Source: Roseibacillus sp.
GTDB taxonomy: Bacteria > Verrucomicrobiota > Verrucomicrobiia > Verrucomicrobiales > Akkermansiaceae
Length of the DNA stretch: 64,000 bases
NCBI GenBank assembly: GCA_965242925.1
Contig: CBDEUM010000029.1
Location: 128,001-192,000 of the forward strand
Direction: 5' to 3'
Part shown: positions 1 through 64,000 of the stretch, in pieces
How positions within the stretch are numbered: position 1 is the stretch's first letter
Layout of the letters: each line of letters starts with the position of its first letter
Made by a program: the position numbers and the translations under genes
Notes under the pieces: generated by a model
Told to the model about the DNA's origin: nothing
Database searches by the model: none
The model's input: only the letters and a program-made list of their open reading frames with translations

Positions 1-727
1 TTGTAGGGCTTGTTGCGGTTGAAGGCGCGGATGACATAGTCCCGGTAGGGGGTCATGCTCCATGTCTTGTCACTGTGGTAGCCGTGACTGTCGGCGTAGC
101 GGGCCAGATCGAGCCACATCACCGCCATGCGTTCGCCGTAGTGAGGGGAAGAGAGAAACTGGTCGATGGCGGACTCAATATTGGTGGTATTGATCTTGTT
201 GAAGGACGCGGGGAGTCCGGTGAGGTCAAAGGAGAGTCGCTTCTCAAGGGTGTTGTTGTCAGCACGGGGCGAGAACTTGCGTGAACCTTTCGGCATTCCC
301 GCCAGGATGAAGTTGTCGATGGGGTGCTTTGCTCCCATCTCGGGAACTCCGGACGTCTGGGCGCGATATAGGCCCAGTGCGGTTCGTATTCGGCTCCCTG
401 CTTGATCCACTCCGCGAGGATCTTTTTCTGCGCCGAGGTGAGCGACTTGTGGGAGTCGCGTGGTGGCATGAGGTCTTCTTCGTCGTCGGCGTTTATGCGG
501 AAAACCAGTTCGGAGTCGTCAGGATTGCCGGGCACAAACGCTTCTTTCCTGAGAGCGTCCTTGCGGACATCGAGCCTCAGCTTGGCCTTGCGGGCATTCT
601 TGTCCGGGCCGTGACAGGCGAAGCAATTCTCGGCCAGGAGCGGCCGCACATCGCGGTTATAGGAAAGCGGCGCGGTCAACGCGGGCAGGGATCCGTAGAG
701 GAGGAGCGCAGTGATGGTCAGGCGCAT
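1..727 (-). CDS. Planctomycete cytochrome c + DUF1549 protein, runs off the window edge, 1-nt frameshift near 347
   Basis: Signal peptide and CFACHGPD heme motif; after a -1 shift the frame reads HPIDNFILA...RLSFDLTGLP...[21 protein letters not shown]...YRDYVIRAFN. Confidence 0.85.
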
Positions 728-842
728 GGTGCATATGCTGTAGCGAGAGTGGCGGAACTCCGCAAGAACGAGGTTGCCTGACTCGGTCCTGTATTCGTGG
801 GAGCGTGAATAACAGGGGATATGCCTGCCGCCAGAAACTCGC

Positions 843-2276
843 CTAGGTCAGCACATCTCGGACCACCCGGGCGGGTTCCACCCCGGTGAGGCGCATGTCC
901 AGTCCCTGGAACTTCACCGAAAAACGGGTGTGGTCGATTCCCAGCAGATGGAGCATGGTGGCGTGGAGGTCACGGACGTGGACGATATTCTTGACGGAGG
1001 CGTATCCCAGTTCATCGGTTTCGCCGTAGGCCGTCCCGCCCCTGATGCCTCCGCCCGCCAGCCACATCGAGAATCCCTTAATGTGATGATCACGGCCGGC
1101 ACCGCCCTTGCCCTGGAACATGGGAGTGCGCCCGAATTCGCCTCCCCACACGATGAGAGTTTCCTCCAGCATTCCACGCTGCTTGAGGTCGGTGAGGAGG
1201 GCCCAGGTGGGCTTGTCGGTGAGGCCACAGCAGGTGTTCATGTATTTCACCAGTCCGCCGTGGTGATCCCAGCCGCGGTGGTAAAGCTGAATGAAGCGGA
1301 CTCCTTTTTCAGCCAGGCGGCGGGCCAGGAGACAGTTTGAGGCGAAGGAACCGTCGCCCGGTTTGGCCCCGTACATATCGAGGATATGCTGCGGCTCCCT
1401 TGAGACATCGGTAAGTTCCGGGACACTGGTCTGCATGCGGAAGGCCATCTCATAGGCTGCGATGCGCGCCTTGATTTCCGGGTTGTCGACGAGCTCGTTG
1501 CGTCGGCTGTCGAGTTGCTGGATGGACTGCACGAGGGCGTTCTGCTGTTTCGTGGTCACGCCTCCCGGACTGGTCACGTAGTGGACCGGATCGCCGGTGG
1601 AATTAAATTCGACACCCTGGTGGCGGCTAGGAAGGAAGCCCGTACCCCACTGTCGCGCTGCGATGGGCTGGGGATTACGCCCTCCCACGCTGGTCATGAC
1701 CACAAATCCCGGGAGGTTTTCGCTGTCACTGCCGAGTCCATAGTTGATCCAGGAGCCCATGGACGGACGACCGCTGATGGCAGTTCCGGTGTTCATGAAG
1801 GTGTGGGCCGGGTCGTGATTGATCTGCTCAGTAAGCATCGATTTGATCACGCAGATCTGGTCCGCCATCTTGCGATGGTAGGGGAGGAAGTCGGAGATGA
1901 ACTGGCCCTTGCCGAATTCCTGGAACTTGGTGAGGTGCCCCTGGACCTTGAGCTTCTGACCCTGCAGCTGGGCGATCGGTTGTCCCTTTGTGAAGGATTC
2001 CGGCATGGGCTGGCCGTTGAGCTCGTCGAGCTTAGGCTTGTAGTCGAAGGTCTCCAGGTGGGAAGGGCCGCCTGCCATGGTGAGGAAAATGACCCGCTTG
2101 ATTTTGGCATCATGGTGCGGAAAGCCGGGGAGGCCGTCATAGGAGGTATCGATCGTGCGTCCGAAGGCATCGCGCCCAAGCAGGGAAAGAAGGGCCGTGG
2201 AGCCGAAGCCGATGCCGGCCGAGCCGAGGAAGGAGCGCCGGTTGAGATAGTTTCCCAGTTGTTCGGTGGTGGTCAT
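843..2276 (-). CDS. DUF1501 family protein with Tat signal
   Basis: NRRSFLG, GGPSHLETFDYKP, WDHH, GEFGRTP and GRDHH motifs; start placed at ATG 2276. Confidence 0.9.
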   Translation of the reverse strand: MTTTEQLGNYLNRRSFLGSAGIGFGSTALLSLLGRDAFGRTIDTSYDGLPGFPHHDAKIKRVIFLTMAGGPSHLETFDYKPKLDELNGQPMPESFTKGQPIAQLQGQKLKVQGHLTKFQEFGKGQFISDFLPYHRKMADQICVIKSMLTEQINHDPAHTFMNTGTAISGRPSMGSWINYGLGSDSENLPGFVVMTSVGGRNPQPIAARQWGTGFLPSRHQGVEFNSTGDPVHYVTSPGGVTTKQQNALVQSIQQLDSRRNELVDNPEIKARIAAYEMAFRMQTSVPELTDVSREPQHILDMYGAKPGDGSFASNCLLARRLAEKGVRFIQLYHRGWDHHGGLVKYMNTCCGLTDKPTWALLTDLKQRGMLEETLIVWGGEFGRTPMFQGKGGAGRDHHIKGFSMWLAGGGIRGGTAYGETDELGYASVKNIVHVRDLHATMLHLLGIDHTRFSVKFQGLDMRLTGVEPARVVRDVLT

Positions 2277-2319
2277 CGGTCTGGTGGAGGGACTGACAGC
2301 TGGTTTCGGTACCTGCAAT

Positions 2320-4678
2320 CTAGTTCCTGCTATAGGTTTCGGAGAGATTCAGAATGGCTCGTGCCACCGTGGTCCAGCTCGCTTGCTCGATGGCATCGAT
2401 ATCCTTGGGCGGGGGAGCCTGTCCGGTCGAAATCAGTTTTCTGGCAGCTGCGGGATCGGCTCTGAATTCCTTTGTAGCCAGGGCGAAGAGCTGCCCCATG
2501 ATTTTCATTTCCTGTTCGTCCGGAGTTCGGGAAAGGGCCTCGCGGTAGGCGAACTCAAGGCGTGCCCTGTCCTCCTGTCCGCCCTCCCTGAGGATACGTT
2601 CGGCAAAGACGCGGGCCGCTTCCACAAAGGAGGGATCGTTTAGCAGGGTCATGGCGGCGATGGGAGTGTTGGAGCGTGGCCGTTCGGCGGTGCATTCCTC
2701 GCGGGTGGGGGCGTCAAAGGCACGCAGCATGGGGTGGAGGAATTGCCGTTGCCAGTGGATATAGACACCGCGGCGCCACTGGCGACTATCGGCGTGGTGC
2801 GCGTACTTGCGGGTTGGAAAGTTCAGATGACGATAATAGCCCAGGGGTTGGTAAGGCTTGCTGCTTGCTCCCCCGTAGCCGGTGTGCAGGAGGCCGGAAA
2901 TGGCGAGGGCATTGTCGCGGATGGTTTCGGCGGGGAGGCGGTAGCGCGACTGACGGGCGAGAAGCCGGTTGTAGGGATCGCGTTCGCGCAGGGCGACCGG
3001 TTCCAGCGAACTTTGCCGGTAGGTCCGGCTGGTCACGAGGAGCTTCATCATATGCTTCACGTTCCATCCCGACTCGTAGAACTCAACCGCAAGGTTGTCC
3101 AGGAGCTCAGGATGGACCGGGGCTTCTCCCTGTCCCCCGAAGTCGTCGAGGCGCTTGGAGATTCCGGAGCCAAAGAGCGAGGTACCAGAAGCGGTTGGCC
3201 ATGACGCGTGCGGTCAGGCCGCCCGTTCCGGCGTCGGGATCGGTGAGCCAGTTGGCGAGGTCAAGCCGGGTGAGGTGTGCGTTCGTTCTGGAGTTCTGTT
3301 TTCCGGCGAGGAAGGCAGGAAAGGCCGGTTCCACCACCGGGCCACTGTCATCAAGCCAGTTGCCACGGGGCAGGAGGCGAATGGTGCGGGGCTTGGTGGC
3401 CACCGTGATCATGGTCTTGCGCCTGGCTTTTTCGAGGGCAGCCAATTCGGATTCCACCTGCTTGCGGGCGGCTTCGGTGGCAAATCTTGCGGTTGCCAGC
3501 AGATTCTCCAGCTCGGCGATGCGCTGCCGCTCGCGTTTGGTGTGGACGTCGATCTCGGGCGGGCGCCTGGTGGGCAGGCTGTTGGAGCCAACCTTGAAGT
3601 GCTGCGACTCATCCACATCGGCGAAAAAGGCCCCCAGGGCGTAGAAGTCCCGCGAAGTGTAGGGGTCATACTTGTGGTCGTGACACTGCGCACAGCCCAC
3701 GGTGGCTCCCATCCAGACATTGGAGAGGTTGCGGACCCGATCCGCAAAGTAGATTGCGAGGTATTCCTTGGCCTGCACCCCACCCTCGTGCGAGGTCTGC
3801 AGGAGGCGGTTGTAGCCGGTTGCGATTTTCTGGTCGACGGTGGGATTGGGGAGCAGGTCGCCAGCCAGTTGCTCGCGGGTGAACCGGTCAAAGGGCAGGT
3901 TGTCATTGAAGGCATCGATCACGTAGTCGCGATAAGGAGAAATACTGTGATCCTGGTCGCCATGATAGCCACAGGTATCGGCGTAGCGGACAAGATCGAG
4001 CCAGTACATCGCCATGCGCTCGCCGAAGTGGGGTGAAGCCAGGAGCGCGTCCGTGGTTGTTTCCAGGCAGGAGGCCGGATCTTCCTTCCAGCGTTTCACG
4101 AATTGGTCCACCTCAGCGGGTGTGGGAGGAAGGCCGATAAGATCGAAGTGGAGCCGTCGCACCAGGGTGACCGGGTCGGTATCCGGGGAGGGGTTGAGGT
4201 TTTCGCTCTGGAGCCGGGCCAGAATGAAGTTGTCGATCCAGTTCTCGCCCCAGTCACGAGCCCCGACTGTCGGGACGGGATGCCTCCGGGGTGGGAGGTA
4301 GGTCCAGGGTTCCGCGTATTCGCCCCCCTCTGCGATCCACTGCCTGATGAGCTCCTTCTCTCCCTTGCTTAGCTCCTTGTGTGCCTTGGGTGGGGGCATG
4401 ATCTCGTCCGGGTCGGCATTCAAGATGCGGTGGATGAGTTCGCTGTCGTTGGGTTTGCCGGCAACGATGGTGTCCCCGGTTTCGCCCCCCTTGAGCGCTC
4501 CCGCCGCTGTATCAAGGCGCAGCTTGCCCTTGCGCTCGTGTTCGTCAGGCCCGTGACAGGCAAAGCAATGATTCGAGAGGATGGGACGAATGTCCCGGTT
4601 GAAATCGACACTGGCCGAGAGGCCGCTGGCCCAGAGGGCAGCGATGAGCATCTGGAGGGCCAGGAAGCTGCGGGACAT
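2320..4678 (-). CDS. Planctomycete cytochrome c + DUF1549 + DUF1553 protein, 1-nt frameshift near 3179
   Basis: CFACH, WLDLVRYAD, CAQCHDHK; removing one base joins NRFWYL to LFGSGISKRLDDFGGQGEAP and the DUF1553 C-terminal ORF 2320..3060. Confidence 0.88.
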
Positions 4679-4733
4679 CCGGGAGAGGCTAGCTTCCTGC
4701 CCTGCGGATGCAATGGAGGATTGCCAGGGTCGA

Positions 4734-5807
4734 TTACGAGATTTCGACCTCGAGCACCTTGACACGTCCCCACTCGGGTTTCTCGAGGTCCTTCCGCCCC
4801 TTGGGCTGGCCGGAGCTCCCTCCAAGGTAGAGCCGGGATCCGTCTTCGTTCCAGACGGCCTTGCTCACCCGCATCTTTGTATCGGCCTGCGCCAGGCGGG
4901 AGCCGGTTTCGAGATCGAAGATGGCGGTATTCCACTGGCCCTTGAAGAGGCGTCCGGCCATTGCGAAGATTTTCCCGTTAGGATGGATGGCGAGAGTTTC
5001 CATGAGTCCCTGGCCGATCTCTCCGTCGTTGGCGTGGTCCACTTTCTTCACTTCTCCGTCACGCCACTGCCAGCGCTCCCACAGTTGCTTGCCGTTACCG
5101 GCGGCAGGATCGCGGGTGGAGCCCATGCCCGCGAGGAAGATTTCGGAGCCGTCCGGGGAGAAGGCCAGGGCGAAGATGCCGCCGGTGAAGTAGTGCCCTT
5201 TGATGATGCCCCAACCGGTGAAGCTACCGGTTTCAATGCGGGCCACCTCCCTGTTTGCGGGAAGGTTCCAGATGCGCACTTCACCCATCAGGTTTCCCGC
5301 TGCCAGAAAGTTCCCGTCTTTACTGAAGGCAACCGACTCGACCGGCGGGACGTGTTCAAAGGCGTGGGTCTGTTTGCCCGTCTGGGTATCAAACACTTTT
5401 ACGGAAGGCTCCTTCTGAGGGGCGGGTTCGTATTTGTAGCCGCCGCAGAGGTACTGACCCGTGGAGGAGGCCACCCGTGTGCCGTTCGGAGAGATCGCGC
5501 TCTGCCAGGACCAGAAATCATGTGCGTTCACTTTGCGCTCCGTCTTTTTGTGCTCCGGATCGATCCAGAGCAGGCGTCCGTCGTAGCCCGCGGAGATCAG
5601 GCGCCGGGTGGCGGTAGACCAATTGACCCCCGAGGCGTAATTCTGGTGCTGGGCAAGTTTTTCCAGCTTTTTCCAACGGCTTCCGGGGAGGGCGTAGATG
5701 CCCCCGTCGAAGCAGGAGGCGAAGAAGTGATCCTCGTCGTCCCGGGCGAGAGAGAGGCAGTGAGTGGGCATTTTGAAGGTCGGGCCCTTCTTCAGTTCGA
5801 TCTTCAT
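4734..5807 (-). CDS. WD40/beta-propeller repeat protein
   Basis: Repeated SVAFSxDG / SAGYDG / VRIWN-type blades; overlaps upstream DUF1501 stop by 4 nt. Confidence 0.85.
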   Translation of the reverse strand: MKIELKKGPTFKMPTHCLSLARDDEDHFFASCFDGGIYALPGSRWKKLEKLAQHQNYASGVNWSTATRRLISAGYDGRLLWIDPEHKKTERKVNAHDFWSWQSAISPNGTRVASSTGQYLCGGYKYEPAPQKEPSVKVFDTQTGKQTHAFEHVPPVESVAFSKDGNFLAAGNLMGEVRIWNLPANREVARIETGSFTGWGIIKGHYFTGGIFALAFSPDGSEIFLAGMGSTRDPAAGNGKQLWERWQWRDGEVKKVDHANDGEIGQGLMETLAIHPNGKIFAMAGRLFKGQWNTAIFDLETGSRLAQADTKMRVSKAVWNEDGSRLYLGGSSGQPKGRKDLEKPEWGRVKVLEVEIS

Positions 5808-7120
5808 GCCAGCACCTCCCTGATCGGTTCCGAGTGGTCTTCCACGTGATGGAAGTTGGGCAGGGCGGGGATGTTGAATTCTCCGTGTGGGTCGATGTCG
5901 AGGGCAGAGAAGATGGTAGCGAAGAGATTCTGTTCGTTGTGGGCCTGCCCGGTCACGTCGATGCCGAGTTTGTCGGTGGTTCCCACCACCGCACCCTGTG
6001 CAATTCCGCTCCCGAACATACTGAGGCTCCAGGCATTGGGATAGTGGTCACGGCCGCGGGCGGCATTGAGCCAGGGGGTCCGTCCGAACTCCCCCATGGC
6101 CACCACCAGGGTGTCCTCCAGCATCCCGCGTTGTTCGAGATCCGTGTGGAGCTGGAAGAGGATGTTGTCGAGGTCCGGCACCACCATCTGGTAGATCTCG
6201 TGGTTGAACACGTGGCAGTCCCAGGGCATTCCGTTGGCCACCATGACGAAGGGAGCCCCCTCCTCCACCAGGGTTCGGGCCAGGAGAGTGTGCTGCCCGA
6301 AGGTTCCCGGACCGTAACGTTCCCGGTCCTTCCGCGGTAGTCGTTCGAGGTCGAAGAGGTGGGCGCAACTCATCAGCCCCTTGACGCGCTCGTAGACCGC
6401 ATTGTGGGAGGAGGCGGCCTCGCTCCTGGTATCGTTCTCGAACTTCTTGCTGAAGAAACTACGGAGCTCCTCCCGGGCCTCGTGATCCCCGGTGGTGATG
6501 GAGTCGAGTTTGTTGACATGCGGGATCCCGAACTCTCCGCCGGTGCGTACCGGTGCGTATTCCGCACCGAGCCATCCGGCCCAGTTGCCCGCCTTGAAGC
6601 CCTTGAACTCATTCCCTTCCGGGCAGGGATCGAGGAGAATGAAGTTGGGCAGGGCGCTTCCGAGCTGGCCCAGTTGCCGGGAGAGGACCGAGCCGAGGGT
6701 GGGGCGGGTAAAGGGTGGTCGCGGTTTGTGTCCGCGCTGCAGGAGATTGATGGCCTGGGAGTGTTCGCGGGCACTTGTCTTCATCGAGCGGATAACCGCC
6801 GTCTTGTGCGCGATGGAGGCGCACTTGGGCATGAGCTCGCTGAAGTGTACTCCGGGGATGGAGGTTGGAATGGAGCCGAAGGGTCCGCTGGTGGGTGTTC
6901 CCGGCTTGGGATCCCAGGTCTCGAACTGACTCGGCCCCCCGCAGAGCCAGAGGAGGATGCAGCGTTTCTGCTTCTTCTTGGCGGTCTCGGCAAAAACGGG
7001 ATTGGAGAAGAGGCCGGACCAGCTGAAGGTGGAGATTGCGCCCGCGGTCAGTCCTTCCAGGAAGCGTCGGCGGTGAAGGCCGTGCTCCGGGCTGCCACAG
7101 TCCTGTTGCTCTCCGCCCAT
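5804..7120 (-). CDS. DUF1501 family protein with Tat signal
   Basis: HRRRFLE, GGPSQFETWDPK, WDCH, GEFGRTP, GRDHY. Confidence 0.9.
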   Translation of the reverse strand: MGGEQQDCGSPEHGLHRRRFLEGLTAGAISTFSWSGLFSNPVFAETAKKKQKRCILLWLCGGPSQFETWDPKPGTPTSGPFGSIPTSIPGVHFSELMPKCASIAHKTAVIRSMKTSAREHSQAINLLQRGHKPRPPFTRPTLGSVLSRQLGQLGSALPNFILLDPCPEGNEFKGFKAGNWAGWLGAEYAPVRTGGEFGIPHVNKLDSITTGDHEAREELRSFFSKKFENDTRSEAASSHNAVYERVKGLMSCAHLFDLERLPRKDRERYGPGTFGQHTLLARTLVEEGAPFVMVANGMPWDCHVFNHEIYQMVVPDLDNILFQLHTDLEQRGMLEDTLVVAMGEFGRTPWLNAARGRDHYPNAWSLSMFGSGIAQGAVVGTTDKLGIDVTGQAHNEQNLFATIFSALDIDPHGEFNIPALPNFHHVEDHSEPIREVLA

Positions 7121-9189
7121 CAGTGGTTCATCCGGAATTCGGCGCTGTTGAAGAGGGCCCAGAGGACCTGCCGGATGGCAGCAATCCGGCGGTCCGGTCT
7201 ATTTTCGAGATAGGAGATGCTGCGTTGGCGTTCCCCGGAGTCCGGGGCGCGGTTGAAAACAGTCAGGAAGAGTTCTTCCACCACCCCGCGGTTGTCCGGG
7301 TTCCTGTTGAGGCGGGCGGGCAGGGGCAGTTCTTCAGCCCGGAGCATTCTGTCAATTACTTCACCATTGGCGGCAAACATGGCCTGCTGCACGGAGGGCG
7401 AGAAGACCTCGGCAAAGATGTCCGGGTAGGTTGCCACGAAGGAACCGCGGTAGTCGCTTTCCTGCCCGACGGTTCCATCTTCCCGGACCTCGCTACCCAG
7501 GGAGACCAGGATGGAACGGAAGAGCGGTTCGGCCGGCAGCGGCTTGTCGAGGGCGCGGGCAAAACTTTCCGGGAGGGGTGGCACCTCGCCCGGGTGCACG
7601 GTGGAGAGGCCATAGGCCCGGCTGGTGAGAATGGCCCGGCACAGCCGGCGCAGGTCGTAGCCGTTGTTGGTGAAGTCCCGGGCCAGCCATTCCAGCAGTT
7701 CCGGGTGGCTGGGGGGGTGAGCCGAGTTCATCTTGTCCACCGGGTGCACGATCCCCCGTCCCATCAGGATGGCCCAGAGGCGGTTGACGAGGGCGCGGGC
7801 GAAGGCGGGGTTGTCCTCGATGGCAATGCGGGCCAGTTCCCTGCGGCGGGAGAACTTGGGAAGGGGAGTCTTCTCCACGTTGGTGGTGATCTTCGGCTTT
7901 TCTCCCTTCTTCTTGGGCTTCGGTGGATTGATCCAGTCTGCGGGCGGAGCAACAGCATAATTCTCCGCAGCGTCCTTGTCGCGGCGTCCGCCTGGTTCCT
8001 CCACCACGTGACCAGTAAGGAATACCAGCTCACTCTCACTGCTCTCACCTTCCAGGTTGGCGAACTTGTTGTATCCGCCGGCCGCACGCTCTCCGAGTCC
8101 CGGGCCTGCCTTGGTGTTCACGTTGCGTGTCCGATCGAAGAAGGCGACCAGCCCCCAGTAGTGCTTCTGTTCGATCTCGGGAGCGACCGGATGATCGTGA
8201 CACTGGGCACACTGCAGTTGCTTTCCAAAGAGGGCGGTCGAAGTGGCGTTGGCCATCCTGCCGGCATCGTCGCCTTGCTCATAGAGAAACCAGGCGGCTC
8301 CCTGTTCCTGCGGACTCTGCGGTCGAGCCACGATGAAGTCGTGCCCCACCTTGTTCCAGGGACGGTTTGTTTCGAAGGCCCAGCGCAGGTAGGGCAGGAA
8401 GTGCTTTTCACGGTCACCCCGGCTCTTGCCCCCACCCTGCGCCCGTCCTAGCAGGGCGGCATTGAAGACTTCGGCGAAGTGCCGGGCGTGGGCCTTGCTC
8501 GCCAGAAGATCGTCGAGGAGGAGGTCACGTCGGTCGGAGCCCGTTTCCGCCAGGAAGCGGCTGCGTTCATGCCTCGTCGGAATCCGACCCAGGAGATCCA
8601 GGGTGACCCTGCGCAGGAAGGCGGCATCGCCAATGGGAGGGGCGGGGGCGATGTTTTTCTCCTTCCAGGAGTTTTCCAGCAGGGTGTCGATTGCGATAGT
8701 CGGCATGAGGCCGGGCGGGAGGGGCCTCGCCGGTTTGGCCGGGCCGGGGCCGGGAGCCACATCTTCCGGTCGTTTGAAACGGATGACCCAGTCCCGGATC
8801 CGGGAAATATCTCCCTCGTTCAGCTGGCTCTTTGGCGGCATGTGGGGATCGGCCTCGGGATGAAGCTGGGTCACGAGCCGGCTCTGGTCCGGCCTGCCGG
8901 GGAGAAAGGCCGGGCCGCTGTCACCGCCCTTGAGCAGACTCTCCAGGGAACGCAGGTCGAGTCCGCCTTTCTGTTTCGCCCCGCCATGACACTTGCTGCA
9001 GTGTTCCTTGAGCAACGGAGCCAGACTCGCAAACTGGTCGGCCCTGCCATCCGCGGAGACGAACAGCAGAGTGAGAATGATGACAGGGCTGATCCTCAAG
9101 GAAGCAGAAAGAATAGCGAACCCCGCCGCCGGCGCAATTGGGGAATCCGGCCAGTTGGAGTCCCCACTGTTTCGGTGGTGTTTTTCCAA
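7120..9189 (-). CDS. Planctomycete cytochrome c + DUF1549 + DUF1553 protein (start uncertain)
   Basis: CSKCH, LRRVTLDLLGRIPT, CAQCHDHP, NRLWAILMGRGIV, HPELLEWLA. Confidence 0.88.
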   Translation of the reverse strand: MEKHHRNSGDSNWPDSPIAPAAGFAILSASLRISPVIILTLLFVSADGRADQFASLAPLLKEHCSKCHGGAKQKGGLDLRSLESLLKGGDSGPAFLPGRPDQSRLVTQLHPEADPHMPPKSQLNEGDISRIRDWVIRFKRPEDVAPGPGPAKPARPLPPGLMPTIAIDTLLENSWKEKNIAPAPPIGDAAFLRRVTLDLLGRIPTRHERSRFLAETGSDRRDLLLDDLLASKAHARHFAEVFNAALLGRAQGGGKSRGDREKHFLPYLRWAFETNRPWNKVGHDFIVARPQSPQEQGAAWFLYEQGDDAGRMANATSTALFGKQLQCAQCHDHPVAPEIEQKHYWGLVAFFDRTRNVNTKAGPGLGERAAGGYNKFANLEGESSESELVFLTGHVVEEPGGRRDKDAAENYAVAPPADWINPPKPKKKGEKPKITTNVEKTPLPKFSRRRELARIAIEDNPAFARALVNRLWAILMGRGIVHPVDKMNSAHPPSHPELLEWLARDFTNNGYDLRRLCRAILTSRAYGLSTVHPGEVPPLPESFARALDKPLPAEPLFRSILVSLGSEVREDGTVGQESDYRGSFVATYPDIFAEVFSPSVQQAMFAANGEVIDRMLRAEELPLPARLNRNPDNRGVVEELFLTVFNRAPDSGERQRSISYLENRPDRRIAAIRQVLWALFNSAEFRMNH

Positions 9190-9204
9190 CCCGGGGGATG
9201 AACG

Positions 9205-10362
9205 TCAGGGGGATGTCGTGCGGACCGCGAAGAATCCCGCTGGGCCGGCGATGGGAAAGTCCCTGGTGATTACTCCCATTGTGCCCGCGATAGTAGCCCG
9301 TTCCTCCCATTGATCGTGTGATAGCGCCGGGTCGGGAGTAAAGAGGACGGTGTAGGACTGGGTGTCGAGGGCGTCCCAGCTCAGGCGAACCTGACCGTCC
9401 GGAAGGCGGGCGATATCCAGGATCGGCACGACCAACGGCGGTGTGCTCGCGGGCGTGAGATCGAAGGTCACGCCGGGATTCTGGCTCTGGACAGTGACGG
9501 TGAAGGCGTTTCCGCTGTCGGAGATCCAGGCGGCGGCATCACCTGAGTCGAATCCGTCGGTGAAGATCGATTCGGTCACCAGGGTTTCCAGCCTGATGTC
9601 GAGGTTCTCCTCGACCGTGATCTCCAGAGTCCGTTCGAAGTCGACCTTGATCCGGCCGGGGTTAATAGAAGTGATGTCGGTGAACCCGTCGTAGCCGGGT
9701 GCGAATTCATCGTCGAACTCGGGTTCGGGGCCGGATGTGGAGTCGAATTTCGCACTCCCGAACAGTTCGGTGATCATTTCGCCGGTCTCAAGTTCCCCCA
9801 CATTGACGCGGAAGGAGGCCCCCACATCGCCGACGATGCCGCTGCTGACGGGGTCGACCAATTCGAAGTCCTGCTCCAATTTGATGTCGAGGGTGATATT
9901 CTGAATGCCCGGTTCAGGATCATGGGCCCTGAAAATAGTCCTGTTCTGACTGCTGGTCGCGATGAAGCGGGCGGGGGTGGATCCTGGTGGGGGTTCGCTC
10001 GAGAGGGGGAACATGCTTACCCGGCCCTGGTGTTCGATGCTGAACCGGGGGATTCCGGTGGCCCCGGCAGAGTTCACCTCCACCGAGGCGAAGACAGGTT
10101 CGAGGGGATCGAAGAACTCCGGCGGGATCGTGATTTCCTCAAAGAGATTGATTGCCGCCATGGAGGCGCCGCTTCTTGTGCGGTTGAATCCTCCCACCTC
10201 GACGCCATTGAATCCGAAGAACGAGAAGTCGGCACAGGAACCGGGAGCCCCGGGCGCGAGATTTGCGAAGAACTGCGGGCAGGAGCCCTGGGCCCGGGCA
10301 CTGACCGGTAGTCCCAGCGAACATGCGGTGCTGGCCAGAAGGAGTGGGATCCGGAGGTTCAT
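9205..10362 (-). CDS. Secreted acidic hypothetical protein with C-terminal beta-rich domain
   Basis: Signal peptide ending ARA-Q, long acidic ORF, C-terminus ending GFFAVRTTSP. Confidence 0.75.
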   Translation of the reverse strand: MNLRIPLLLASTACSLGLPVSARAQGSCPQFFANLAPGAPGSCADFSFFGFNGVEVGGFNRTRSGASMAAINLFEEITIPPEFFDPLEPVFASVEVNSAGATGIPRFSIEHQGRVSMFPLSSEPPPGSTPARFIATSSQNRTIFRAHDPEPGIQNITLDIKLEQDFELVDPVSSGIVGDVGASFRVNVGELETGEMITELFGSAKFDSTSGPEPEFDDEFAPGYDGFTDITSINPGRIKVDFERTLEITVEENLDIRLETLVTESIFTDGFDSGDAAAWISDSGNAFTVTVQSQNPGVTFDLTPASTPPLVVPILDIARLPDGQVRLSWDALDTQSYTVLFTPDPALSHDQWEERATIAGTMGVITRDFPIAGPAGFFAVRTTSP

Positions 10363-10467
10363 ACCGCGGGTTGCCCCTCTGTGTTCGCGAGGTGGTGCGT
10401 GATGTTCATGCTGCCTCGTCTATCAGCTTTCCGGGTGGGCGCAGGTTCGCTGGAGCAATGATCAGGA

Positions 10468-11931
10468 CTACAGGAGGATATCCTTGATGGGGTAGGCATC
10501 CTCCACGCCGGTCAGGCGTTGCTGTAACCCCTGGAACGGGAAGCGGAAGCGGTGATTGTCGATACCCATGCAGTGGAGAATAGTGGCGTTCAGCTCGTTG
10601 AGGTGAACGGGTTTTTCCGTGACATTGTAGCTGAAGTCATCGGTTTCTCCGTGGGAGAGGCCTGCCTTTATGCCGCCGCCAGCCATCCACATGCAGAAAT
10701 TGCGGGGGTGGTGGTCGCGACCGTAGTTCTCCTTTGTCAGTTTGCCCTGGCAGTAGGCGGTGCGCCCGAATTCACCGCCGAAAACAACCACCGTGTCCTT
10801 CAGCATTCCTCTTTCCTTGAGGTCCTTGATAAGGGCGGCGGTTGGCTGGTCAACGTCAAGGCACTGGTTCTTGATCTCCTTGGGCAGGTTGCCGTGCTGG
10901 TCCCAGCCGCGGTGGAGAATCTGCACCACCCGGACCCCACGTTCAATGAGACGGCGGGTGAGGATCGCCGAATGGGCAAAGCTGCCAGGCTTCTGGACAT
11001 CTGGCCCATACCTCTCGAGGGTTGCCTTGCTCTCTTTGCCAAGGTCAGTCAGTTCGGGGACACTGGTTTGCATCCGGAAGGCCATTTCGTACTGGGCAAT
11101 GCGGGTTTGTGTCTCGGGGTCCCCGAAGCGCTCGAAAGCCCTGCGGTTCAGCTGGCCCAGGGCGTCGAGCATGGCACGCCGGTCGCCAGGCAGCACCCCC
11201 GGGGGATTCTTCACGTATAATACCGGATCGCCGGCGCTGCGGAGCTTCACTCCGTCATACTTGGAGGGCAGGAAACCACTGGTCCACATGCGGGAGAACA
11301 ACGCCTGGCTCGGGTTCTTGACGGTCGGGGTGAAAACCACGAAGGCGGGTAGATTCTGGCTTTCGCTGCCAAGGCCATAGCTGAGCCAGGAACCGAGGCT
11401 GGGCTTGCCGGGCACCTCACTGCCGGTCATCACGAAGGTACAGGCCGGGTCGTGGTTGATGGCCTCGGTGTGGACCGATTTGATCATGGTGATCTCGTCG
11501 GCGATGCCCTTCATGTGTGGAACCAGCTCACTCATCAGGATGCCCGACTGTCCACAGCGCTCGAAGGCGAACCTGCTGGGAGCCACGGGGAAACGTTTTT
11601 GCCCACTGGTCATGGTGGTGATGCGTTGACCGTTGCGGACCGAATCGGGAAGTTCCTTGTCGAAGAACTTCTCCATCTGGGGTTTGTGGTCGAAGAGGTC
11701 CTGCTGAGCCGGAGCGCCGTTCATGTGCAGGTAGATGAGGTTCTTGGCCTTGGGCGCAAAGTGAGGGAGTCCGGGCAGGGCCGGATGGATATCGGGGCCT
11801 GGAGTGGGCTTGGCGGCAAGGCCTCTCTGGGCGAGGAGCTGGGCCAGGGCGATACCCCCTACCTTGAGACCGGCTCCCTGGAAGAACCGGCGACGGGATT
11901 GGAGGTGATGAAATTCGAGGGCAGGATCCAT
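10468..11931 (-). CDS. DUF1501 family protein with Tat signal
   Basis: SRRRFFQ, INHDPA, WDQH, GEFGRT, GRDHHP. Confidence 0.9.
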
Positions 11932-11938
11932 GGTGGGG

Positions 11939-14900
11939 TCAGTTCTTGTTTACGACCTCGTCAAGATTGAGGAGCAGGTTCGCCACGAGGGTCCAGGCGG
12001 CCAGGTCATTCTGCTTGAGGGCGGGATCGGGTTTACTTTCGCCGAAGGCAATGAGTTGCTCGGCAGCTGCAGAGTCAACGGCGAAGCGGTTCAGGTGTGT
12101 CTGAAGCGCCTTCAGCACGATTTTTGATTCTTCCGGATCAGGGTAACGGGCGGTGACAAGCCGCCATGCCCAGCGGACACGGTCCTCAGCATTTGTTCCG
12201 CCTTCCTTGAGAATGCGCTGGCCAAGGGCGCGTGCTGCTTCGACGTGTTGAACATCGTTCATCAGCTGCAGGGCCTGCATCGGGGTGTTGCTGCGGCCAC
12301 GTGCCGAGCAGCTTTGTTCGCGGTTGGGTCCATCAAAGGTGGCCATGAAGGGCGGCGGAGCGGTGCGCTTGAGGAAGGTATAAAGGCTGCGTCGATACAG
12401 GTCCTCCCCCTTGTCCTGCTTGTAATTGCGCGTGTTGCTGGAGGCAAAGCCGACCGGTTCCCAGATATTGGGGGGCTGATAGGGCCTGACACCCCGGCCT
12501 CCGATCGTAGAGACCATCAGTCCGCTGAGGTTCAGGGCCTGATCACGGATGACCTCGGCATCCAGTCGATGCCGTGGTCCCCGGGCCAGGAGACGGTTTT
12601 CCGGATCCTTTTCCCGCAACGCGGGCGAGGCCGCGGAGCTTTGGCGATAGGCATGACTGGTGAGGATGCGCGTCACCAGTCGCTGAATATCCCAGCCATC
12701 TTCCATGAACTGTAAGGCCAGCCAATCGAGCAGTTCAGGGTGGCTGGGCAACTCTCCCTGGGTGCCAAAGTCTGCGCTGGTTTTCACCAGGCCAGTACCG
12801 AAGAACTGCTGCCAGAAACGATTTACCGCGACGCGTGCGGTGAGCGGATGTTGTCCGTCGACCAGCCAATTGGCCAGGTCCAGCCGGTTGTAATCGCCAT
12901 CCTTTGGTTTGGGCGGAAGCGGCGGCAGGAAGGCAGGTACGTTGCGGCTGACCTTCTCTCCGGGGTTATCATACTGCCCGCGTTTCATCACGAAGCTCTC
13001 CCGTGGCTTGGGCAGGTCGGCCATCACGAAGGTCACTGCGGTGTTTTTGCCGATGGCATTCTTCTCGGCCACCAGCTTTGCCTTTTCGTCATTGAGTGGT
13101 TTCAGCGTATCCTTGGCCCCCTTGTAGATCCGGCCGAGCCAGTGCAGGAAAAGGCGTTTTTCCTGGGACTCCGCCCATTCGCCGGGCTTCTTTCCCTTCA
13201 CGAGCTTGCGTAGTTCCTCGTTGAGATCCTGTTCGCGCTCATTTTCCTTCTGCGCTTTCCACGCTTTCCATGAAAAGACCGGGTCGGTGACAGGGTTGGT
13301 GGTGACGTGGCCCCCGGATTGGTCCCAGTAGACCTTGCCGTCAAACTGGGTGTAGGCCCAGCCGTTGAGCTGGGCACCCGGCTTGAGGCCCACCTGCTCG
13401 ACGTCGACCTCAAGGCGCACCCATTTCCCGGTTTCTGGCAGGTCGCCCATGCGCCGCCGGCTGACGGAATCGTTCTGGCCCCACTCGATCTGGTTGCCTC
13501 CCCAGTAGGCGCGGTGTTCCCACGTCCCGTCATTGAACTGCAGCATGATCTGTTTCGGGGGATTGGTTGCATCGAGGTAAACATGCGCGAACAGCTTCAT
13601 GCCATCCTCGATGACCAGGGGAGGGTTGGCACCGGTGAAGTAGTGCTGGCTCAGGCCCTTGGCCTCCCGGACGCTCGCCTTGACCCCACTGAAAACCGGT
13701 TCTGGTGGACTTACGAACTTCCATGGGGTGTTACCTTGCGCGGCAGCCTTGGCGGGCAGGGCATCCTCGATCCACACCGTCTCCTTCGTGGTTGGCGGGG
13801 GCGGTTTGCTGAGGTCTGCCGGGTCGTTGTAGTCAATCCCTGTTACGGCTTCCGTGATGCGTTTTTCGACCGCCTGGATCTTCGAATCCAGAGCCGCGAG
13901 CTTTTCCTGCGCACCTGGCAGCGGCACGCGGATAACAGGTGGAGTGTCCAGCTTGTTCCCGTCCAGGGCAGGGTCGGCGGTACTGTGGAAGAAGGAATAC
14001 ATCGAGTAATACTCGTTCGTGGAAATAGGGTCAAATTTGTGGTCGTGGCATACCGCGCAACCAGCTGTCAGTCCCATCCACACCTCCACTGTCGTCGAAG
14101 TGCGTTCCACGGCATTGCGATAAATCCATTCAGCATTGATGCTGCCTCCTTCTCCGGTGGTCACATTACAGCGGTTGAATCCCGAGGCAATTTTCTGATC
14201 GATGGTCGCCCCGGGCAACAGGTCTCCAGCCAGTTGCCAGCGGGTAAACTCATCGAACCTGATGTTCCGGTTGAACGCCCGCACCACCCAGTCGCGGTAG
14301 GGCCACATCGAGCGCTCGTTGTCGAGGTGCAGGCCATGGGTGTCGGCGTAGCGCGCGAGGTCCAGCCAATAGCGTGCCATGTGCTCGCCGTAGGACGGGC
14401 GCTTCATCAGGCTAGTGATCAGATTTTCCAGCGCCCGGGGGGAGTTGTCCGTGAGAAAGGCGTCTACTTCCTCCGGCCTGGGAGGCAGTCCAGTGAGATC
14501 CAGGTAGACACGTCGAATGAGTGTTTCGGGCCTGGCCAGCGGCGCGGGCTCCAGGCCTTCCTCTGCCAGGCGCTGCTGCAGGAAGGCGTCAATCGGATTT
14601 GCCACCCCCTTGGGCACCGCGGGAGGCTTCGGAGCTGTGAAGGCCCAGTGATCCGCATACGGCGCACCTTGCAGGATCCATTGCTTCAGGATGTCCTTTT
14701 CCGCATCGGAAAGTTCCTTATGTGAATCCCGGGGAGGCATCACCTCGTCCTCGTCTTCCGAGAGGATGCGAACCCATGCTTCGCTGTTCTCCAGATCCCC
14801 GGGCACAATGGCTTGCACACCATCGCGTTCAGCAAGAGCCGATTCACCTTGGTCGAGGCGCAGCTTGGCTTTGCGCTTTTTTGCGTCCTGACCGTGACAG

Positions 14901-15016
14901 GCAAAGCAATTTTCCGAGAGGATGGGCCGGATATCACGCGTGAAGTCCGGGGCGGTCGGGGCGGCTTCAGTCAGGAGACTCGCGCCCAGGACTGGAACGA
15001 TGATGGTTCTCATCAT
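11939..15016 (-). CDS. Planctomycete cytochrome c + DUF1549 + inserted domain + DUF1553 protein
   Basis: [45 protein letters not shown]. Confidence 0.9.
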
Positions 15017-15148
15017 TGGATGGGAGAGAGTATCACCACGTAACGCGGGGTAAAGGGAGGAACTGAGCGCAGGGAGGCGGCTCTGCAGGAATCCTGCGGG
15101 GGCATGTGCCAGAGAGCTTGAAACGGCATTGTAATCGCGACCGTTGTT

Positions 15149-16027
15149 TCAGATTTCCGTCACGATCTGCTTCAGGTAGTCCGCCAGTTCCGGGCCGATA
15201 TCCTCACGCCTGAGGCCGAACTCGACGTTGGTCTTGATGAAGTCGAGCTTGTTTCCGATGTCGTAGCGCTTGCCGTCAAAGCGGAGGCCGTAGAGTCCGC
15301 GTTCCTGCAGCATGAGAACCATGGCGTCGGTCAGCTGGATCTCGCCATTCTTGCCCGGTCCGGTCTCCTCGAGGTAGTTGAAGATCTCGGGGCGCAACAC
15401 ATAACGGCCGGCAATAGCCAGGTTGGAGGGAGCCTCTTCCACGGAAGGCTTCTCGATGAGCTGGTCGATCTCAATGATGCCGTTACCGCGGTTCTCTCCA
15501 CCCGCGATACCGTAAAGGGGGACCTTTTCGCGCTCCACTTCGTCGAGAGCAATGACGGATTCCTGCTGGTCCTCGTAGATGTCGATCATCTGCCGCAGGA
15601 TGGGCCGGTCCGGGTTATTACTGCTGAGAAGGGTATCACCGAGGAGGAGGGCGAAGGGCTCGTGGCCCACGAAGGTGCGCCCGTAGGAGACGGCATCGCC
15701 GAGTCCGTTGAGCTCCTTCTGCCAGACAAAGTGGATGGAGGCCATGTCCGAGATGCGGCGGATCTGTTCGAGCAGCTCCGTCTTGCCCTGTGCGTCGAGC
15801 GCCAGTTCCAACTCGGTGGCGGGGTAGAAGTGTTCCTCGATGGCGCGTTTGCCGCGGCCGATGACCATGAGGATGTCGGTGATGCCACTGTGCACGCATT
15901 CCTCCACCACGTACTGGATGGTGGGGGTGTCCACAATGGGCAGCATTTCCTTGGGCTGCGACTTGGTGGCGGGCAGGAAGCGGGTGCCGAATCCGGCGGC
16001 TGGAATGACGGCTTTGGTGACGGGCAT
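15149..16027 (-). CDS. galU: UTP--glucose-1-phosphate uridylyltransferase (GalU family)
   Basis: KAVIPAAGFGTRFLPATKSQPKEMLPIVD, LLGD, EKP, GEIQLTDA, RYDIG. Confidence 0.93.
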   Translation of the reverse strand: MPVTKAVIPAAGFGTRFLPATKSQPKEMLPIVDTPTIQYVVEECVHSGITDILMVIGRGKRAIEEHFYPATELELALDAQGKTELLEQIRRISDMASIHFVWQKELNGLGDAVSYGRTFVGHEPFALLLGDTLLSSNNPDRPILRQMIDIYEDQQESVIALDEVEREKVPLYGIAGGENRGNGIIEIDQLIEKPSVEEAPSNLAIAGRYVLRPEIFNYLEETGPGKNGEIQLTDAMVLMLQERGLYGLRFDGKRYDIGNKLDFIKTNVEFGLRREDIGPELADYLKQIVTEI

Positions 16028-16143
16028 CGGGAGGAAGGGGCAACCGGGGCGGCTGGCCACCGGGATGCCGGAGGTATTGGAATCCTGCAGGATGAGGGAG
16101 GCAAGGAGGAACTGACCCGCGGGGGCAGGCTACTCCGTCGCTG

Positions 16144-17151
16144 CTATCGGCTTTCAGGTTCGATGATCGGCTTGATGACCTCCACTCCGAGCCTGCCCAG
16201 CCCGGTTTGAAGGGCCGCGAACATCTCGTCACCGTCGTAAGTTCCCACGATGGCTCCTCCGGAGCCGGTGAATTTGGCGGAGGCTCCCACCGAGCGGGCG
16301 GTTTCCACCATGGCCAGGTTGCCGTCCGACAGGCGATAGAGCGATTTGCGCAGGTCGAAGTTGCGGTCCAGAAGCGGCCCGATCCGGGAGCCCTTCCCGC
16401 TGGTGAGCAGGTCGCGGCATTGCTGGGTCAGATCGGCCCACTCTTCCATGGCGGCCACCACGTCGGGTTCCCTGCGGTGAAAGCGGCCGCGAATATCATT
16501 GTGGAAGACTTCCGTGCCCTCCGAGAGCCTCGTGCTGTAGGCGAGGTAGAGTGAAGGCAGGGTCTTGGGATCGAGTTGCTCGTAGGCACCGTGACCCATT
16601 TGCTCGAAGTGCTTTTCGGCGAAGTCCATGAAGACCACTCCTTCGTAGGCCTGGACCACACGGTCCTGCAGCCCGGCCGGGATGCGAAGCTCGTCGGTCT
16701 CCACGGAAAGAACGAGGTTGGCCAGAGTGGGAGGGGTGATGCTTACATCGTAGAACCGCATGAGGGCCCGGAAGCAGGCGGTGATGATCGCACTTGAACC
16801 CGCCATGCCGACGTGGGGCGGAATGTCGCTGCTGTAACGGAGGGTAAAGTTCCGGGAGTGCAGGGAGATCCCGTTCTCCCCGCAGTGATCGTGGAAGCGT
16901 TTCACCGAGGCCTTGAGGAGACGCAGTCCGCCGTAGTAACCGAAGGTCCGGGTGTCCTCCACGAGATCGGACAGGCTCCCGAAGAGCATCTCGTCGCGGC
17001 GCGCAGGCTGGATTTCCAGATCAGGCGACTCCCAGAGGGAAACCCTGGCCGAGAAATTCCTCACGAGGAGGGAGATCGTCTTGCCGTGGAAACCGTCGGA
17101 AGGGTTCCCGATCAGGCCGGCACGAGGATACGAAGCGGTTTTGATGACCAT
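16144..17151 (-). CDS. GHMP kinase, glucuronokinase-like
   Basis: RAGLIGNPSD, GYYGGLRLL, IPPHVGMAGSSA, AGLQDRV, AKFTGSGGA; start placed at ATG 17151. Confidence 0.82.
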   Translation of the reverse strand: MVIKTASYPRAGLIGNPSDGFHGKTISLLVRNFSARVSLWESPDLEIQPARRDEMLFGSLSDLVEDTRTFGYYGGLRLLKASVKRFHDHCGENGISLHSRNFTLRYSSDIPPHVGMAGSSAIITACFRALMRFYDVSITPPTLANLVLSVETDELRIPAGLQDRVVQAYEGVVFMDFAEKHFEQMGHGAYEQLDPKTLPSLYLAYSTRLSEGTEVFHNDIRGRFHRREPDVVAAMEEWADLTQQCRDLLTSGKGSRIGPLLDRNFDLRKSLYRLSDGNLAMVETARSVGASAKFTGSGGAIVGTYDGDEMFAALQTGLGRLGVEVIKPIIEPESR

Positions 17152-17241
17152 CGACGGTAGTGGTCTACATCGTGGGGTCCGAATTGGGAATCGTGAAAAT
17201 AATTGGATTTGTGCCAATCGGTCTCCATGGCAAGAGAGGGC

Positions 17242-18039
17242 ATGGAAATGAAGGAGACCATCGATTGGGAGGGCAAGGGCCTGATTGGAGTGGTGCACCT
17301 GCAACCTCTGCCAGGCTCGCCGCGTTACCGCAGGTCGATGAGGGAGATCTGTGCAGCAGCGGTGGTAGATGCGCAGGCCTACGAGGAGGGAGGGGCGCAG
17401 GGCCTGATGATCGAGAATTTCGGCGACCTGCCCTTTACCCGCGGGGCGGTGGCACCCGAGACCGTGGCGGCCATGACAGTGGCGGCAGAGTCAATCAGGG
17501 CTAAGGGTGTGCAGCTTCCTCTCGGATTCAACGTCCTTCGGAACGATGCGTCCTCGGCGTTGGCCCTTGCCGCGGCCTGCGGAGGAGCGTTTGTGCGGGT
17601 CAATGTTCATACCGGAGCGGTGGAAGCGGACCAGGGGATCATCCAGGGAGAGGCCTACACCACGTTGCGCAAGCGCGCGGCGCTTTGTCCGGAGGTCCAG
17701 ATCTGGGCCGATGTGCTGGTCAAGCATGCGGTGCCCATCGGGGATCTCGGAATCGAGGAAACTGCACGGGACACCTTTCATCGTGGACTGGCGGATGCCC
17801 TCATCGTGTCCGGAGTGGCCACGGGGGCGGCGACGGGAGTTGACGATTTGCGACGGGTGAAGGGGGCCTGCCCGGAAGCTCCCCTGCTGGTGGGCAGCGG
17901 GGTGCGGGCCGACAACGTCGGGGAGTTGCTGGAGTATGCCGACGGGCTGATTGTGGCGTCCTCCCTGAAGGTGGATGGAGTTCTCGCCAACCCGGTAGAT
18001 GTGAAGCGGGTGAGAGAGTTGAGGAAGGCGATGGGGTGA
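17242..18039 (+). CDS. BtpA/SgcQ family TIM-barrel protein
   Basis: IGVVHLQPLPGSP, IENFGDLPF, GFNVLRND, ADVLVKH, VGSGV. Confidence 0.9.
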   Translation: MEMKETIDWEGKGLIGVVHLQPLPGSPRYRRSMREICAAAVVDAQAYEEGGAQGLMIENFGDLPFTRGAVAPETVAAMTVAAESIRAKGVQLPLGFNVLRNDASSALALAAACGGAFVRVNVHTGAVEADQGIIQGEAYTTLRKRAALCPEVQIWADVLVKHAVPIGDLGIEETARDTFHRGLADALIVSGVATGAATGVDDLRRVKGACPEAPLLVGSGVRADNVGELLEYADGLIVASSLKVDGVLANPVDVKRVRELRKAMG

Positions 18040-18122
18040 GTGGCTCCCCCCGGTTCAAGGATGCGAATGCGACGCGCCAGGTTCCGGATTCCTCTCAGGT
18101 GCGCGAGGGGCCTTTCGATCGA

Positions 18123-19118
18123 TCAATCCGCTGGAAACGGATTGGCGCTCGAGCGCAGGTTGATCTCTTCCGGTGAGGAGAGGCTGGAGAGGTGGTCTGC
18201 GCGGTGGCCGGAATCGGCTGCAAGGGTTAGTCGGGCAGGTGAGAGGCGGACCACGGAGAGACCAAGGGAGGCGCTCACCGTAAAGAGGAGGGCGGCCCCG
18301 ACGAGGAGAGAATGCTTGGCCCGGCGGCGGCAAACGACCCGTTCGACCCGGGCACGCAGGGGAGCCCGGCCTGCCATGGCGAGGGCGGCCTGGGGGAGGG
18401 TGCCGGCTTCCGCGATGTCGCAGAGGGCGGTGGCATAACGGTCCGGATCGGTTCCCAACGCGATGACCTTGGCATCGCAGGCAAATTCGCACTGGGCGAT
18501 GAGCCGGGAGCGCAGCCACCATACCAGCGGGTTAAACCAGTAGACCAGACAGGCGCACTGGGCGGCCAGATTGGTCCAGAGGTCGCGGCGAGCCACGTGT
18601 CCGAGTTCATGCAGGAGGACCATACGCAGGGTGCCTTCGTTCCAGTGGACACTACTGGAGGGGAGATAGACCACCGGGCGGAAAAGGCCGGCGATGAAGG
18701 GCGACATGCATTGTGGATGCAGGCGCACCCGGATCCTGTGGCGCAGACCCAGCTGCAGGCGACAGTTTTCCAGAGTACGCTCCATCAACGGCTTCCCGGC
18801 ATCCACCGACCTGGCTCGCCAGCGATTGAGCGAAACGAAGTCGGCTGCCAGGCGCAGGGTGAAGAGGAGAAATCCTCCCATCCAGAGGAGGGGGAACCAT
18901 GAGATGGTTGCGGAGACGGCCCCAGGTTGCGCCGGCGCCGTCAGGGCGGGAAGTTCCACCATCAACTTGGGCAGTTGCGCCAGGAAGGGCAGAGCCAGAA
19001 GCGTGAGGAGGCTGCCCAGGGTCAGAAGGGGAGACTGGGCCGGATCCCGTCGACCGGTCAACCAGACGGCCAGAACCGCGAGAAGCGAAAGAGCGGCACT
19101 GGTGAGAAGAAGGGACAT
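18123..19118 (-). CDS. M56 family metallopeptidase (BlaR1-like), no C-terminal sensor domain
   Basis: TM helices, HELGH zinc motif, YWFNPLVWW, EFACD; directly downstream of blaI-like gene. Confidence 0.9.
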   Translation of the reverse strand: MSLLLTSAALSLLAVLAVWLTGRRDPAQSPLLTLGSLLTLLALPFLAQLPKLMVELPALTAPAQPGAVSATISWFPLLWMGGFLLFTLRLAADFVSLNRWRARSVDAGKPLMERTLENCRLQLGLRHRIRVRLHPQCMSPFIAGLFRPVVYLPSSSVHWNEGTLRMVLLHELGHVARRDLWTNLAAQCACLVYWFNPLVWWLRSRLIAQCEFACDAKVIALGTDPDRYATALCDIAEAGTLPQAALAMAGRAPLRARVERVVCRRRAKHSLLVGAALLFTVSASLGLSVVRLSPARLTLAADSGHRADHLSSLSSPEEINLRSSANPFPAD

Positions 19119-19164
19119 GGTCTGAAGGAGTGGTCGCTGTTCAGTAGGCAGAGCGTCGCCGGAT

Positions 19165-19536
19165 CTACTTTTGCCTGATCAATTCCCGGATGCCGTCGAT
19201 TTCCTTCTTGCTGAGCTGCTGGTCGCACGGATCGAGCAGAGCGGCTACCAGGTTTTCCGGTTTCCCTTCGAAAAATGTGCGCAGGAGGCTGTCGAGGGCC
19301 GTGCGTTTCGCCTTTTTCGGGGACTTGGCTCGGTAGACGTAGCGCCGGCCCTCCTTCGAGTGGCTCACCATCTCCTTCCCCTCCAGGGTGGCCAGCAGGG
19401 CCCGCACGGCTGAGTAGGATGGAGGATCGGGCAGGCTCTCCTGGACTTCCTTGGCGGTGGCCTGGCTCAGGCGGTAAAGAATCTCGAGAATCTGGCGCTC
19501 GCGGCGCGAGACTTGCCCTTTCTCGAATCGGTTCAT
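19165..19536 (-). CDS. BlaI/MecI/CopY family transcriptional repressor
   Basis: SRRERQILEILY, PPSYSAVRALL, KEGRRYVY, LLRTFFEG. Confidence 0.92.
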   Translation of the reverse strand: MNRFEKGQVSRRERQILEILYRLSQATAKEVQESLPDPPSYSAVRALLATLEGKEMVSHSKEGRRYVYRAKSPKKAKRTALDSLLRTFFEGKPENLVAALLDPCDQQLSKKEIDGIRELIRQK

Positions 19537-19554
19537 AAGGCCACTCTAAGAGTG

Positions 19555-19635
19555 TGCTATAAAACCCGCAATAAAAATGTTAGAAAAACAGCAGAAAACG
19601 ATTGACGACTGGATCTAATTGCTGTTTTTTTAGCA
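19555..19635. promoter_or_regulatory. Three imperfect 16-bp palindromes (consensus TGCTA-N6-TAGCA), candidate BlaI operators
   Basis: TGCTAtaaaacCCGCA 19555-19570, TGTTAgaaaaaCAGCA 19578-19593, TGCTGttttttTAGCA 19620-19635 in an AT-rich divergent spacer. Confidence 0.6.
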
Positions 19636-19638
19636 TAG

Positions 19639-20514
19639 ATGAAAGCAAAAGTGTCCCCGTGGTGGAACGGTTGTTGGGGTCTGGTGCTGGGACTGCCCCT
19701 GTTTCTGAACAGCTGTGCTTCCTATGATCCCCCGGCGCCGGGTGCCGTTCAGGGGGAGACTTCCCGGAACCTACCGGTGGGGGACTCGTCGGAGCAGCGG
19801 GCCTTGGGTTCTCCCGGGGATAATGCCCTGGCGGCCTCGCCTGAATATTTCCGCAAGCCCACTCCGCGGCCCGGGTATGCTACCTCCTGGGGGGCCTCCA
19901 TTGCCTCACGGATGACCTATACGAGTTTCCGGCGGTCGAGCGACACGCCGCACGGGGGCATAGCCAGCATTTACTACAATGACAAGCGGGGAGTAGAGGA
20001 GATGACCAGGAGGGGCGACTACACTTCGACAGGAAGAAAGCGGGCCGCCAATGGGCTGGTGGAGTGGGGGATGCGAAGTGGGTTCGGGATCATGCGGAAC
20101 CACCATGCCGACGGGAAGCGCTATGTAGTTGGTCGCAAGAATGCGAGGTATTCCATCTCGGTGAAGAACAACTCGCGGGCCCGCCTGGAGGTTGTGCTGA
20201 GTGTTGATGGATTGGACGTGGTGGACGGAAAGTCCGCCAGTGTGAGGAAGCGGGGTTACATCGTGTGGCCGGAACAGACCATCGAGATCAAAGGGTGGCG
20301 GTCCAGTGAGAAGGAAGTGGCGTCCTTTGTGTTTTCCCCGGTGGCCGGATCCTACTCCAATCTCAGGCACGGGGAGAACCGCAACGTGGGTGTGGTGGGG
20401 CTGGCAGTGTTCACCGAGAAGGGCATCGATCCCTGGAGCGGACGGGCAGCGGACGGGCACAATCGCTTCGCGGCCTCGCCCTTTGCTGAGGCTCCCGCGA
20501 GCCGCGCACGTTAG
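19639..20514 (+). CDS. Hypothetical lipoprotein
   Basis: Lipobox-like LNSC; beta-rich domain RYSISVKN...VVLSVDGLDVVDG...RGYIV...IKGWR. Confidence 0.8.
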   Translation: MKAKVSPWWNGCWGLVLGLPLFLNSCASYDPPAPGAVQGETSRNLPVGDSSEQRALGSPGDNALAASPEYFRKPTPRPGYATSWGASIASRMTYTSFRRSSDTPHGGIASIYYNDKRGVEEMTRRGDYTSTGRKRAANGLVEWGMRSGFGIMRNHHADGKRYVVGRKNARYSISVKNNSRARLEVVLSVDGLDVVDGKSASVRKRGYIVWPEQTIEIKGWRSSEKEVASFVFSPVAGSYSNLRHGENRNVGVVGLAVFTEKGIDPWSGRAADGHNRFAASPFAEAPASRAR

Positions 20515-20557
20515 CTTTGCCGGGGTGCCCCGCGTTTCATGGTCTGGCTTCCGGGAC

Positions 20558-21064
20558 TCATGTCCCCGGTCTTGTTTCCGGGACCGGGTCTTCCCTGGTC
20601 TCATAGAGCATGAAGCCGCGGCGCTGGTAGTTGGGCAGGGCATTGGGATGGTCCTGATCGCAGGTGTGCAGCCAGACGTGGTGGACCGCTCCGAGGGTCC
20701 AGGCGTAGCGCACCACCAGGTCGAGAGAGGCACCACCCAGGCCCTTGCCCTGGGAGGGGCCTAGCAGTCCGAAACTCAGGATTTCCACGTCACCCTCGCG
20801 GTTGATCAATTCCCCGTAGCCAATGTCCTCTCCATCCATGACGAGCACCACGGTGCTGACCGGATTGGCCTTGAGGTAGTCGTCCCAGCGCCGGGTAGTC
20901 CATTCCGCGCAGGCAGTCCAGTTCCAGGCTCCGCCCACGTCCTTGTAGAAGCGCTCGTTCACCGCGCCGTCGGGCGGATCGATGACGCGAAGGCACAGGC
21001 TCTTCCTGGGGGTGGCCGCGACGAGCTCATCCGGCGATGTCATCTGCAGGTAGTAGGTCTTCAT
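20558..21064 (-). CDS. GNAT family N-acetyltransferase
   Basis: FGLLGPSQGKGLGG acetyl-CoA motif, VWLHTC, ALPNYQRRGF. Confidence 0.9.
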   Translation of the reverse strand: MKTYYLQMTSPDELVAATPRKSLCLRVIDPPDGAVNERFYKDVGGAWNWTACAEWTTRRWDDYLKANPVSTVVLVMDGEDIGYGELINREGDVEILSFGLLGPSQGKGLGGASLDLVVRYAWTLGAVHHVWLHTCDQDHPNALPNYQRRGFMLYETREDPVPETRPGT

Positions 21065-21207
21065 CAGGATCCCAAGGGGTGGGACGATGTGAGATCAAGC
21101 GGAGGATTGCCAGCCTCGTGGATACAAAGGCGGGATCTGACTTCTCCCCATCTGGATTTCCGGACTTTTGAGCTTTCCGACTTTCGGGATTTCGGTTTAC
21201 GATGGCC

Positions 21208-21619
21208 GTCCACTCCCCGGGCGATCGCGGGGGTTCCGTTTCGGCGGGAACCTCGAGGAAAGTCCGGACACCACAGGGCAGCGCGCCTCGTGAAAGCGGG
21301 GGCCGGGCCGGTGCAAGCCGACCCGGACGGAAAGTGCAGCAGAAAAAATACCGCCCCGAGTTTCGGCAAAGGGTAAGGGTGAAATGGTGGGGTAAGAGCC
21401 CACCGCTCCGAGGGTAACCGAGGGGGCACGGCAAACCCCGCGTGGTGCAAGACAGAACAGGGGAAGGGCTGCCCGCCCGCAGCATTCCCGGGTATTAGTC
21501 GCACCCCGCTTCGGCGGGGTCCAGCCGCTGCAAGGCGGATGGAAGAGAAATGATCGCCACCCCACGCGGGTCGCAAGGTCCGCCGAGGGGGACAGAATCC
21601 GGCTTACAGGGGAGTGGAC
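21208..21619 (+). ncRNA. rnpB: RNase P RNA, bacterial A-type
   Basis: GAGGAAAGTCCGG and ACAGAATCCGGCTTA conserved segments, GGAAAGTGCAGCAGAAA, GGTAAGAGC; P1 pairing GTCCACTCCCC/GGGGAGTGGAC. Confidence 0.97.
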
Positions 21620-21694
21620 TGTCCCGGGCCGGAAGGCGGGGGCAGGCTCGGACTTCCGGGCCATGCCTCAAATCCAGATTGCGCCTTGCGAATT

Positions 21695-22789
21695 GTGGAT
21701 TTAACTAATCCCGTGTCTGAGTCGACCGAGTTTCTCTTCAAGTCGCGGGATCTTCCGGAGGGGCTGGGGCCCATGACGGTGAAGGAACTGCGCCAGGGTC
21801 TGCGGCGGGGCATGTTCATTTATCCCTTCATCGGAATCCATCTTCTGGCGGTGGTGGCCATGGCGGTTGAATTCAAGATGCAGGAGGTCGAGAAGTTTAC
21901 CGAGTTTGCCGGTGTGCTCAACCTGCTTCTCTTCCTTCCCGGGGGGATGTTCTCGGGAGTTTTCTGGGCGGTGACCGGAGCGGTCTGCCTCTTGTTCATG
22001 CCGCTGGGCGGACTCGCCCTCATGGGGCAGGAACTGGAAAAGGGCAACCACGAGCTTCTGCTCATGACTCCCCTCTCACGCTGGAAGGTGGTGCGTGGGA
22101 AGTTCCTTGCGCTCTGGGGTCTCTGCCTGCTCACGTTCTCGTCCCTCCTGCCCTACCTCATCGTGCGCTATCTCATCGGTGGAATCGATGTCTGGCGTAA
22201 CGTCGCAATGGCGCTCACAGTCGTTCTTTTCTCCGGGATGATGGCGGCGGCGGCGATCGGAGCCTCCTCCTTCACCGGGATTGCGGCCCGTATTGGCATC
22301 CTCATTCTCTTCCTGGGATCCATGCTGTTTTCCCTGGGCACAGTGGCCCTGGCAACTGGAGTGGTGACCAAGCACGCGGGAGTGGTCTTTCACCTCAACA
22401 CCCTTTCGGTGGCCTTCTGCTACCTCACCTTCGGGCTGGCCCTGGCACGTTCGCGGATTCGACTGGCAGTGCACCAGTACGAGATCAAGCCGAGCTGGAT
22501 GATCATCGGCCTTCTTATCCTCACTCCCTTTGTGGTCCTCATGGCGACCTTCATGACGTTATTCCATGCGGGAGGAGTGGGGCTGATTGGAATGGGCTTG
22601 GTGGGATGGTTTGCGGACCGGAGCCCCAAGGCGCCCAAGTGGGTGCAGGCCCCGGCGGCCAATATCCCGGGGATGGCTCCCCCGACTGGTATTCCGGGGT
22701 CACAGCCACCAGCGCCGGCTGGAAGTCCGCCCCCCCTGCCTCCCGGTCCGGATCCCGGTGCCGGGGAAGAAAAGGAAGGGGGATTGTAG
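21695..22789 (+). CDS. ABC-2 permease-like membrane protein (start uncertain)
   Basis: PMTVKELRQGLR, ELEKGNHELLLMTPLS...VRGK, multiple TM helices, Pro-rich tail. Confidence 0.75.
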   Translation: MDLTNPVSESTEFLFKSRDLPEGLGPMTVKELRQGLRRGMFIYPFIGIHLLAVVAMAVEFKMQEVEKFTEFAGVLNLLLFLPGGMFSGVFWAVTGAVCLLFMPLGGLALMGQELEKGNHELLLMTPLSRWKVVRGKFLALWGLCLLTFSSLLPYLIVRYLIGGIDVWRNVAMALTVVLFSGMMAAAAIGASSFTGIAARIGILILFLGSMLFSLGTVALATGVVTKHAGVVFHLNTLSVAFCYLTFGLALARSRIRLAVHQYEIKPSWMIIGLLILTPFVVLMATFMTLFHAGGVGLIGMGLVGWFADRSPKAPKWVQAPAANIPGMAPPTGIPGSQPPAPAGSPPPLPPGPDPGAGEEKEGGL

Positions 22790-22919
22790 GGGTTTCCCCC
22801 TTGCGAGAGGCAGGGATGGAGCATCCGTGCCCGGGCAGGAAGCGCATCATTTCTCTCGATGTTCTGAAAAAGAAGAATCGATTTCCAGTGAGAGGCCAGT
22901 TGGGCTAGAAACTCTTTTC

Positions 22920-25604
22920 GTGCCAGAGGCGGATCAGGAAGTGGAAGCAGATGGTCACGAGCCGGACCGGCGGAACTGGGTCTCGTTCTGGAGCCTGATG
23001 GGCCTGCAGGCCCAGAACGCGTTCAACGACAAGGCGCTGCAGTTCACCCTGGTTCCCCTGGGCGTGTGGGTTGCCGCAGCGGCTGGCGCAGGGTGGGGAG
23101 CTTGGCTGCCCCACGTGCTGGGGATGCTCATTCTTCTTCCCTTTATTCTGTTTGCGCCCCTCGCAGGGTGGGCCTCGGATACGTTTTCCAAGACTCGCGT
23201 CATTCGTCTTACGGCGTGGCTGCAGTTGGTTGTATTCGCGGTCGTTCTCTTCTCCTTCAAGGTGGAGGGCATTCGTCTTGCGGTGGCCTGTTTCTTTTTC
23301 CTCGCGGTGCAGTCTACGATCCTGAGCCCGGCCAAGAACGGGATCATCAAGGAGTTGGTCGGGTCCACGCGCTTGGGATTTGCCAGTGGCATCATGCAGA
23401 TGTTCACCATCCTGGCGATCCTTGCGGGACAGATCCTCATTGGTATCTGGTTTTCGGCCCGCTTGGAATCCTCGGGAAGCGGTTGGGACGCAGGTCGTGT
23501 CCCGATGGTTCTGATCTGCCTTGGGGCGATCGTGACCCTGGTCATGGCGTATTCGATTCAGGTGATGCCTGCCCAGGCGAAGAAGCCCTTCCGCGCGGCG
23601 TTGCTAGTGTCTCACTTTCAACAGCTGAGCCAGCTTCTGAAGTCGAAGCCGCTTCGGCTCAGTGCTCTTGGCATCGCATATTTCTGGGCCTTCGGGGCCG
23701 TGGTGCAGTTCATCACCCTGCAGATTGCGGGGGAGCTTTATCCTGACGGGCATCCGAATTTCGGCCGGGCAACGTCCTATATGATGCTGGCGGCCAGTGG
23801 CGGGATTGGGATCGGCAGCGTTTTTGGGGCCATCATCAACAAGCGTCACATCGAACTGGGGCTCAACCCACTCGGGGGGATCATCATGACGGTGGCCAGC
23901 CTCCTGATCATCCTGGCCCCCCCGGAGTCCTGGTTTTTCTATACCGTTCTCGCCTTTGCGGGGCTGGGCGCTGCCTTTTTCTTCGTTCCGATCAATGCCT
24001 TCCTGCAGGACCAGTGCGATCCGGATCAGCGGGGGAACATTCTGGCCGGCTCCGCTCTTCTCAACTGTCTGGCGATGGCTGGGGCGGTGATCCTCCAGTT
24101 CGTGATGATGAAGGTGGGTTTGGAGACCCACATCCAGTTTCTTCTCCTGGCCCTGGTGTCCATTGCGGCGACCTGGTACGTCATGCGGCTCCTCCCGCGC
24201 GCTTTCGTGAAGATGCTCGTCTTCAGTGCCCTGCGCGCCTTCTACCGCATCGAGGCAATTTACCCCGGGCGCATGCCGGAGAAGGGCGGCATCCTGCTCA
24301 CTCCGAATCACGTCAGCTATCTCGATGCCCTGGTTCTCACTGCCGCCAGCCCCCGGCCGGTCCGATTTCTGATGGTGAGCTACTATTTCGATAAGCCCCT
24401 GGTCGGGAAGGTTGCCAAGCTCTTCGATACTGTCCCGATTTCCAGCATGCGTGCCAAGGATGCCATCAAGGTCGCAGCCGAGTCCGTGAGGGAGGGCAAC
24501 GTAGTCTGCATTTTCCCGGAGGGGGAATTATCCCGCAGCGGATTCATGGGTGAATTCAAGCGCGGCTTCGAACTGATCGCCCGCAAGGCGGACTGTCTTG
24601 TGCAACCGGTCTACCTCGATGGGCTCTGGAAATCCATTTTCTCCGCTGAGCGCGGAAAGTATTTCTGGAAGATGCCGCGGGCCATTCCCTTCGGGGTGCG
24701 GGTGGCCTTCGGGGAGGCACGGGCGGCGCAGGACTATAGGGCCAGGGACGTCAGACGGGAACTCAACAGCCTGGCGGGGGAGGTCTTTGCCCGGCGGCGC
24801 GAGTCCGCTGGGAAGGTGAAGGAGTTCCTCCTTCAGCAGAGCAAGCCCGGGGATCGAGCTCTCCTCTGGGTGCACGGGGGACAGGTCTGCTCCTGCAGTT
24901 GGGAGGAGGTGCTGAACCTCCTCGATCAGGGAGGAGATCCCGTCCGCGTGGCGGCGGGCCATCCTGGTGCGCAGCAGTGGCTGGAGGATTGGCTTGCGCT
25001 GGATGAATTGAGCGAGCGGGAATGGCGTGGCCTGTTGATCAATGCCCACCAACTGATGGATCTCCACAACCTCGGGGATGGGAAGGCGGTGGTGACTCTC
25101 GATGCGTCAGCTTCACCGGCCGTGCGCCGGGTCTGGGGCATGCTCCTGCCGGTCCTTACTCGTAGCGAGACCGTTGTCCTCGGGCCGGAGGATGGGCCTT
25201 CCGAACTGGGGACACTGCGCGGGGGAAAGATCGTCCTGCGTGACCTGGTCGGGACGACCCGGATGCGCGAGGTCCTGCAGGAGGCGCAGGCAGAGGACCA
25301 TTCCATGGTGCTCTACCAGTTCGGGGGAGGACCGCAGCAGGCTGAGGATGCCGGGCGCGGCATCTTCGCGGCTTATGAAACAGCGGGCCGGGTGCTCAGT
25401 TTTTCGATGCCACCCGATCCCATCATCCTCAAGGGTGATGAAGCACACCCGGGCTGGAAGGAACATTCCTATGGACGGCTGCTCGCCGGATTCGTGGTGC
25501 GCAGTTGCGAGGGGGGAGTGGAAGTGAGTGGGGAGATGTTTCCCGGGGCCATCGAATTGCCGAACTGGTCAGTGGACGAGCGGGGATTTCTCTCGCAGTC
25601 GTGA
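22920..25604 (+). CDS. MFS (LplT-like) + PlsC acyltransferase fusion, Aas-like, with degenerate C-terminal region (start uncertain)
   Basis: QNAFND, LPFILFAPLAG, SPAKNGIIKELVG; NHVSYLD and FPEG acyltransferase motifs. Confidence 0.85.
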   Translation: MPEADQEVEADGHEPDRRNWVSFWSLMGLQAQNAFNDKALQFTLVPLGVWVAAAAGAGWGAWLPHVLGMLILLPFILFAPLAGWASDTFSKTRVIRLTAWLQLVVFAVVLFSFKVEGIRLAVACFFFLAVQSTILSPAKNGIIKELVGSTRLGFASGIMQMFTILAILAGQILIGIWFSARLESSGSGWDAGRVPMVLICLGAIVTLVMAYSIQVMPAQAKKPFRAALLVSHFQQLSQLLKSKPLRLSALGIAYFWAFGAVVQFITLQIAGELYPDGHPNFGRATSYMMLAASGGIGIGSVFGAIINKRHIELGLNPLGGIIMTVASLLIILAPPESWFFYTVLAFAGLGAAFFFVPINAFLQDQCDPDQRGNILAGSALLNCLAMAGAVILQFVMMKVGLETHIQFLLLALVSIAATWYVMRLLPRAFVKMLVFSALRAFYRIEAIYPGRMPEKGGILLTPNHVSYLDALVLTAASPRPVRFLMVSYYFDKPLVGKVAKLFDTVPISSMRAKDAIKVAAESVREGNVVCIFPEGELSRSGFMGEFKRGFELIARKADCLVQPVYLDGLWKSIFSAERGKYFWKMPRAIPFGVRVAFGEARAAQDYRARDVRRELNSLAGEVFARRRESAGKVKEFLLQQSKPGDRALLWVHGGQVCSCSWEEVLNLLDQGGDPVRVAAGHPGAQQWLEDWLALDELSEREWRGLLINAHQLMDLHNLGDGKAVVTLDASASPAVRRVWGMLLPVLTRSETVVLGPEDGPSELGTLRGGKIVLRDLVGTTRMREVLQEAQAEDHSMVLYQFGGGPQQAEDAGRGIFAAYETAGRVLSFSMPPDPIILKGDEAHPGWKEHSYGRLLAGFVVRSCEGGVEVSGEMFPGAIELPNWSVDERGFLSQS

Positions 25605-25718
25605 TCATGGCCGGGAAGGCGAGACGCCTGCTCTCCCTGCTATGCAAAACGCGCGCGGTCTCCTGCGCGCGCCTTGTTCTTGGACGATAAGAACCTGCTC
25701 GGGGAATTTTTCTCGGGC

Positions 25719-26327
25719 CTATTCGCTGCTGAGCTGTTTGAGCAGTTCACTGACGGCCTTGCCCACTTCAAACTTGTTGTCGGGAAGCTGCACGGTGGTG
25801 GCTTCGGCATCGGGATTGGCGTAGCCCTCGATGTTGCCTGCCTTGCCGTCGATGATGATGGTGATCCCTTCCGCGGCGGGTTCGCCGCTGATGTCCTGCC
25901 TGATGGAGGCCACCGCGGGATCGAGGACCGCCTTGATGGCATCTGCAGTTGCGGGTTCGAAACCGTAAAGAATGATGGTTGCAGCCGGGTTGGCAGGGAC
26001 TTCCTGATCGTTGCCCCGCATCCCCCCATTGAGCGGATCGGTGCGGTCCGGTATGAGGAGGAAGGCGGCTACCGCGATCAGGGCGACGGCCGCGAGAGCT
26101 CCACTGAATTGCGGTTGCGCGAAGAGACGTGATATCCTGGTGAAGAGGGACTCACTGCGTTCCTCCGTGGGAGCGGGAGTGGGGGCGAGACCCTTTCCGT
26201 ACTGGTCCCGGATGCGGTCGCGGAGGTCCCCGGGCAGGGAAGGCACATCATCGGCCTCCTCAGAGCGGAAGCTCTGGGCCAGAAGGGCCTTCAGCTCTTC
26301 GTGCTTGTCGGAAGGCTCAGTTTTCAT
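25719..26327 (-). CDS. Single-TM hypothetical protein, candidate anti-sigma factor
   Basis: Short N-terminal region, one TM helix (ALAAVALIAVAAFLLI), directly downstream of sigma-like gene. Confidence 0.55.
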   Translation of the reverse strand: MKTEPSDKHEELKALLAQSFRSEEADDVPSLPGDLRDRIRDQYGKGLAPTPAPTEERSESLFTRISRLFAQPQFSGALAAVALIAVAAFLLIPDRTDPLNGGMRGNDQEVPANPAATIILYGFEPATADAIKAVLDPAVASIRQDISGEPAAEGITIIIDGKAGNIEGYANPDAEATTVQLPDNKFEVGKAVSELLKQLSSE

Positions 26328-26367
26328 CGTCCTGTACCCCTCCAACCGCACGGGAATCCGGTCATTT

Positions 26368-27309
26368 TCAACTTAACAGACATTTTTGCAGCTTTCCGAG
26401 GGCTTCTTCCAGCGCTTCATTGAGAATTCGGCGTTTCTTGGAAATCGAATGATCAGGATCAAGGCCCAGTTGTTCAAGGATTTGGGGGTCTTCACAGAGC
26501 TCACCCATGGTGGCGCTCTGGGCGACGTAAACAGTGAAAATGAGGCGCCACTGGCACTCGTTGAGAACCTCTCCACACTGCCGGTAGATTTCGTCGAAAC
26601 TAAGCTGCCCAAGGCCCCGGTCCGGGTCGGCGCTCTCGTCCTCGAACTGCATGGCCCCGTCTTCCCGCTCGGTGAGGTCTTCAAAGGAACTCTGGGTATT
26701 GGGCTGATTCTTCAGAGCCCCCTGTTTCCGGCGCCAGTCGATGGCCCGGAACTGGATCATCTTGGAAAAGAGGGGGATGACTTCCTCAAAGACCACGATG
26801 GCCTCGACGGGAGCCTTGCCGTCCTTGGCCCGCTCGCGGGCAAGTTCAGCGAAGGTTTCCAGGTAGACGTCCTCCGCGTCCTGGTTGCCCAGTCCCTTTC
26901 GGAGGAGAAGGTGGAATCCGAAGGGTCGCAGGATGGGATCGAGTTCGTTCCATTCACGGTCAGAAAAGCCTCCTCCTTCCTTCTTTTGCAGGCGATCGAG
27001 GTCGAGATTCTTCTCATAGCGTCCGTCCGCCGGATCGTGACAGACCTGCGGATCGGACTGCGCGGTGCGATCGGTTGCCACGTTGTGGCGGGCGTGATCG
27101 TGGGCGCCCTCCAGGGCCTCGGCCGAAAATTCGGCGTCAGAGGGACGTAGCTTGTAGCGATCAAGGAGGTTCTCGAAGATTCCGCTCGCCAGTGCTCCCG
27201 CGGCTTCGTCGGGGATAAGGACACCCTCGACCGGCCTCTTGGCCCGGCGATAAGTCGCGCGCCAGAGTTTCTCGAAGAACTCAGGATCAGGCTCACCGGA
27301 GCGATTCAT
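26368..27309 (-). CDS. Divergent ECF-like sigma factor with N-terminal extension
   Basis: DAEDVYLETF and FRAIDWRRKQ resemble region 2; LNECQWRLIF...EALGKLQKCL resembles region 4. Confidence 0.6.
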   Translation of the reverse strand: MNRSGEPDPEFFEKLWRATYRRAKRPVEGVLIPDEAAGALASGIFENLLDRYKLRPSDAEFSAEALEGAHDHARHNVATDRTAQSDPQVCHDPADGRYEKNLDLDRLQKKEGGGFSDREWNELDPILRPFGFHLLLRKGLGNQDAEDVYLETFAELARERAKDGKAPVEAIVVFEEVIPLFSKMIQFRAIDWRRKQGALKNQPNTQSSFEDLTEREDGAMQFEDESADPDRGLGQLSFDEIYRQCGEVLNECQWRLIFTVYVAQSATMGELCEDPQILEQLGLDPDHSISKKRRILNEALEEALGKLQKCLLS

Positions 27310-27456
27310 AGCAAGTCCCCCCACGGGACGTTCCTAGGAAACAATGTCCAACTCCCCTAAAGCAAGGACCGTTTCCGGGAGTCTGGTCATCCGTGCTTCC
27401 GGGATCCCGGGCAAAAAAAATGAAAATCGCTTCCTGCCCTGTCCGGTTGGGGTATC

Positions 27457-28713
27457 GTGCTTCATATGTGGTCAGGAGGTCGCTCCCTCAGATTAATTGC
27501 TGTGGCTGGTGTCTTCGCGGGTTCGCTGGGCACCGCCACGGGCCAAACCCCCCTATGCGACCATCAGCATCCGGGTAACCCAACATTGATCTCAGGGGCG
27601 GCCTCCTGTTTCTACAATGAAGCGACCGGGGGGCAGACCCTCATCCAGCTCGGGGACGCCAGCATCATTCGCTGGGACAGTCTTGCTCTTGAGGATTCTG
27701 GCAGCAGCCTGACCTTCGAATGGCTTGGTCCGGCCGATTCCGCCCCCACGGTTCTCAACCGGGTGGAGCAGGGGGGACGTCAGGAAGCGGTCCTCGGTGG
27801 CACGCTCTCCTTTTCGAATGGCAACCTGATCATCACTCATCCCAATACCGGATTAAACATCTTTGGCACGGTGGAGGCCGGTGCGGTCACCATCGTGACC
27901 CACAACCTGGATTCGCTGGCCGAGATGCAGTTGCTCAGTGGAGAGGCTGCGGACTTCACCAATGCCTCCGTCAGCAGTCGACTCAATGTCATGGGAGGAA
28001 AGGTGGTGGCGACCTCCGGTGACGTGGTGCTTGGTGGGCCCGCGGTATCCATTATCGGGGGCGGGGACTCCGGTCAGGACGAAGGGAGTGAGATTCTGGC
28101 GCCTGCCGGTTCGATCCGGATCTTCGGCGGCCAGAACTTCAGGCTCTTGCCGCAGGATGTTCCTGCCGGTACCTCCCGGATTGAGCGGCTGCCGGGAAGC
28201 GCCAACGGAAACGTGTTCAATTCACAGACGGTTCGGGCCGAGCGGATGGTAGAGATAGTGGCCGAGAGCGATATCAGGAATAACGGCACTTTGCAGGCCG
28301 ACGGACTGGGTGGCGTGGTGATGATGCGGGTGGACGCGAATGGGACCCTCGCAAATGAGGAGGATGCCCTTGTTTCCGCTGATATCATTGTTCCCTTTCC
28401 CCCTCCCGGACCCGGAACGGTCATTCATCCCGATCGCGGGGATGCCCCCTCTCCCCTGAGTACCGGCTTGAGCCGTATTCCGGTTGTAGCCAGTCCGGGA
28501 CAGGGAGAGAGTTCCAAGCGCGTGGTCCTGCGTGAGTCGGCTCCCGTCACCGGCAGTGCAAGCGCCCAGCGGCAACGGGCCAACCGATCCCGGGGTGAAT
28601 CTTCCAATCGTAACAGTGCTCTCGCCGGCAATACCACGCGAGGCAGTGGACATCTCGCGCGGGGCCGTAGTTTCTTCGGAGTGCGGGGAGGGACGAAGGC
28701 AAAGAAACCCTGA
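27457..28713 (+). CDS. Filamentous-haemagglutinin N-terminal (TPS) domain-like secreted protein
   Basis: Signal peptide; SIIRWDS, VLNRV, GTL.SNGNLIITHPN resemble the haemagglutination-activity domain. Confidence 0.6.
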   Translation: MLHMWSGGRSLRLIAVAGVFAGSLGTATGQTPLCDHQHPGNPTLISGAASCFYNEATGGQTLIQLGDASIIRWDSLALEDSGSSLTFEWLGPADSAPTVLNRVEQGGRQEAVLGGTLSFSNGNLIITHPNTGLNIFGTVEAGAVTIVTHNLDSLAEMQLLSGEAADFTNASVSSRLNVMGGKVVATSGDVVLGGPAVSIIGGGDSGQDEGSEILAPAGSIRIFGGQNFRLLPQDVPAGTSRIERLPGSANGNVFNSQTVRAERMVEIVAESDIRNNGTLQADGLGGVVMMRVDANGTLANEEDALVSADIIVPFPPPGPGTVIHPDRGDAPSPLSTGLSRIPVVASPGQGESSKRVVLRESAPVTGSASAQRQRANRSRGESSNRNSALAGNTTRGSGHLARGRSFFGVRGGTKAKKP

Positions 28714-28792
28714 GGCGCGACTCTTCATTCAGTCGGTCGCCTCCGCTCCGCTGGTCCACGGCCTGGGAGGGGAGTTTATTCCCGCCTGCATC

Positions 28793-28828
28793 TTTAAAAG
28801 AGAAGGGGGAGAACCGAAGTTCTCCCCC
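28793..28828 (-). terminator. Rho-independent terminator
   Basis: Perfect 10-bp stem GGGGGAGAAC-UUCG-GUUCUCCCCC followed on the minus strand by UUCUCUUUU. Confidence 0.75.
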
Positions 28829-28892
28829 CTCTGTTGGGTTGCCTATGGAAATAGCGTTGGCTGCCTAAATCTTTTGCTGCAGGGGCAGCTTG
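28793..28892 (-). ncRNA. Candidate small RNA of about 100 nt
   Basis: Orphan terminator, upstream TTGACG at 28927-28922, 5' hairpin, duplicated UAGGCA(G/AC)CCAAC motif. Confidence 0.4.
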
Positions 28893-29196
28893 GTAAGAGC
28901 ATCTGATGTGGCAGGAGGGTCCGTCAACATTGAAGTTACGTCTTTAGTTCGATGGATAGTTTGCCTCTCTGAAACAAAATATGGCTGACCGGGTGAGGGT
29001 TGCACAGGGTGGCCCCGGGGATGAGCGATCAGCATGGTGTGAGCCCTGAATCCCTAGGGTCATACGGATTTCCTGCATGTTAGAGATGTCCGCCGATTGA
29101 GCTTTCGCCTTGGCCTTGCTGGGGATTCCACGAGGAAATATTGCGGCCCCTGCTCCTTGGGGCTAGCACTCGTGGAGCGACTGAGATTCCACTACC

Positions 29197-29976
29197 ATGA
29201 AGAACGCCCTGGCTTTTCTGACCTTTCTGTTCCTTTTCACCTCGACGAACCTTCACGCTGATGAGGGCAACAAGAACGACAAGGGGGACCGCGTGTATGA
29301 GTTGCGGACCTACTATGCGAACGAGGGAAAACTCAATGCCCTCCATGCGCGCTTTCGGGATCATACCTGCGATCTTTTTGAGAAGCACGGCATGCAGAAT
29401 GTCGCCTACTGGGTGCCCGTGGACAATCAGGCCAACACGCTGGTTTACATCGTTTCCCATGCCAGCCGGGAGGCGGGGAAGAAGTCGTGGGGCGCCTTTC
29501 TCAAGGATCCCGACTGGCAGGCGGCATACAAGGCCTCGGTCCGGGACGGAAAACTGGTACGCAAGATCGAGCGGGTGTTCCTCACCGCCACGGATTATTC
29601 GCCGGAACTCAAGATTGAGGCCGGCAACCCTGTCCGCCTCTTCGAGCTTCGCACCTACACCACCCACGAGGGGAAACGCCCCGATATTAACAAGCGCTTC
29701 CGCGATCATACCTGTGCCCTGTTCGCCCGGCATGGGATCACCAACCTGCTCTATTGTGATCTCATGAAGGATCAGAAGGGATCGGACATGACTCTGACCT
29801 ATCTCATCGCTCACAAGGATCAGAAAGCTCGTGCCGCTTCCTGGGATGCTTTCCGCAAGGACCCCGACTGGCAGGCCGCCCGCAAGGCCTCCCAGGTAAA
29901 GGGTCCAATCCTGCTCAAAAAAGGTGGAGTGAAGTCGACCCTGCTCACGGCTGTCGATTATTCGCCGATGAAGTAG
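29197..29976 (+). CDS. NIPSNAP family protein, two domains, with signal peptide
   Basis: YELRTY/FELRTY, RFRDHTC twice, KDPDWQAA twice. Confidence 0.9.
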   Translation: MKNALAFLTFLFLFTSTNLHADEGNKNDKGDRVYELRTYYANEGKLNALHARFRDHTCDLFEKHGMQNVAYWVPVDNQANTLVYIVSHASREAGKKSWGAFLKDPDWQAAYKASVRDGKLVRKIERVFLTATDYSPELKIEAGNPVRLFELRTYTTHEGKRPDINKRFRDHTCALFARHGITNLLYCDLMKDQKGSDMTLTYLIAHKDQKARAASWDAFRKDPDWQAARKASQVKGPILLKKGGVKSTLLTAVDYSPMK

Positions 29977-30081
29977 CATCGACGGTGCGAGGATCCGGGA
30001 GTCCTGACGGTCTGCTGGCCGGGTGATGTTTCCCGCGGGTCTGAGGGCCGGGAGACGAGGCCTTGTCTCCTGGCGTCAGGG

Positions 30082-31437
30082 ATGATTACTTCGGGGTCGA
30101 TGTCCCGCTGCCTGTTTGCCTTCCTGGTTCTCATCCACCACGGTTCCGCCATTGCGGGGGACCTGCCCTCCAGGCCGAATATCATCTGGATCATGTGTGA
30201 TGACCTGGGATACGGGGATCTGGGATGCTTCGGGCAGAAGACGATCGCAACCCCGCGTCTCGATCAACTGGCCAAAGAAGGGATGCGCTTCACCGATTTC
30301 TATGCCGGCTGCACGGTCTGCCGGCCTTCCCGGTTGTCGCTCTGGACCGGAAAGCACATGGGGCATACGCCCATTTCCTCCAATGCAAACTATCACTTCA
30401 AGCCGGGGGACGTCACGGTGGCAGAGCTGCTCAAGGACGCGGGTTACCGGACCGGAGGCGTTGGCAAGTGGGCCATGGGAGGGGTGGAGACCAGCGGATT
30501 CCCGTTGAAGAACGGTTTCGACTTCTGGATGGGCTACCTGGACCAGGGACAGGCTCATAATTACTATCCGACCCACCTGTGGCGGAACGGGCAGAAGTAT
30601 CCGCTCGCCGGGAATGTGCTTTCCGACCATCCCAGGGCGCGTGGTCGGGTGACGTCCAGGAAGGTGACCTGGTCCCACCCGGTCATGACGGAGGAGGCCT
30701 TCGCCTTTATCAGGGAGAGCGGGGACCAGCCCTTTCTCCTGCACGTGCACTGGACCATTCCCCATGCAAACAACGAGGGTGGTCGCGTTCATGGTGACGG
30801 AATGGAGGTGCCGGACTACGGAATCTACAAGGAGAAGGACTGGGCAAACACGAGCAAGGGTCAGGCTGCGATGGTCAGCTGGATGGACCGGGACGTGGGC
30901 CGTCTGGTGGATCTCCTGCGGGGGCTTAAACTCGAGCGCCGGACCCTCGTGATCTTTACCTCCGACAACGGGCCTCATTCGGAGGGCGGGCACCGGCACG
31001 AGGTATTCGATGCAAACGGGCCCTTGCGTGGGTTCAAACGCGACCTTTACGAGGGTGGGATCCGCGTTCCCACCATCGCATGGTGGCCCGGGGTGGTGGA
31101 GCCTGGAACAACCTGCGCTGAACCACTGGCTTTCTGGGACTTCCTGCCCACGGCCTGCGAACTGGCCGGGACGAAGGCTCCGCCTGGTCTCGACGGGATC
31201 TCCTTTGTGAATGCCCTCAGGGGCATGAAACAGAGGAGTCACGATTATCTCTACTGGAAGTATGGCCGGAAGGAGGCCGTGCGTGCCGGAAACTGGAAAC
31301 TGGTGCGGACCGATGCAGCGAAGCCTGCAGAACTCTACGACCTCAAGGGCGATCCCGGGGAGAAGAGCAATGTGGCGGGGGAACACAAGGCGGTGGTCCA
31401 GACGCTGCAGGACTACCTGGGACAGGCGACGAAGTAG
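30082..31437 (+). CDS. Sulfatase (Cys-type, arylsulfatase-like)
   Basis: DDLGYGD, CRPSRLSLWTG, GKW, TSDNG, LYEGGIRVP. Confidence 0.93.
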   Translation: MITSGSMSRCLFAFLVLIHHGSAIAGDLPSRPNIIWIMCDDLGYGDLGCFGQKTIATPRLDQLAKEGMRFTDFYAGCTVCRPSRLSLWTGKHMGHTPISSNANYHFKPGDVTVAELLKDAGYRTGGVGKWAMGGVETSGFPLKNGFDFWMGYLDQGQAHNYYPTHLWRNGQKYPLAGNVLSDHPRARGRVTSRKVTWSHPVMTEEAFAFIRESGDQPFLLHVHWTIPHANNEGGRVHGDGMEVPDYGIYKEKDWANTSKGQAAMVSWMDRDVGRLVDLLRGLKLERRTLVIFTSDNGPHSEGGHRHEVFDANGPLRGFKRDLYEGGIRVPTIAWWPGVVEPGTTCAEPLAFWDFLPTACELAGTKAPPGLDGISFVNALRGMKQRSHDYLYWKYGRKEAVRAGNWKLVRTDAAKPAELYDLKGDPGEKSNVAGEHKAVVQTLQDYLGQATK

Positions 31438-31546
31438 CGCTCCGGTGCGGAGATAACGTGATTCTGTCACCCGGTCTGTTCTCCCCTCTCACCAGCGGGA
31501 AAGGGCGAGCTTGCCAAGGACGGCCGTGGGCTCTAAATCCCCGCCC

Positions 31547-32647
31547 ATGGCAGAAACATTGCGTTGGGGCATTCTTAGCACGGCAGGGATTGCGCGTAAG
31601 AACTGGGAGGCGATCAGAAATTCCGGGAATGGAACCATCACGGCGGTGGCGAGCCGCGATGCGGCCAAGGCGCAGCAGTTCATCGATGAGTGCCAGGCCG
31701 AGGTGCCTTTTGACGACGCGCCGCGGGCGATCGGGAGCTATGATGAGATCGTGGCGGCGGATGACGTGGATGCGGTCTACATTCCGCTCCCCACGGGCCT
31801 GCGCAAGGAATGGGTCATCAAGGCGGCCAACGCAGGCAGGCACGTGATGTGCGAGAAGCCCTGCGCGGTCAGTCATGCGGATCTCGTGGAGATGACCGAG
31901 GCCTGTGCGTCCAACAACGTGCAGTTCATGGACGGGATCATGTACATGCACAGCGACCGCATGCCGAAATTGCGGGCTGCTCTCGATGAGCCCGCCAATG
32001 TAGGCAGGATTACGCGAATCGCCTCGGCCTTCAGCTTTTGCGCCCCACCCGAATTCCTGGCCGGGAACATCCGGCTCAGCAGCGACCTGGAGCCCGCAGG
32101 CTGCCTGGGCGACCTCGGCTGGTACACCATTCGGGCCACCCTTTTCGTGATGAACTACGAGATGCCGAAATCCCTTCGGGCCACCATGCTCTCATCCGCC
32201 TCGCGGGCTGACAGCCCGGACCAGGTTCCCACTGAATTGAGTGCGGAACTCTTCTTTGACAATGGCATCTCAGCCACCTTCTACAATTCCTTCCTCACCA
32301 ATCACCAGCAGTGGCTGCACGTGAGTGGCGACAGGGGAAACATCCGCCTCGACGATCTGGTCCTGCCTTATCCGGATGGCGAACTCGACTTTCACGTCAA
32401 CAATGCCCAGTTCGTGATCGAGGGCTGCAAGTTCACCATGGAGAAGCATCTCCGGCGCGAGTTCGTTCCAGAGCCGGGTGGGAATGATCCCAGCGCCCAG
32501 GAGACCAAGCTCTTTCGCACCTTCGCGGACCTCGCCCTGAGAGGAACGCCGGATTGTTTCTGGGCGGAGGCGGCTCTCAAGACCCAGGCGATCCTGGACG
32601 CCTGCCTTGAGTCCGCACAGAACGGCGGCAGGCTCATCGAGCTCTGA
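31547..32647 (+). CDS. Gfo/Idh/MocA family oxidoreductase
   Basis: WGILSTAGIA, VYIPLP, CEKP, GCLGDLGWY. Confidence 0.92.
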   Translation: MAETLRWGILSTAGIARKNWEAIRNSGNGTITAVASRDAAKAQQFIDECQAEVPFDDAPRAIGSYDEIVAADDVDAVYIPLPTGLRKEWVIKAANAGRHVMCEKPCAVSHADLVEMTEACASNNVQFMDGIMYMHSDRMPKLRAALDEPANVGRITRIASAFSFCAPPEFLAGNIRLSSDLEPAGCLGDLGWYTIRATLFVMNYEMPKSLRATMLSSASRADSPDQVPTELSAELFFDNGISATFYNSFLTNHQQWLHVSGDRGNIRLDDLVLPYPDGELDFHVNNAQFVIEGCKFTMEKHLRREFVPEPGGNDPSAQETKLFRTFADLALRGTPDCFWAEAALKTQAILDACLESAQNGGRLIEL

Positions 32648-32675
32648 TCCCTGGCCGGAGTCCCCTGTTCGGAGA

Positions 32676-33245
32676 TCAGAGGGTGTTCTTGAGTTGCTTG
32701 AATTCCTTTCGCAGAGAAATGAGCTCGGTCTCGTGCTTGGTGATTTGCCCGTCAAGGTGCGCAAGGCGCTTCAGCGTCTTCGCGGTGTTCGACGCGGCAT
32801 TCGATTTTGCGGGGCGACCTGGGGGGCGACCTGGGGGGCGACCTGGGGGGCGACCTGGGGGGCGACCTGGGGGGCGACCTGGGGGGCGACCTGGGCGCTT
32901 GGAAGGAGCGCCTGGCTCAACGGCCTGCAGCCATTTGTTGATGGTGAGAGCCGACACCCCGAATTTCCTTACAGCGGCAGCAACGCCACCCCGGCCCCGG
33001 GCCCCATTCACACCTTTTACATGACCAAGAATCTTATTCCGCTCGGTCTGGCTGTAGCGCTTGCCTGTTGACTTGCGCTTGGCCGTTGACTTGGCCTTGC
33101 CTGTTGACTTGGCCTTGGGTGTTGACTTGGCCTTGGGTGTTGGCTTGGCCTTGGGTGTTGGCTTGGCCTTGGGTGTTGGCTTGGCCTTGGGTGTTGGCTT
33201 GGCCTTGGGTGTTGGCTTGGCCTTGGGTGTTGGCTTCTTGCTCAT
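32676..33245 (-). CDS. Basic histone-H1-like / AT-hook-repeat HTH protein, candidate nucleoid-associated protein
   Basis: (KPTPKA)n N-terminus, KRYS...[15 protein letters not shown]-like core, seven GRP motifs, C-terminal coiled coil. Confidence 0.75.
32812..32895. repeat. Perfect 12-bp coding tandem repeat x7 (encodes GRPP)
   Basis: GGGCGACCTGGG repeated seven times. Confidence 0.95.
33057..33236. repeat. 18-bp coding tandem repeat x10 (six KPTPKA units, four degenerate)
   Basis: CTTGGCCTTGGGTGTTGG units decaying toward 33057. Confidence 0.95.
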
Positions 33246-33541
33246 AATGGGTTCGTGAACTTTGATAGGATGGTTGGGGTATTCTGCAAGTTATTTGTAT
33301 GGAGGTTATCAGAGAATTCCGATGAACAAATAGAAAATCAGTCCAGCTGGAGTGGGGATGCGGGGGAAATCAAACTCCAGGGCCCTGGTGGTGGAAGGTG
33401 AAGTCCTCGTGGTGCAATCCGAGGCAGGACAGCAATCGAAGCGCCGCTGACCATGCAAGCTGCCGGGGTTCCGGATCGTCATGAGAGTTGTCCGCTGCAA
33501 GCGGAATGTCCGTGATAGAGTTGGAACCCTGCATCTCAGTT

Positions 33542-33979
33542 TCAGGATCGTCCCTCCTCGAGATCGTAGACGTCGAACCAGACGTAGACGGGCCGGTTCC
33601 CGGGGATGAATTGCGGGATATAGCCTTCGAGAAATTCCTGGAGCTCGATCGGCAGTTCGCAGATCCTCTTGCCGCGCATGTCATTGTTCCACTGGATGAT
33701 CTCGCGGCGTTCGCGCCTGCTGGCATTTTCCTCGATCCAGGTCGCCACTGCCCCGTCCTCAGCGCCGGTGGAGACGAACTTCCGGAAAGTTTCCGCGGTC
33801 AGACTGGTGAAATCGAAGAAGAAATTGTCGAGGGGACAGTCGAACTTGTATTCCCCCAGGGTGCCGGCAATGGCTGCCCGGCACTTGTCGAGGGTGCGGG
33901 CGGCAATAACATAGCCCCCCAGCGTTTCGCGGGGACTACGGGGAGAGCTGCCGGGTCGGGTAAAATCAGAGGACTGCAC
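33542..33979 (-). CDS. DUF5069 family protein
   Basis: SPRETLGGYV...RTLDKCRA...GTLGEYKFDCPLD...WFDVYDLEEGR. Confidence 0.8.
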   Translation of the reverse strand: MQSSDFTRPGSSPRSPRETLGGYVIAARTLDKCRAAIAGTLGEYKFDCPLDNFFFDFTSLTAETFRKFVSTGAEDGAVATWIEENASRRERREIIQWNNDMRGKRICELPIELQEFLEGYIPQFIPGNRPVYVWFDVYDLEEGRS

Positions 33980-34084
33980 TCCGACAGGTTTCGTCTGGTT
34001 GGCAGTCGGGTCAAGCTCGGTTAATCATCCAGCAGCGCCATGATGCCCGCAGGGCCATGTCGGACGACGGGCTCCTCCGCTCTG

Positions 34085-34930
34085 CTATTTGGCATCCAGT
34101 CGCTCCAGCAACGTTTTCCATCCCTTCATCGATCGACCCAGGTTGTCGCGGGAACTGCCGCGGATGCCGTAGTGCTGGAGACCGACCGGACCATCCCACT
34201 TCAGGGACTTCAGTTTTCGGAGGATCGGCAGGACATCGTAAGTGCCGGCATCGAGCGGTTGGATGAGGGTATTCCATCCCGTGCCGTCCTTGTCCGCACC
34301 GTTGATGGTGACCACAAAGAGGTGTGGGGCGGCTTCCTCAAGGCGTTTGTCGAGCTCTCTGCCGTCAACCTTGAGAAAGTGGCAGAGGTTGAAGGTGACG
34401 CCCAGGTTCCGGCGATCGGCGGCCTTGACCAGCCGTACGCAGTCCTGCACGCGGTCGGCGTAGGCGCCGGCGTGGGGGTAGAGTGCGAGGCGAACGTTCG
34501 ATTTGTCGGCGTGGTCGGCGAGCTCCTGCAACTTCGCTACCACCGGGGCGTCGGCGCCGGAGGGGTCAGCGGGCCGTCGCCCTCCGACGTAGAGCCACAC
34601 GACGGCCTCGCGCCCTTTCAGCTGGCTGATGGCCTTTTCCAGGTTCGCGTTGTTCGTGACGCCGTTGCTGCGGACCTCGATGCCATTGTAGAGCGGAGCG
34701 AACCTGATCTTGTGCTTGCCGGTGGCGGCCAGCATCTCGGGAATGTTGTTCGCCCCGGTGTACCCGATACCGGAGAAGCCCAGTTCCTTCACCAGAGCAG
34801 CCTGCTGGTCGTAGGACCGGGTCTGGCTGTCACGGGTGCCGGTGTCCATGGCAAAGAACTCCCACTCGGCGAGGCAAAGGGGGGAAAGTCCGGCCAGGGC
34901 GACGAAGAGGAAGAGGAGGCGAAGTTTCAT
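34085..34930 (-). CDS. Sugar phosphate isomerase/epimerase-like TIM barrel with signal peptide
   Basis: ALYPH, NLGVTFNLCH, VTINGAD, IQPLDAG, GPVGLQ. Confidence 0.8.
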   Translation of the reverse strand: MKLRLLFLFVALAGLSPLCLAEWEFFAMDTGTRDSQTRSYDQQAALVKELGFSGIGYTGANNIPEMLAATGKHKIRFAPLYNGIEVRSNGVTNNANLEKAISQLKGREAVVWLYVGGRRPADPSGADAPVVAKLQELADHADKSNVRLALYPHAGAYADRVQDCVRLVKAADRRNLGVTFNLCHFLKVDGRELDKRLEEAAPHLFVVTINGADKDGTGWNTLIQPLDAGTYDVLPILRKLKSLKWDGPVGLQHYGIRGSSRDNLGRSMKGWKTLLERLDAK

Positions 34931-35008
34931 GTTGTGCGAGTCAAGGAAGTCGTGAAGAGCGATTCAAGCCCGGAGTAGACAGACAATCTGAACGCGTGAC
35001 TAGCCCCG

Positions 35009-36145
35009 TCAGGGCAGAGCGGTGTTCGGTTTGACTGCGTTGGCCGGATATTGGCCGTTGAAGACCATCATCTGGTCCTGCGTTTCGGCCACCACGAAGG
35101 ATTCGTCAATTTTGCCGTCCTTGCCGGTCACACGCGTCAGATCGAGTTGGAGGTGCTCGGCAAGGAATGGGTAGGCAGCCGTGCGCTTGGAGAGTCCGTA
35201 GTCGTGTTTCTCGTCGGGGAAATGGGCATTGGCAACCTTGTCCCGGGCGCCATGGAGCTTGTAGATGTGCTGGACGAAAGGGAACTCGACGGCGGGGGTG
35301 TTGAGGGTCCAGTCACTGCCGTTGGATATGAGGAGTTGCGGACGCGGGGCGGCCAGGGCGGCGATCTCAACATTGTTGGTCTTGTGCGTCTTGCTCCAGT
35401 GAATGGGCATTCCGCTCTCACAGTTGCAGCCACCAAAGAAGTGAGCGGAAACCTGGCAGACCGGAATGGTCACCGCCACCCGCTCGTCGAGGGCGGAGAG
35501 AATGAAGGTCTGGGTGCCCCCTCCGGAACATCCTGTCATTCCGATGCGCCCAGGGTCGACGTTGGGGAGAGTGAGAAGGAAGTCGAGAGCGCGCATGCTG
35601 TTCCAGGTCTGCAGGCGCAGGATCTCGGGAGTGCGTCCGTGGTCCCAGCCAACTTCCTTGGAATCGCCATAGCCCATCATGTCATACTGGAAGACGGCGG
35701 CGCCCATCCTGGCGAGGACTGCGCAGCGGATCTGGCGTGATTCACGAAAGCGACCCCCGTGACCGTGTGGACAGAGAATCCCGGCCAGCTTCCCCTTGAA
35801 ATCGGTCGGACGATAAAGCGTGCCGGTGACGTAGAAACCGGGGGAGCTTTCAATGGCGACGTTCTCGGCCTGGTAGCCCTTGTGGACACGCTTCTTGTTG
35901 AAGCGCGGGTTGAGGGGGGTGCGTTCCGGGAGGGTGGTGAGCTTGGCGCCGGCCAGGATTCCAGCTTTCACGGTGGCCTTGCGCTTCTCCCAGCTGGCGA
36001 GGTCGGGGGTGGCCGCCTTGAGTCCGGCCAGTTCCTTCCTGGCCGCCTCCTGGCCATGGGCGTGGCCCTTGCGGAGCCCCTGCGCGGATAGTGGGAAGGA
36101 GACGGATGTTCCAATGGCGAAAACGAGGAGCGGCAAGGTTTTCAT
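35009..36145 (-). CDS. Secreted alpha/beta hydrolase (acetylxylan esterase-like)
   Basis: [20 protein letters not shown] nucleophile elbow, APRP, HDYG. Confidence 0.85.
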
Positions 36146-36246
36146 CCCACCAGAATTGAGCTCATCCCCCTGTAACTCAAGCACGGAGATGAACACTTGC
36201 CGTCATGCGCTTGACCGTTCGGGGAACAGGAACTAGCAACCCTTGC

Positions 36247-36948
36247 GTGAAAGTATGCGCCTTTGGCCTCACGGAGATCCCGCTGGGCCAACACAACATC
36301 AAGGATCCGCGCCTCGACGAAACGCACAAGCTGGTCGAAGCCAAGAAGAAGGCCTATGCCCAGGTGGAAGTCGTGGGTGACGAAGGGTTGGTTGACTCTG
36401 ATTGTGTGGTGACCACTGAAGATGGTTTCCTGGAACTGACTTTCCGTGACGTGGATTTCATCGAGACCCGGCTGGGACGTGATCCCTCGGCTGAGGAGCG
36501 GGAGGCCTTGCTCAAGCTGAAGGGTGCCCTCGAGAGTGAAAAAACCGTTTTCGAGGCAAACCTCGGCGAGGCCGAGCGGGAGGCCCTGGAAATCCATGGG
36601 TTCAGCAGCAACAAACCGATCGTGGTTGCCACTCCCGGGGAACTGGGGGAACCGGATGCACTCATGGTCCGGGTCTTCAGGGAAAGCGGATGGATTTGTT
36701 TCCTGACGGTGGGAGGCTCGGAAAACCGGGCTTGGCCCATTCCGGGAGGGACAACGGCCTGGGAGGCCGGGGGTACGATTCATACCGATATCCAGAAGGG
36801 GTTCATCCGGGCTGAAATCATCAGCTACGACGACTTCATCGAAGCCGGGGGGGAGACGCTGGCCAAGCGTGCGGATAAGCAACGCCTCGAAATGAAGGAC
36901 TACCTGATGCAGGACTACGATTTGACGAGCTTTCGTTTTAATAAATAA
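36247..36948 (+). CDS. YchF-related protein (DUF933/TGS C-terminal domain) lacking a P-loop
   Basis: DPRLD, FLTVGGSENRAWPI, AGGTIHTDIQKGFIRAE, KDYLMQD..FRFN. Confidence 0.82.
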   Translation: MKVCAFGLTEIPLGQHNIKDPRLDETHKLVEAKKKAYAQVEVVGDEGLVDSDCVVTTEDGFLELTFRDVDFIETRLGRDPSAEEREALLKLKGALESEKTVFEANLGEAEREALEIHGFSSNKPIVVATPGELGEPDALMVRVFRESGWICFLTVGGSENRAWPIPGGTTAWEAGGTIHTDIQKGFIRAEIISYDDFIEAGGETLAKRADKQRLEMKDYLMQDYDLTSFRFNK

Positions 36949-37101
36949 GAATCCTCTTCCCGGCCGGAGGAAGTGAAGTGGGAGATCGAACCGGGGTTTG
37001 CGAAGATTGAGGATTCCGACGTTGATGGATCCTAAAGGGCCTTGATTGCCGGGGAGAGGCATGCAGCATCCATCTGTCCGGGGTGACGCTGGACTGGGAC
37101 C

Positions 37102-40100
37102 ATGGGACTTTCGCTTTCAGCTCCGATTCGATTTCTCCCATTTTTCCTCATGGGAGGCATTGTCGGGTTGGGAATGGCCCGGGGGGAATCGGAAGAACGG
37201 GAACCGCACCTGCGACAGCTTGAGTCCCAGTTTCGTGAGACGGTCCAGCCGTTCCTGAAGAGCTACTGCTACCGCTGTCACGGTTCCAGGAAGATGAAAT
37301 CAGGGGTGCGGGTTGATCAACTCGACCTGAGCCTTGAGGACAAGCAGCTCTTCCTCCTGCAGCACATCCACAAGCAACTGAAGGACGAGGTCATGCCCCC
37401 GGAGGACGAGCGCCAGCCGGGGGCGGAGGAGCGCCAGCTGGTGTTGGAGTGGGTCAGGCAGGCCTTGGAGGAAGGGGCTCGTAAGGTCAGTCCCAAGGAT
37501 GGCTCGGTGCGCCGACTTACCGTGGCCCAGTATCACAATACCTTGCGTGACCTGCTGGGAGTGGAAGATCATCTGGCGGATGCACTGCCTGCTGATGGTG
37601 TTTCCAAGGAAGGGTTCAAGAATAACAAGGACACCCTTCTCCTGACGCCCCAGATGATCGAGACCTACTTCGATATCGCGGAAAAGGCGCTCGACCTGTG
37701 CTTGGTCGATGAGACGAAGAAGCCTCGGATCCAGTGCTTCCGTGTTGAGCTCGGGAAGGGGGTCAACAAGAAGCCGACTGCCGACAAGCTGGTATTGAAT
37801 GGGCCCAACCTGCTGCCCAAGGCAGATTTTCTCGTGCGCCAGGTGGTCCCGGATAAGCCCTTCCCCTTTGAGCCCTTCGCCATGCGCACAAAGTTCCGCT
37901 TCTTCGAGGGCTATGCGGGAAACGGCACTGTGCGTGCCTGGAGGAATTTTGAGGGGATTTATCACAACGTCTTCGCCGCTCTGAACGGCAAGTTTACCGG
38001 CGGCCTGAACTACGGCCGCTCCTACGTGTTTATTCCCGAGGGCCTCCTCCTGCGGCCCAGGTCTCCTGAAACTCAGAACGGCAAGCCTCCGCAGCAGGGA
38101 CCGTCGCCCTCCTTCTCGATGCCGCTGCGCGAATTGCCCAGTTCGGGGATGTTCCAATTGACCGTAGAGGCGGCCCGGTATGACGACGGTTTCCAGCCGA
38201 ACTCGCACCTGTGGAAGGCCGGCGTTGGGTTCGAGCTTGATGTGAACGGTGGAAAAGGCGCGAGCCTTGAAATTCCGGCCGCGGGAGTCTACCAGCTCGA
38301 TGTCGTCCTGGAAGGCAACCCCCGGGATGACGTGATGACCGCGGACATCGGGCAGCGTACCTTTTCAAAGAGGCTGAAAGGAAAGTTCGCCAAGGGCTCT
38401 GAATCCGCCGGAGCTGGCGCTGGAAAAAGCCCCCTTGGAATCGTTATCGATGACCCCGCCGCCGACAAGGTCGGCGACTGGACAGATTCTGTCCACGGTA
38501 AGCCTTACCTCGGCAAGGGCTACATCCATGACGGCAACACGTCAAAAGGCGCCAAGTTCGTCACCTTCAACGTGAAGCTCCCCAGGACAGGGAACTACCA
38601 GGTCAACCTGGCCTACACCTACGGCAACAACCGTAGCCCGGCGGTACCGGTCGAAATTCACCACGCCGACGGAGTGGAATCGGCCAAGGTCAACCAGATG
38701 AAGCAACCACCGATCGGCGGGCTCTTCACCCCCCTTGGAACTTTCCGCTTCGAAAAGGAAAAACCGGCTATCGTGGTCATCTCCAACAAGGACACCCGGG
38801 GGGTTGTCGTCGTCGACGGCCTGCAGGTTATCGAGGAGGAAGCCGGGAAGAAACCTGCAGCGAAAAAAGACGGCAAGGAACAGAAATCTAAAAACACCGC
38901 GCGGCTGAAGAAGGGTGAGGTGATCATTCCCTTCCTCGTGGCTCGTTTTGCCAAGGGCGCATCTCCAATCAAGATCGGTAATGGAGATGGAAAGAACCTG
39001 CGACGGGTTCATGTGACCCCGGTCAGCTCTGAGAGCGAGTCGGGACGGCAGTTTGCGGCCTTCGAGAAGCGCGCTCCAACGGTGAGCGCGCATATCGGGG
39101 TCAGGACGGACGTAGGACCCAGGTCTACCCGGGTGGATCAGCTTCTGGCTGTACCCTCAGCCACGGTCGAGCGCTACAGCTTCCGCGCCCCGATCAGCAG
39201 TTTCCCCTCTCCGGAGACCGAGGAAGGCAACGCCAACTACCTCGCCGGCTTGTGGGAGATCGCCATCCGGAGTGAGCCCTCAGGCGACCGCCAGGTGCCG
39301 CGACTGCTCCTGGGCGCGGTAGAATTTGAGGGTCCCTTCTACGAGACCTGGCCACCCCGGGGACATCGAGACATTTTTTTTGCTTCAGAGCGCCGCAAAG
39401 ATCCGCCGGCCTATGCCCGGGAGGTGCTCGAGCGCTTCGGAGCGCGGGCTTTTCGCCGCCCGGTGACCCCGAAGGAGCTGGAGTCCCTGGTGGGGGTGTG
39501 GCAGAAGAGCTATGCCCGGAAACAGGACTTCCAGGAGAGCGTTCGGGATGCGCTGCTGGTGATTCTTACCTCGCCCCAGTTTCTCTTCCTGGTTGAAGAG
39601 AGCGCCGGCCCGCAGGCGGAGCCTCTCTCGCCTTATGAGCTGGCGGCGAAGCTCTCCTATTTCCTGTGGAACACTGCGCCGGATGCGAGGCTCATCGAGC
39701 TGGCGGGGGCTGGGAAGTTGGGGGCAGCTGTGCCAGCGGAGATCGACCGGCTGGTGGCGCATGAGCGCTTTCTCCAATTTACCGGAGAGTTTGTCTCCCA
39801 GTGGCTGAGCCTCGACAAGTTCGATGTCGTGAACATCAGTGGGGGAAAATACCCCCGCCTCAACCGCGAGACGAAGAGGGAGCTGCGGAAGGAGCCCGTT
39901 CGCTTCGTCACGCACCTCATCCGGTCTAATCTGCCCCTTCGCAACCTGATTACTTCCGACTTCATCGTGGCGAACGATGTGGTCGCGGGCTACTACGGCC
40001 TTGGCGGAAAGGCAGAGAATGGATACGCTTTTACTCCAGTGCGTCATGGGGGGGAGACGCTGGGAGGAGTTCTTACGCAGGCGGCCATTCTTTCCGGACT

Positions 40101-40620
40101 TTCGGATGGCAGTGAGTCCAACCCGATCAAGCGAGGGGCCTGGCTGGCGCGAAGGATCATCGGGGAGCCTCCCGCCCCGCCTCCTCCCAATGTTCCGGAA
40201 CTTCCTGGCGGGCAGGAGGCAGAGGGCAAGACCCTGCGAGAGCGTCTGGAGCAGCATCGTGACAAGGTGGGATGTGCGGAGTGTCACCGCAAGATCGACC
40301 CCTGGGGCCTGCCCCTTGAGCAATTTGACGCCGGGGGGCTCTTGAAAAAAGGCAAGGTTGATGCCCGCTCCACCCTTCCCGATGAAACGGAGATTTCCGG
40401 CACGAGTGATCTCAAGCGTTACCTGACGGAAGAGCGTCTTGACCAGGTGGCGCGGTCCTTTCTGGAGCACCTCTGTATCTATGCGGTTGGGCGCGATCTC
40501 ACCTTCAATGAACGGGAATATCTGCGGGTGGAAGGTCGTCGGCAGTTGTCAGGAAAGGGCTACCGGATGCGGGATTGTTTTCTTTTCGTAGTCCAAAGTC
40601 CCCTTTTCCTTGAGAAATGA
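37102..40620 (+). CDS. DUF1587/1595/1592/1588/1585 family heme-motif protein with inserted CBM-like domain
   Basis: CYRCH, RRLTVAQYHNTLRDLLG, RAFRRP, ELAAKLSYFLW, NPIKRGAW, CAECHRKIDPWG. Confidence 0.88.
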   Translation: MGLSLSAPIRFLPFFLMGGIVGLGMARGESEEREPHLRQLESQFRETVQPFLKSYCYRCHGSRKMKSGVRVDQLDLSLEDKQLFLLQHIHKQLKDEVMPPEDERQPGAEERQLVLEWVRQALEEGARKVSPKDGSVRRLTVAQYHNTLRDLLGVEDHLADALPADGVSKEGFKNNKDTLLLTPQMIETYFDIAEKALDLCLVDETKKPRIQCFRVELGKGVNKKPTADKLVLNGPNLLPKADFLVRQVVPDKPFPFEPFAMRTKFRFFEGYAGNGTVRAWRNFEGIYHNVFAALNGKFTGGLNYGRSYVFIPEGLLLRPRSPETQNGKPPQQGPSPSFSMPLRELPSSGMFQLTVEAARYDDGFQPNSHLWKAGVGFELDVNGGKGASLEIPAAGVYQLDVVLEGNPRDDVMTADIGQRTFSKRLKGKFAKGSESAGAGAGKSPLGIVIDDPAADKVGDWTDSVHGKPYLGKGYIHDGNTSKGAKFVTFNVKLPRTGNYQVNLAYTYGNNRSPAVPVEIHHADGVESAKVNQMKQPPIGGLFTPLGTFRFEKEKPAIVVISNKDTRGVVVVDGLQVIEEEAGKKPAAKKDGKEQKSKNTARLKKGEVIIPFLVARFAKGASPIKIGNGDGKNLRRVHVTPVSSESESGRQFAAFEKRAPTVSAHIGVRTDVGPRSTRVDQLLAVPSATVERYSFRAPISSFPSPETEEGNANYLAGLWEIAIRSEPSGDRQVPRLLLGAVEFEGPFYETWPPRGHRDIFFASERRKDPPAYAREVLERFGARAFRRPVTPKELESLVGVWQKSYARKQDFQESVRDALLVILTSPQFLFLVEESAGPQAEPLSPYELAAKLSYFLWNTAPDARLIELAGAGKLGAAVPAEIDRLVAHERFLQFTGEFVSQWLSLDKFDVVNISGGKYPRLNRETKRELRKEPVRFVTHLIRSNLPLRNLITSDFIVANDVVAGYYGLGGKAENGYAFTPVRHGGETLGGVLTQAAILSGLSDGSESNPIKRGAWLARRIIGEPPAPPPPNVPELPGGQEAEGKTLRERLEQHRDKVGCAECHRKIDPWGLPLEQFDAGGLLKKGKVDARSTLPDETEISGTSDLKRYLTEERLDQVARSFLEHLCIYAVGRDLTFNEREYLRVEGRRQLSGKGYRMRDCFLFVVQSPLFLEK

Positions 40621-40717
40621 CTCCCGGATGCGGCAGGGCTATCCGGGGTGAGGAGGCTCCCATTCCATCGTACCCTTGTGGTGAGGACATCTTCTGGTAG
40701 TGTCATTTTCAGGAAGG

Positions 40718-42052
40718 ATGCCGAATCAGTTCAAGATCGACCGCCGCGCAGTCCTCAAGGGCATGGCGGGCGTGGCCCTGCCCCTGCCGCTGTTGGAAGC
40801 GATGGGAAAGGAGGTTGCTGAGAAAACGCCCCGGCGATTTTGTGCATTCTACGTCGCCAACGGCATGACCCTTCCCGACCCGAAGCTCGGGATCGACGAT
40901 TGGAGCTGGTTTCCCCGGGCGGAGAAAGCCGGAAAATTCGTCTTTGGAATCCCGACCGAGCCACTGAGTCCCCATCGTGGAAAACTCAGTTTCTTCGGAG
41001 GTTTGCAGCATCTGAACGGGACGAAAAATGATCCTCACGTCTGCTCGGACATGTGGTTGACGGGCGCTCCTCTGCACGATCCCGCGCCCGGAACCTACAA
41101 TACGGTGGGACTGGACCAGGTTGTGGCAGAGCATACCCGGCATCACTGCCGTCGCCCCTCGCTGGTTCTCTCGATTGATGCGGGCACGGGCTACACCTCG
41201 CGCACGGCTACCATTTCATATGATCGTGAAGGCAAGCCCATCCCGGCTGAGAATAATCCCCGGCGTATCTTTGAAAGCCTTTTCAAGAGTAACCGGGGAA
41301 CACTTGAGAGCCAGCGGGCGCAGTTGCGCATGCGCATGAAACTGGTGGATGCGGTTTCCGAAAACGCGAAGGCACTCGACCGGAAGCTCGGGCAGGCCGA
41401 TCGCGAGAAGATGGAACAATACATGACCTCCCTCAACGAATTCGAGTCACGCCTCCAGACCTCCGAGAAGTGGCTCGATATTCCGCTGAAAGAGCAGGAC
41501 TACTCCCACCTGAATCTCGACGCGAATCCTGCTGATGACCCGCAGGCCTATTACCGCACTATGCTGGATCTCATTGCGCTTGCTTTTGACGCCGACATTA
41601 CCCGCAGCGTCACCTTCATGATGAACCGGGAAGATGGCATGGGAATCAGCGATACCTTCCCGCTCAAGCTCGGGATGAGCATGACCCATCACAGCATGTC
41701 CCACAAGAAGGACAGGAACGGGTTGATCGAGTGGGGCAAGTACGACCGGTTCCTGAGCGAGCAGCTGGCCTATTTCCTGAGGCGTATGGATGGTTACCGG
41801 GACAGGCAGGGAACCGTGCTCGATAACACGATTGTCCTCTATGGCAGCGGAGCCAGCACCACGCACAAGAATACCAATCTTCCGACGCTCGTCGCGGGAG
41901 GCGCCAACATGGGCCTCAAGCATGGTCAATACCACCAGGCCGGTGGGCGCATGACCGACATGTACCTGAGCATCCTGCACTCCATGGGAATTGGGGAGGA
42001 GTCCTTCGGGGACAGCCGTGGGACGCTGCGCGATTCGATTTTCGGGGTGTAA
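40718..42052 (+). CDS. DUF1552 (HxxSHH) family protein with Tat signal
   Basis: DRRAVLKG...[39 protein letters not shown]. Confidence 0.88.
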
Positions 42053-42067
42053 TCCGTCTCCTGTTCC

Positions 42068-43885
42068 TCAGTCCAGGTAGATAGCCTCGTTGCTGTTCAG
42101 GAGCGCGAGGGCCAGGTCGGACCGCGATCCGGCAGCGAGAAGGTCCTGGGCGATGGCGCGTTCTCCGGGGGTGGGCAAACGCGCGAAGAGAAGCAGGTAA
42201 AGGTGTCCCACGGGATCCTTCTCCGAGGATATCCGATCCGCCAGGGCGGTCGCGATGGTTCCACTGAACTCCGAGTTGAGCAGGGTGAGGGACTGGGTTG
42301 GGGTGGTCGATTTGTTTCGCTGCGGGCAACTGGCGTTACTGTCGGGGCGGTCAAAGACGTCGAAGAGGGGATAGCGCAGATTTCGGCGGACGAAGATGTA
42401 GATACTTCGGCGCAGGTGGTCGGCAGGATCGGTGCTGACCACCCAGTTCTTGTTGCGGATGGTAGCGGTGATCTCACGCGGCAGCGGAGGCCTGACCCCG
42501 GGGCCTCCCGCCTTGCGATTGAGGAGCCCGGCCACCGCGAGGAAGGAGTCCCGAATCGCTTCGCCCTCCAGGCGTTTGCGGGGAGCGCGGGAGAGGAGGA
42601 AGTTGCCGGGATCACGGGAGAGCCGCTTTTGCCAGTCCGGGCCTGATCCCCGGCTGGCCTGCCGGTAGGTCCGGGAGGTCAGAATCAGGCGGTGCATGGC
42701 TTTCAGGCTCCACTTTCGATGCGGCAGTTCGGTGGCGAGCCAATCCAGTAAGGCTGGGTGGGTGGGTTTCTGTCCGGTGCGCCCGAAGTCGTTGGGAGTG
42801 GTCACCAGGGCGCGGCCGAAGTGGTGGAGCCAGAGACGGTTGACGATGACACGGGTGGTGAGCGGGTGGTTGGTCCTGGTGAGCCACGCTGCGAGGGCGG
42901 TGCGACGGTAGGAAGTGGTGGCTCCATCCGGGGTGGCAGGGAGCTGGTCCCCGCCCGGATTGAGGATACGGGGGAAGGCCGGACCAACAGGATCACCGGG
43001 CCGGCGGAAATCGCCGCGCTCCATGACGAAGCTTAGGGGCGGAGCCAGCTGATGCTCCTTCACGTGGGGAAGGAGCTGTCGGCTCTTCTTGGGATCGATT
43101 ACGGTGGCGGCAAAGAAGGAACGGAAGCGGTAGAAGTCCTCGATGCTGATGGGATCGGTCTTATGGGCGTGGCACTGGGCACAACCGAGGGTGAGACCGA
43201 GGAAGGCCTCGCCCACGGTCTGCGTCATCTTGTTCAGGAACTCGTGGCGGCGCTCGGTCGCGAGGTTGATATCGGTCATGTCCGGTCCGGCCATGAGGAA
43301 GCCGGTGGCGAGGCGGGCGTGTTCATCAGGAGGGGCCACTTCGTCGCCCGCGAGCTGATGCCGGAGGAAGCGGTCGTAGGGCAGATCGTCATTGAGAGCC
43401 CGGATGACCCAGTCGCGATAGCGCCAGGCCTCCTTTCTCTCCTGGTCGAATTCAAAGCCGTCACTTTCTGCAAAGCGGGCCACATCGAGCCAGTGCTGAG
43501 CCCAGCGTTCGCCGTAGGAGGAGGAAGAAAGGAGGCGGTCGATGACGTGCTCGTAGGCAGTGGGGCTGGGATCGTTGAGAAAGGCCTCGATTTCAGCAGG
43601 GGTCGGCGGGAGGCCGGTCAGGTCGAAGGTGACCCGGCGCAGGAGGGTGCGGCGATCGGCTTCCGGTGCCACGGCGAGACCCTTTTCGGCAAGCCTTGCG
43701 CCGATAAACCGGTCGATCGGATTCGGGGCGTCCCCTTCAGGGAGCCCGGGGCGCACCGGAGGGCGGAAAGACCAGTGCCGGCGTTCCACGTCGGTGATGG
43801 CGCGCTCGGGTTCGGAGGCCTGAGTTGCGGCCGGGCATCCCAGCAGCAGGAAGACCGGAATTACGATTCTCGGGACTGGTTTCAT
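42068..43885 (-). CDS. DUF1549 + DUF1553 protein without N-terminal cytochrome domain
   Basis: HWSF, NPIDRF, WLDVARFAES, CAQCHAHK, NRLWLHHFG, RRSIY. Confidence 0.9.
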   Translation of the reverse strand: MKPVPRIVIPVFLLLGCPAATQASEPERAITDVERRHWSFRPPVRPGLPEGDAPNPIDRFIGARLAEKGLAVAPEADRRTLLRRVTFDLTGLPPTPAEIEAFLNDPSPTAYEHVIDRLLSSSSYGERWAQHWLDVARFAESDGFEFDQERKEAWRYRDWVIRALNDDLPYDRFLRHQLAGDEVAPPDEHARLATGFLMAGPDMTDINLATERRHEFLNKMTQTVGEAFLGLTLGCAQCHAHKTDPISIEDFYRFRSFFAATVIDPKKSRQLLPHVKEHQLAPPLSFVMERGDFRRPGDPVGPAFPRILNPGGDQLPATPDGATTSYRRTALAAWLTRTNHPLTTRVIVNRLWLHHFGRALVTTPNDFGRTGQKPTHPALLDWLATELPHRKWSLKAMHRLILTSRTYRQASRGSGPDWQKRLSRDPGNFLLSRAPRKRLEGEAIRDSFLAVAGLLNRKAGGPGVRPPLPREITATIRNKNWVVSTDPADHLRRSIYIFVRRNLRYPLFDVFDRPDSNASCPQRNKSTTPTQSLTLLNSEFSGTIATALADRISSEKDPVGHLYLLLFARLPTPGERAIAQDLLAAGSRSDLALALLNSNEAIYLD

Positions 43886-43886
43886 T

Positions 43887-45296
43887 TCAACCCAGGATGT
43901 CGTGTACGACGGTTCCCGCCACGTCGGTGAGGCGGTCCCGGCGCCCGTTGTGGAGATACGTGAGCTGCTCGTGATCAATACCGAGCAGGTGGAGCCAGGT
44001 GGCGTGCAGATCATGGACGTGGACAGGCTTGTCCTGGGCGCGCAGGCCGATCGCGTCCGTGGAGCCGTAGGCGGTTCCGCCTGTCACCCCGGCTCCCGCC
44101 ATGACAACACTGTAACCCCAGGGATTATGATCGCGTCCGGTCCCCTGTTCGCTCATGGGCATCCGGCCGAACTCGCCACCCCAGATAACGAGAGTGTCCT
44201 CCAGCAGGCCCCGTGCCTTGAGATCGCGGAGCAGGCCGGCGACCGGTTTGTCGGTGGCATTGCAGTAATGGTTGTGGTTCTTGAGGACATCCTTGTGGGC
44301 GTCCCATCCGGTGGTACCACCGGAGTAGAGTTGCACGAAGCGGACGCCACTTTCGAGCATACGGCGGGCGAGGAGACAGCGTGTGCCGAACTCCCGGGTG
44401 TGCTTCTCGTCGATTCCGTAGAGTTTGCGGGTGGCCTCGCTTTCGCGCGAGATATCGACCAGTTCAGGAGCGGCGGTCTGCATCCGGAAGGCGAGTTCGT
44501 ACGAGCGGACCCGGGCACCGAGCTCGTCGTCAAAATCACGCTGGGCGAGATGCTCACCGTTGAGCTTGCGGATGGCATCCAGGACCCGGCGTTGGCGCTC
44601 GGGAGTGATATCCTTTTGGGGATGAAGGTTGAGGATGGGGTTGCTTCCGGGGCGCATGGTAGTGCCCTGGTAGGTGGCGGGGAGAAAGCCGCTGCCCCAG
44701 GCTGGAGGGCCGCCCTTCAGGCCCCCTCCCGGATCAGGAAGGACCACGAAGGCGGGCATGTTCTGGTTCTCGCTACCCAGTCCGTAAGCCACCCAGCTGC
44801 CAAGGCTCGGCTTGCCCATTAAAATGGAGCCGGTGTTCATCTGGTAAACCGACTGTGGGTGGTTGACGCTGTCACCGTGGCAGCTGCGAACGACACAGAG
44901 GTCATCGGCCAGCCCCGAGAGGTGGGGGAGGAATTCGCTGATCTCGAGACCGGATTGTCCGTGGTGGTGAAAGGGCTTGATTGGCCCGAGGAGTGGATTC
45001 CGGGCGACTTCCCTGCGGGTCATGACGGAACCGAAACTCTCCGGGAGTGGTTTGCCCGAGTGCTTCTGCAGGTCGGGCTTGGGATCCCAGAGATCCATGT
45101 GGCTGGGCCCGCCATGCATGAAGAGATAGATCACGCGTCTGGCCTGTCCGGGGAAGTGGGATGGCTTTGGTACGAGTGGACGATTCGTTGTTGCGGCGTT
45201 CCCCTCCCCGGACGGGAGGAGATGGGCCAGGGCCAGGCTGCCGATGCCACCGCCGGAATGGAGGAGGAACTGGCGTCTGCTGGCGGACGGTGGCAT
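43887..45296 (-). CDS. DUF1501 family protein with Tat signal
   Basis: SRRQFLL, GGPSHMDLWDPKP, WDAH, GEFGRMP, GRDHNP. Confidence 0.9.
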   Translation of the reverse strand: MPPSASRRQFLLHSGGGIGSLALAHLLPSGEGNAATTNRPLVPKPSHFPGQARRVIYLFMHGGPSHMDLWDPKPDLQKHSGKPLPESFGSVMTRREVARNPLLGPIKPFHHHGQSGLEISEFLPHLSGLADDLCVVRSCHGDSVNHPQSVYQMNTGSILMGKPSLGSWVAYGLGSENQNMPAFVVLPDPGGGLKGGPPAWGSGFLPATYQGTTMRPGSNPILNLHPQKDITPERQRRVLDAIRKLNGEHLAQRDFDDELGARVRSYELAFRMQTAAPELVDISRESEATRKLYGIDEKHTREFGTRCLLARRMLESGVRFVQLYSGGTTGWDAHKDVLKNHNHYCNATDKPVAGLLRDLKARGLLEDTLVIWGGEFGRMPMSEQGTGRDHNPWGYSVVMAGAGVTGGTAYGSTDAIGLRAQDKPVHVHDLHATWLHLLGIDHEQLTYLHNGRRDRLTDVAGTVVHDILG

Positions 45297-45507
45297 CGGA
45301 GATTTCTAGCATTGTGATCGGGTGGAACCAAGCCGCCACCACGCTTTTGTATGCGTTCTCCCCGTCACCATTGATCTCCCGGCGCCGGGGATTCTTCGTG
45401 CCGTTCATGCTGGCGTGCAGTTTGTGCTGTTCCCCCGCGTCTGGAATCGTGCGGCCTGTGGCCACAAACCACTTTCGGGCGAGGCGTTCACGCGTTAGAA
45501 GTCACCC

Positions 45508-46914
45508 ATGAAACGCTTGTGGCCTTTCCTCCTGGTCCTGGCTTCCTGCCTGCACGCCCGGGAGGCACCCAACATCCTTGTCATCATGGCCGATGATTGC
45601 ACCTACAACGATCTGCCGGTCTATGGGGGAGAGAACGCGAAAACACCGAATATCGACAAACTGGCGAAAGAGAGCCTGGTCTTCAACCGCGCCTATCTTA
45701 CGGAAGCGATGTGCCAACCGTGCCGGGCGGAATTGTTCAGCGGGCAGTATCCCATGCGCAATGGCTGTGCCTGGAACCATTCCGCCAGTCGCGATTCGGT
45801 CACCAGCATGCCGCAGCATCTCACCCCGCTCGGATATCGGGTCGGCCTGGCTGGGAAGGTGCACGTGAAGCCGAAGAAGGCGTTTCCTTTTGAGGTGGTG
45901 AAGGGTTTCGATACGAACTGCGTTCGTAATCCCACCCGCCCTCATCAGCTGGAGGGCCTGGTTGAGTTCATGGAGCGGGACCGGAAGAAGCCCTTCTGCC
46001 TGGTGGTGGCGCTGGTGGAGCCGCATATCCCGTGGGTGATGGGAGATGCTTCTCAATATCCCCCGGCCAAGCTGAAATTGCCCCCCAATATCGCGGACAC
46101 GGTGCGGACCCGGCAGGATTTTGCAGCCTACCTGGCCGAGATCACCTACATGGACGGCCAAGTGGGGGAGATTCTCAGGACGCTGGGAAAAAGTGGCAAG
46201 GCGAAGGATACCCTGGTCCTGTTCACTTCGGAACAGGGTTCACAGTTCCCCGGCTGCAAGTGGACCAACTGGGACACGGGGGTGCACACTGCCTTCATGG
46301 CACGCTGGCCGGGTCGGATCGAGGAAGGACGACGCACGGATGCCGTCGTGCACTACGCCGATATCCTGCCCACGGTCCTTGCGCTGGCCGGGGGTGATGG
46401 TTCCAGGCACGCCTATGACGGCAGCAGTTTTGCGGAGGTGCTCCTCGGAAAGGAAGATCGCCACCGCGAGTATGCCTACGGGCTTCACAACAACATTCCG
46501 GAAGGTCCGCGGTATCCGATCCGGACGGTGACGGATGGCGAGTGGCGCTATATCCGGAACCTGCTTCCGGAAGAGATTTACATCGAAAAACACCTGATGG
46601 GAATGAAGGGAACGGGGGTGCTCAACAACCCCTACTGGGCGACCTGGGTGCGGGATTCATGGAACGATCCCCATACCTACAAGGTGGTGCGCCGCTACAT
46701 GCGCCGTCCCGCTGAGCAACTTTACCGCACTTCGCAGGACCCCTACGAAATGAATAATCTGGCTGAAAATCCGGCCTTTGCCGCCATCAAGGCGAGGCTG
46801 AGTGCTGAATTGAATCGCTGGATGAAGGAGCAGGGAGATCCCGGGGCCCCGCAGGACACCCACAGGGCCCATCAGGCCGCCCGGGAGGGGAAGCACCTCT
46901 ACGGGGTAAAGTAG
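45508..46914 (+). CDS. Sulfatase (N-sulfoglucosamine sulfohydrolase-like)
   Basis: PNILVIMADD, CQPCR active-site motif, GKVH, EPH, DPYEMNNLA. Confidence 0.88.
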   Translation: MKRLWPFLLVLASCLHAREAPNILVIMADDCTYNDLPVYGGENAKTPNIDKLAKESLVFNRAYLTEAMCQPCRAELFSGQYPMRNGCAWNHSASRDSVTSMPQHLTPLGYRVGLAGKVHVKPKKAFPFEVVKGFDTNCVRNPTRPHQLEGLVEFMERDRKKPFCLVVALVEPHIPWVMGDASQYPPAKLKLPPNIADTVRTRQDFAAYLAEITYMDGQVGEILRTLGKSGKAKDTLVLFTSEQGSQFPGCKWTNWDTGVHTAFMARWPGRIEEGRRTDAVVHYADILPTVLALAGGDGSRHAYDGSSFAEVLLGKEDRHREYAYGLHNNIPEGPRYPIRTVTDGEWRYIRNLLPEEIYIEKHLMGMKGTGVLNNPYWATWVRDSWNDPHTYKVVRRYMRRPAEQLYRTSQDPYEMNNLAENPAFAAIKARLSAELNRWMKEQGDPGAPQDTHRAHQAAREGKHLYGVK

Positions 46915-47010
46915 TTCAATAGCGGGGCCGTCCATCCCCGCAGGTCCGTGGGGATTGGAGAAGGGCCGGGCGGGCGCGGTTGTCCGGACACCGGTGAGAA
47001 GATCCGGGAC

Positions 47011-47751
47011 TCACTTCCTCTTCTGCTGGAAGAGCCAGTCGTGAATCTCGGACTGGTTGAAGACCTTGCTGGTGATGAGATGGCCGGCAGGGAGTTCACT
47101 ATACTTGTGTGCGATGCCCTTTTCCTTCAGGGCATTCGAGATGTCCCGGGCCCGCTGGATCTTGACGGATTTGTCGCGGCGACCGTGAAAGATCCAGATA
47201 TTGATGCCCTGGAGGTGGGAGACATCCTTGATGCTGGCGGCTCCGGCCAGGGGAACGGCGGCGGCGAAGAGATCGGGTCGCTTGTCGATGAGATGCCAGA
47301 CACCGTAGCCACCTAGGGAGAATCCGGTCAGGTAGACGCGTTTGGGATCGGCCACCTTGACCTCCTTGAGGAAGTCCTGGAGGAGAGAGAGGACGGAGTC
47401 TCCGGAGCGGGTCATCCAGGCCTGACCGTGATCGCATTGCGGGGCGATGAGGATGCAGGGATGCTGCGGGAAGTTGCGCACGAAGGAAGCGGGCACCGCG
47501 ACCTTGGTCTGTTTGAGGTTGTCGGTCCCGCATTTGGCCGATCCGTGGAGATAGATCACGACCGGGAGGGAGGCGGTGCGGGCGACTTTCTTCGGGGCAT
47601 AGACCTTGTAGACGATATTTCCGTGGGCTCCCCCCACCCAACGGCCGGCAAAGTGCTTCTGGTACTTTCCGAGGAGCGGGTTGGCATGGAGGGGGAGAAT
47701 CCCGGTCAGGGCAAACAGCCCCAGGAGGAGGCGGATGGAAGGGGCAGTCAT
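47011..47751 (-). CDS. Secreted alpha/beta hydrolase (predicted peptidase/esterase)
   Basis: YLHGS, IAPQC, YLTGFSLGGYG, WIFHG..D, GH. Confidence 0.85.
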   Translation of the reverse strand: MTAPSIRLLLGLFALTGILPLHANPLLGKYQKHFAGRWVGGAHGNIVYKVYAPKKVARTASLPVVIYLHGSAKCGTDNLKQTKVAVPASFVRNFPQHPCILIAPQCDHGQAWMTRSGDSVLSLLQDFLKEVKVADPKRVYLTGFSLGGYGVWHLIDKRPDLFAAAVPLAGAASIKDVSHLQGINIWIFHGRRDKSVKIQRARDISNALKEKGIAHKYSELPAGHLITSKVFNQSEIHDWLFQQKRK

Positions 47752-47784
47752 GTCAGGGCGTGGAACAGGAGCATGGGCCCCGGT

Positions 47785-50700
47785 TCAGGGGCGCACCAGT
47801 CGCAAAAGCCTGCGATCCCCAACCGGGATAACGCGCACCACATTGAAGCCCGCGGCTTCCAGGACGGGAGCCGGACTGAAGGACCAGGGGAACTGGTCCG
47901 GTCTCGGAGATTCCTGGAGGAAAAACTGGCCTGCTTCAGGCAGAAGGGGCCAGGAGATGGTGACGCTGCCGTCGGGCAGGACGCGGAAGGATGGGTCGGG
48001 AAGGGGCGGGAGGGCATTTGTACTTCCGCCCCGGCTCGTGAGGATCCCGTTGACGGTGAGGTCGTGATCTCCTCGTCTGCCATCGACAAAGTGCAGCAAC
48101 ATGCGATCGCCGTCGATCTGTGCGCCGGTCGTGCCGTCATAGGAGAAGTCATACCAGTGAGGAACGGGATTGTCCGGGGTTGGACCGAAGCCATGAAAGC
48201 CATCACCCAGTTGCTCGCTGGAGGCCAGAACGGCCACGGTGACAGAACCTCCATTCGGGAGTCCAACCAGATCGAAATGCCAGATTTCGTGCGGGAATTC
48301 CTGACTGGTCAGGGGAGGCAGGGCGAGGAGGGATTCAGCGGAGACGCTCCTCATCGTCATCCCCTCCGAGGTGGCGATGGTGAGTGACCCCGAGAGGAGG
48401 ACCGGAAAGGAGGCGACATGCCCCTGTCGGGCGTCTGGAACTCCGTCCTCGTTTGCGTCCCCCGTAGCCAGTCCCTCTTCCAAGCTGTCGCTGATGCCGT
48501 CACCGTCGGTATCTGTGGGCCCCTCGATACGGATCCACTCGCTGTATTCCGAAGTATTGAGAGAACTGTTGGTGATGGAGGCGCGGATGTGGGACCCACG
48601 CAGATCAATCGCACTTTGCAGGTCGAAGGTGAAGGGGATGACCGGGGAGGTGTGGTTGAGAGGAATGATCTCCGAGTACTGGGAACCGAACACCGTGGTA
48701 GTGGGCATGGAGAAGACGATCTCAAGTTGGTAGCTACCTGCGGATGCTCCGGGAAGATGACCCACGCATTGAACGGTGTTCCCGTCCTGGACGACGCGCT
48801 GTAGAACGGGGGGGTTGATCTTGTGATTGCCGCCCTCGTCGAGGTCATCCGGATCGGGGGCGTCACGCCCGTCTCCTTCCGGTCCCGTGGAGAGGTCGAT
48901 ATCGAGGTGTCCGTTGTCGGCGATGAAATTTCCGTGGAGCCGGTTGTTTCCGCCACCGCTCACCAGGATTCCCTCCAGATGGTTATGGACGATGTTGTTT
49001 GCCTCGAGGGATTGTGGCCGGCCTCCGATTCGGTTATCGCTGCTGTCCAGGATGTGAATGCCACGCAGGTTGGGGCGGGGAACGGGAGCCTCGGGGCCGA
49101 AGGGAGCCTGGGCTCCGATCAGGTTTCCGTGCACCCGGTTCAACCCCGGGATGTAGGAAACCGGCCCGGGAGGCGAGGTGAGGAGGATTCCGGTGGGATT
49201 GGAGTAGATCTGTCCACGATCGGCGAGGAGGGATCCGCCGATCAGTGTCTGACGTCCTTCGCAATGTACTCCACACTCTCCATTTTCGGATGATCGGAGT
49301 CCCTTCAATTCGTTCCCGATGCCACGCACCAGGACGCCGGAGCGCAGGTTGCAGTGCGTCTCATTGCCCTCCAATACGGCGTGATCGCACTCAAGTGCGA
49401 TTCCATTACCTGCATTGCGCAGGGAGAAGGGAGTCAGGCGGGCACCCGTGATATTGTTGCTCAGGGTAGTGCCACTGGCGTCCCCGATGACGCGGATGCC
49501 GTCAGCCCCGTTGCCCTGCACCCTGCATTCCGTGATGGTGTTGCCGGGGGCCTGATGGAGAACGATCCCACCCAGGAAGCCGGCGGCGATGGATTCCCAG
49601 GGGCTTGTTTCGTTCAGACTGGTGAAGTGGATGCTGCTGTTGGCGAGGTTGCTGTCGAGGGCAGCAAAGGAAGGCATTGAGGTGCGCGGGGAGGGGGAGA
49701 GGAGGAGATTCCCGAAGGCAATTCCCGGGCCGAGCAGGTTGCTGGAATGGGTCCCGGGGAACGAGCCACCCACTGTGGTCGATATCGTGTTGCCGGTGGC
49801 CTCGGGGCCAAAGACGCCGATCCCGCCCACCCAGTTGCCGGCGATATGGCAGTTTGAAATGACATTGCCGGGGCATTCGATCCGGATTCCGTAGCCTTCA
49901 TTGCCAGCCCCGGTCTCTCCCACGGGCGCGAGACCAAGATAGCAATCCTCGATCCGGTTTCCTCCCCCGCCCTTGAGAAGGATGCCGCTGGGATTGGGGG
50001 CGGCAGGACCGGGAATCCCGCCAAAGGCGGCAGAGCGGAAGCGGGTGAAAGACAGTCCTCGCAGGGTGGAGTCACCTCCGGAGAGAACCAGTCCATCTGA
50101 ACTGTTTCCCTCGGGAAGGTTTTTTCCGCTGATCTCCACGGCGAAGGAACCGGGGCCTGGCTGTGTCGTTCCGTCGATCAGGATTGATCCGGTTGCTTCA
50201 GGGAGAGGTGACTGCAGGGTGATGCGGGGATTTTCCCCGACCGGCATGTTGAATCCGATCGTGTCGAGGCCCTCACGCCGGTTTGCCAGTTCCAGAGCGG
50301 CGCGGAGGGTGATCTGTTCGCCCGGGGTGGCCGGATCAGCATCCAGCCATTCGTCGAGAGGATCAGGATCGCCGAGATCCCGGTCGTCATTGACAATGAG
50401 AAAGGACAACATACGGACGCGAAAGGTGCGGCTCTGAGGCAGGCTGTTCCCATCAACCGGGGTAGCCGTGAGAGTGGTGGTCCGGATGGAATGCTCCGGA
50501 GTGCCGGCGCCGAAGAAGGCTGCCTGGATCGTGAGACCACCGGCTCCGGGATCTACGCTGAGGGTAACCCCTGCAGGAGAGAGGATCCCGGACGTAATGT
50601 TTTCGAGATTGTTGGCGAGGTAGACGACCGCCCAACTGGTTTCGGTGTTCTCCACGGCCTTGATCACGAACTCCCGGGCGGCAGGGCGATTGTTGAGGAT

Positions 50701-50823
50701 GGTAAACTCGTGAAGGGTGTTCTGATCGGAGCGCAGAATGCTCGTGATCCTGTCCTGCCCACTGAGGGGGAGGGAGAGAATCAGGAAGAGGGTTGTGGCA
50801 AGGGTGCGAACGATGAAGGGCAT
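47785..50823 (-). CDS. Large secreted beta-helix repeat protein with choice-of-anchor-U-like domain
   Basis: TLRAAL, IDGTTQPG, repeated GN...GI units, DTDGDGISD, WYDFSYDGTTGA...FVDGRRGDHDLTVNG. Confidence 0.8.
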   Translation of the reverse strand: MPFIVRTLATTLFLILSLPLSGQDRITSILRSDQNTLHEFTILNNRPAAREFVIKAVENTETSWAVVYLANNLENITSGILSPAGVTLSVDPGAGGLTIQAAFFGAGTPEHSIRTTTLTATPVDGNSLPQSRTFRVRMLSFLIVNDDRDLGDPDPLDEWLDADPATPGEQITLRAALELANRREGLDTIGFNMPVGENPRITLQSPLPEATGSILIDGTTQPGPGSFAVEISGKNLPEGNSSDGLVLSGGDSTLRGLSFTRFRSAAFGGIPGPAAPNPSGILLKGGGGNRIEDCYLGLAPVGETGAGNEGYGIRIECPGNVISNCHIAGNWVGGIGVFGPEATGNTISTTVGGSFPGTHSSNLLGPGIAFGNLLLSPSPRTSMPSFAALDSNLANSSIHFTSLNETSPWESIAAGFLGGIVLHQAPGNTITECRVQGNGADGIRVIGDASGTTLSNNITGARLTPFSLRNAGNGIALECDHAVLEGNETHCNLRSGVLVRGIGNELKGLRSSENGECGVHCEGRQTLIGGSLLADRGQIYSNPTGILLTSPPGPVSYIPGLNRVHGNLIGAQAPFGPEAPVPRPNLRGIHILDSSDNRIGGRPQSLEANNIVHNHLEGILVSGGGNNRLHGNFIADNGHLDIDLSTGPEGDGRDAPDPDDLDEGGNHKINPPVLQRVVQDGNTVQCVGHLPGASAGSYQLEIVFSMPTTTVFGSQYSEIIPLNHTSPVIPFTFDLQSAIDLRGSHIRASITNSSLNTSEYSEWIRIEGPTDTDGDGISDSLEEGLATGDANEDGVPDARQGHVASFPVLLSGSLTIATSEGMTMRSVSAESLLALPPLTSQEFPHEIWHFDLVGLPNGGSVTVAVLASSEQLGDGFHGFGPTPDNPVPHWYDFSYDGTTGAQIDGDRMLLHFVDGRRGDHDLTVNGILTSRGGSTNALPPLPDPSFRVLPDGSVTISWPLLPEAGQFFLQESPRPDQFPWSFSPAPVLEAAGFNVVRVIPVGDRRLLRLVRP

Positions 50824-50997
50824 TCCCGACGGTAACTAGTGGTAAATAGGCCGAGCGAGACTCTGGCGCAGGTCCTGGGTCAGGCAAGTCTTGAAAAGGA
50901 AGGAGCCGGATGGGGCGGGAACAGCACATGAAGGGGTGAGGGCGGGGAATGCTCTTTTCTTGCGGTCATCGGGGGAATGGCGTAACGCCTCGGGACC

Positions 50998-53670
50998 ATG
51001 AAGCGAAAACTCGTCTGGATTCTCTCGTTACTTGCCTTGCCAGTCCTGGCACAGGAGGAAGTGGATGCCGTGGCCGAGGGCAAGCAGGCCTTTGCCACCT
51101 ACGGATGCATCACCTGCCATGTGGTGGACAAGAATGATAACTCGTTGCGGACAGGACCGAGTCTTTATGGTCTTTTCGTCAATGATCCCCGGGAGCGCGA
51201 GGTGAGTGTCCCCGGAACCGAGGGGAAGAAAAAGGTGAAGGCGGACAGGTCCTATTACCAGGACTCGGTGCGCAAGTCCACCGATGTGCTGGCCATTGCG
51301 GAGAGCGGGGAAACGAAGGGGACGGCCTATCCCGCCGCCATGCCGATGTATACTGCGGAGGTTATTTCCGACCAGGCGGTGGAACACATTTTCCACTATC
51401 TGCGGACCCTTGCCGACGAGGGTCAGACAGGGCCCCGGGTGGTCAAGGTGAAGCTCGACAGGAAAGCGCAGCCTAAAAATCTTCTTGAGGTTGGAGGAGA
51501 AGTGGTGGTAGCCGGGCGCACGCGGGTGTTTCGGGCGCCTATCACCAAGTCGAGCGGACGGGCGGTTCACGTGGGATTGCCTAACGGGATGAACTACACC
51601 TTCGATTCGCGCACCCTCTCAGTGCGAAACGTCTGGGGTGGTGGGTTTCTCAATCTCAATGAAGAGCGCCGCGGTCGGGGGCAGCCCAATTCCCGTCGGG
51701 GACAGGGTAACCAGACCTTTATCGAGGGTCTTGGAATCCTGCGGCCGGTGCTGGGCGGAGCGCCGGTGGACTTCGAGTTCAAGGAACCGGACGTCAAGGA
51801 TCACAAGAATGTCGAGAAGTGGCTGTGGGAAGACCGCGATTTTCCCGAACTCCTTGCCTCGGTGGATGCCAATTACCACGGCCACAGCCTGGAGTCCTCG
51901 ACAGGTGACCCGGTCTTCCGTTTCCGGGTGGGGCGCAACGAGTTCCTGCAGGCAGTGCGCTTTGCGGAGGACGGACGACTGGAGATCGGTCTGCGAGCGA
52001 ACCTGAAGGACGCCCAGACCTTCCAGGTCTCGGAGGCCGGGTTAACCGAGATGACGGTCAAGGGGGGCAAGCTGGCCAACGGGAAGTGGACCCTTCCGGC
52101 GGGGCCTGCCCGGGGCTATACCTTCAGTGCGCGACTGCAGAGGGCCTTGGTCGCCCGCCCCTTCATCGACAGGGAGGAACACTGGGGGGAGCAACCGGTT
52201 GTGCGCAACAAGAACAAGGCAGGCAAGAAGATGATGGAGGTGCCTCCCGGATATTCGTTTGAAAACTGGGAGTCTCCCAAGGACATCTACGGTCGGGATC
52301 AGCTCTTTGAGCCCACCGGGATCGCGGTGGCCAAGGACGGGACGATCGTGGTGGCCACGCGGACAGCCGGAATCTGGCGGATCCGCAACGACAAGTGGAC
52401 GAAGTTTGCGGAAGGCACCTACGAGTGCCTGGGCGTGGTGATCGAGGACGACAAGGGCGACCAGTTCGTGGTCATGCAGAAGCCCGAGTTGACCCGCATG
52501 AAAGACAGCAATGGTGACGGGCGCGGTGACAGTTTCGAGACGGTGTGCGACGACTACGGGTTCCACGGGAACTATCACGAGTACGCCCACGGCCCTGCGC
52601 GCGACAAGGAGGGCAACTACTACTTCTCCCTGAATCTCTCGCACGGTGGAAACGAGCGGACCTCCTGGCGGGCCGGCGGCCCCTTCATGGGATCGATGGG
52701 TGGATATCGTGGCTGGGCTTGTCGGGTCACCCCCGCGGGCAAGTTCGAACCCTACGCCAGTGGGCTGCGGAGCCCTGCCGGAATCGGGGTCGATCCCGCC
52801 GGGCGGCTGTGGTACTCCGAAAACCAGGGTGAGTATGTGGGCTCCTCCAAGGTGGTGCCCTTGGAGAAGGGAAAATTCTACGGACACCTCTCAGGGTTGC
52901 TGACCCTGCCCGGGAAAATGAAGCCGGACTCGGCCGAACTGAAATTCGACAAGTGGAAGGACAAGATTCGCAAGGGGGCGGTGTGGCTGCCACACGGAAT
53001 GGTGGCCAATGCACCGGGCAACCCGGCCTGGGATACGACGGGCGGGAAGTTTGGGCCGTTCAAGGGGCAGATGTTCATGGGCGACCAGACGCTCTCCAAT
53101 CTCTTCCGGGTGGTAACCGAGCAGGTCAACGGGATCGATCAGGGATGTGTCATTCCCTTCGGACGGTTCTTTGCCTCCGGAGTGATGCGTCCGGTCTTCC
53201 TGCCGGACGGTAGTCTACTGGTGGGTCAGACGGGACGGGGCTGGGGCGCCTGGGGCGGCCAGCAGGCCAGCCTGCAGCGTATCGTCTATGATGGAAAGAC
53301 GGTGGCCGCGGCCATCCACCATGCCAAGGCGGCCAAAAACGGATTTCTTCTGAAACTCACCCAACCGGTAGGGCAGGCGGTCAGTGAAGAGCAGCTGGCG
53401 GACAAGCTCAAGGTCCGGTCCTGGTTCTACACCAACACGGGACGTTACGGCTCACCCCGGCACGAGGAGCGTGAAGATGCCATCGACCGCGTGCACATTG
53501 ATGACGACCGCAAGAACGTGCTGGTCGTGATGAAGGACTTCGGGTCCGGTGACAGGAAGTGGCTGGACCGGCTCTATCACATCGAGATCCCGGACACCAA
53601 GGAGCTCTTCGGAGCTGCACCGGTGATGGATTCGATGCGGGCCTACTTCACTCTGCGAATCATCCCATGA
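50998..53670 (+). CDS. Cytochrome c fused to a sorbosone-dehydrogenase-like beta-propeller
   Basis: Signal peptide, CITCH...TGPSLYG...MP; NYHEYAHGP, GLRSPAG, ENQG. Confidence 0.75.
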   Translation: MKRKLVWILSLLALPVLAQEEVDAVAEGKQAFATYGCITCHVVDKNDNSLRTGPSLYGLFVNDPREREVSVPGTEGKKKVKADRSYYQDSVRKSTDVLAIAESGETKGTAYPAAMPMYTAEVISDQAVEHIFHYLRTLADEGQTGPRVVKVKLDRKAQPKNLLEVGGEVVVAGRTRVFRAPITKSSGRAVHVGLPNGMNYTFDSRTLSVRNVWGGGFLNLNEERRGRGQPNSRRGQGNQTFIEGLGILRPVLGGAPVDFEFKEPDVKDHKNVEKWLWEDRDFPELLASVDANYHGHSLESSTGDPVFRFRVGRNEFLQAVRFAEDGRLEIGLRANLKDAQTFQVSEAGLTEMTVKGGKLANGKWTLPAGPARGYTFSARLQRALVARPFIDREEHWGEQPVVRNKNKAGKKMMEVPPGYSFENWESPKDIYGRDQLFEPTGIAVAKDGTIVVATRTAGIWRIRNDKWTKFAEGTYECLGVVIEDDKGDQFVVMQKPELTRMKDSNGDGRGDSFETVCDDYGFHGNYHEYAHGPARDKEGNYYFSLNLSHGGNERTSWRAGGPFMGSMGGYRGWACRVTPAGKFEPYASGLRSPAGIGVDPAGRLWYSENQGEYVGSSKVVPLEKGKFYGHLSGLLTLPGKMKPDSAELKFDKWKDKIRKGAVWLPHGMVANAPGNPAWDTTGGKFGPFKGQMFMGDQTLSNLFRVVTEQVNGIDQGCVIPFGRFFASGVMRPVFLPDGSLLVGQTGRGWGAWGGQQASLQRIVYDGKTVAAAIHHAKAAKNGFLLKLTQPVGQAVSEEQLADKLKVRSWFYTNTGRYGSPRHEEREDAIDRVHIDDDRKNVLVVMKDFGSGDRKWLDRLYHIEIPDTKELFGAAPVMDSMRAYFTLRIIP

Positions 53671-53709
53671 ACCTGGTGGCGCCTGGAATGCGCCGCCAGC
53701 TTTCCCCGA

Positions 53710-54798
53710 TTACTTTGCGGGCACACGCCCCAGGCCGAACTCGCAGCTGATCCTGACCACCTTGCCTTCATCGAGATGAACCTCGATGAACTTGGAGGAG
53801 GCGAACGGGTTGCCATCCTGATCCTTCAGGGTGGCGATCACCTCCCGGGTCTTCACATCAAAGACGTCGGGGGTGTGGCAGTAACCGTATTTCCCGTCCA
53901 GCGAGAAGCACACCCAGCCGTGACCTCCGATGCTGAGGTCAAGGTGGCCGGATTGCTTGGGAGGCATGACGGTCATGTCGAAGGTGTAGAGACGCTTGCC
54001 GTCCTGATCGGAAAGCCAGAGCTGGGTTTCGTCGGGTGTCATGCCGGCCCCATGCGTGCGATGTTTGATCACTTTCCCGGTGTCCGGGTCGATGGCCTTG
54101 ACCCGGTGGATCACCTTGCCGGCCGTGAGATCGACCACATCGACCCCGATGTGGGCTCCAAGGCAGACGTAGGCATGTGAATTGTCGTACTTTACGGTAT
54201 AGGGAAAGACGCCTCGTTCCCCCACCGGCTCGATGCTCTGAAGAATCCTGCCGGTTCTGGCGTCGAGCTGGGTGAGTTTGGTGGTGGTGCCGAGATAGAT
54301 GTAGTTTCCCTTCAGGCTGGCGATGCTGTTGTGGGCGGCACTGCCCACCTTGATGGTCTTGAGGGGGTCTCCGGTCCTAGGATCGATGACAAGGAAGCCG
54401 CTGTCGTCCCCGCGGTACCACCACCCGGTGGGAGCGTAGATGGTCTTACCGTCGGGTGTGATGCAGCTGCGGTCGCAGCCCCGGTCATAGGTTCGGTTCC
54501 ATATGACTTTCCCGCTTTCGATGTCAAAGCAGCCCATCCGGCGGTTGGTGGTGCCGAAGTAGAGTCGCTTGGTGGCGGTGCATCCGGTGAATCCGCGCAC
54601 TCCCTCCTTCATGTCCGGAATCTCGATGCGGCGAACGAACTTGTGACCGTTGTCGATGTCGAAAACGAGAATGCCGGCCCCGGACTTGCCCTCGCGCTGG
54701 GCACCATCCGGGGTGGCGCAGTAGAGGTAGCGGCGGACTTCGGCAGAGGTAGAGGAAAGCGCGAAGAGGACGAAGCTGAGAGCGAGGATGATTTTCAT
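53710..54798 (-). CDS. Secreted YncE-like beta-propeller protein
   Basis: Signal peptide, ITPDGK, MTPDET, FSLDGK blades. Confidence 0.75.
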   Translation of the reverse strand: MKIILALSFVLFALSSTSAEVRRYLYCATPDGAQREGKSGAGILVFDIDNGHKFVRRIEIPDMKEGVRGFTGCTATKRLYFGTTNRRMGCFDIESGKVIWNRTYDRGCDRSCITPDGKTIYAPTGWWYRGDDSGFLVIDPRTGDPLKTIKVGSAAHNSIASLKGNYIYLGTTTKLTQLDARTGRILQSIEPVGERGVFPYTVKYDNSHAYVCLGAHIGVDVVDLTAGKVIHRVKAIDPDTGKVIKHRTHGAGMTPDETQLWLSDQDGKRLYTFDMTVMPPKQSGHLDLSIGGHGWVCFSLDGKYGYCHTPDVFDVKTREVIATLKDQDGNPFASSKFIEVHLDEGKVVRISCEFGLGRVPAK

Positions 54799-54810
54799 GA
54801 GACGAGGAAC

Positions 54811-55734
54811 TCAATTGAGTGGGAGTCGGTAGGCTGTTGCAGCGTTCTTCCAATAGTAGTTTTCACGGGCCTCCTGGCCCTTTCCGGAGATCCAGGCGTC
54901 AACCAGCCTGAGGAAGCTGCCATAGGATCCGCTGTGCTTGGTGCAGGGCCAGTTGGATCCGTAGACCAGGCGGTCCCTACCAAAGTTCTTCCAGAGCACC
55001 TCAAGAACCGCCTGGTAGTGGGCGGGATCCTTCACGGCAGGCTGAGTCGCACAGCGTTGGTAGAGGCCTGAGATCTTGCAGTAGACGTTCTTGTTGGCGG
55101 CCAGGCTCTCGACAGCCGCAATCCAGTCCTTCCCCGGTGGTTTGCCGTCAAAGTCGTATCCGAGGCAGTGGTCGATCACGATGGTCAGATTCGGGATGCT
55201 GTGTGCCAGCTTGTCAGCGATCCTGATCCCCGGGATGCCCCCTCCGTTGGTGAGGTAGTCCATGGTGAGCTCGCGCTGGGCCAGCATGTTGAGATTGGAG
55301 AGGACAAGGTCGTGGGTGAAGTCGATGGCCTTGGGACCGCGGGCCCGGACCCCGACAAAACGCCTGTCCTTTTTCAACCGCGCAACGTGCTGGTCAAAGT
55401 CTTCCCGATAGACGTCCACATTTCCGACAAGACCAATGTAGAACTGATCCTCCTTGACCAGGTCGAGAACCCATTTGTTGTCCTCCAGGCGATCGCTGGC
55501 CTCCACGATGACCACCCCGGTGACGCCGGCGGCCCTGGCCAGTTTGTTGTATTCCGGGGGAAGATGGGGCTTATAGAGCACCTTGTCGTCAGCGGGGGGC
55601 CAGCCAACCTTCTTTTCCCTCGTTGTGTCGTAGAGGTGGATGTGGGTGTCGATGAGGTGCTTGACGGGCTTGATCTCAGCACCTGACAACTGGGAACCAA
55701 GCAGGACGGAGCAGAGGACGCGGGCAGTTTTCAT
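54811..55734 (-). CDS. Amidohydrolase_2 family protein with possible signal peptide
   Basis: IDTHIH, VIDH, CKISG, YGSNWP. Confidence 0.88.
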   Translation of the reverse strand: MKTARVLCSVLLGSQLSGAEIKPVKHLIDTHIHLYDTTREKKVGWPPADDKVLYKPHLPPEYNKLARAAGVTGVVIVEASDRLEDNKWVLDLVKEDQFYIGLVGNVDVYREDFDQHVARLKKDRRFVGVRARGPKAIDFTHDLVLSNLNMLAQRELTMDYLTNGGGIPGIRIADKLAHSIPNLTIVIDHCLGYDFDGKPPGKDWIAAVESLAANKNVYCKISGLYQRCATQPAVKDPAHYQAVLEVLWKNFGRDRLVYGSNWPCTKHSGSYGSFLRLVDAWISGKGQEARENYYWKNAATAYRLPLN

Positions 55735-55798
55735 TCTTGATGGGGATGGGATACTGGCCACCGGTTGGGGATCAGCGGCTACCTGTCATGCCGCACAC

Positions 55799-57148
55799 TT
55801 ACTCTCCTGTTCCCCCGGTCCATTTCTCGGTCTGGAAGGGAGAGGCCGGAAGGCCGGCCCGGTTGATCAGGTTGGGATTGGCCACCTTGTGCCAGCCGAA
55901 GCGCACCTGGGTGGGACTCTTGATACTTTCTGCACTTACCAGCACGAATTTCCCTTCGATCTTGGCCTTGGCGTCTACGAATTGCCCATCCGCTCCCGCG
56001 ATCTTGAATTCATTGAGATCCTGTCCGTCGCGCGACTTGAGGCCGTCAGAATGAGCGAAGGCGAGGCGGATTCTACCGCCTTCCACCTTCATGGCCTTGT
56101 AGAGCGGTCCGGAATAGACCACCCCCTTTTTCTGGTAATGCCTGGCCAGAGCCCAGCGGGCGAGGCGGTCCCCCACGTCATGTTTGTTGCGGGGGTGAAT
56201 GTCCCCGATGTTGTGGACGATGTCAGTGGTCACGGCCATTCCGGTGTGAGGGAGCTTGAGGGTGGCGCACTGGGCTTCCCAGAGGGCGGGCAGCTGGCCG
56301 GGAGCGTAGCCCCCGCTCCAGGGAGCAATCTGCACGAAGTAGAAAGGCATGTTCCCGTTGTTGAAGACGCGACGCCATCCCTCGATGAGATCCTTCATCT
56401 TGCCGGTGTAAGCGAGACCGTTTTTGTGGAGGCAGTTGGTTTCGCCCTGGTACCAGATCGTGCCGGTGACCGGGAAGTTCACGATCGGGGCGATCATTCC
56501 GTTGTACATTTTCCCGGAACCCTTGTCGGTGACGGTCCAGGGCTCGATGGGAGAACCGCCCCATGAGCTGTTGATCAATCCGATGGGAACTTTCTGGTCG
56601 GCGTGAACAGTCTTGCCGAAATGGTAGAGGACAGCGGAGAAGCTTGGGATAGTGGACGAGGTGCAGGGCTTCCACTGGGCTTCCACGTCGGTCTGCGGTG
56701 TATCGAACTGTTTCTTGGGGATGTGGAAGAGGCGGATCCCCGGGTGGTTGGCGTCCTTGACGAACTCATCCTTGCGTTCGCTCCCGTTCAGGTTCCATTC
56801 CATGTTGGACTGTCCGGATCCAATCCAGACGTCTCCAATGAGGATGTTTTCAAGGACGATGGTATTCTTCCCCTTGATGGTCATCTTGTGGGACTTGCCA
56901 CCATCGGACTTGAGGGAAGGCAGGACGATCTCCCAGGAGCCGTCCTCGTCGGTGGTGGCGGTGAAGGTGCGCGGGCCGAACTTGATGGAGACCTTTTCCC
57001 CCTCATCAGCAGATCCCCAGATGTGGAGGGGGGCGCCACGTTGCAGCACCATGTGATTGCCGAAGATGTTGGGAAGCTCGACGTCGGCATTTCCCGTGAG
57101 CGGCAGGAAGCCAGCGAGAAGAGTGAACAGGGCGTGTGTATATTTCAT
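55799..57148 (-). CDS. Sialate O-acetylesterase (SGNH/SASA)
   Basis: MVLQR, GQSNM, WYQGETN, DIHP, GLPASPF. Confidence 0.92.
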   Translation of the reverse strand: MKYTHALFTLLAGFLPLTGNADVELPNIFGNHMVLQRGAPLHIWGSADEGEKVSIKFGPRTFTATTDEDGSWEIVLPSLKSDGGKSHKMTIKGKNTIVLENILIGDVWIGSGQSNMEWNLNGSERKDEFVKDANHPGIRLFHIPKKQFDTPQTDVEAQWKPCTSSTIPSFSAVLYHFGKTVHADQKVPIGLINSSWGGSPIEPWTVTDKGSGKMYNGMIAPIVNFPVTGTIWYQGETNCLHKNGLAYTGKMKDLIEGWRRVFNNGNMPFYFVQIAPWSGGYAPGQLPALWEAQCATLKLPHTGMAVTTDIVHNIGDIHPRNKHDVGDRLARWALARHYQKKGVVYSGPLYKAMKVEGGRIRLAFAHSDGLKSRDGQDLNEFKIAGADGQFVDAKAKIEGKFVLVSAESIKSPTQVRFGWHKVANPNLINRAGLPASPFQTEKWTGGTGE

Positions 57149-57201
57149 GGTAGCCTTGGTTCCTAGAGGGAAAGGAGACCGGGCACCAGCGGAAAGGGTG
57201 C

Positions 57202-58443
57202 CTACTTGTGGCTGATTTCAGAGAGCTTCCAGGTGCGATCGGTGGCGACCTTCCTGTTGCCCATGATGATGCGCACGCGCATGGAGGGATCGTTCCCGGT
57301 AGTGTCGAAATCGACAGCCGCAAAACTGAGGTTGCCGCTGTTGGCGATCCCGGAGGAGATCACCTCTACCAGAGGGTAGCCCACCCGGGTTGATTCGGGG
57401 TGTTGCCAGACGAGGGAGTTGTGGATGTCGCCCGACATGTAGACGACCCCATTGATCCTGTTGGTCTTGACTGCATCGAAAAGTCGGTGACGGGAAAAAG
57501 TATAGATCCTCCATCCATCACCCTTGCTGTGATCGAGAGTGCTGCCGGAGGCGATGACCTTGAATTTGGCCCTGGAGGCCTTGAGGCCTTCGAGGAGCCA
57601 GTTGAACTGGGCGTCGCCGAGCATGCGCTTCTTGGCGTCGTCGGGGGCCTTGTCCGGACTTCGATGGTAGCGGCCATCGACCAAAAAGAAGTCCACTTCC
57701 CCCCAGCTGAATTTGAAGAAGGCACCCGGGGTGGCCGCAGTGCCCGCGGAGGGATTGCTCCAGAACTGTTTCCAGCCAGCGAGGGACTGTTCCTTCCCCC
57801 TGGCAGTTTTGTCAGAATCGTTGGGACCGTAATCATGGTCGTCCCACATGGCGTAGGTGGGAATATTGCGGATGACGGCCGCAAACTCCGGGACTCGTCG
57901 ATAGCGCAGGTGGTGCCCCCACTGTTCGGCGGGATCGGTGGTGTCGGCGTAGTGGGTGTCGCCCACCGTGAGATGGAGGTGTGGTTTCTCGGCGCGGAGG
58001 AGGTTCCAGGATCCCTGTGGTTGCCCGAACTTCATGCAGGAGGTGAGAACCATGCGGAACTTGTGGGGCGTGCCGGGCTGGGGCGGGGTTCGGAAGGAGC
58101 CCTGCAGGGTCCCGGCGGTTTCCCCGTCCACCTTCACTCCGTAGTGGTAGAAGGTGTCGGGGTTGAGGTCGGTGAGAGTTGCAGTCTGGAGGATTCCCAC
58201 CACCTTTCCGACCGGTTTATTGATGGGAGTGAACTTCAGCGGCGTGTTGAACACCTTGGCGGCATCGGGGGAGGCAAAGATCTCGCACTTGGCACCCGGG
58301 GAAGCGAAGAACCAGATACTCGCGGAGGTTGGCGTGACGGTGCCGACGAGGGGACCGGCCGTTCCCTCCGGAGCGGCCGGGAGGGGAGAGCAGGGAAGGA
58401 TCAGGAAGAGGGCTGCGCAGCCCATGCTGAAGAGCAATTTCAT
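57202..58443 (-). CDS. Alkaline phosphatase D family protein
   Basis: GDTHYAD, WDDHDYG, DGRYHR, SGDIH. Confidence 0.88.
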   Translation of the reverse strand: MKLLFSMGCAALFLILPCSPLPAAPEGTAGPLVGTVTPTSASIWFFASPGAKCEIFASPDAAKVFNTPLKFTPINKPVGKVVGILQTATLTDLNPDTFYHYGVKVDGETAGTLQGSFRTPPQPGTPHKFRMVLTSCMKFGQPQGSWNLLRAEKPHLHLTVGDTHYADTTDPAEQWGHHLRYRRVPEFAAVIRNIPTYAMWDDHDYGPNDSDKTARGKEQSLAGWKQFWSNPSAGTAATPGAFFKFSWGEVDFFLVDGRYHRSPDKAPDDAKKRMLGDAQFNWLLEGLKASRAKFKVIASGSTLDHSKGDGWRIYTFSRHRLFDAVKTNRINGVVYMSGDIHNSLVWQHPESTRVGYPLVEVISSGIANSGNLSFAAVDFDTTGNDPSMRVRIIMGNRKVATDRTWKLSEISHK

Positions 58444-58466
58444 GAGGTGGTGGAGTGGTTGGATGG

Positions 58467-60829
58467 TCAGGGATAAAGGAGATGTTTCCTGCGTCGATCT
58501 GCAAAGGCATCCAGGTCTTGCTGCCATTCGGCGATGATGGAGGAATGAGGGAGCTGGTTCAGGATAGCGTGTTCAGTGGCAGGGTGGCGGAGAAGGGTGT
58601 TGAGCTTCTCGGTCTTCCACTCGGCAGGGTAGAGTTGCCGAAAGAGCTTGAGCCATGGCAAGACCTAGTTCTACGGAAGGGCACTTGGCCGGATTCTTGA
58701 GGAGGATCCGCACCCCGCCGCATTCTTCGCCTTCGAACATGCTGGTCTCCGGGGTGAAGTGTATTGGGAATGAACTGCAAGCCCGGGAGTTCGACGGTGG
58801 TGAGTTGGTCGGCAAGATCCTCGGGTACGATATAGGGGGCACCCACAATTTCGAAGGGGAGTTTGGTTCCCCGGCCTACCGAGAGATTGGTGAATTCAAG
58901 GAGGCCGAGACCGGGGTAGAGAGTGGCGGCAGTGAGATTGGGCATGTTTGGCGAGGGTTTGACCCAGGGCAGTCCGGTCTCATCGAAGCGCATGGAGCGC
59001 TTCCAGTGGCGCAGGGGCACCACCTTGAGATCGAGTTGCGGGAAGCGCTCACTTTGGTACAGTTTGGCGATCTCTCCCGCCGTCATGCCGTGCTGCACCG
59101 GGATCTCATGGAATGCCACGAACTTGCTTTCGCCGTCGCGGAGGGGTCCCGCTACCTTTGATCCGCCGATAGGATTGATGCGGTCGAGCACGATAAACTT
59201 GATCCCGGCTTCTTCCGCGGCCTCCATGGCGAGGCCCATGGTGGAGATGTAGGTGTAGAACCGGCATCCGATGTCCTGCATGTCAAAGACGAGGGCGTCG
59301 ACCTCGGCGAGGTGCTCTTTCATGGGTTTGCGCCGGTCCTTTCCGGCATAGAGGCTGCGCACCGGCAGGCCGGTCGTATCGTCCACCCCGTCTTCCACCT
59401 TCCCCGTCCCGGCTCCCGCGGATGCCGTGCTCGGGTCCGAAGAGAGATACCAGGTTCACTTCCTTGGCCGCATGCCAGGAGGTCAATGGTGGTTCTGCGA
59501 TCGCGACTCATTCCGCTCGGGTTGGTGATAAGGCCCACCCGCAGGTCCTTGAGGGCACCAAACTTTTCGGCTACGAGGACGTCGATGCCATTGAGGACGT
59601 TGCCGGCGGGGCGTTGAACCCTGTCTAGGGCTTTTTTTCGTTCCTTTTCGCTGAGATCCGGCAACGCCCCGGTGACGTTTCTGAAATCGAATCCGGTCGC
59701 TTGGGCAGCCAGGGTTCCAAGGCGGTAGCGGAGGCTCAGGACGTTGCCACCGGAGGGGTGATTGCGGTTGCTCAGGAAGATGATGGAGGTCCTGCTGAAG
59801 GGGTCGATCCAGAGCGAGGTGCCGGTCCACCCGGAGTGGCCGAAGGAGCCGCGCGGGAAGAGTTTTCCCCGGGGACCGGCATAGGGCGAGTCAATGTCGA
59901 ATCCGAGTCCACGCCGTGCGGTGATAAACTCTGGTGATTGCACCGTTTGCATAAGCTTTACCGTCTCTGGTCTGAGGATCCGGATACCATCCAGCTCACC
60001 GCGGTTGAGAATCATGCGGGTGTAGCGAGCGAGATCGTGAGCGGTGGTAAAGAGGCGGCCGGCGTGTCCCGCCTCGCCTCCCATCGCCCGGGCGGTGGGA
60101 TCGTGCACTACGCCACGGAGCACGCTTCCATCTTCCATGCGGGTGGTGGGCGCGATTCGCGCGAGTTTTTCGTCTGCTGGCCGGAAGCCCGTGTCGGTCA
60201 TCCCGAGAGGGCCGAACACGGATTCCTGAGCATAGAGCGAGAGGGGCCGCATGGTGATCCGTTCTACGATTTCCCCAAGAAGGATGAAATTGATGTCGCT
60301 GTAGCGGTAGGCACAGCCGGCGTGACCGAATGAGGCCTCGCTGGTGGCCAGGGCGATCCCGGCGGCATGGCCCCTGCCAGTCATAACCACGGCGAATGCC
60401 CGGGAGGAGACCGCTGGTGTGAGTGAGGAGGTGGCGAATGGTGACGGCGGCCTTGTTGGGATCCCCGGTGAGCTCGGGAAGGAACCTGCTGACCTTGTCT
60501 TCCAGGGTCAGTTTATTCTCTTCAATGAGCTTCAGGATGCAGGGTGTGGTGGCTACCACCTTGGTCAGGGAAGCGGCGTCGAAGATCGTGTTGACGGTCA
60601 TGGCCTCGCTTGCGGGGACAGTGACCCGCTTTCCGTAAGCTTTCCGGTAAACTTCTTCCTGGCGTTCCAGCCACAGTACGCCACCGGGTAGCCGCTTGCC
60701 CTTGATCGAGCTCAGGACCGCGCGGTCCATTTTCCGGAGGATCTCAGAACGGAGGACCGAGGAATCCGGTGCAGTGGTCTGGCCTGGCATGGACAGAACC
60801 AGAATGAAAAAAAACCCGACGATTCGCAT
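58467..60829 (-). CDS. Serine hydrolase (beta-lactamase fold) + NamZ/DUF1343 exo-beta-N-acetylmuramidase fusion, five apparent +1 frameshifts
   Basis: ASLTK, LLTHTSG, YSD, GHSGWTG; GLITN, PEHG, DMQDIGCRFYTY, LDRINP, PSPNMP, spread over successive frames. Confidence 0.85.
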
Positions 60830-60970
60830 GGACTACAGTTTTGGTGAACGGGGGAACTTTCAGGAGGTTACCCGGGTTCCATCGCTTTGTCTCCCCGCTA
60901 ACAACAAGGCGGCGGCTTCCCGGAATCCCGAAGGCCGCGGCGCTGGATCCCAATGCGGGTGATCCTGCGT

Positions 60971-63221
60971 TTAATACACCCACGGCCCGCGCCTGCTTGA
61001 TGAGGAGGCGCCCGGTTTCGGTGATCTTGAATTCGACCTCCATGGCCCAGGTGGACGTGTTCCCCGGGTTGTACTTGGAGCGGAAGTGGCTGTGGACAAG
61101 GTTCATCTTGGCCTTGAGGTCGAGGGCCTGATTGCGGGTCAGAACGGTCTCTCCCTCCGGGAGCTGGTTTGAAAAGCGGATGTACTGAATCTCGTCGGAG
61201 GATCCCGCCAGGCGGGCGATGAGGTATTCTTCCGGGATGGATCCGGCCTCCGGATTGGTGACCAGGTTTTCGCCGATCTGCACATTGACGTAGTGTCCTT
61301 CCCAGCGGGGGTCGAAGATGTTGGTGGTGACGCCCACGCCGTTGGCCTGCTCATTCTCGTAGTTGGGATGGACGAGCACACCCATCGCAGCGGAAAAGTG
61401 GGCGATGCGCCAGAAGTCGCGCTCTTCGAAGGCACGGTAGTTCCACAGACTGGCCCAGACCTGTTTGACGGTCTTCTCGAAAGGGCCCTCATCAAGACCG
61501 TGGGTGAAAGAGCTGTAGAGACCGGCCCCGTTGAAGCCCTCGAGGTCTTCATTGTTGGTGCTGGAGCGTGCCCGCAGGGTCGTGCCCGGCCCCAAGCTGT
61601 TCCGCAGGCTGGTAATGGCCTCCGACATCCAGGCCGGAAGCGGAGCGTCCTCGATGTCGTCGCGGAATTTTTCGAGCAGGGCGGACCGGAAGAGAGGAGA
61701 GTTCTGGAAGAGCGACTGGTCCATCATGGTCTGGGCCTCGTCGTAGAGGCCGTTGAACTTCATGAACTCGTCGTAGAAGTAAAACGGGATGGCGAAGCCG
61801 TTCGGGGCATTCCGTGGCAGAATCCGGCGCAGTTCGGCCACGTTGGCAGCCTTGGCACCGAAGGCGTCGGAATCGTTGAACTGGACCTGGGAGAGGGACC
61901 GGATTGCGGTGATGCTGAGATCACGTTGCGGGATCTGGGGGTTCTCGGGGCGGATTGCCTCGAACCAGTCATCCACCTCCGCATCGGTGGCGGCCCGGAT
62001 TTCAAAGCCGTCCGCGGTGACCTTGTAGTAGATGTTCTGATCGAGAAAGGGTGCGATCTCGGGGTGGGTGGAGGCATCCTTGATGAAGGCATTCGGGGTG
62101 TTGTTCTGCTTGGCCTTGAGGTTGATGTGGGAGAGGGGCGTTTGCGGGATCTCGGTAATGATGCCCGCCACATGAGTGAGATCGTTCGGGATGTTGCGGA
62201 AGATCACGATATCGCGCACAGAGAGCGTTTCCGTACCGTTGACCACGCGGAGCCGTCCATAGCCCTCGCCCGGGTTGAGTCCGGTGTAGACCACATTGGC
62301 GTAGAGGTCTTCGGTCTGAACCACGTTGATATAGGAGTTGTCGTAGTCCTCCTTCTCGTCGTTGTGCCAGCGACGCTGTGTTTCGCTGGCGGGGTGGTAG
62401 GCGATATTTCCGTCCACGAAGGGCATGGCGGCTGCGATCAGCTCGTAGCCCTTTTCCACGAATCTGAAGGCAACCGGATCGGTGGGCCAGAACTCGACGG
62501 TGTAGAGCCCTTCTCGTCCCTTGTCGTCTACGTAGTTGTCGTGCGCGATGAGGCTTCCGGCCAGATTCTTGCGGCGGGTATTGTCGAAGTATGTTTCGTT
62601 GTTGAAGAGACCGAGGTCGTTGTAGCGGTTCACGACCTGGCTGGTGAAGTCGAAGTGGTACTGGTAACGATTGCTGTTGGCGAAGTAGAGGACCGGGGTG
62701 CTGGTATGAACATCGTAGACGAGAAACTTGATTTCGCGTACGGATTGCGCTCCCGGCCGGTCGTCCCGGGCCGACAGTTGCTCGAAGTGGGTCCGGTTTA
62801 CCACCATGATGGCGCCTTGGGCCCGCTCGACCGGTGGGGCTGGATTGAGGGGATTGTAGTAGCCCGGTCGAGCCAGCTCGAGCCAGTCGGAGAACCCGTC
62901 GCGGTCGGAGTCCCGGGCCGTTGCCGAAGTGAGATGAGTGACCTGATAGTATCCCTGGTCCTTGGGGCGGGAAGAATCCGCGATAGTGGTGGGATTGGAG
63001 CTGCCCCTCACCATGGCCACGGGGCGGCCGCGGGTCAGCTGCGACAGAGTGCGGGCTCGCCGCAGGATATGATACATTCCAGATTCAGATTTCAGCTCGA
63101 AAGCGATCTTGCCTCCGGGAGAGTGTCCCACGGAGTTGATGGCAGGTTCGGCCCCGGGAAGGGTGGCCGTGGTCACGCCATAGAGAAGGACCAGCAGGGA
63201 TCGTTGGGGGGAAGGGGGCAT
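60971..63221 (-). CDS. Secreted PEP/pyruvate-binding (dikinase) domain protein with phospho-His domain
   Basis: GIITEIPQTPLSH, FGAKAAN, GFAIPF, RSSTNNEDLEGFNGAGLY, MEVEFK; removing one base near 60987 gives KQARPWVY-stop. Confidence 0.85.
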
Positions 63222-63300
63222 GAACGGAAATGGGGACACAGAAAAAACCATAGGCCAATTCGGAAAGGAGACTAGCGGGAAGTTGTTTCCAGCGGTCCCT

Positions 63301-64000
<700 letters not shown>

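Follow-up and report, generated by a model that had tools for sequence, protein, structure and literature searches.

A glucuronokinase-family kinase gene paired with a variant galU in Roseibacillus: a candidate salvage route to UDP-glucuronic acid

Many capsules, exopolysaccharides, and envelope glycans are built with UDP-glucuronic acid (UDP-GlcA) as the sugar donor, and UDP-xylose and UDP-galacturonate are derived from it. In textbooks, bacteria reach it in one way only, by the action of GalU and then of UDP-glucose dehydrogenase (Ugd). The DNA analyzed here, a 64,000-nt stretch of a Roseibacillus genome (the window), carries a GHMP kinase gene next to galU, and the original prediction took the kinase for a homolog of plant glucuronokinase. 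Does this pair provide a second route, from free glucuronic acid (GlcA)? In plants, glucuronokinase (Arabidopsis GlcAK1 At3g01640 and the Lilium enzyme; EC 2.7.1.43) and USP act on the myo-inositol oxygenase path to UDP-GlcA, according to the available text of PMC2823444. Zebrafish and Xenopus are described as having a bifunctional glucuronokinase/putative UDP-GlcA pyrophosphorylase, DrGKUP, whose pyrophosphorylase activity could not be demonstrated in vitro (PMC3938481, available text). In this study, we evaluated the identity of the two bacterial genes, the conservation of their linkage, and the sugar that they may serve.

Table 1. Positions of the two genes and their spacer in the window
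Feature	Position	Strand	Description
Glucuronokinase-family GHMP kinase gene (predicted)	16144..17151	minus	335 aa; ATG at 17151, stop at 16144; ORF and translation
Kinase-galU spacer	16028..16143	minus	116 nt, kinase stop to galU start
GalU-type UTP--sugar-1-phosphate uridylyltransferase gene, kinase-partner variant (Asp111, Thr132) (predicted)	15149..16027	minus	292 aa; ATG at 16027, stop at 15149

The start codon of the kinase gene is backed by homology, as it agrees with the relatives in an alignment with eight bacterial and three animal sequences. The protein matches Pfam GHMP_kinases_N (PF00288) over residues 78-171 with 46.8 bits (cut-off, 22.3), and PPHVGMAGSSA at residues 111-121 is the GHMP phosphate-binding motif P-x-x-x-G-[LM]-x-S-S-A; it thus belongs to the GHMP superfamily. 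All five motifs that had been named for it are present in the translation: GNPSD (residues 15-19), GYYGGLRLL (71-79), AGLQDRV (159-165), MDF...GHGAY (175-190), and KFTGSGGA (293-300). Their counterparts in plant glucuronokinase are GNPSD, GYYGGVRLL, AGLQDRV, YMDF..GHGEY, and KFTGSGGA, and the kinase/pyrophosphorylase fusion of Danio carries the five with some substitutions. GNPSD lies within the peptide VGFLGNPSDVYFGR, sequenced from purified Lilium glucuronokinase (PMC2823444, available text). The window kinase, with GLIGNPSDGFHGK, matches this peptide at the N-terminal GNPSD motif, which is invariant in the alignment of kinase relatives (A1).

The similarity to glucuronokinase (EC 2.7.1.43, KEGG K16190) extends over the full length of the protein. 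Identity is 48% to the Danio aesculapii fusion (P0172; 308 aa, E 2e-95) and 41-44% to the plant enzyme of Ambrosia (P0121; 41% over 333 aa, E 5e-74), both of which are close relatives of assayed proteins rather than the assayed proteins themselves. In the alignment with the bacterial and animal relatives, 72 columns are invariant, and they include most polar residues. HddA and GalK had been named as the families whose grouping with the kinase would speak against the prediction. The kinase groups with neither: the HddA model gives 34 bits (cut-off, 600) and the GalK model 19 bits (cut-off, 443). The HddA, GalK, and mevalonate kinase models together span 19-49 bits, far under their cut-offs, and matches to these kinases are partial, with E about 1e-5. 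Among solved structures, the top match by sequence is an HddA (E 7e-6, 80 residues). Close homologs are named glucuronokinase by JGI and GHMP kinase by NCBI. On this evidence, the window kinase is assigned by sequence to the glucuronokinase family, as the original prediction had it, and the label "plant-type" is best read as a statement of homology.

A FastTree phylogeny of 47 sequences, midpoint-rooted without an outgroup, placed the eukaryotic kinases in one clade and the bacterial kinases in the other. Within this unrooted tree, the bacterial group is sister to the eukaryotic one and is not nested between the assayed plant and animal enzymes. Since the bacterial kinases stand apart from the eukaryotic clade, their substrate is suggested by 41-50% identity and is not bracketed by assayed enzymes. 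Verrucomicrobial homologs, one of them from Verrucomicrobium spinosum, were already in the list of a 2010 paper (PMC2823444, available text). Our literature searches found no assayed bacterial member of the kinase family or of the partner GalU variant described below.

The product of galU scored 350.7 bits against NCBIfam TIGR01099 (equivalog cut-off, 326.8) and also matches NTP_transferase (PF00483). It has no UDPGP (PF01704) match at E <= 0.001, which sets it apart from the plant-type USP family; a UDPGP-like stretch occurs in this genome only once, within a 1069-aa protein encoded on another contig. A second galU, which the original prediction had recommended looking for, did not turn up above the TIGR01099 cut-off in this genome. 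The best solved relative of GalU is Bacillus subtilis YngB (284 bits). All UDP-glucose ligands listed for YngB in the available text (uridine, Mg, glucose, and diphosphate) are kept except Asp134, which aligns with Thr132 and is said to contact glucose (PMC7961091). The conserved uridine/phosphate/Mg ligands are G12, G14, K26, E27, Q103, G108, D131, E192, and K193.

Position 132 separates the GalUs that accompany a kinase from those that do not. Among 83 partner GalUs, it is Thr in 78, Ala in 3, Cys in 2, and Asp in none; in the controls, eight plasmid-borne GalUs from kinase-free contexts, it is Asp in five, Met in two, and Val in one, and never Thr, Ala, or Cys. Further discriminating positions (111, 177, and 206) adjoin ligand-binding residues, with Asp111 in the partner GalU in place of the His of GLGHAV in canonical enzymes. 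The variant has gained no positively charged residue in the comparison with the kinase-free GalUs. By their residue pattern, then, the partner GalUs are classed as a distinct variant. The GalUs of Escherichia coli, Klebsiella, and Rhizobium likewise lack the Asp and have Val or Met. Loss of the Asp alone therefore does not change specificity, as the enterobacterial and rhizobial enzymes with Val or Met at this site still use glucose-1-phosphate (PMC11796359, available text).

Conservation of the linkage was assessed in a phylum sample of 301 genomes, 76 with the kinase and 225 without, and in the best 80 of 559 kinase loci. The original prediction had made its case depend on this linkage, and the survey bore it out. 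A GalU-family match lies less than 500 bp from the kinase on the same strand in 57 of the 76 kinase genomes, downstream of it in 54 of these. At 58 of the best 80 of 559 loci, galU is immediately downstream of the kinase. These 80 loci span Verrucomicrobiota, Planctomycetota, Kiritimatiellia, Lentisphaerae, Bacteroidota, a Chitinivibrionales record, and others, and the pair is also on a plasmid (NZ_CP012644.1) of the cultured Rufibacter tibetensis 1351, with the proteins WP_062546164.1 and WP_062546163.1. The linkage is thus conserved well beyond the host lineage. The two genes are also distributed jointly: in the phylum sample, a GalU match of at least 230 bits occurs in 71 genomes, 70 of which carry the kinase too; of the 225 genomes without a kinase, only one has a match of this strength. 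In six protein clusters the partners are fused, an N-terminal GalU-like domain preceding this kinase, and the GalU-like domain has the same signature class as the partner GalUs. Thirteen seemingly full-length fusion matches in metagenome contigs were discarded, being ordinary kinase-then-galU pairs and not single ORFs.

The neighbors of the pair were compared by clustering the ORFs of the 80 loci. Beyond galU, no cluster occurs in more than 13 loci, and the one with 13 is made up of open frames antisense to the kinase gene. A single neighbor is genuinely recurrent, an SDR gene that follows galU in nine Planctomycetota loci. Among the solved relatives of its product, the Bacillus cereus UDP-GlcA 4-epimerase ranks first (233 bits), with the exception of one entry that was deposited as a dehydratase. 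Conserved in the SDR are Ser/Ser/Ser 126-128, Tyr149, Lys153, and Arg185 (PMC11519531 and PMC12338863, available text). Judged by these residues and relatives, the third gene of the Planctomycetota is UDP-glucuronate 4-epimerase-like. The divergent BtpA/SgcQ gene of the window (17203-18039) was considered as a third member and rejected. It adjoins the kinase only here and in the three closest relatives (L036-L038); it was found within 1.5 kb of the kinase in none of 29 other phylum loci and is missing in the remaining 77 of the 80 loci.

The distance between the genes and their shared direction are as first described (Table 1). Most relatives have a shorter spacer, usually of 5-70 nt; in the three closest relatives it measures about 119 to 232 nt. 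A search of 14900-17400 gave no promoter-like site. The two terminator-like sites of this region are within the galU coding region, none being in the spacer, and shuffled sequences yield about as many (mean, 1.9). Rfam had no match in the spacer or its surroundings. Short motifs common to two spacers gave five matches against 1.8 expected, which is not above chance (3 of 100 shuffles reach five). RNA-library contigs (four runs, three studies) cover both genes in part, and a contig of 607 nt bridges the spacer; DNA carry-over is possible, such contigs cannot prove a single transcript, and uncovered stretches carry no information. The kinase gene and galU may be cotranscribed.

The remainder of the genome, which is 89.9% complete, bears on the source and use of UDP-GlcA. 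No Ugd-like gene was found in it, so the kinase-GalU module may be the main UDP-GlcA source here. Across the phylum sample, a Ugd-like gene is missing from 36 of the 76 kinase genomes (present in 40) compared with 17 of the 225 others, a difference that the non-independence of related genomes overstates. A myo-inositol oxygenase (MIOX) homolog is encoded elsewhere in this genome and in no other of the 301. MIOX was accordingly rejected as a general partner of the pair and does not explain the distribution of the module. Uronate isomerase is also encoded, so GlcA may be burnt as well. GalE is present too, and as this GalU is the only one in the genome, it may still make UDP-glucose. Searches for UDP-GlcA consumers (UXS and UDP-GlcA epimerase) found none in this genome.

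What is established is the family of each protein, the conservation and joint distribution of the pair, the signature of the GalU variant, and the existence of fusion proteins. With these in hand, we favor, on balance and with modest confidence, the reading that the pair is a two-step salvage module from GlcA to UDP-GlcA. The kinase would phosphorylate free D-glucuronic acid at C1 with ATP as the donor, and the GalU variant would convert glucuronate-1-phosphate (GlcA-1-P) and UTP to UDP-GlcA, which would be destined for glycan synthesis. Free GlcA might come from polysaccharide breakdown or from myo-inositol oxygenase. The substrate sugar of each enzyme and the fate of the product are what we infer. 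For GalU, use of GlcA-1-P is supported by the partner-specific pocket change, the GalU-kinase fusions, and the UDP-GlcA 4-epimerase-like third gene of the Planctomycetota.

In bacteria, the module would correspond to the plant route and to the fusion protein of fish, but with a GalU-type pyrophosphorylase. It shares with the plant GlcAK and USP route the kinase family (GNPSD, GYYGG.RLL, AGLQDRV, and KFTGSGGA are common to both), the order of kinase and then pyrophosphorylase in two steps, and, in this genome, a MIOX homolog. It differs in that its pyrophosphorylase is a GalU-type protein of about 290 aa, whereas plant USP is of the Pfam UDPGP family, in that the bacterial genes are an operon-like pair, and in that MIOX is generally not associated with them. 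As in DrGKUP, to whose kinase domain the 48% identity applies as measured on the D. aesculapii relative, a kinase is physically linked with a short nucleotidyltransferase of bacterial type; the animal domain, however, is N-terminal in one polypeptide and remote from this GalU (22% identity, E 0.003). Compared with the bacterial GalU/UGP enzymes (YngB, GtaB, and those of Pseudomonas aeruginosa, K. pneumoniae, and E. coli), the window GalU exceeds the TIGR01099 cut-off and keeps the uridine/phosphate/Mg ligands, but it has Thr132 where the available descriptions give the glucose-contacting Asp134 of YngB and Asp131 of PaUGP, differs at 111, 177, and 206, and in the host phylum travels with the kinase. 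Other salvage modules also join a sugar-1-kinase to a nucleotidyltransferase, namely Bacteroides Fkp (fucokinase/GDP-fucose pyrophosphorylase), AmgK-MurU, and HddA-HddC. In these, an anomeric or related sugar kinase is likewise encoded next to the enzyme forming the nucleotide sugar, or fused with it, but the kinase and transferase lineages and the sugars are others.

Three other explanations of the pair were weighed. That the two genes are adjacent by accident, with no functional connection, is highly improbable: the spacer does exceed that of most relatives and cotranscription is not proven, but same-strand synteny in 57 of 76 phylum genomes and 58 of the best 80 loci, together with the fusions, contradicts it. 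The kinase could be a glucuronokinase and GalU an ordinary UDP-glucose pyrophosphorylase, co-regulated because both feed nucleotide-sugar pools, with GlcA-1-P going to another enzyme or another fate. The score of GalU above the curated cut-off, its being the only GalU of the genome, the presence of GalE, the UDPGP-type domain in the 1069-aa protein, and the compatibility of Val or Met at 132 with glucose-1-phosphate use in enterobacteria and rhizobia all fit this account. Nevertheless, we consider it distinctly unlikely, as GalU in the phylum is nearly confined to kinase genomes (70 of 71). A Ugd-like gene, whose product uses UDP-glucose, is present in 208 of the 225 kinase-less genomes, and one of the 225 has such a GalU; UDP-glucose is presumably made another way there, and this GalU is then not the housekeeping enzyme of the phylum. 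The partner-specific residue pattern and the GalU-kinase fusions also point to substrate hand-over, and the zebrafish paper states, in its available text, that no other GlcA-1-P-using pathway is known (PMC3938481).

Alternatively, the kinase and pyrophosphorylase may salvage a different sugar, for example by way of galacturonate-, glucose-, galactose-, or xylose-1-phosphate to the matching UDP-sugar. A coupled module is supported, for any sugar, by the conservation of the pair, its joint distribution, and the fusions; the assayed eukaryotic enzymes lie in another clade than the bacterial kinases, GalU closely resembles true UDP-glucose enzymes such as YngB, and an epimerase downstream of galU would be just as compatible with a route that starts from GalA. 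We hold this to be unlikely in view of the 72 columns invariant between bacterial and animal kinases, most polar residues among them, and of the 41-50% identity to plant and zebrafish enzymes described as strictly GlcA-specific (PMC2823444 and PMC3938481, available text). Plant galacturonokinase and GlcAK are said to have almost no identity in common (PMC2823444, available text), and the enrichment of the module in Ugd-less genomes fits a uronate product.

Salvage of GlcA remains our preferred reading, and a stronger form of it can be put forward tentatively, with more doubt than assent. The Thr132/Asp111 GalU might be a dedicated or strongly preferring UDP-glucuronate pyrophosphorylase, a new specificity in the GalU family, and the pair might be the only UDP-GlcA route in Ugd-less bacteria, including this marine verrucomicrobium, where it would be fed by MIOX, an enzyme rare in bacteria, and complete a plant-like myo-inositol oxidation pathway.

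If the salvage reading is correct, hundreds of genomes would have kinase-based salvage (a single scan gave 559 loci), and the supply of glycan precursors would be reconstructed differently when the metabolism of polysaccharide degraders from sea and soil is modeled. It would also change the account given of uronic-acid glycans from genomes that have no dehydrogenase, and would add a compact bacterial kinase/pyrophosphorylase pair for one-pot UDP-GlcA synthesis. For the kinase family, whose animal fusion partner resisted assay, the bacterial GalU would supply a working pyrophosphorylase partner.

The original prediction had placed a plant-type glucuronokinase homologue upstream of galU, and its coordinates and the 116-nt gap proved exact; the five kinase motifs that it quoted were all recovered from the window translation at the expected places. 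Pfam searches identified PSCyt/DUF1553 and DUF1501 genes downstream of the pair and a divergent BtpA/SgcQ gene upstream; these neighbors are typical of Verrucomicrobiota and Planctomycetota. A 132-nt spacer separates galU from a four-gene run that begins right behind it. The two middle genes of the run encode a DUF1501 sulfatase-like protein (487 aa) and a 385-aa product with no Pfam match, and its first gene is retained after galU in the closest relatives. The BtpA/SgcQ gene, which sits in a non-photosynthetic bacterium, was rejected as part of the unit because, outside the window, it adjoins the kinase in no loci but those of the three closest relatives (L036-L038). Close homologues were found in Akkermansiaceae, Roseibacillus, and Verrucomicrobiales assemblies, and the stretch was detected in metagenomes of seawater and marine origin from 14 studies. 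Further from the pair, the M56 peptidase gene, preceded by the repressor gene, encodes a protein that lacks the length which the sensor domain adds to true BlaR1; the two form a signal-transducing protease and repressor pair. The 1005-aa fusion scored 483 bits, under the cut-off, to the acyl-ACP--phospholipid O-acyltransferase / LplT-type model and is probably a lysophospholipid recycling protein.

Features of the window and of contigs C9 and C14 of the same genome (L160 and L203, loci on these contigs)
Feature	Position	Strand	Basis or detail
GHMP kinase, 335 aa	ATG 17151, stop 16144	minus	ORF translation
Spacer between kinase and galU	116 nt	minus	sequence
GalU, 292 aa	ATG 16027, stop 15149	minus	ORF translation
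Four-gene run	7120-15016	minus	PSCyt1/PSCyt2/PSD1 proteins (1025 and 689 aa) at both ends
BtpA/SgcQ family gene	17203-18039	plus	285 bits; divergent from kinase, 51 nt away
BlaR1-like M56 peptidase (331 aa) and BlaI/CopY-type repressor (123 aa) genes	18123-19536	minus	
MFS transporter-acyltransferase domain fusion, 1005 aa	22587-25604	plus	
Nucleotide-sugar dehydrogenase	C14:366944-368173		Cap5O, 246 bits
Gmd- and Fcl-like genes	C14:372-376 kb		
MIOX homologue	C9:108528-109547 (L160:9529-10548)	plus	PF05153, 379-380 bits
1069-aa protein with weak C-terminal UDPGP-type stretch	C14:543422-547509 (L203:2923-7010, with overlapping gene)	minus	41 bits

The sole Pfam match of the kinase was the general GHMP kinase N-terminal domain (46.8 bits). 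No curated NCBIfam family was reached, the bits against cut-offs being 49/163 for mevalonate kinase, 34/600 for HddA, and 19/443 for galactokinase. The nearest solved structures by sequence were an HddA and mevalonate kinases, matched only over partial stretches at E about 1e-5; hence, the kinase falls outside the HddA and GalK groups, in keeping with the original prediction. A homologue search limited to longer proteins returned animal proteins annotated as "glucuronokinase with putative uridyl pyrophosphorylase" (45-50% identity, 89-99% of the query) and an Ambrosia protein named glucuronokinase, which is a tandem duplicate. In pairwise comparisons, the kinase shared 48% identity with the Danio aesculapii protein (308 residues, E 2e-95) and 41% and 44% with the two halves of the Ambrosia protein (333 and 275 residues, respectively). 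When it was aligned with 11 relatives (eight bacterial, three animal), 72 columns were invariant. Close bacterial homologues are named glucuronokinase by the JGI pipeline and GHMP kinase by NCBI. Judged by its sequence, the kinase belongs to the glucuronokinase family.

The Arabidopsis glucuronokinase is reported to be strictly specific for D-glucuronate, and the same paper states that such genes occur in a few bacteria; the homologues in a figure legend are from Verrucomicrobium spinosum, Solibacter usitatus, and Dyadobacter fermentans, so verrucomicrobial homologues have been in print since 2010 (PMC2823444). In a FastTree phylogeny of 47 sequences (midpoint root, no outgroup), the plant, protist, and animal sequences formed one clade and the bacterial sequences the other; therefore, the assayed enzymes do not bracket the bacterial group. 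From the 41-50% identity, we infer glucuronic acid (GlcA) as the putative substrate of the kinase.

Of 301 sampled phylum genomes, counting the window's own, 76 had the kinase, spread over 44 of the 149 genera; 82 of the 301 had a GalU-family match at E <= 1e-40. A same-strand GalU-family match lay within 500 bp of the kinase in 57 of the 76 kinase genomes (54 downstream and three upstream, two of these three partial). The match was on another contig in 15/76, on the same contig but far away in 2/76, and missing from 2/76 within this sample. GalU matches of at least 230 bits occurred in 71 genomes, 70 of which also carry the kinase; the remaining one is the only such case among the 225 kinase-less genomes. 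Seven further kinase-less genomes had weak matches (169-205 bits), mostly in open frames of ~650 aa. Neither gene occurred in the 22 genomes sampled from the other main genus within the family that the window comes from. Given this joint distribution and the lack of both genes in the related genus, GalU in this phylum is an accessory gene travelling with the kinase and not a housekeeping gene.

A cross-phylum scan with one genome per species gave 559 kinase loci. Among the best 80 of these, galU directly followed the kinase in 58 and lay ~500 nt downstream in one; one locus ended too early for a call to be made, and 20 had no galU within the flanks. These 80 loci came from Verrucomicrobiota, Pirellulales, Phycisphaerae, Sedimentisphaerales, Kiritimatiellia, Lentisphaerae, Victivallales, Bacteroidales, Saprospiraceae, Hydrogenedentota, and one Chitinivibrionales record. 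The predicted linkage is thus conserved both within the phylum and among the best loci of the scan. The best plasmid match of the window GalU was on plasmid 1 of the cultured Rufibacter tibetensis 1351, where a "GHMP kinase" gene, 45% identical to the window kinase, is immediately upstream of galU. PAP2, ArnT-like, and GT2 families were among the recurrent neighbor clusters in the Bacteroidaceae/Bacteroidales loci L076, L097, and L105.

The window GalU scored 350.7 bits to TIGR01099 (cut-off, 326.8), and it was the only GalU above the cut-off when the whole assembly was searched for the second galU that the original prediction had raised. The predicted UDP-glucose ligands of YngB are listed in PMC7961091, in which Asp134 is said to contact glucose; mapped by alignment, all listed ligands are kept in the window GalU except Asp134, which is replaced by Thr132. 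At the equivalent site, the Pseudomonas Asp131 is described as helping to hold glucose, its alanine mutant being nearly inactive, and the Klebsiella enzyme as having a Val that is not essential (PMC11796359). Position 132 was Thr in 78, Ala in three, Cys in two, and Asp in none of the 83 GalU homologues from kinase loci, and Thr or Ala in five unlinked GalUs of kinase-bearing genomes. Eight plasmid GalUs without an adjoining kinase, from eight genera, had Asp (5), Met (2), or Val (1). A column-by-column comparison of 81 mutually related partners with this small control group of eight singled out positions 132, 111, 177, and 206. Position 111 was Asp in 95% of partners and the His of GLGHAV in 7/8 controls, positions 177 and 206 flank backbone ligands of glucose, and no gain of positive charge was found in the partners. 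This pattern is a signature, read from aligned residues, of a remodelled sugar pocket and does not prove a new specificity. A separate GalU-like subfamily was observed in L146-L150 (genomes G376, G409, G309, G367, and G312), as the N-terminal domain of ~650-1100-aa frames; it scores 170-205 bits at 32-35% identity, and Thr132 is replaced by His (motif GDH). None of these loci contains a kinase; some of the genomes bear one on another contig.

Fusion proteins and a third gene provide two additional, independent lines of evidence. Six clusters of predicted proteins of 603-633 aa (P0123, P0125, P0127, P0218, P0227, and P0239; 13 member sequences from NCBI, JGI, ENA, and Logan) combine an N-terminal GalU-like domain, 35-41% identical to the window GalU, with a C-terminal glucuronokinase-type domain. 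They carry Cys at position 132 in 6/6 and Asp at 111 in 5/6, and fall on the bacterial side of the kinase tree. Their domain order reverses the operon order, so read-through of the gene pair does not account for them. In zebrafish, according to PMC3938481, a GlcA-specific kinase domain is fused to a short bacterial-type nucleotidyltransferase whose pyrophosphorylase activity was not demonstrable in vitro; the animal domain belongs to a subfamily other than that of the window GalU (22% identity, E 0.003).

In nine Planctomycetota loci, an SDR gene of ~315 aa immediately follows galU. No NCBIfam model claims it. Its top solved relative is a Klebsiella entry deposited as a dehydratase, followed by the Bacillus cereus UDP-glucuronic acid 4-epimerase (233 bits, E 4e-68, full length), to which entries 6ZLL, 6ZLD, and 6ZLJ are assigned in PMC11519531; the epimerase MoeE5 (180 bits) ranks lower, amid UDP-glucose 4-epimerases. 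By alignment, the SDR retains Ser-Ser-Ser 126-128, Tyr149, Lys153, Thr178, and Arg185; the substrate carboxylate is reported to be held by Thr and Ser residues and Arg185 (PMC12338863). An order of kinase, GalU, and UDP-uronate epimerase is how a uronic-acid activation operon would be expected to look.

The window's assembly comprises 42 contigs (4.58 Mb, 89.9% complete). Its one nucleotide-sugar dehydrogenase scored higher to Cap5O (UDP-ManNAc dehydrogenase) than to UDP-glucose dehydrogenases (<= 125 bits), and the Gmd- and Fcl-like genes a few kb away suggest a glycan biosynthesis cluster. The myo-inositol oxygenase (MIOX) homologue was found in 0/300 other phylum genomes and 0/14 control genomes; it looks native and not a contaminant because its neighbors are typical DUF1501, PSD1, and DUF7133 genes. 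The genome also encodes GalE, RmlB, Gmd, Fcl, and a uronate isomerase, so GlcA can be catabolized too; UXS and UDP-GlcA epimerase were not found in this 89.9% complete genome. On C14, a 297-aa degenerate GalU-like NTP-transferase gene precedes the 1069-aa protein and overlaps its start, and three sulfatase genes flank the two.

Parts of both kinase and galU are covered by RNA-library contigs (four runs, three studies). One contig of 607 nt bridges the kinase end, the spacer, and the galU start with 21 differences and six gaps, and therefore originates from a strain variant; it agrees with co-transcription without proving it. The 116-nt spacer contained no promoter-like site, terminator-like site, or Rfam match. 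The spacers after galU (15056-15100) and after the kinase (16079-16131) have the short motifs GGAGGAACTGA and GGAATCCTGCAGG in common, in different order; this sharing is probably meaningless because the count (5 vs 1.8 expected) is not above chance.

The kinase would convert free GlcA to GlcA-1-phosphate, from which the GalU variant would form UDP-GlcA. We consider this two-step route the most likely mechanism and hold it with modest confidence. A module with the same two steps acting on another sugar is unlikely; the identity to assayed glucuronokinases has to be set beside a bacterial clade that these enzymes do not bracket. Somewhat more doubtful is a genuine glucuronokinase that shares no more than its regulation with an ordinary UDP-glucose enzyme. 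GalE is present and the window GalU is the sole GalU, so UDP-glucose synthesis may still be required of this enzyme; the residue signature of its pocket is to be weighed on the other side. Adjacency by chance, beside linkage of this extent, is scarcely credible.

Already published are the kinase family, its pathway in plants and animals, and the occurrence of homologues in a few bacteria. Among open-access papers and preprints, no paper on a bacterial glucuronokinase enzyme was found in titles and abstracts, and none on the kinase-GalU pair. New here are a joint distribution of GalU and kinase that is nearly exclusive within the phylum, the GalU residue signature relative to the control set, proteins in which GalU and kinase are fused, the epimerase residues of the SDR, the combination of MIOX without UDP-glucose dehydrogenase (Ugd) in the window's genome, a cultured, plasmid-borne pair fit for testing, and an inverse relation between kinase and Ugd.

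A TuaD-based Ugd model (E <= 1e-50) matched 248/301 phylum genomes and had no match in the window's genome (89.9% complete). Ugd-like genes were present in 40 and absent from 36 of the genomes with the kinase, and present in 208 and absent from 17 of those without it. Across the 44 kinase-bearing genera, they occurred in no sampled member of 15, in all sampled members of 26, and in a mixed pattern in three. Over half of the kinase carriers thus have both routes, like plants. The enrichment of the kinase where Ugd-like genes are missing, in a sample whose relatives are not independent, fits a module able to replace the dehydrogenase route.
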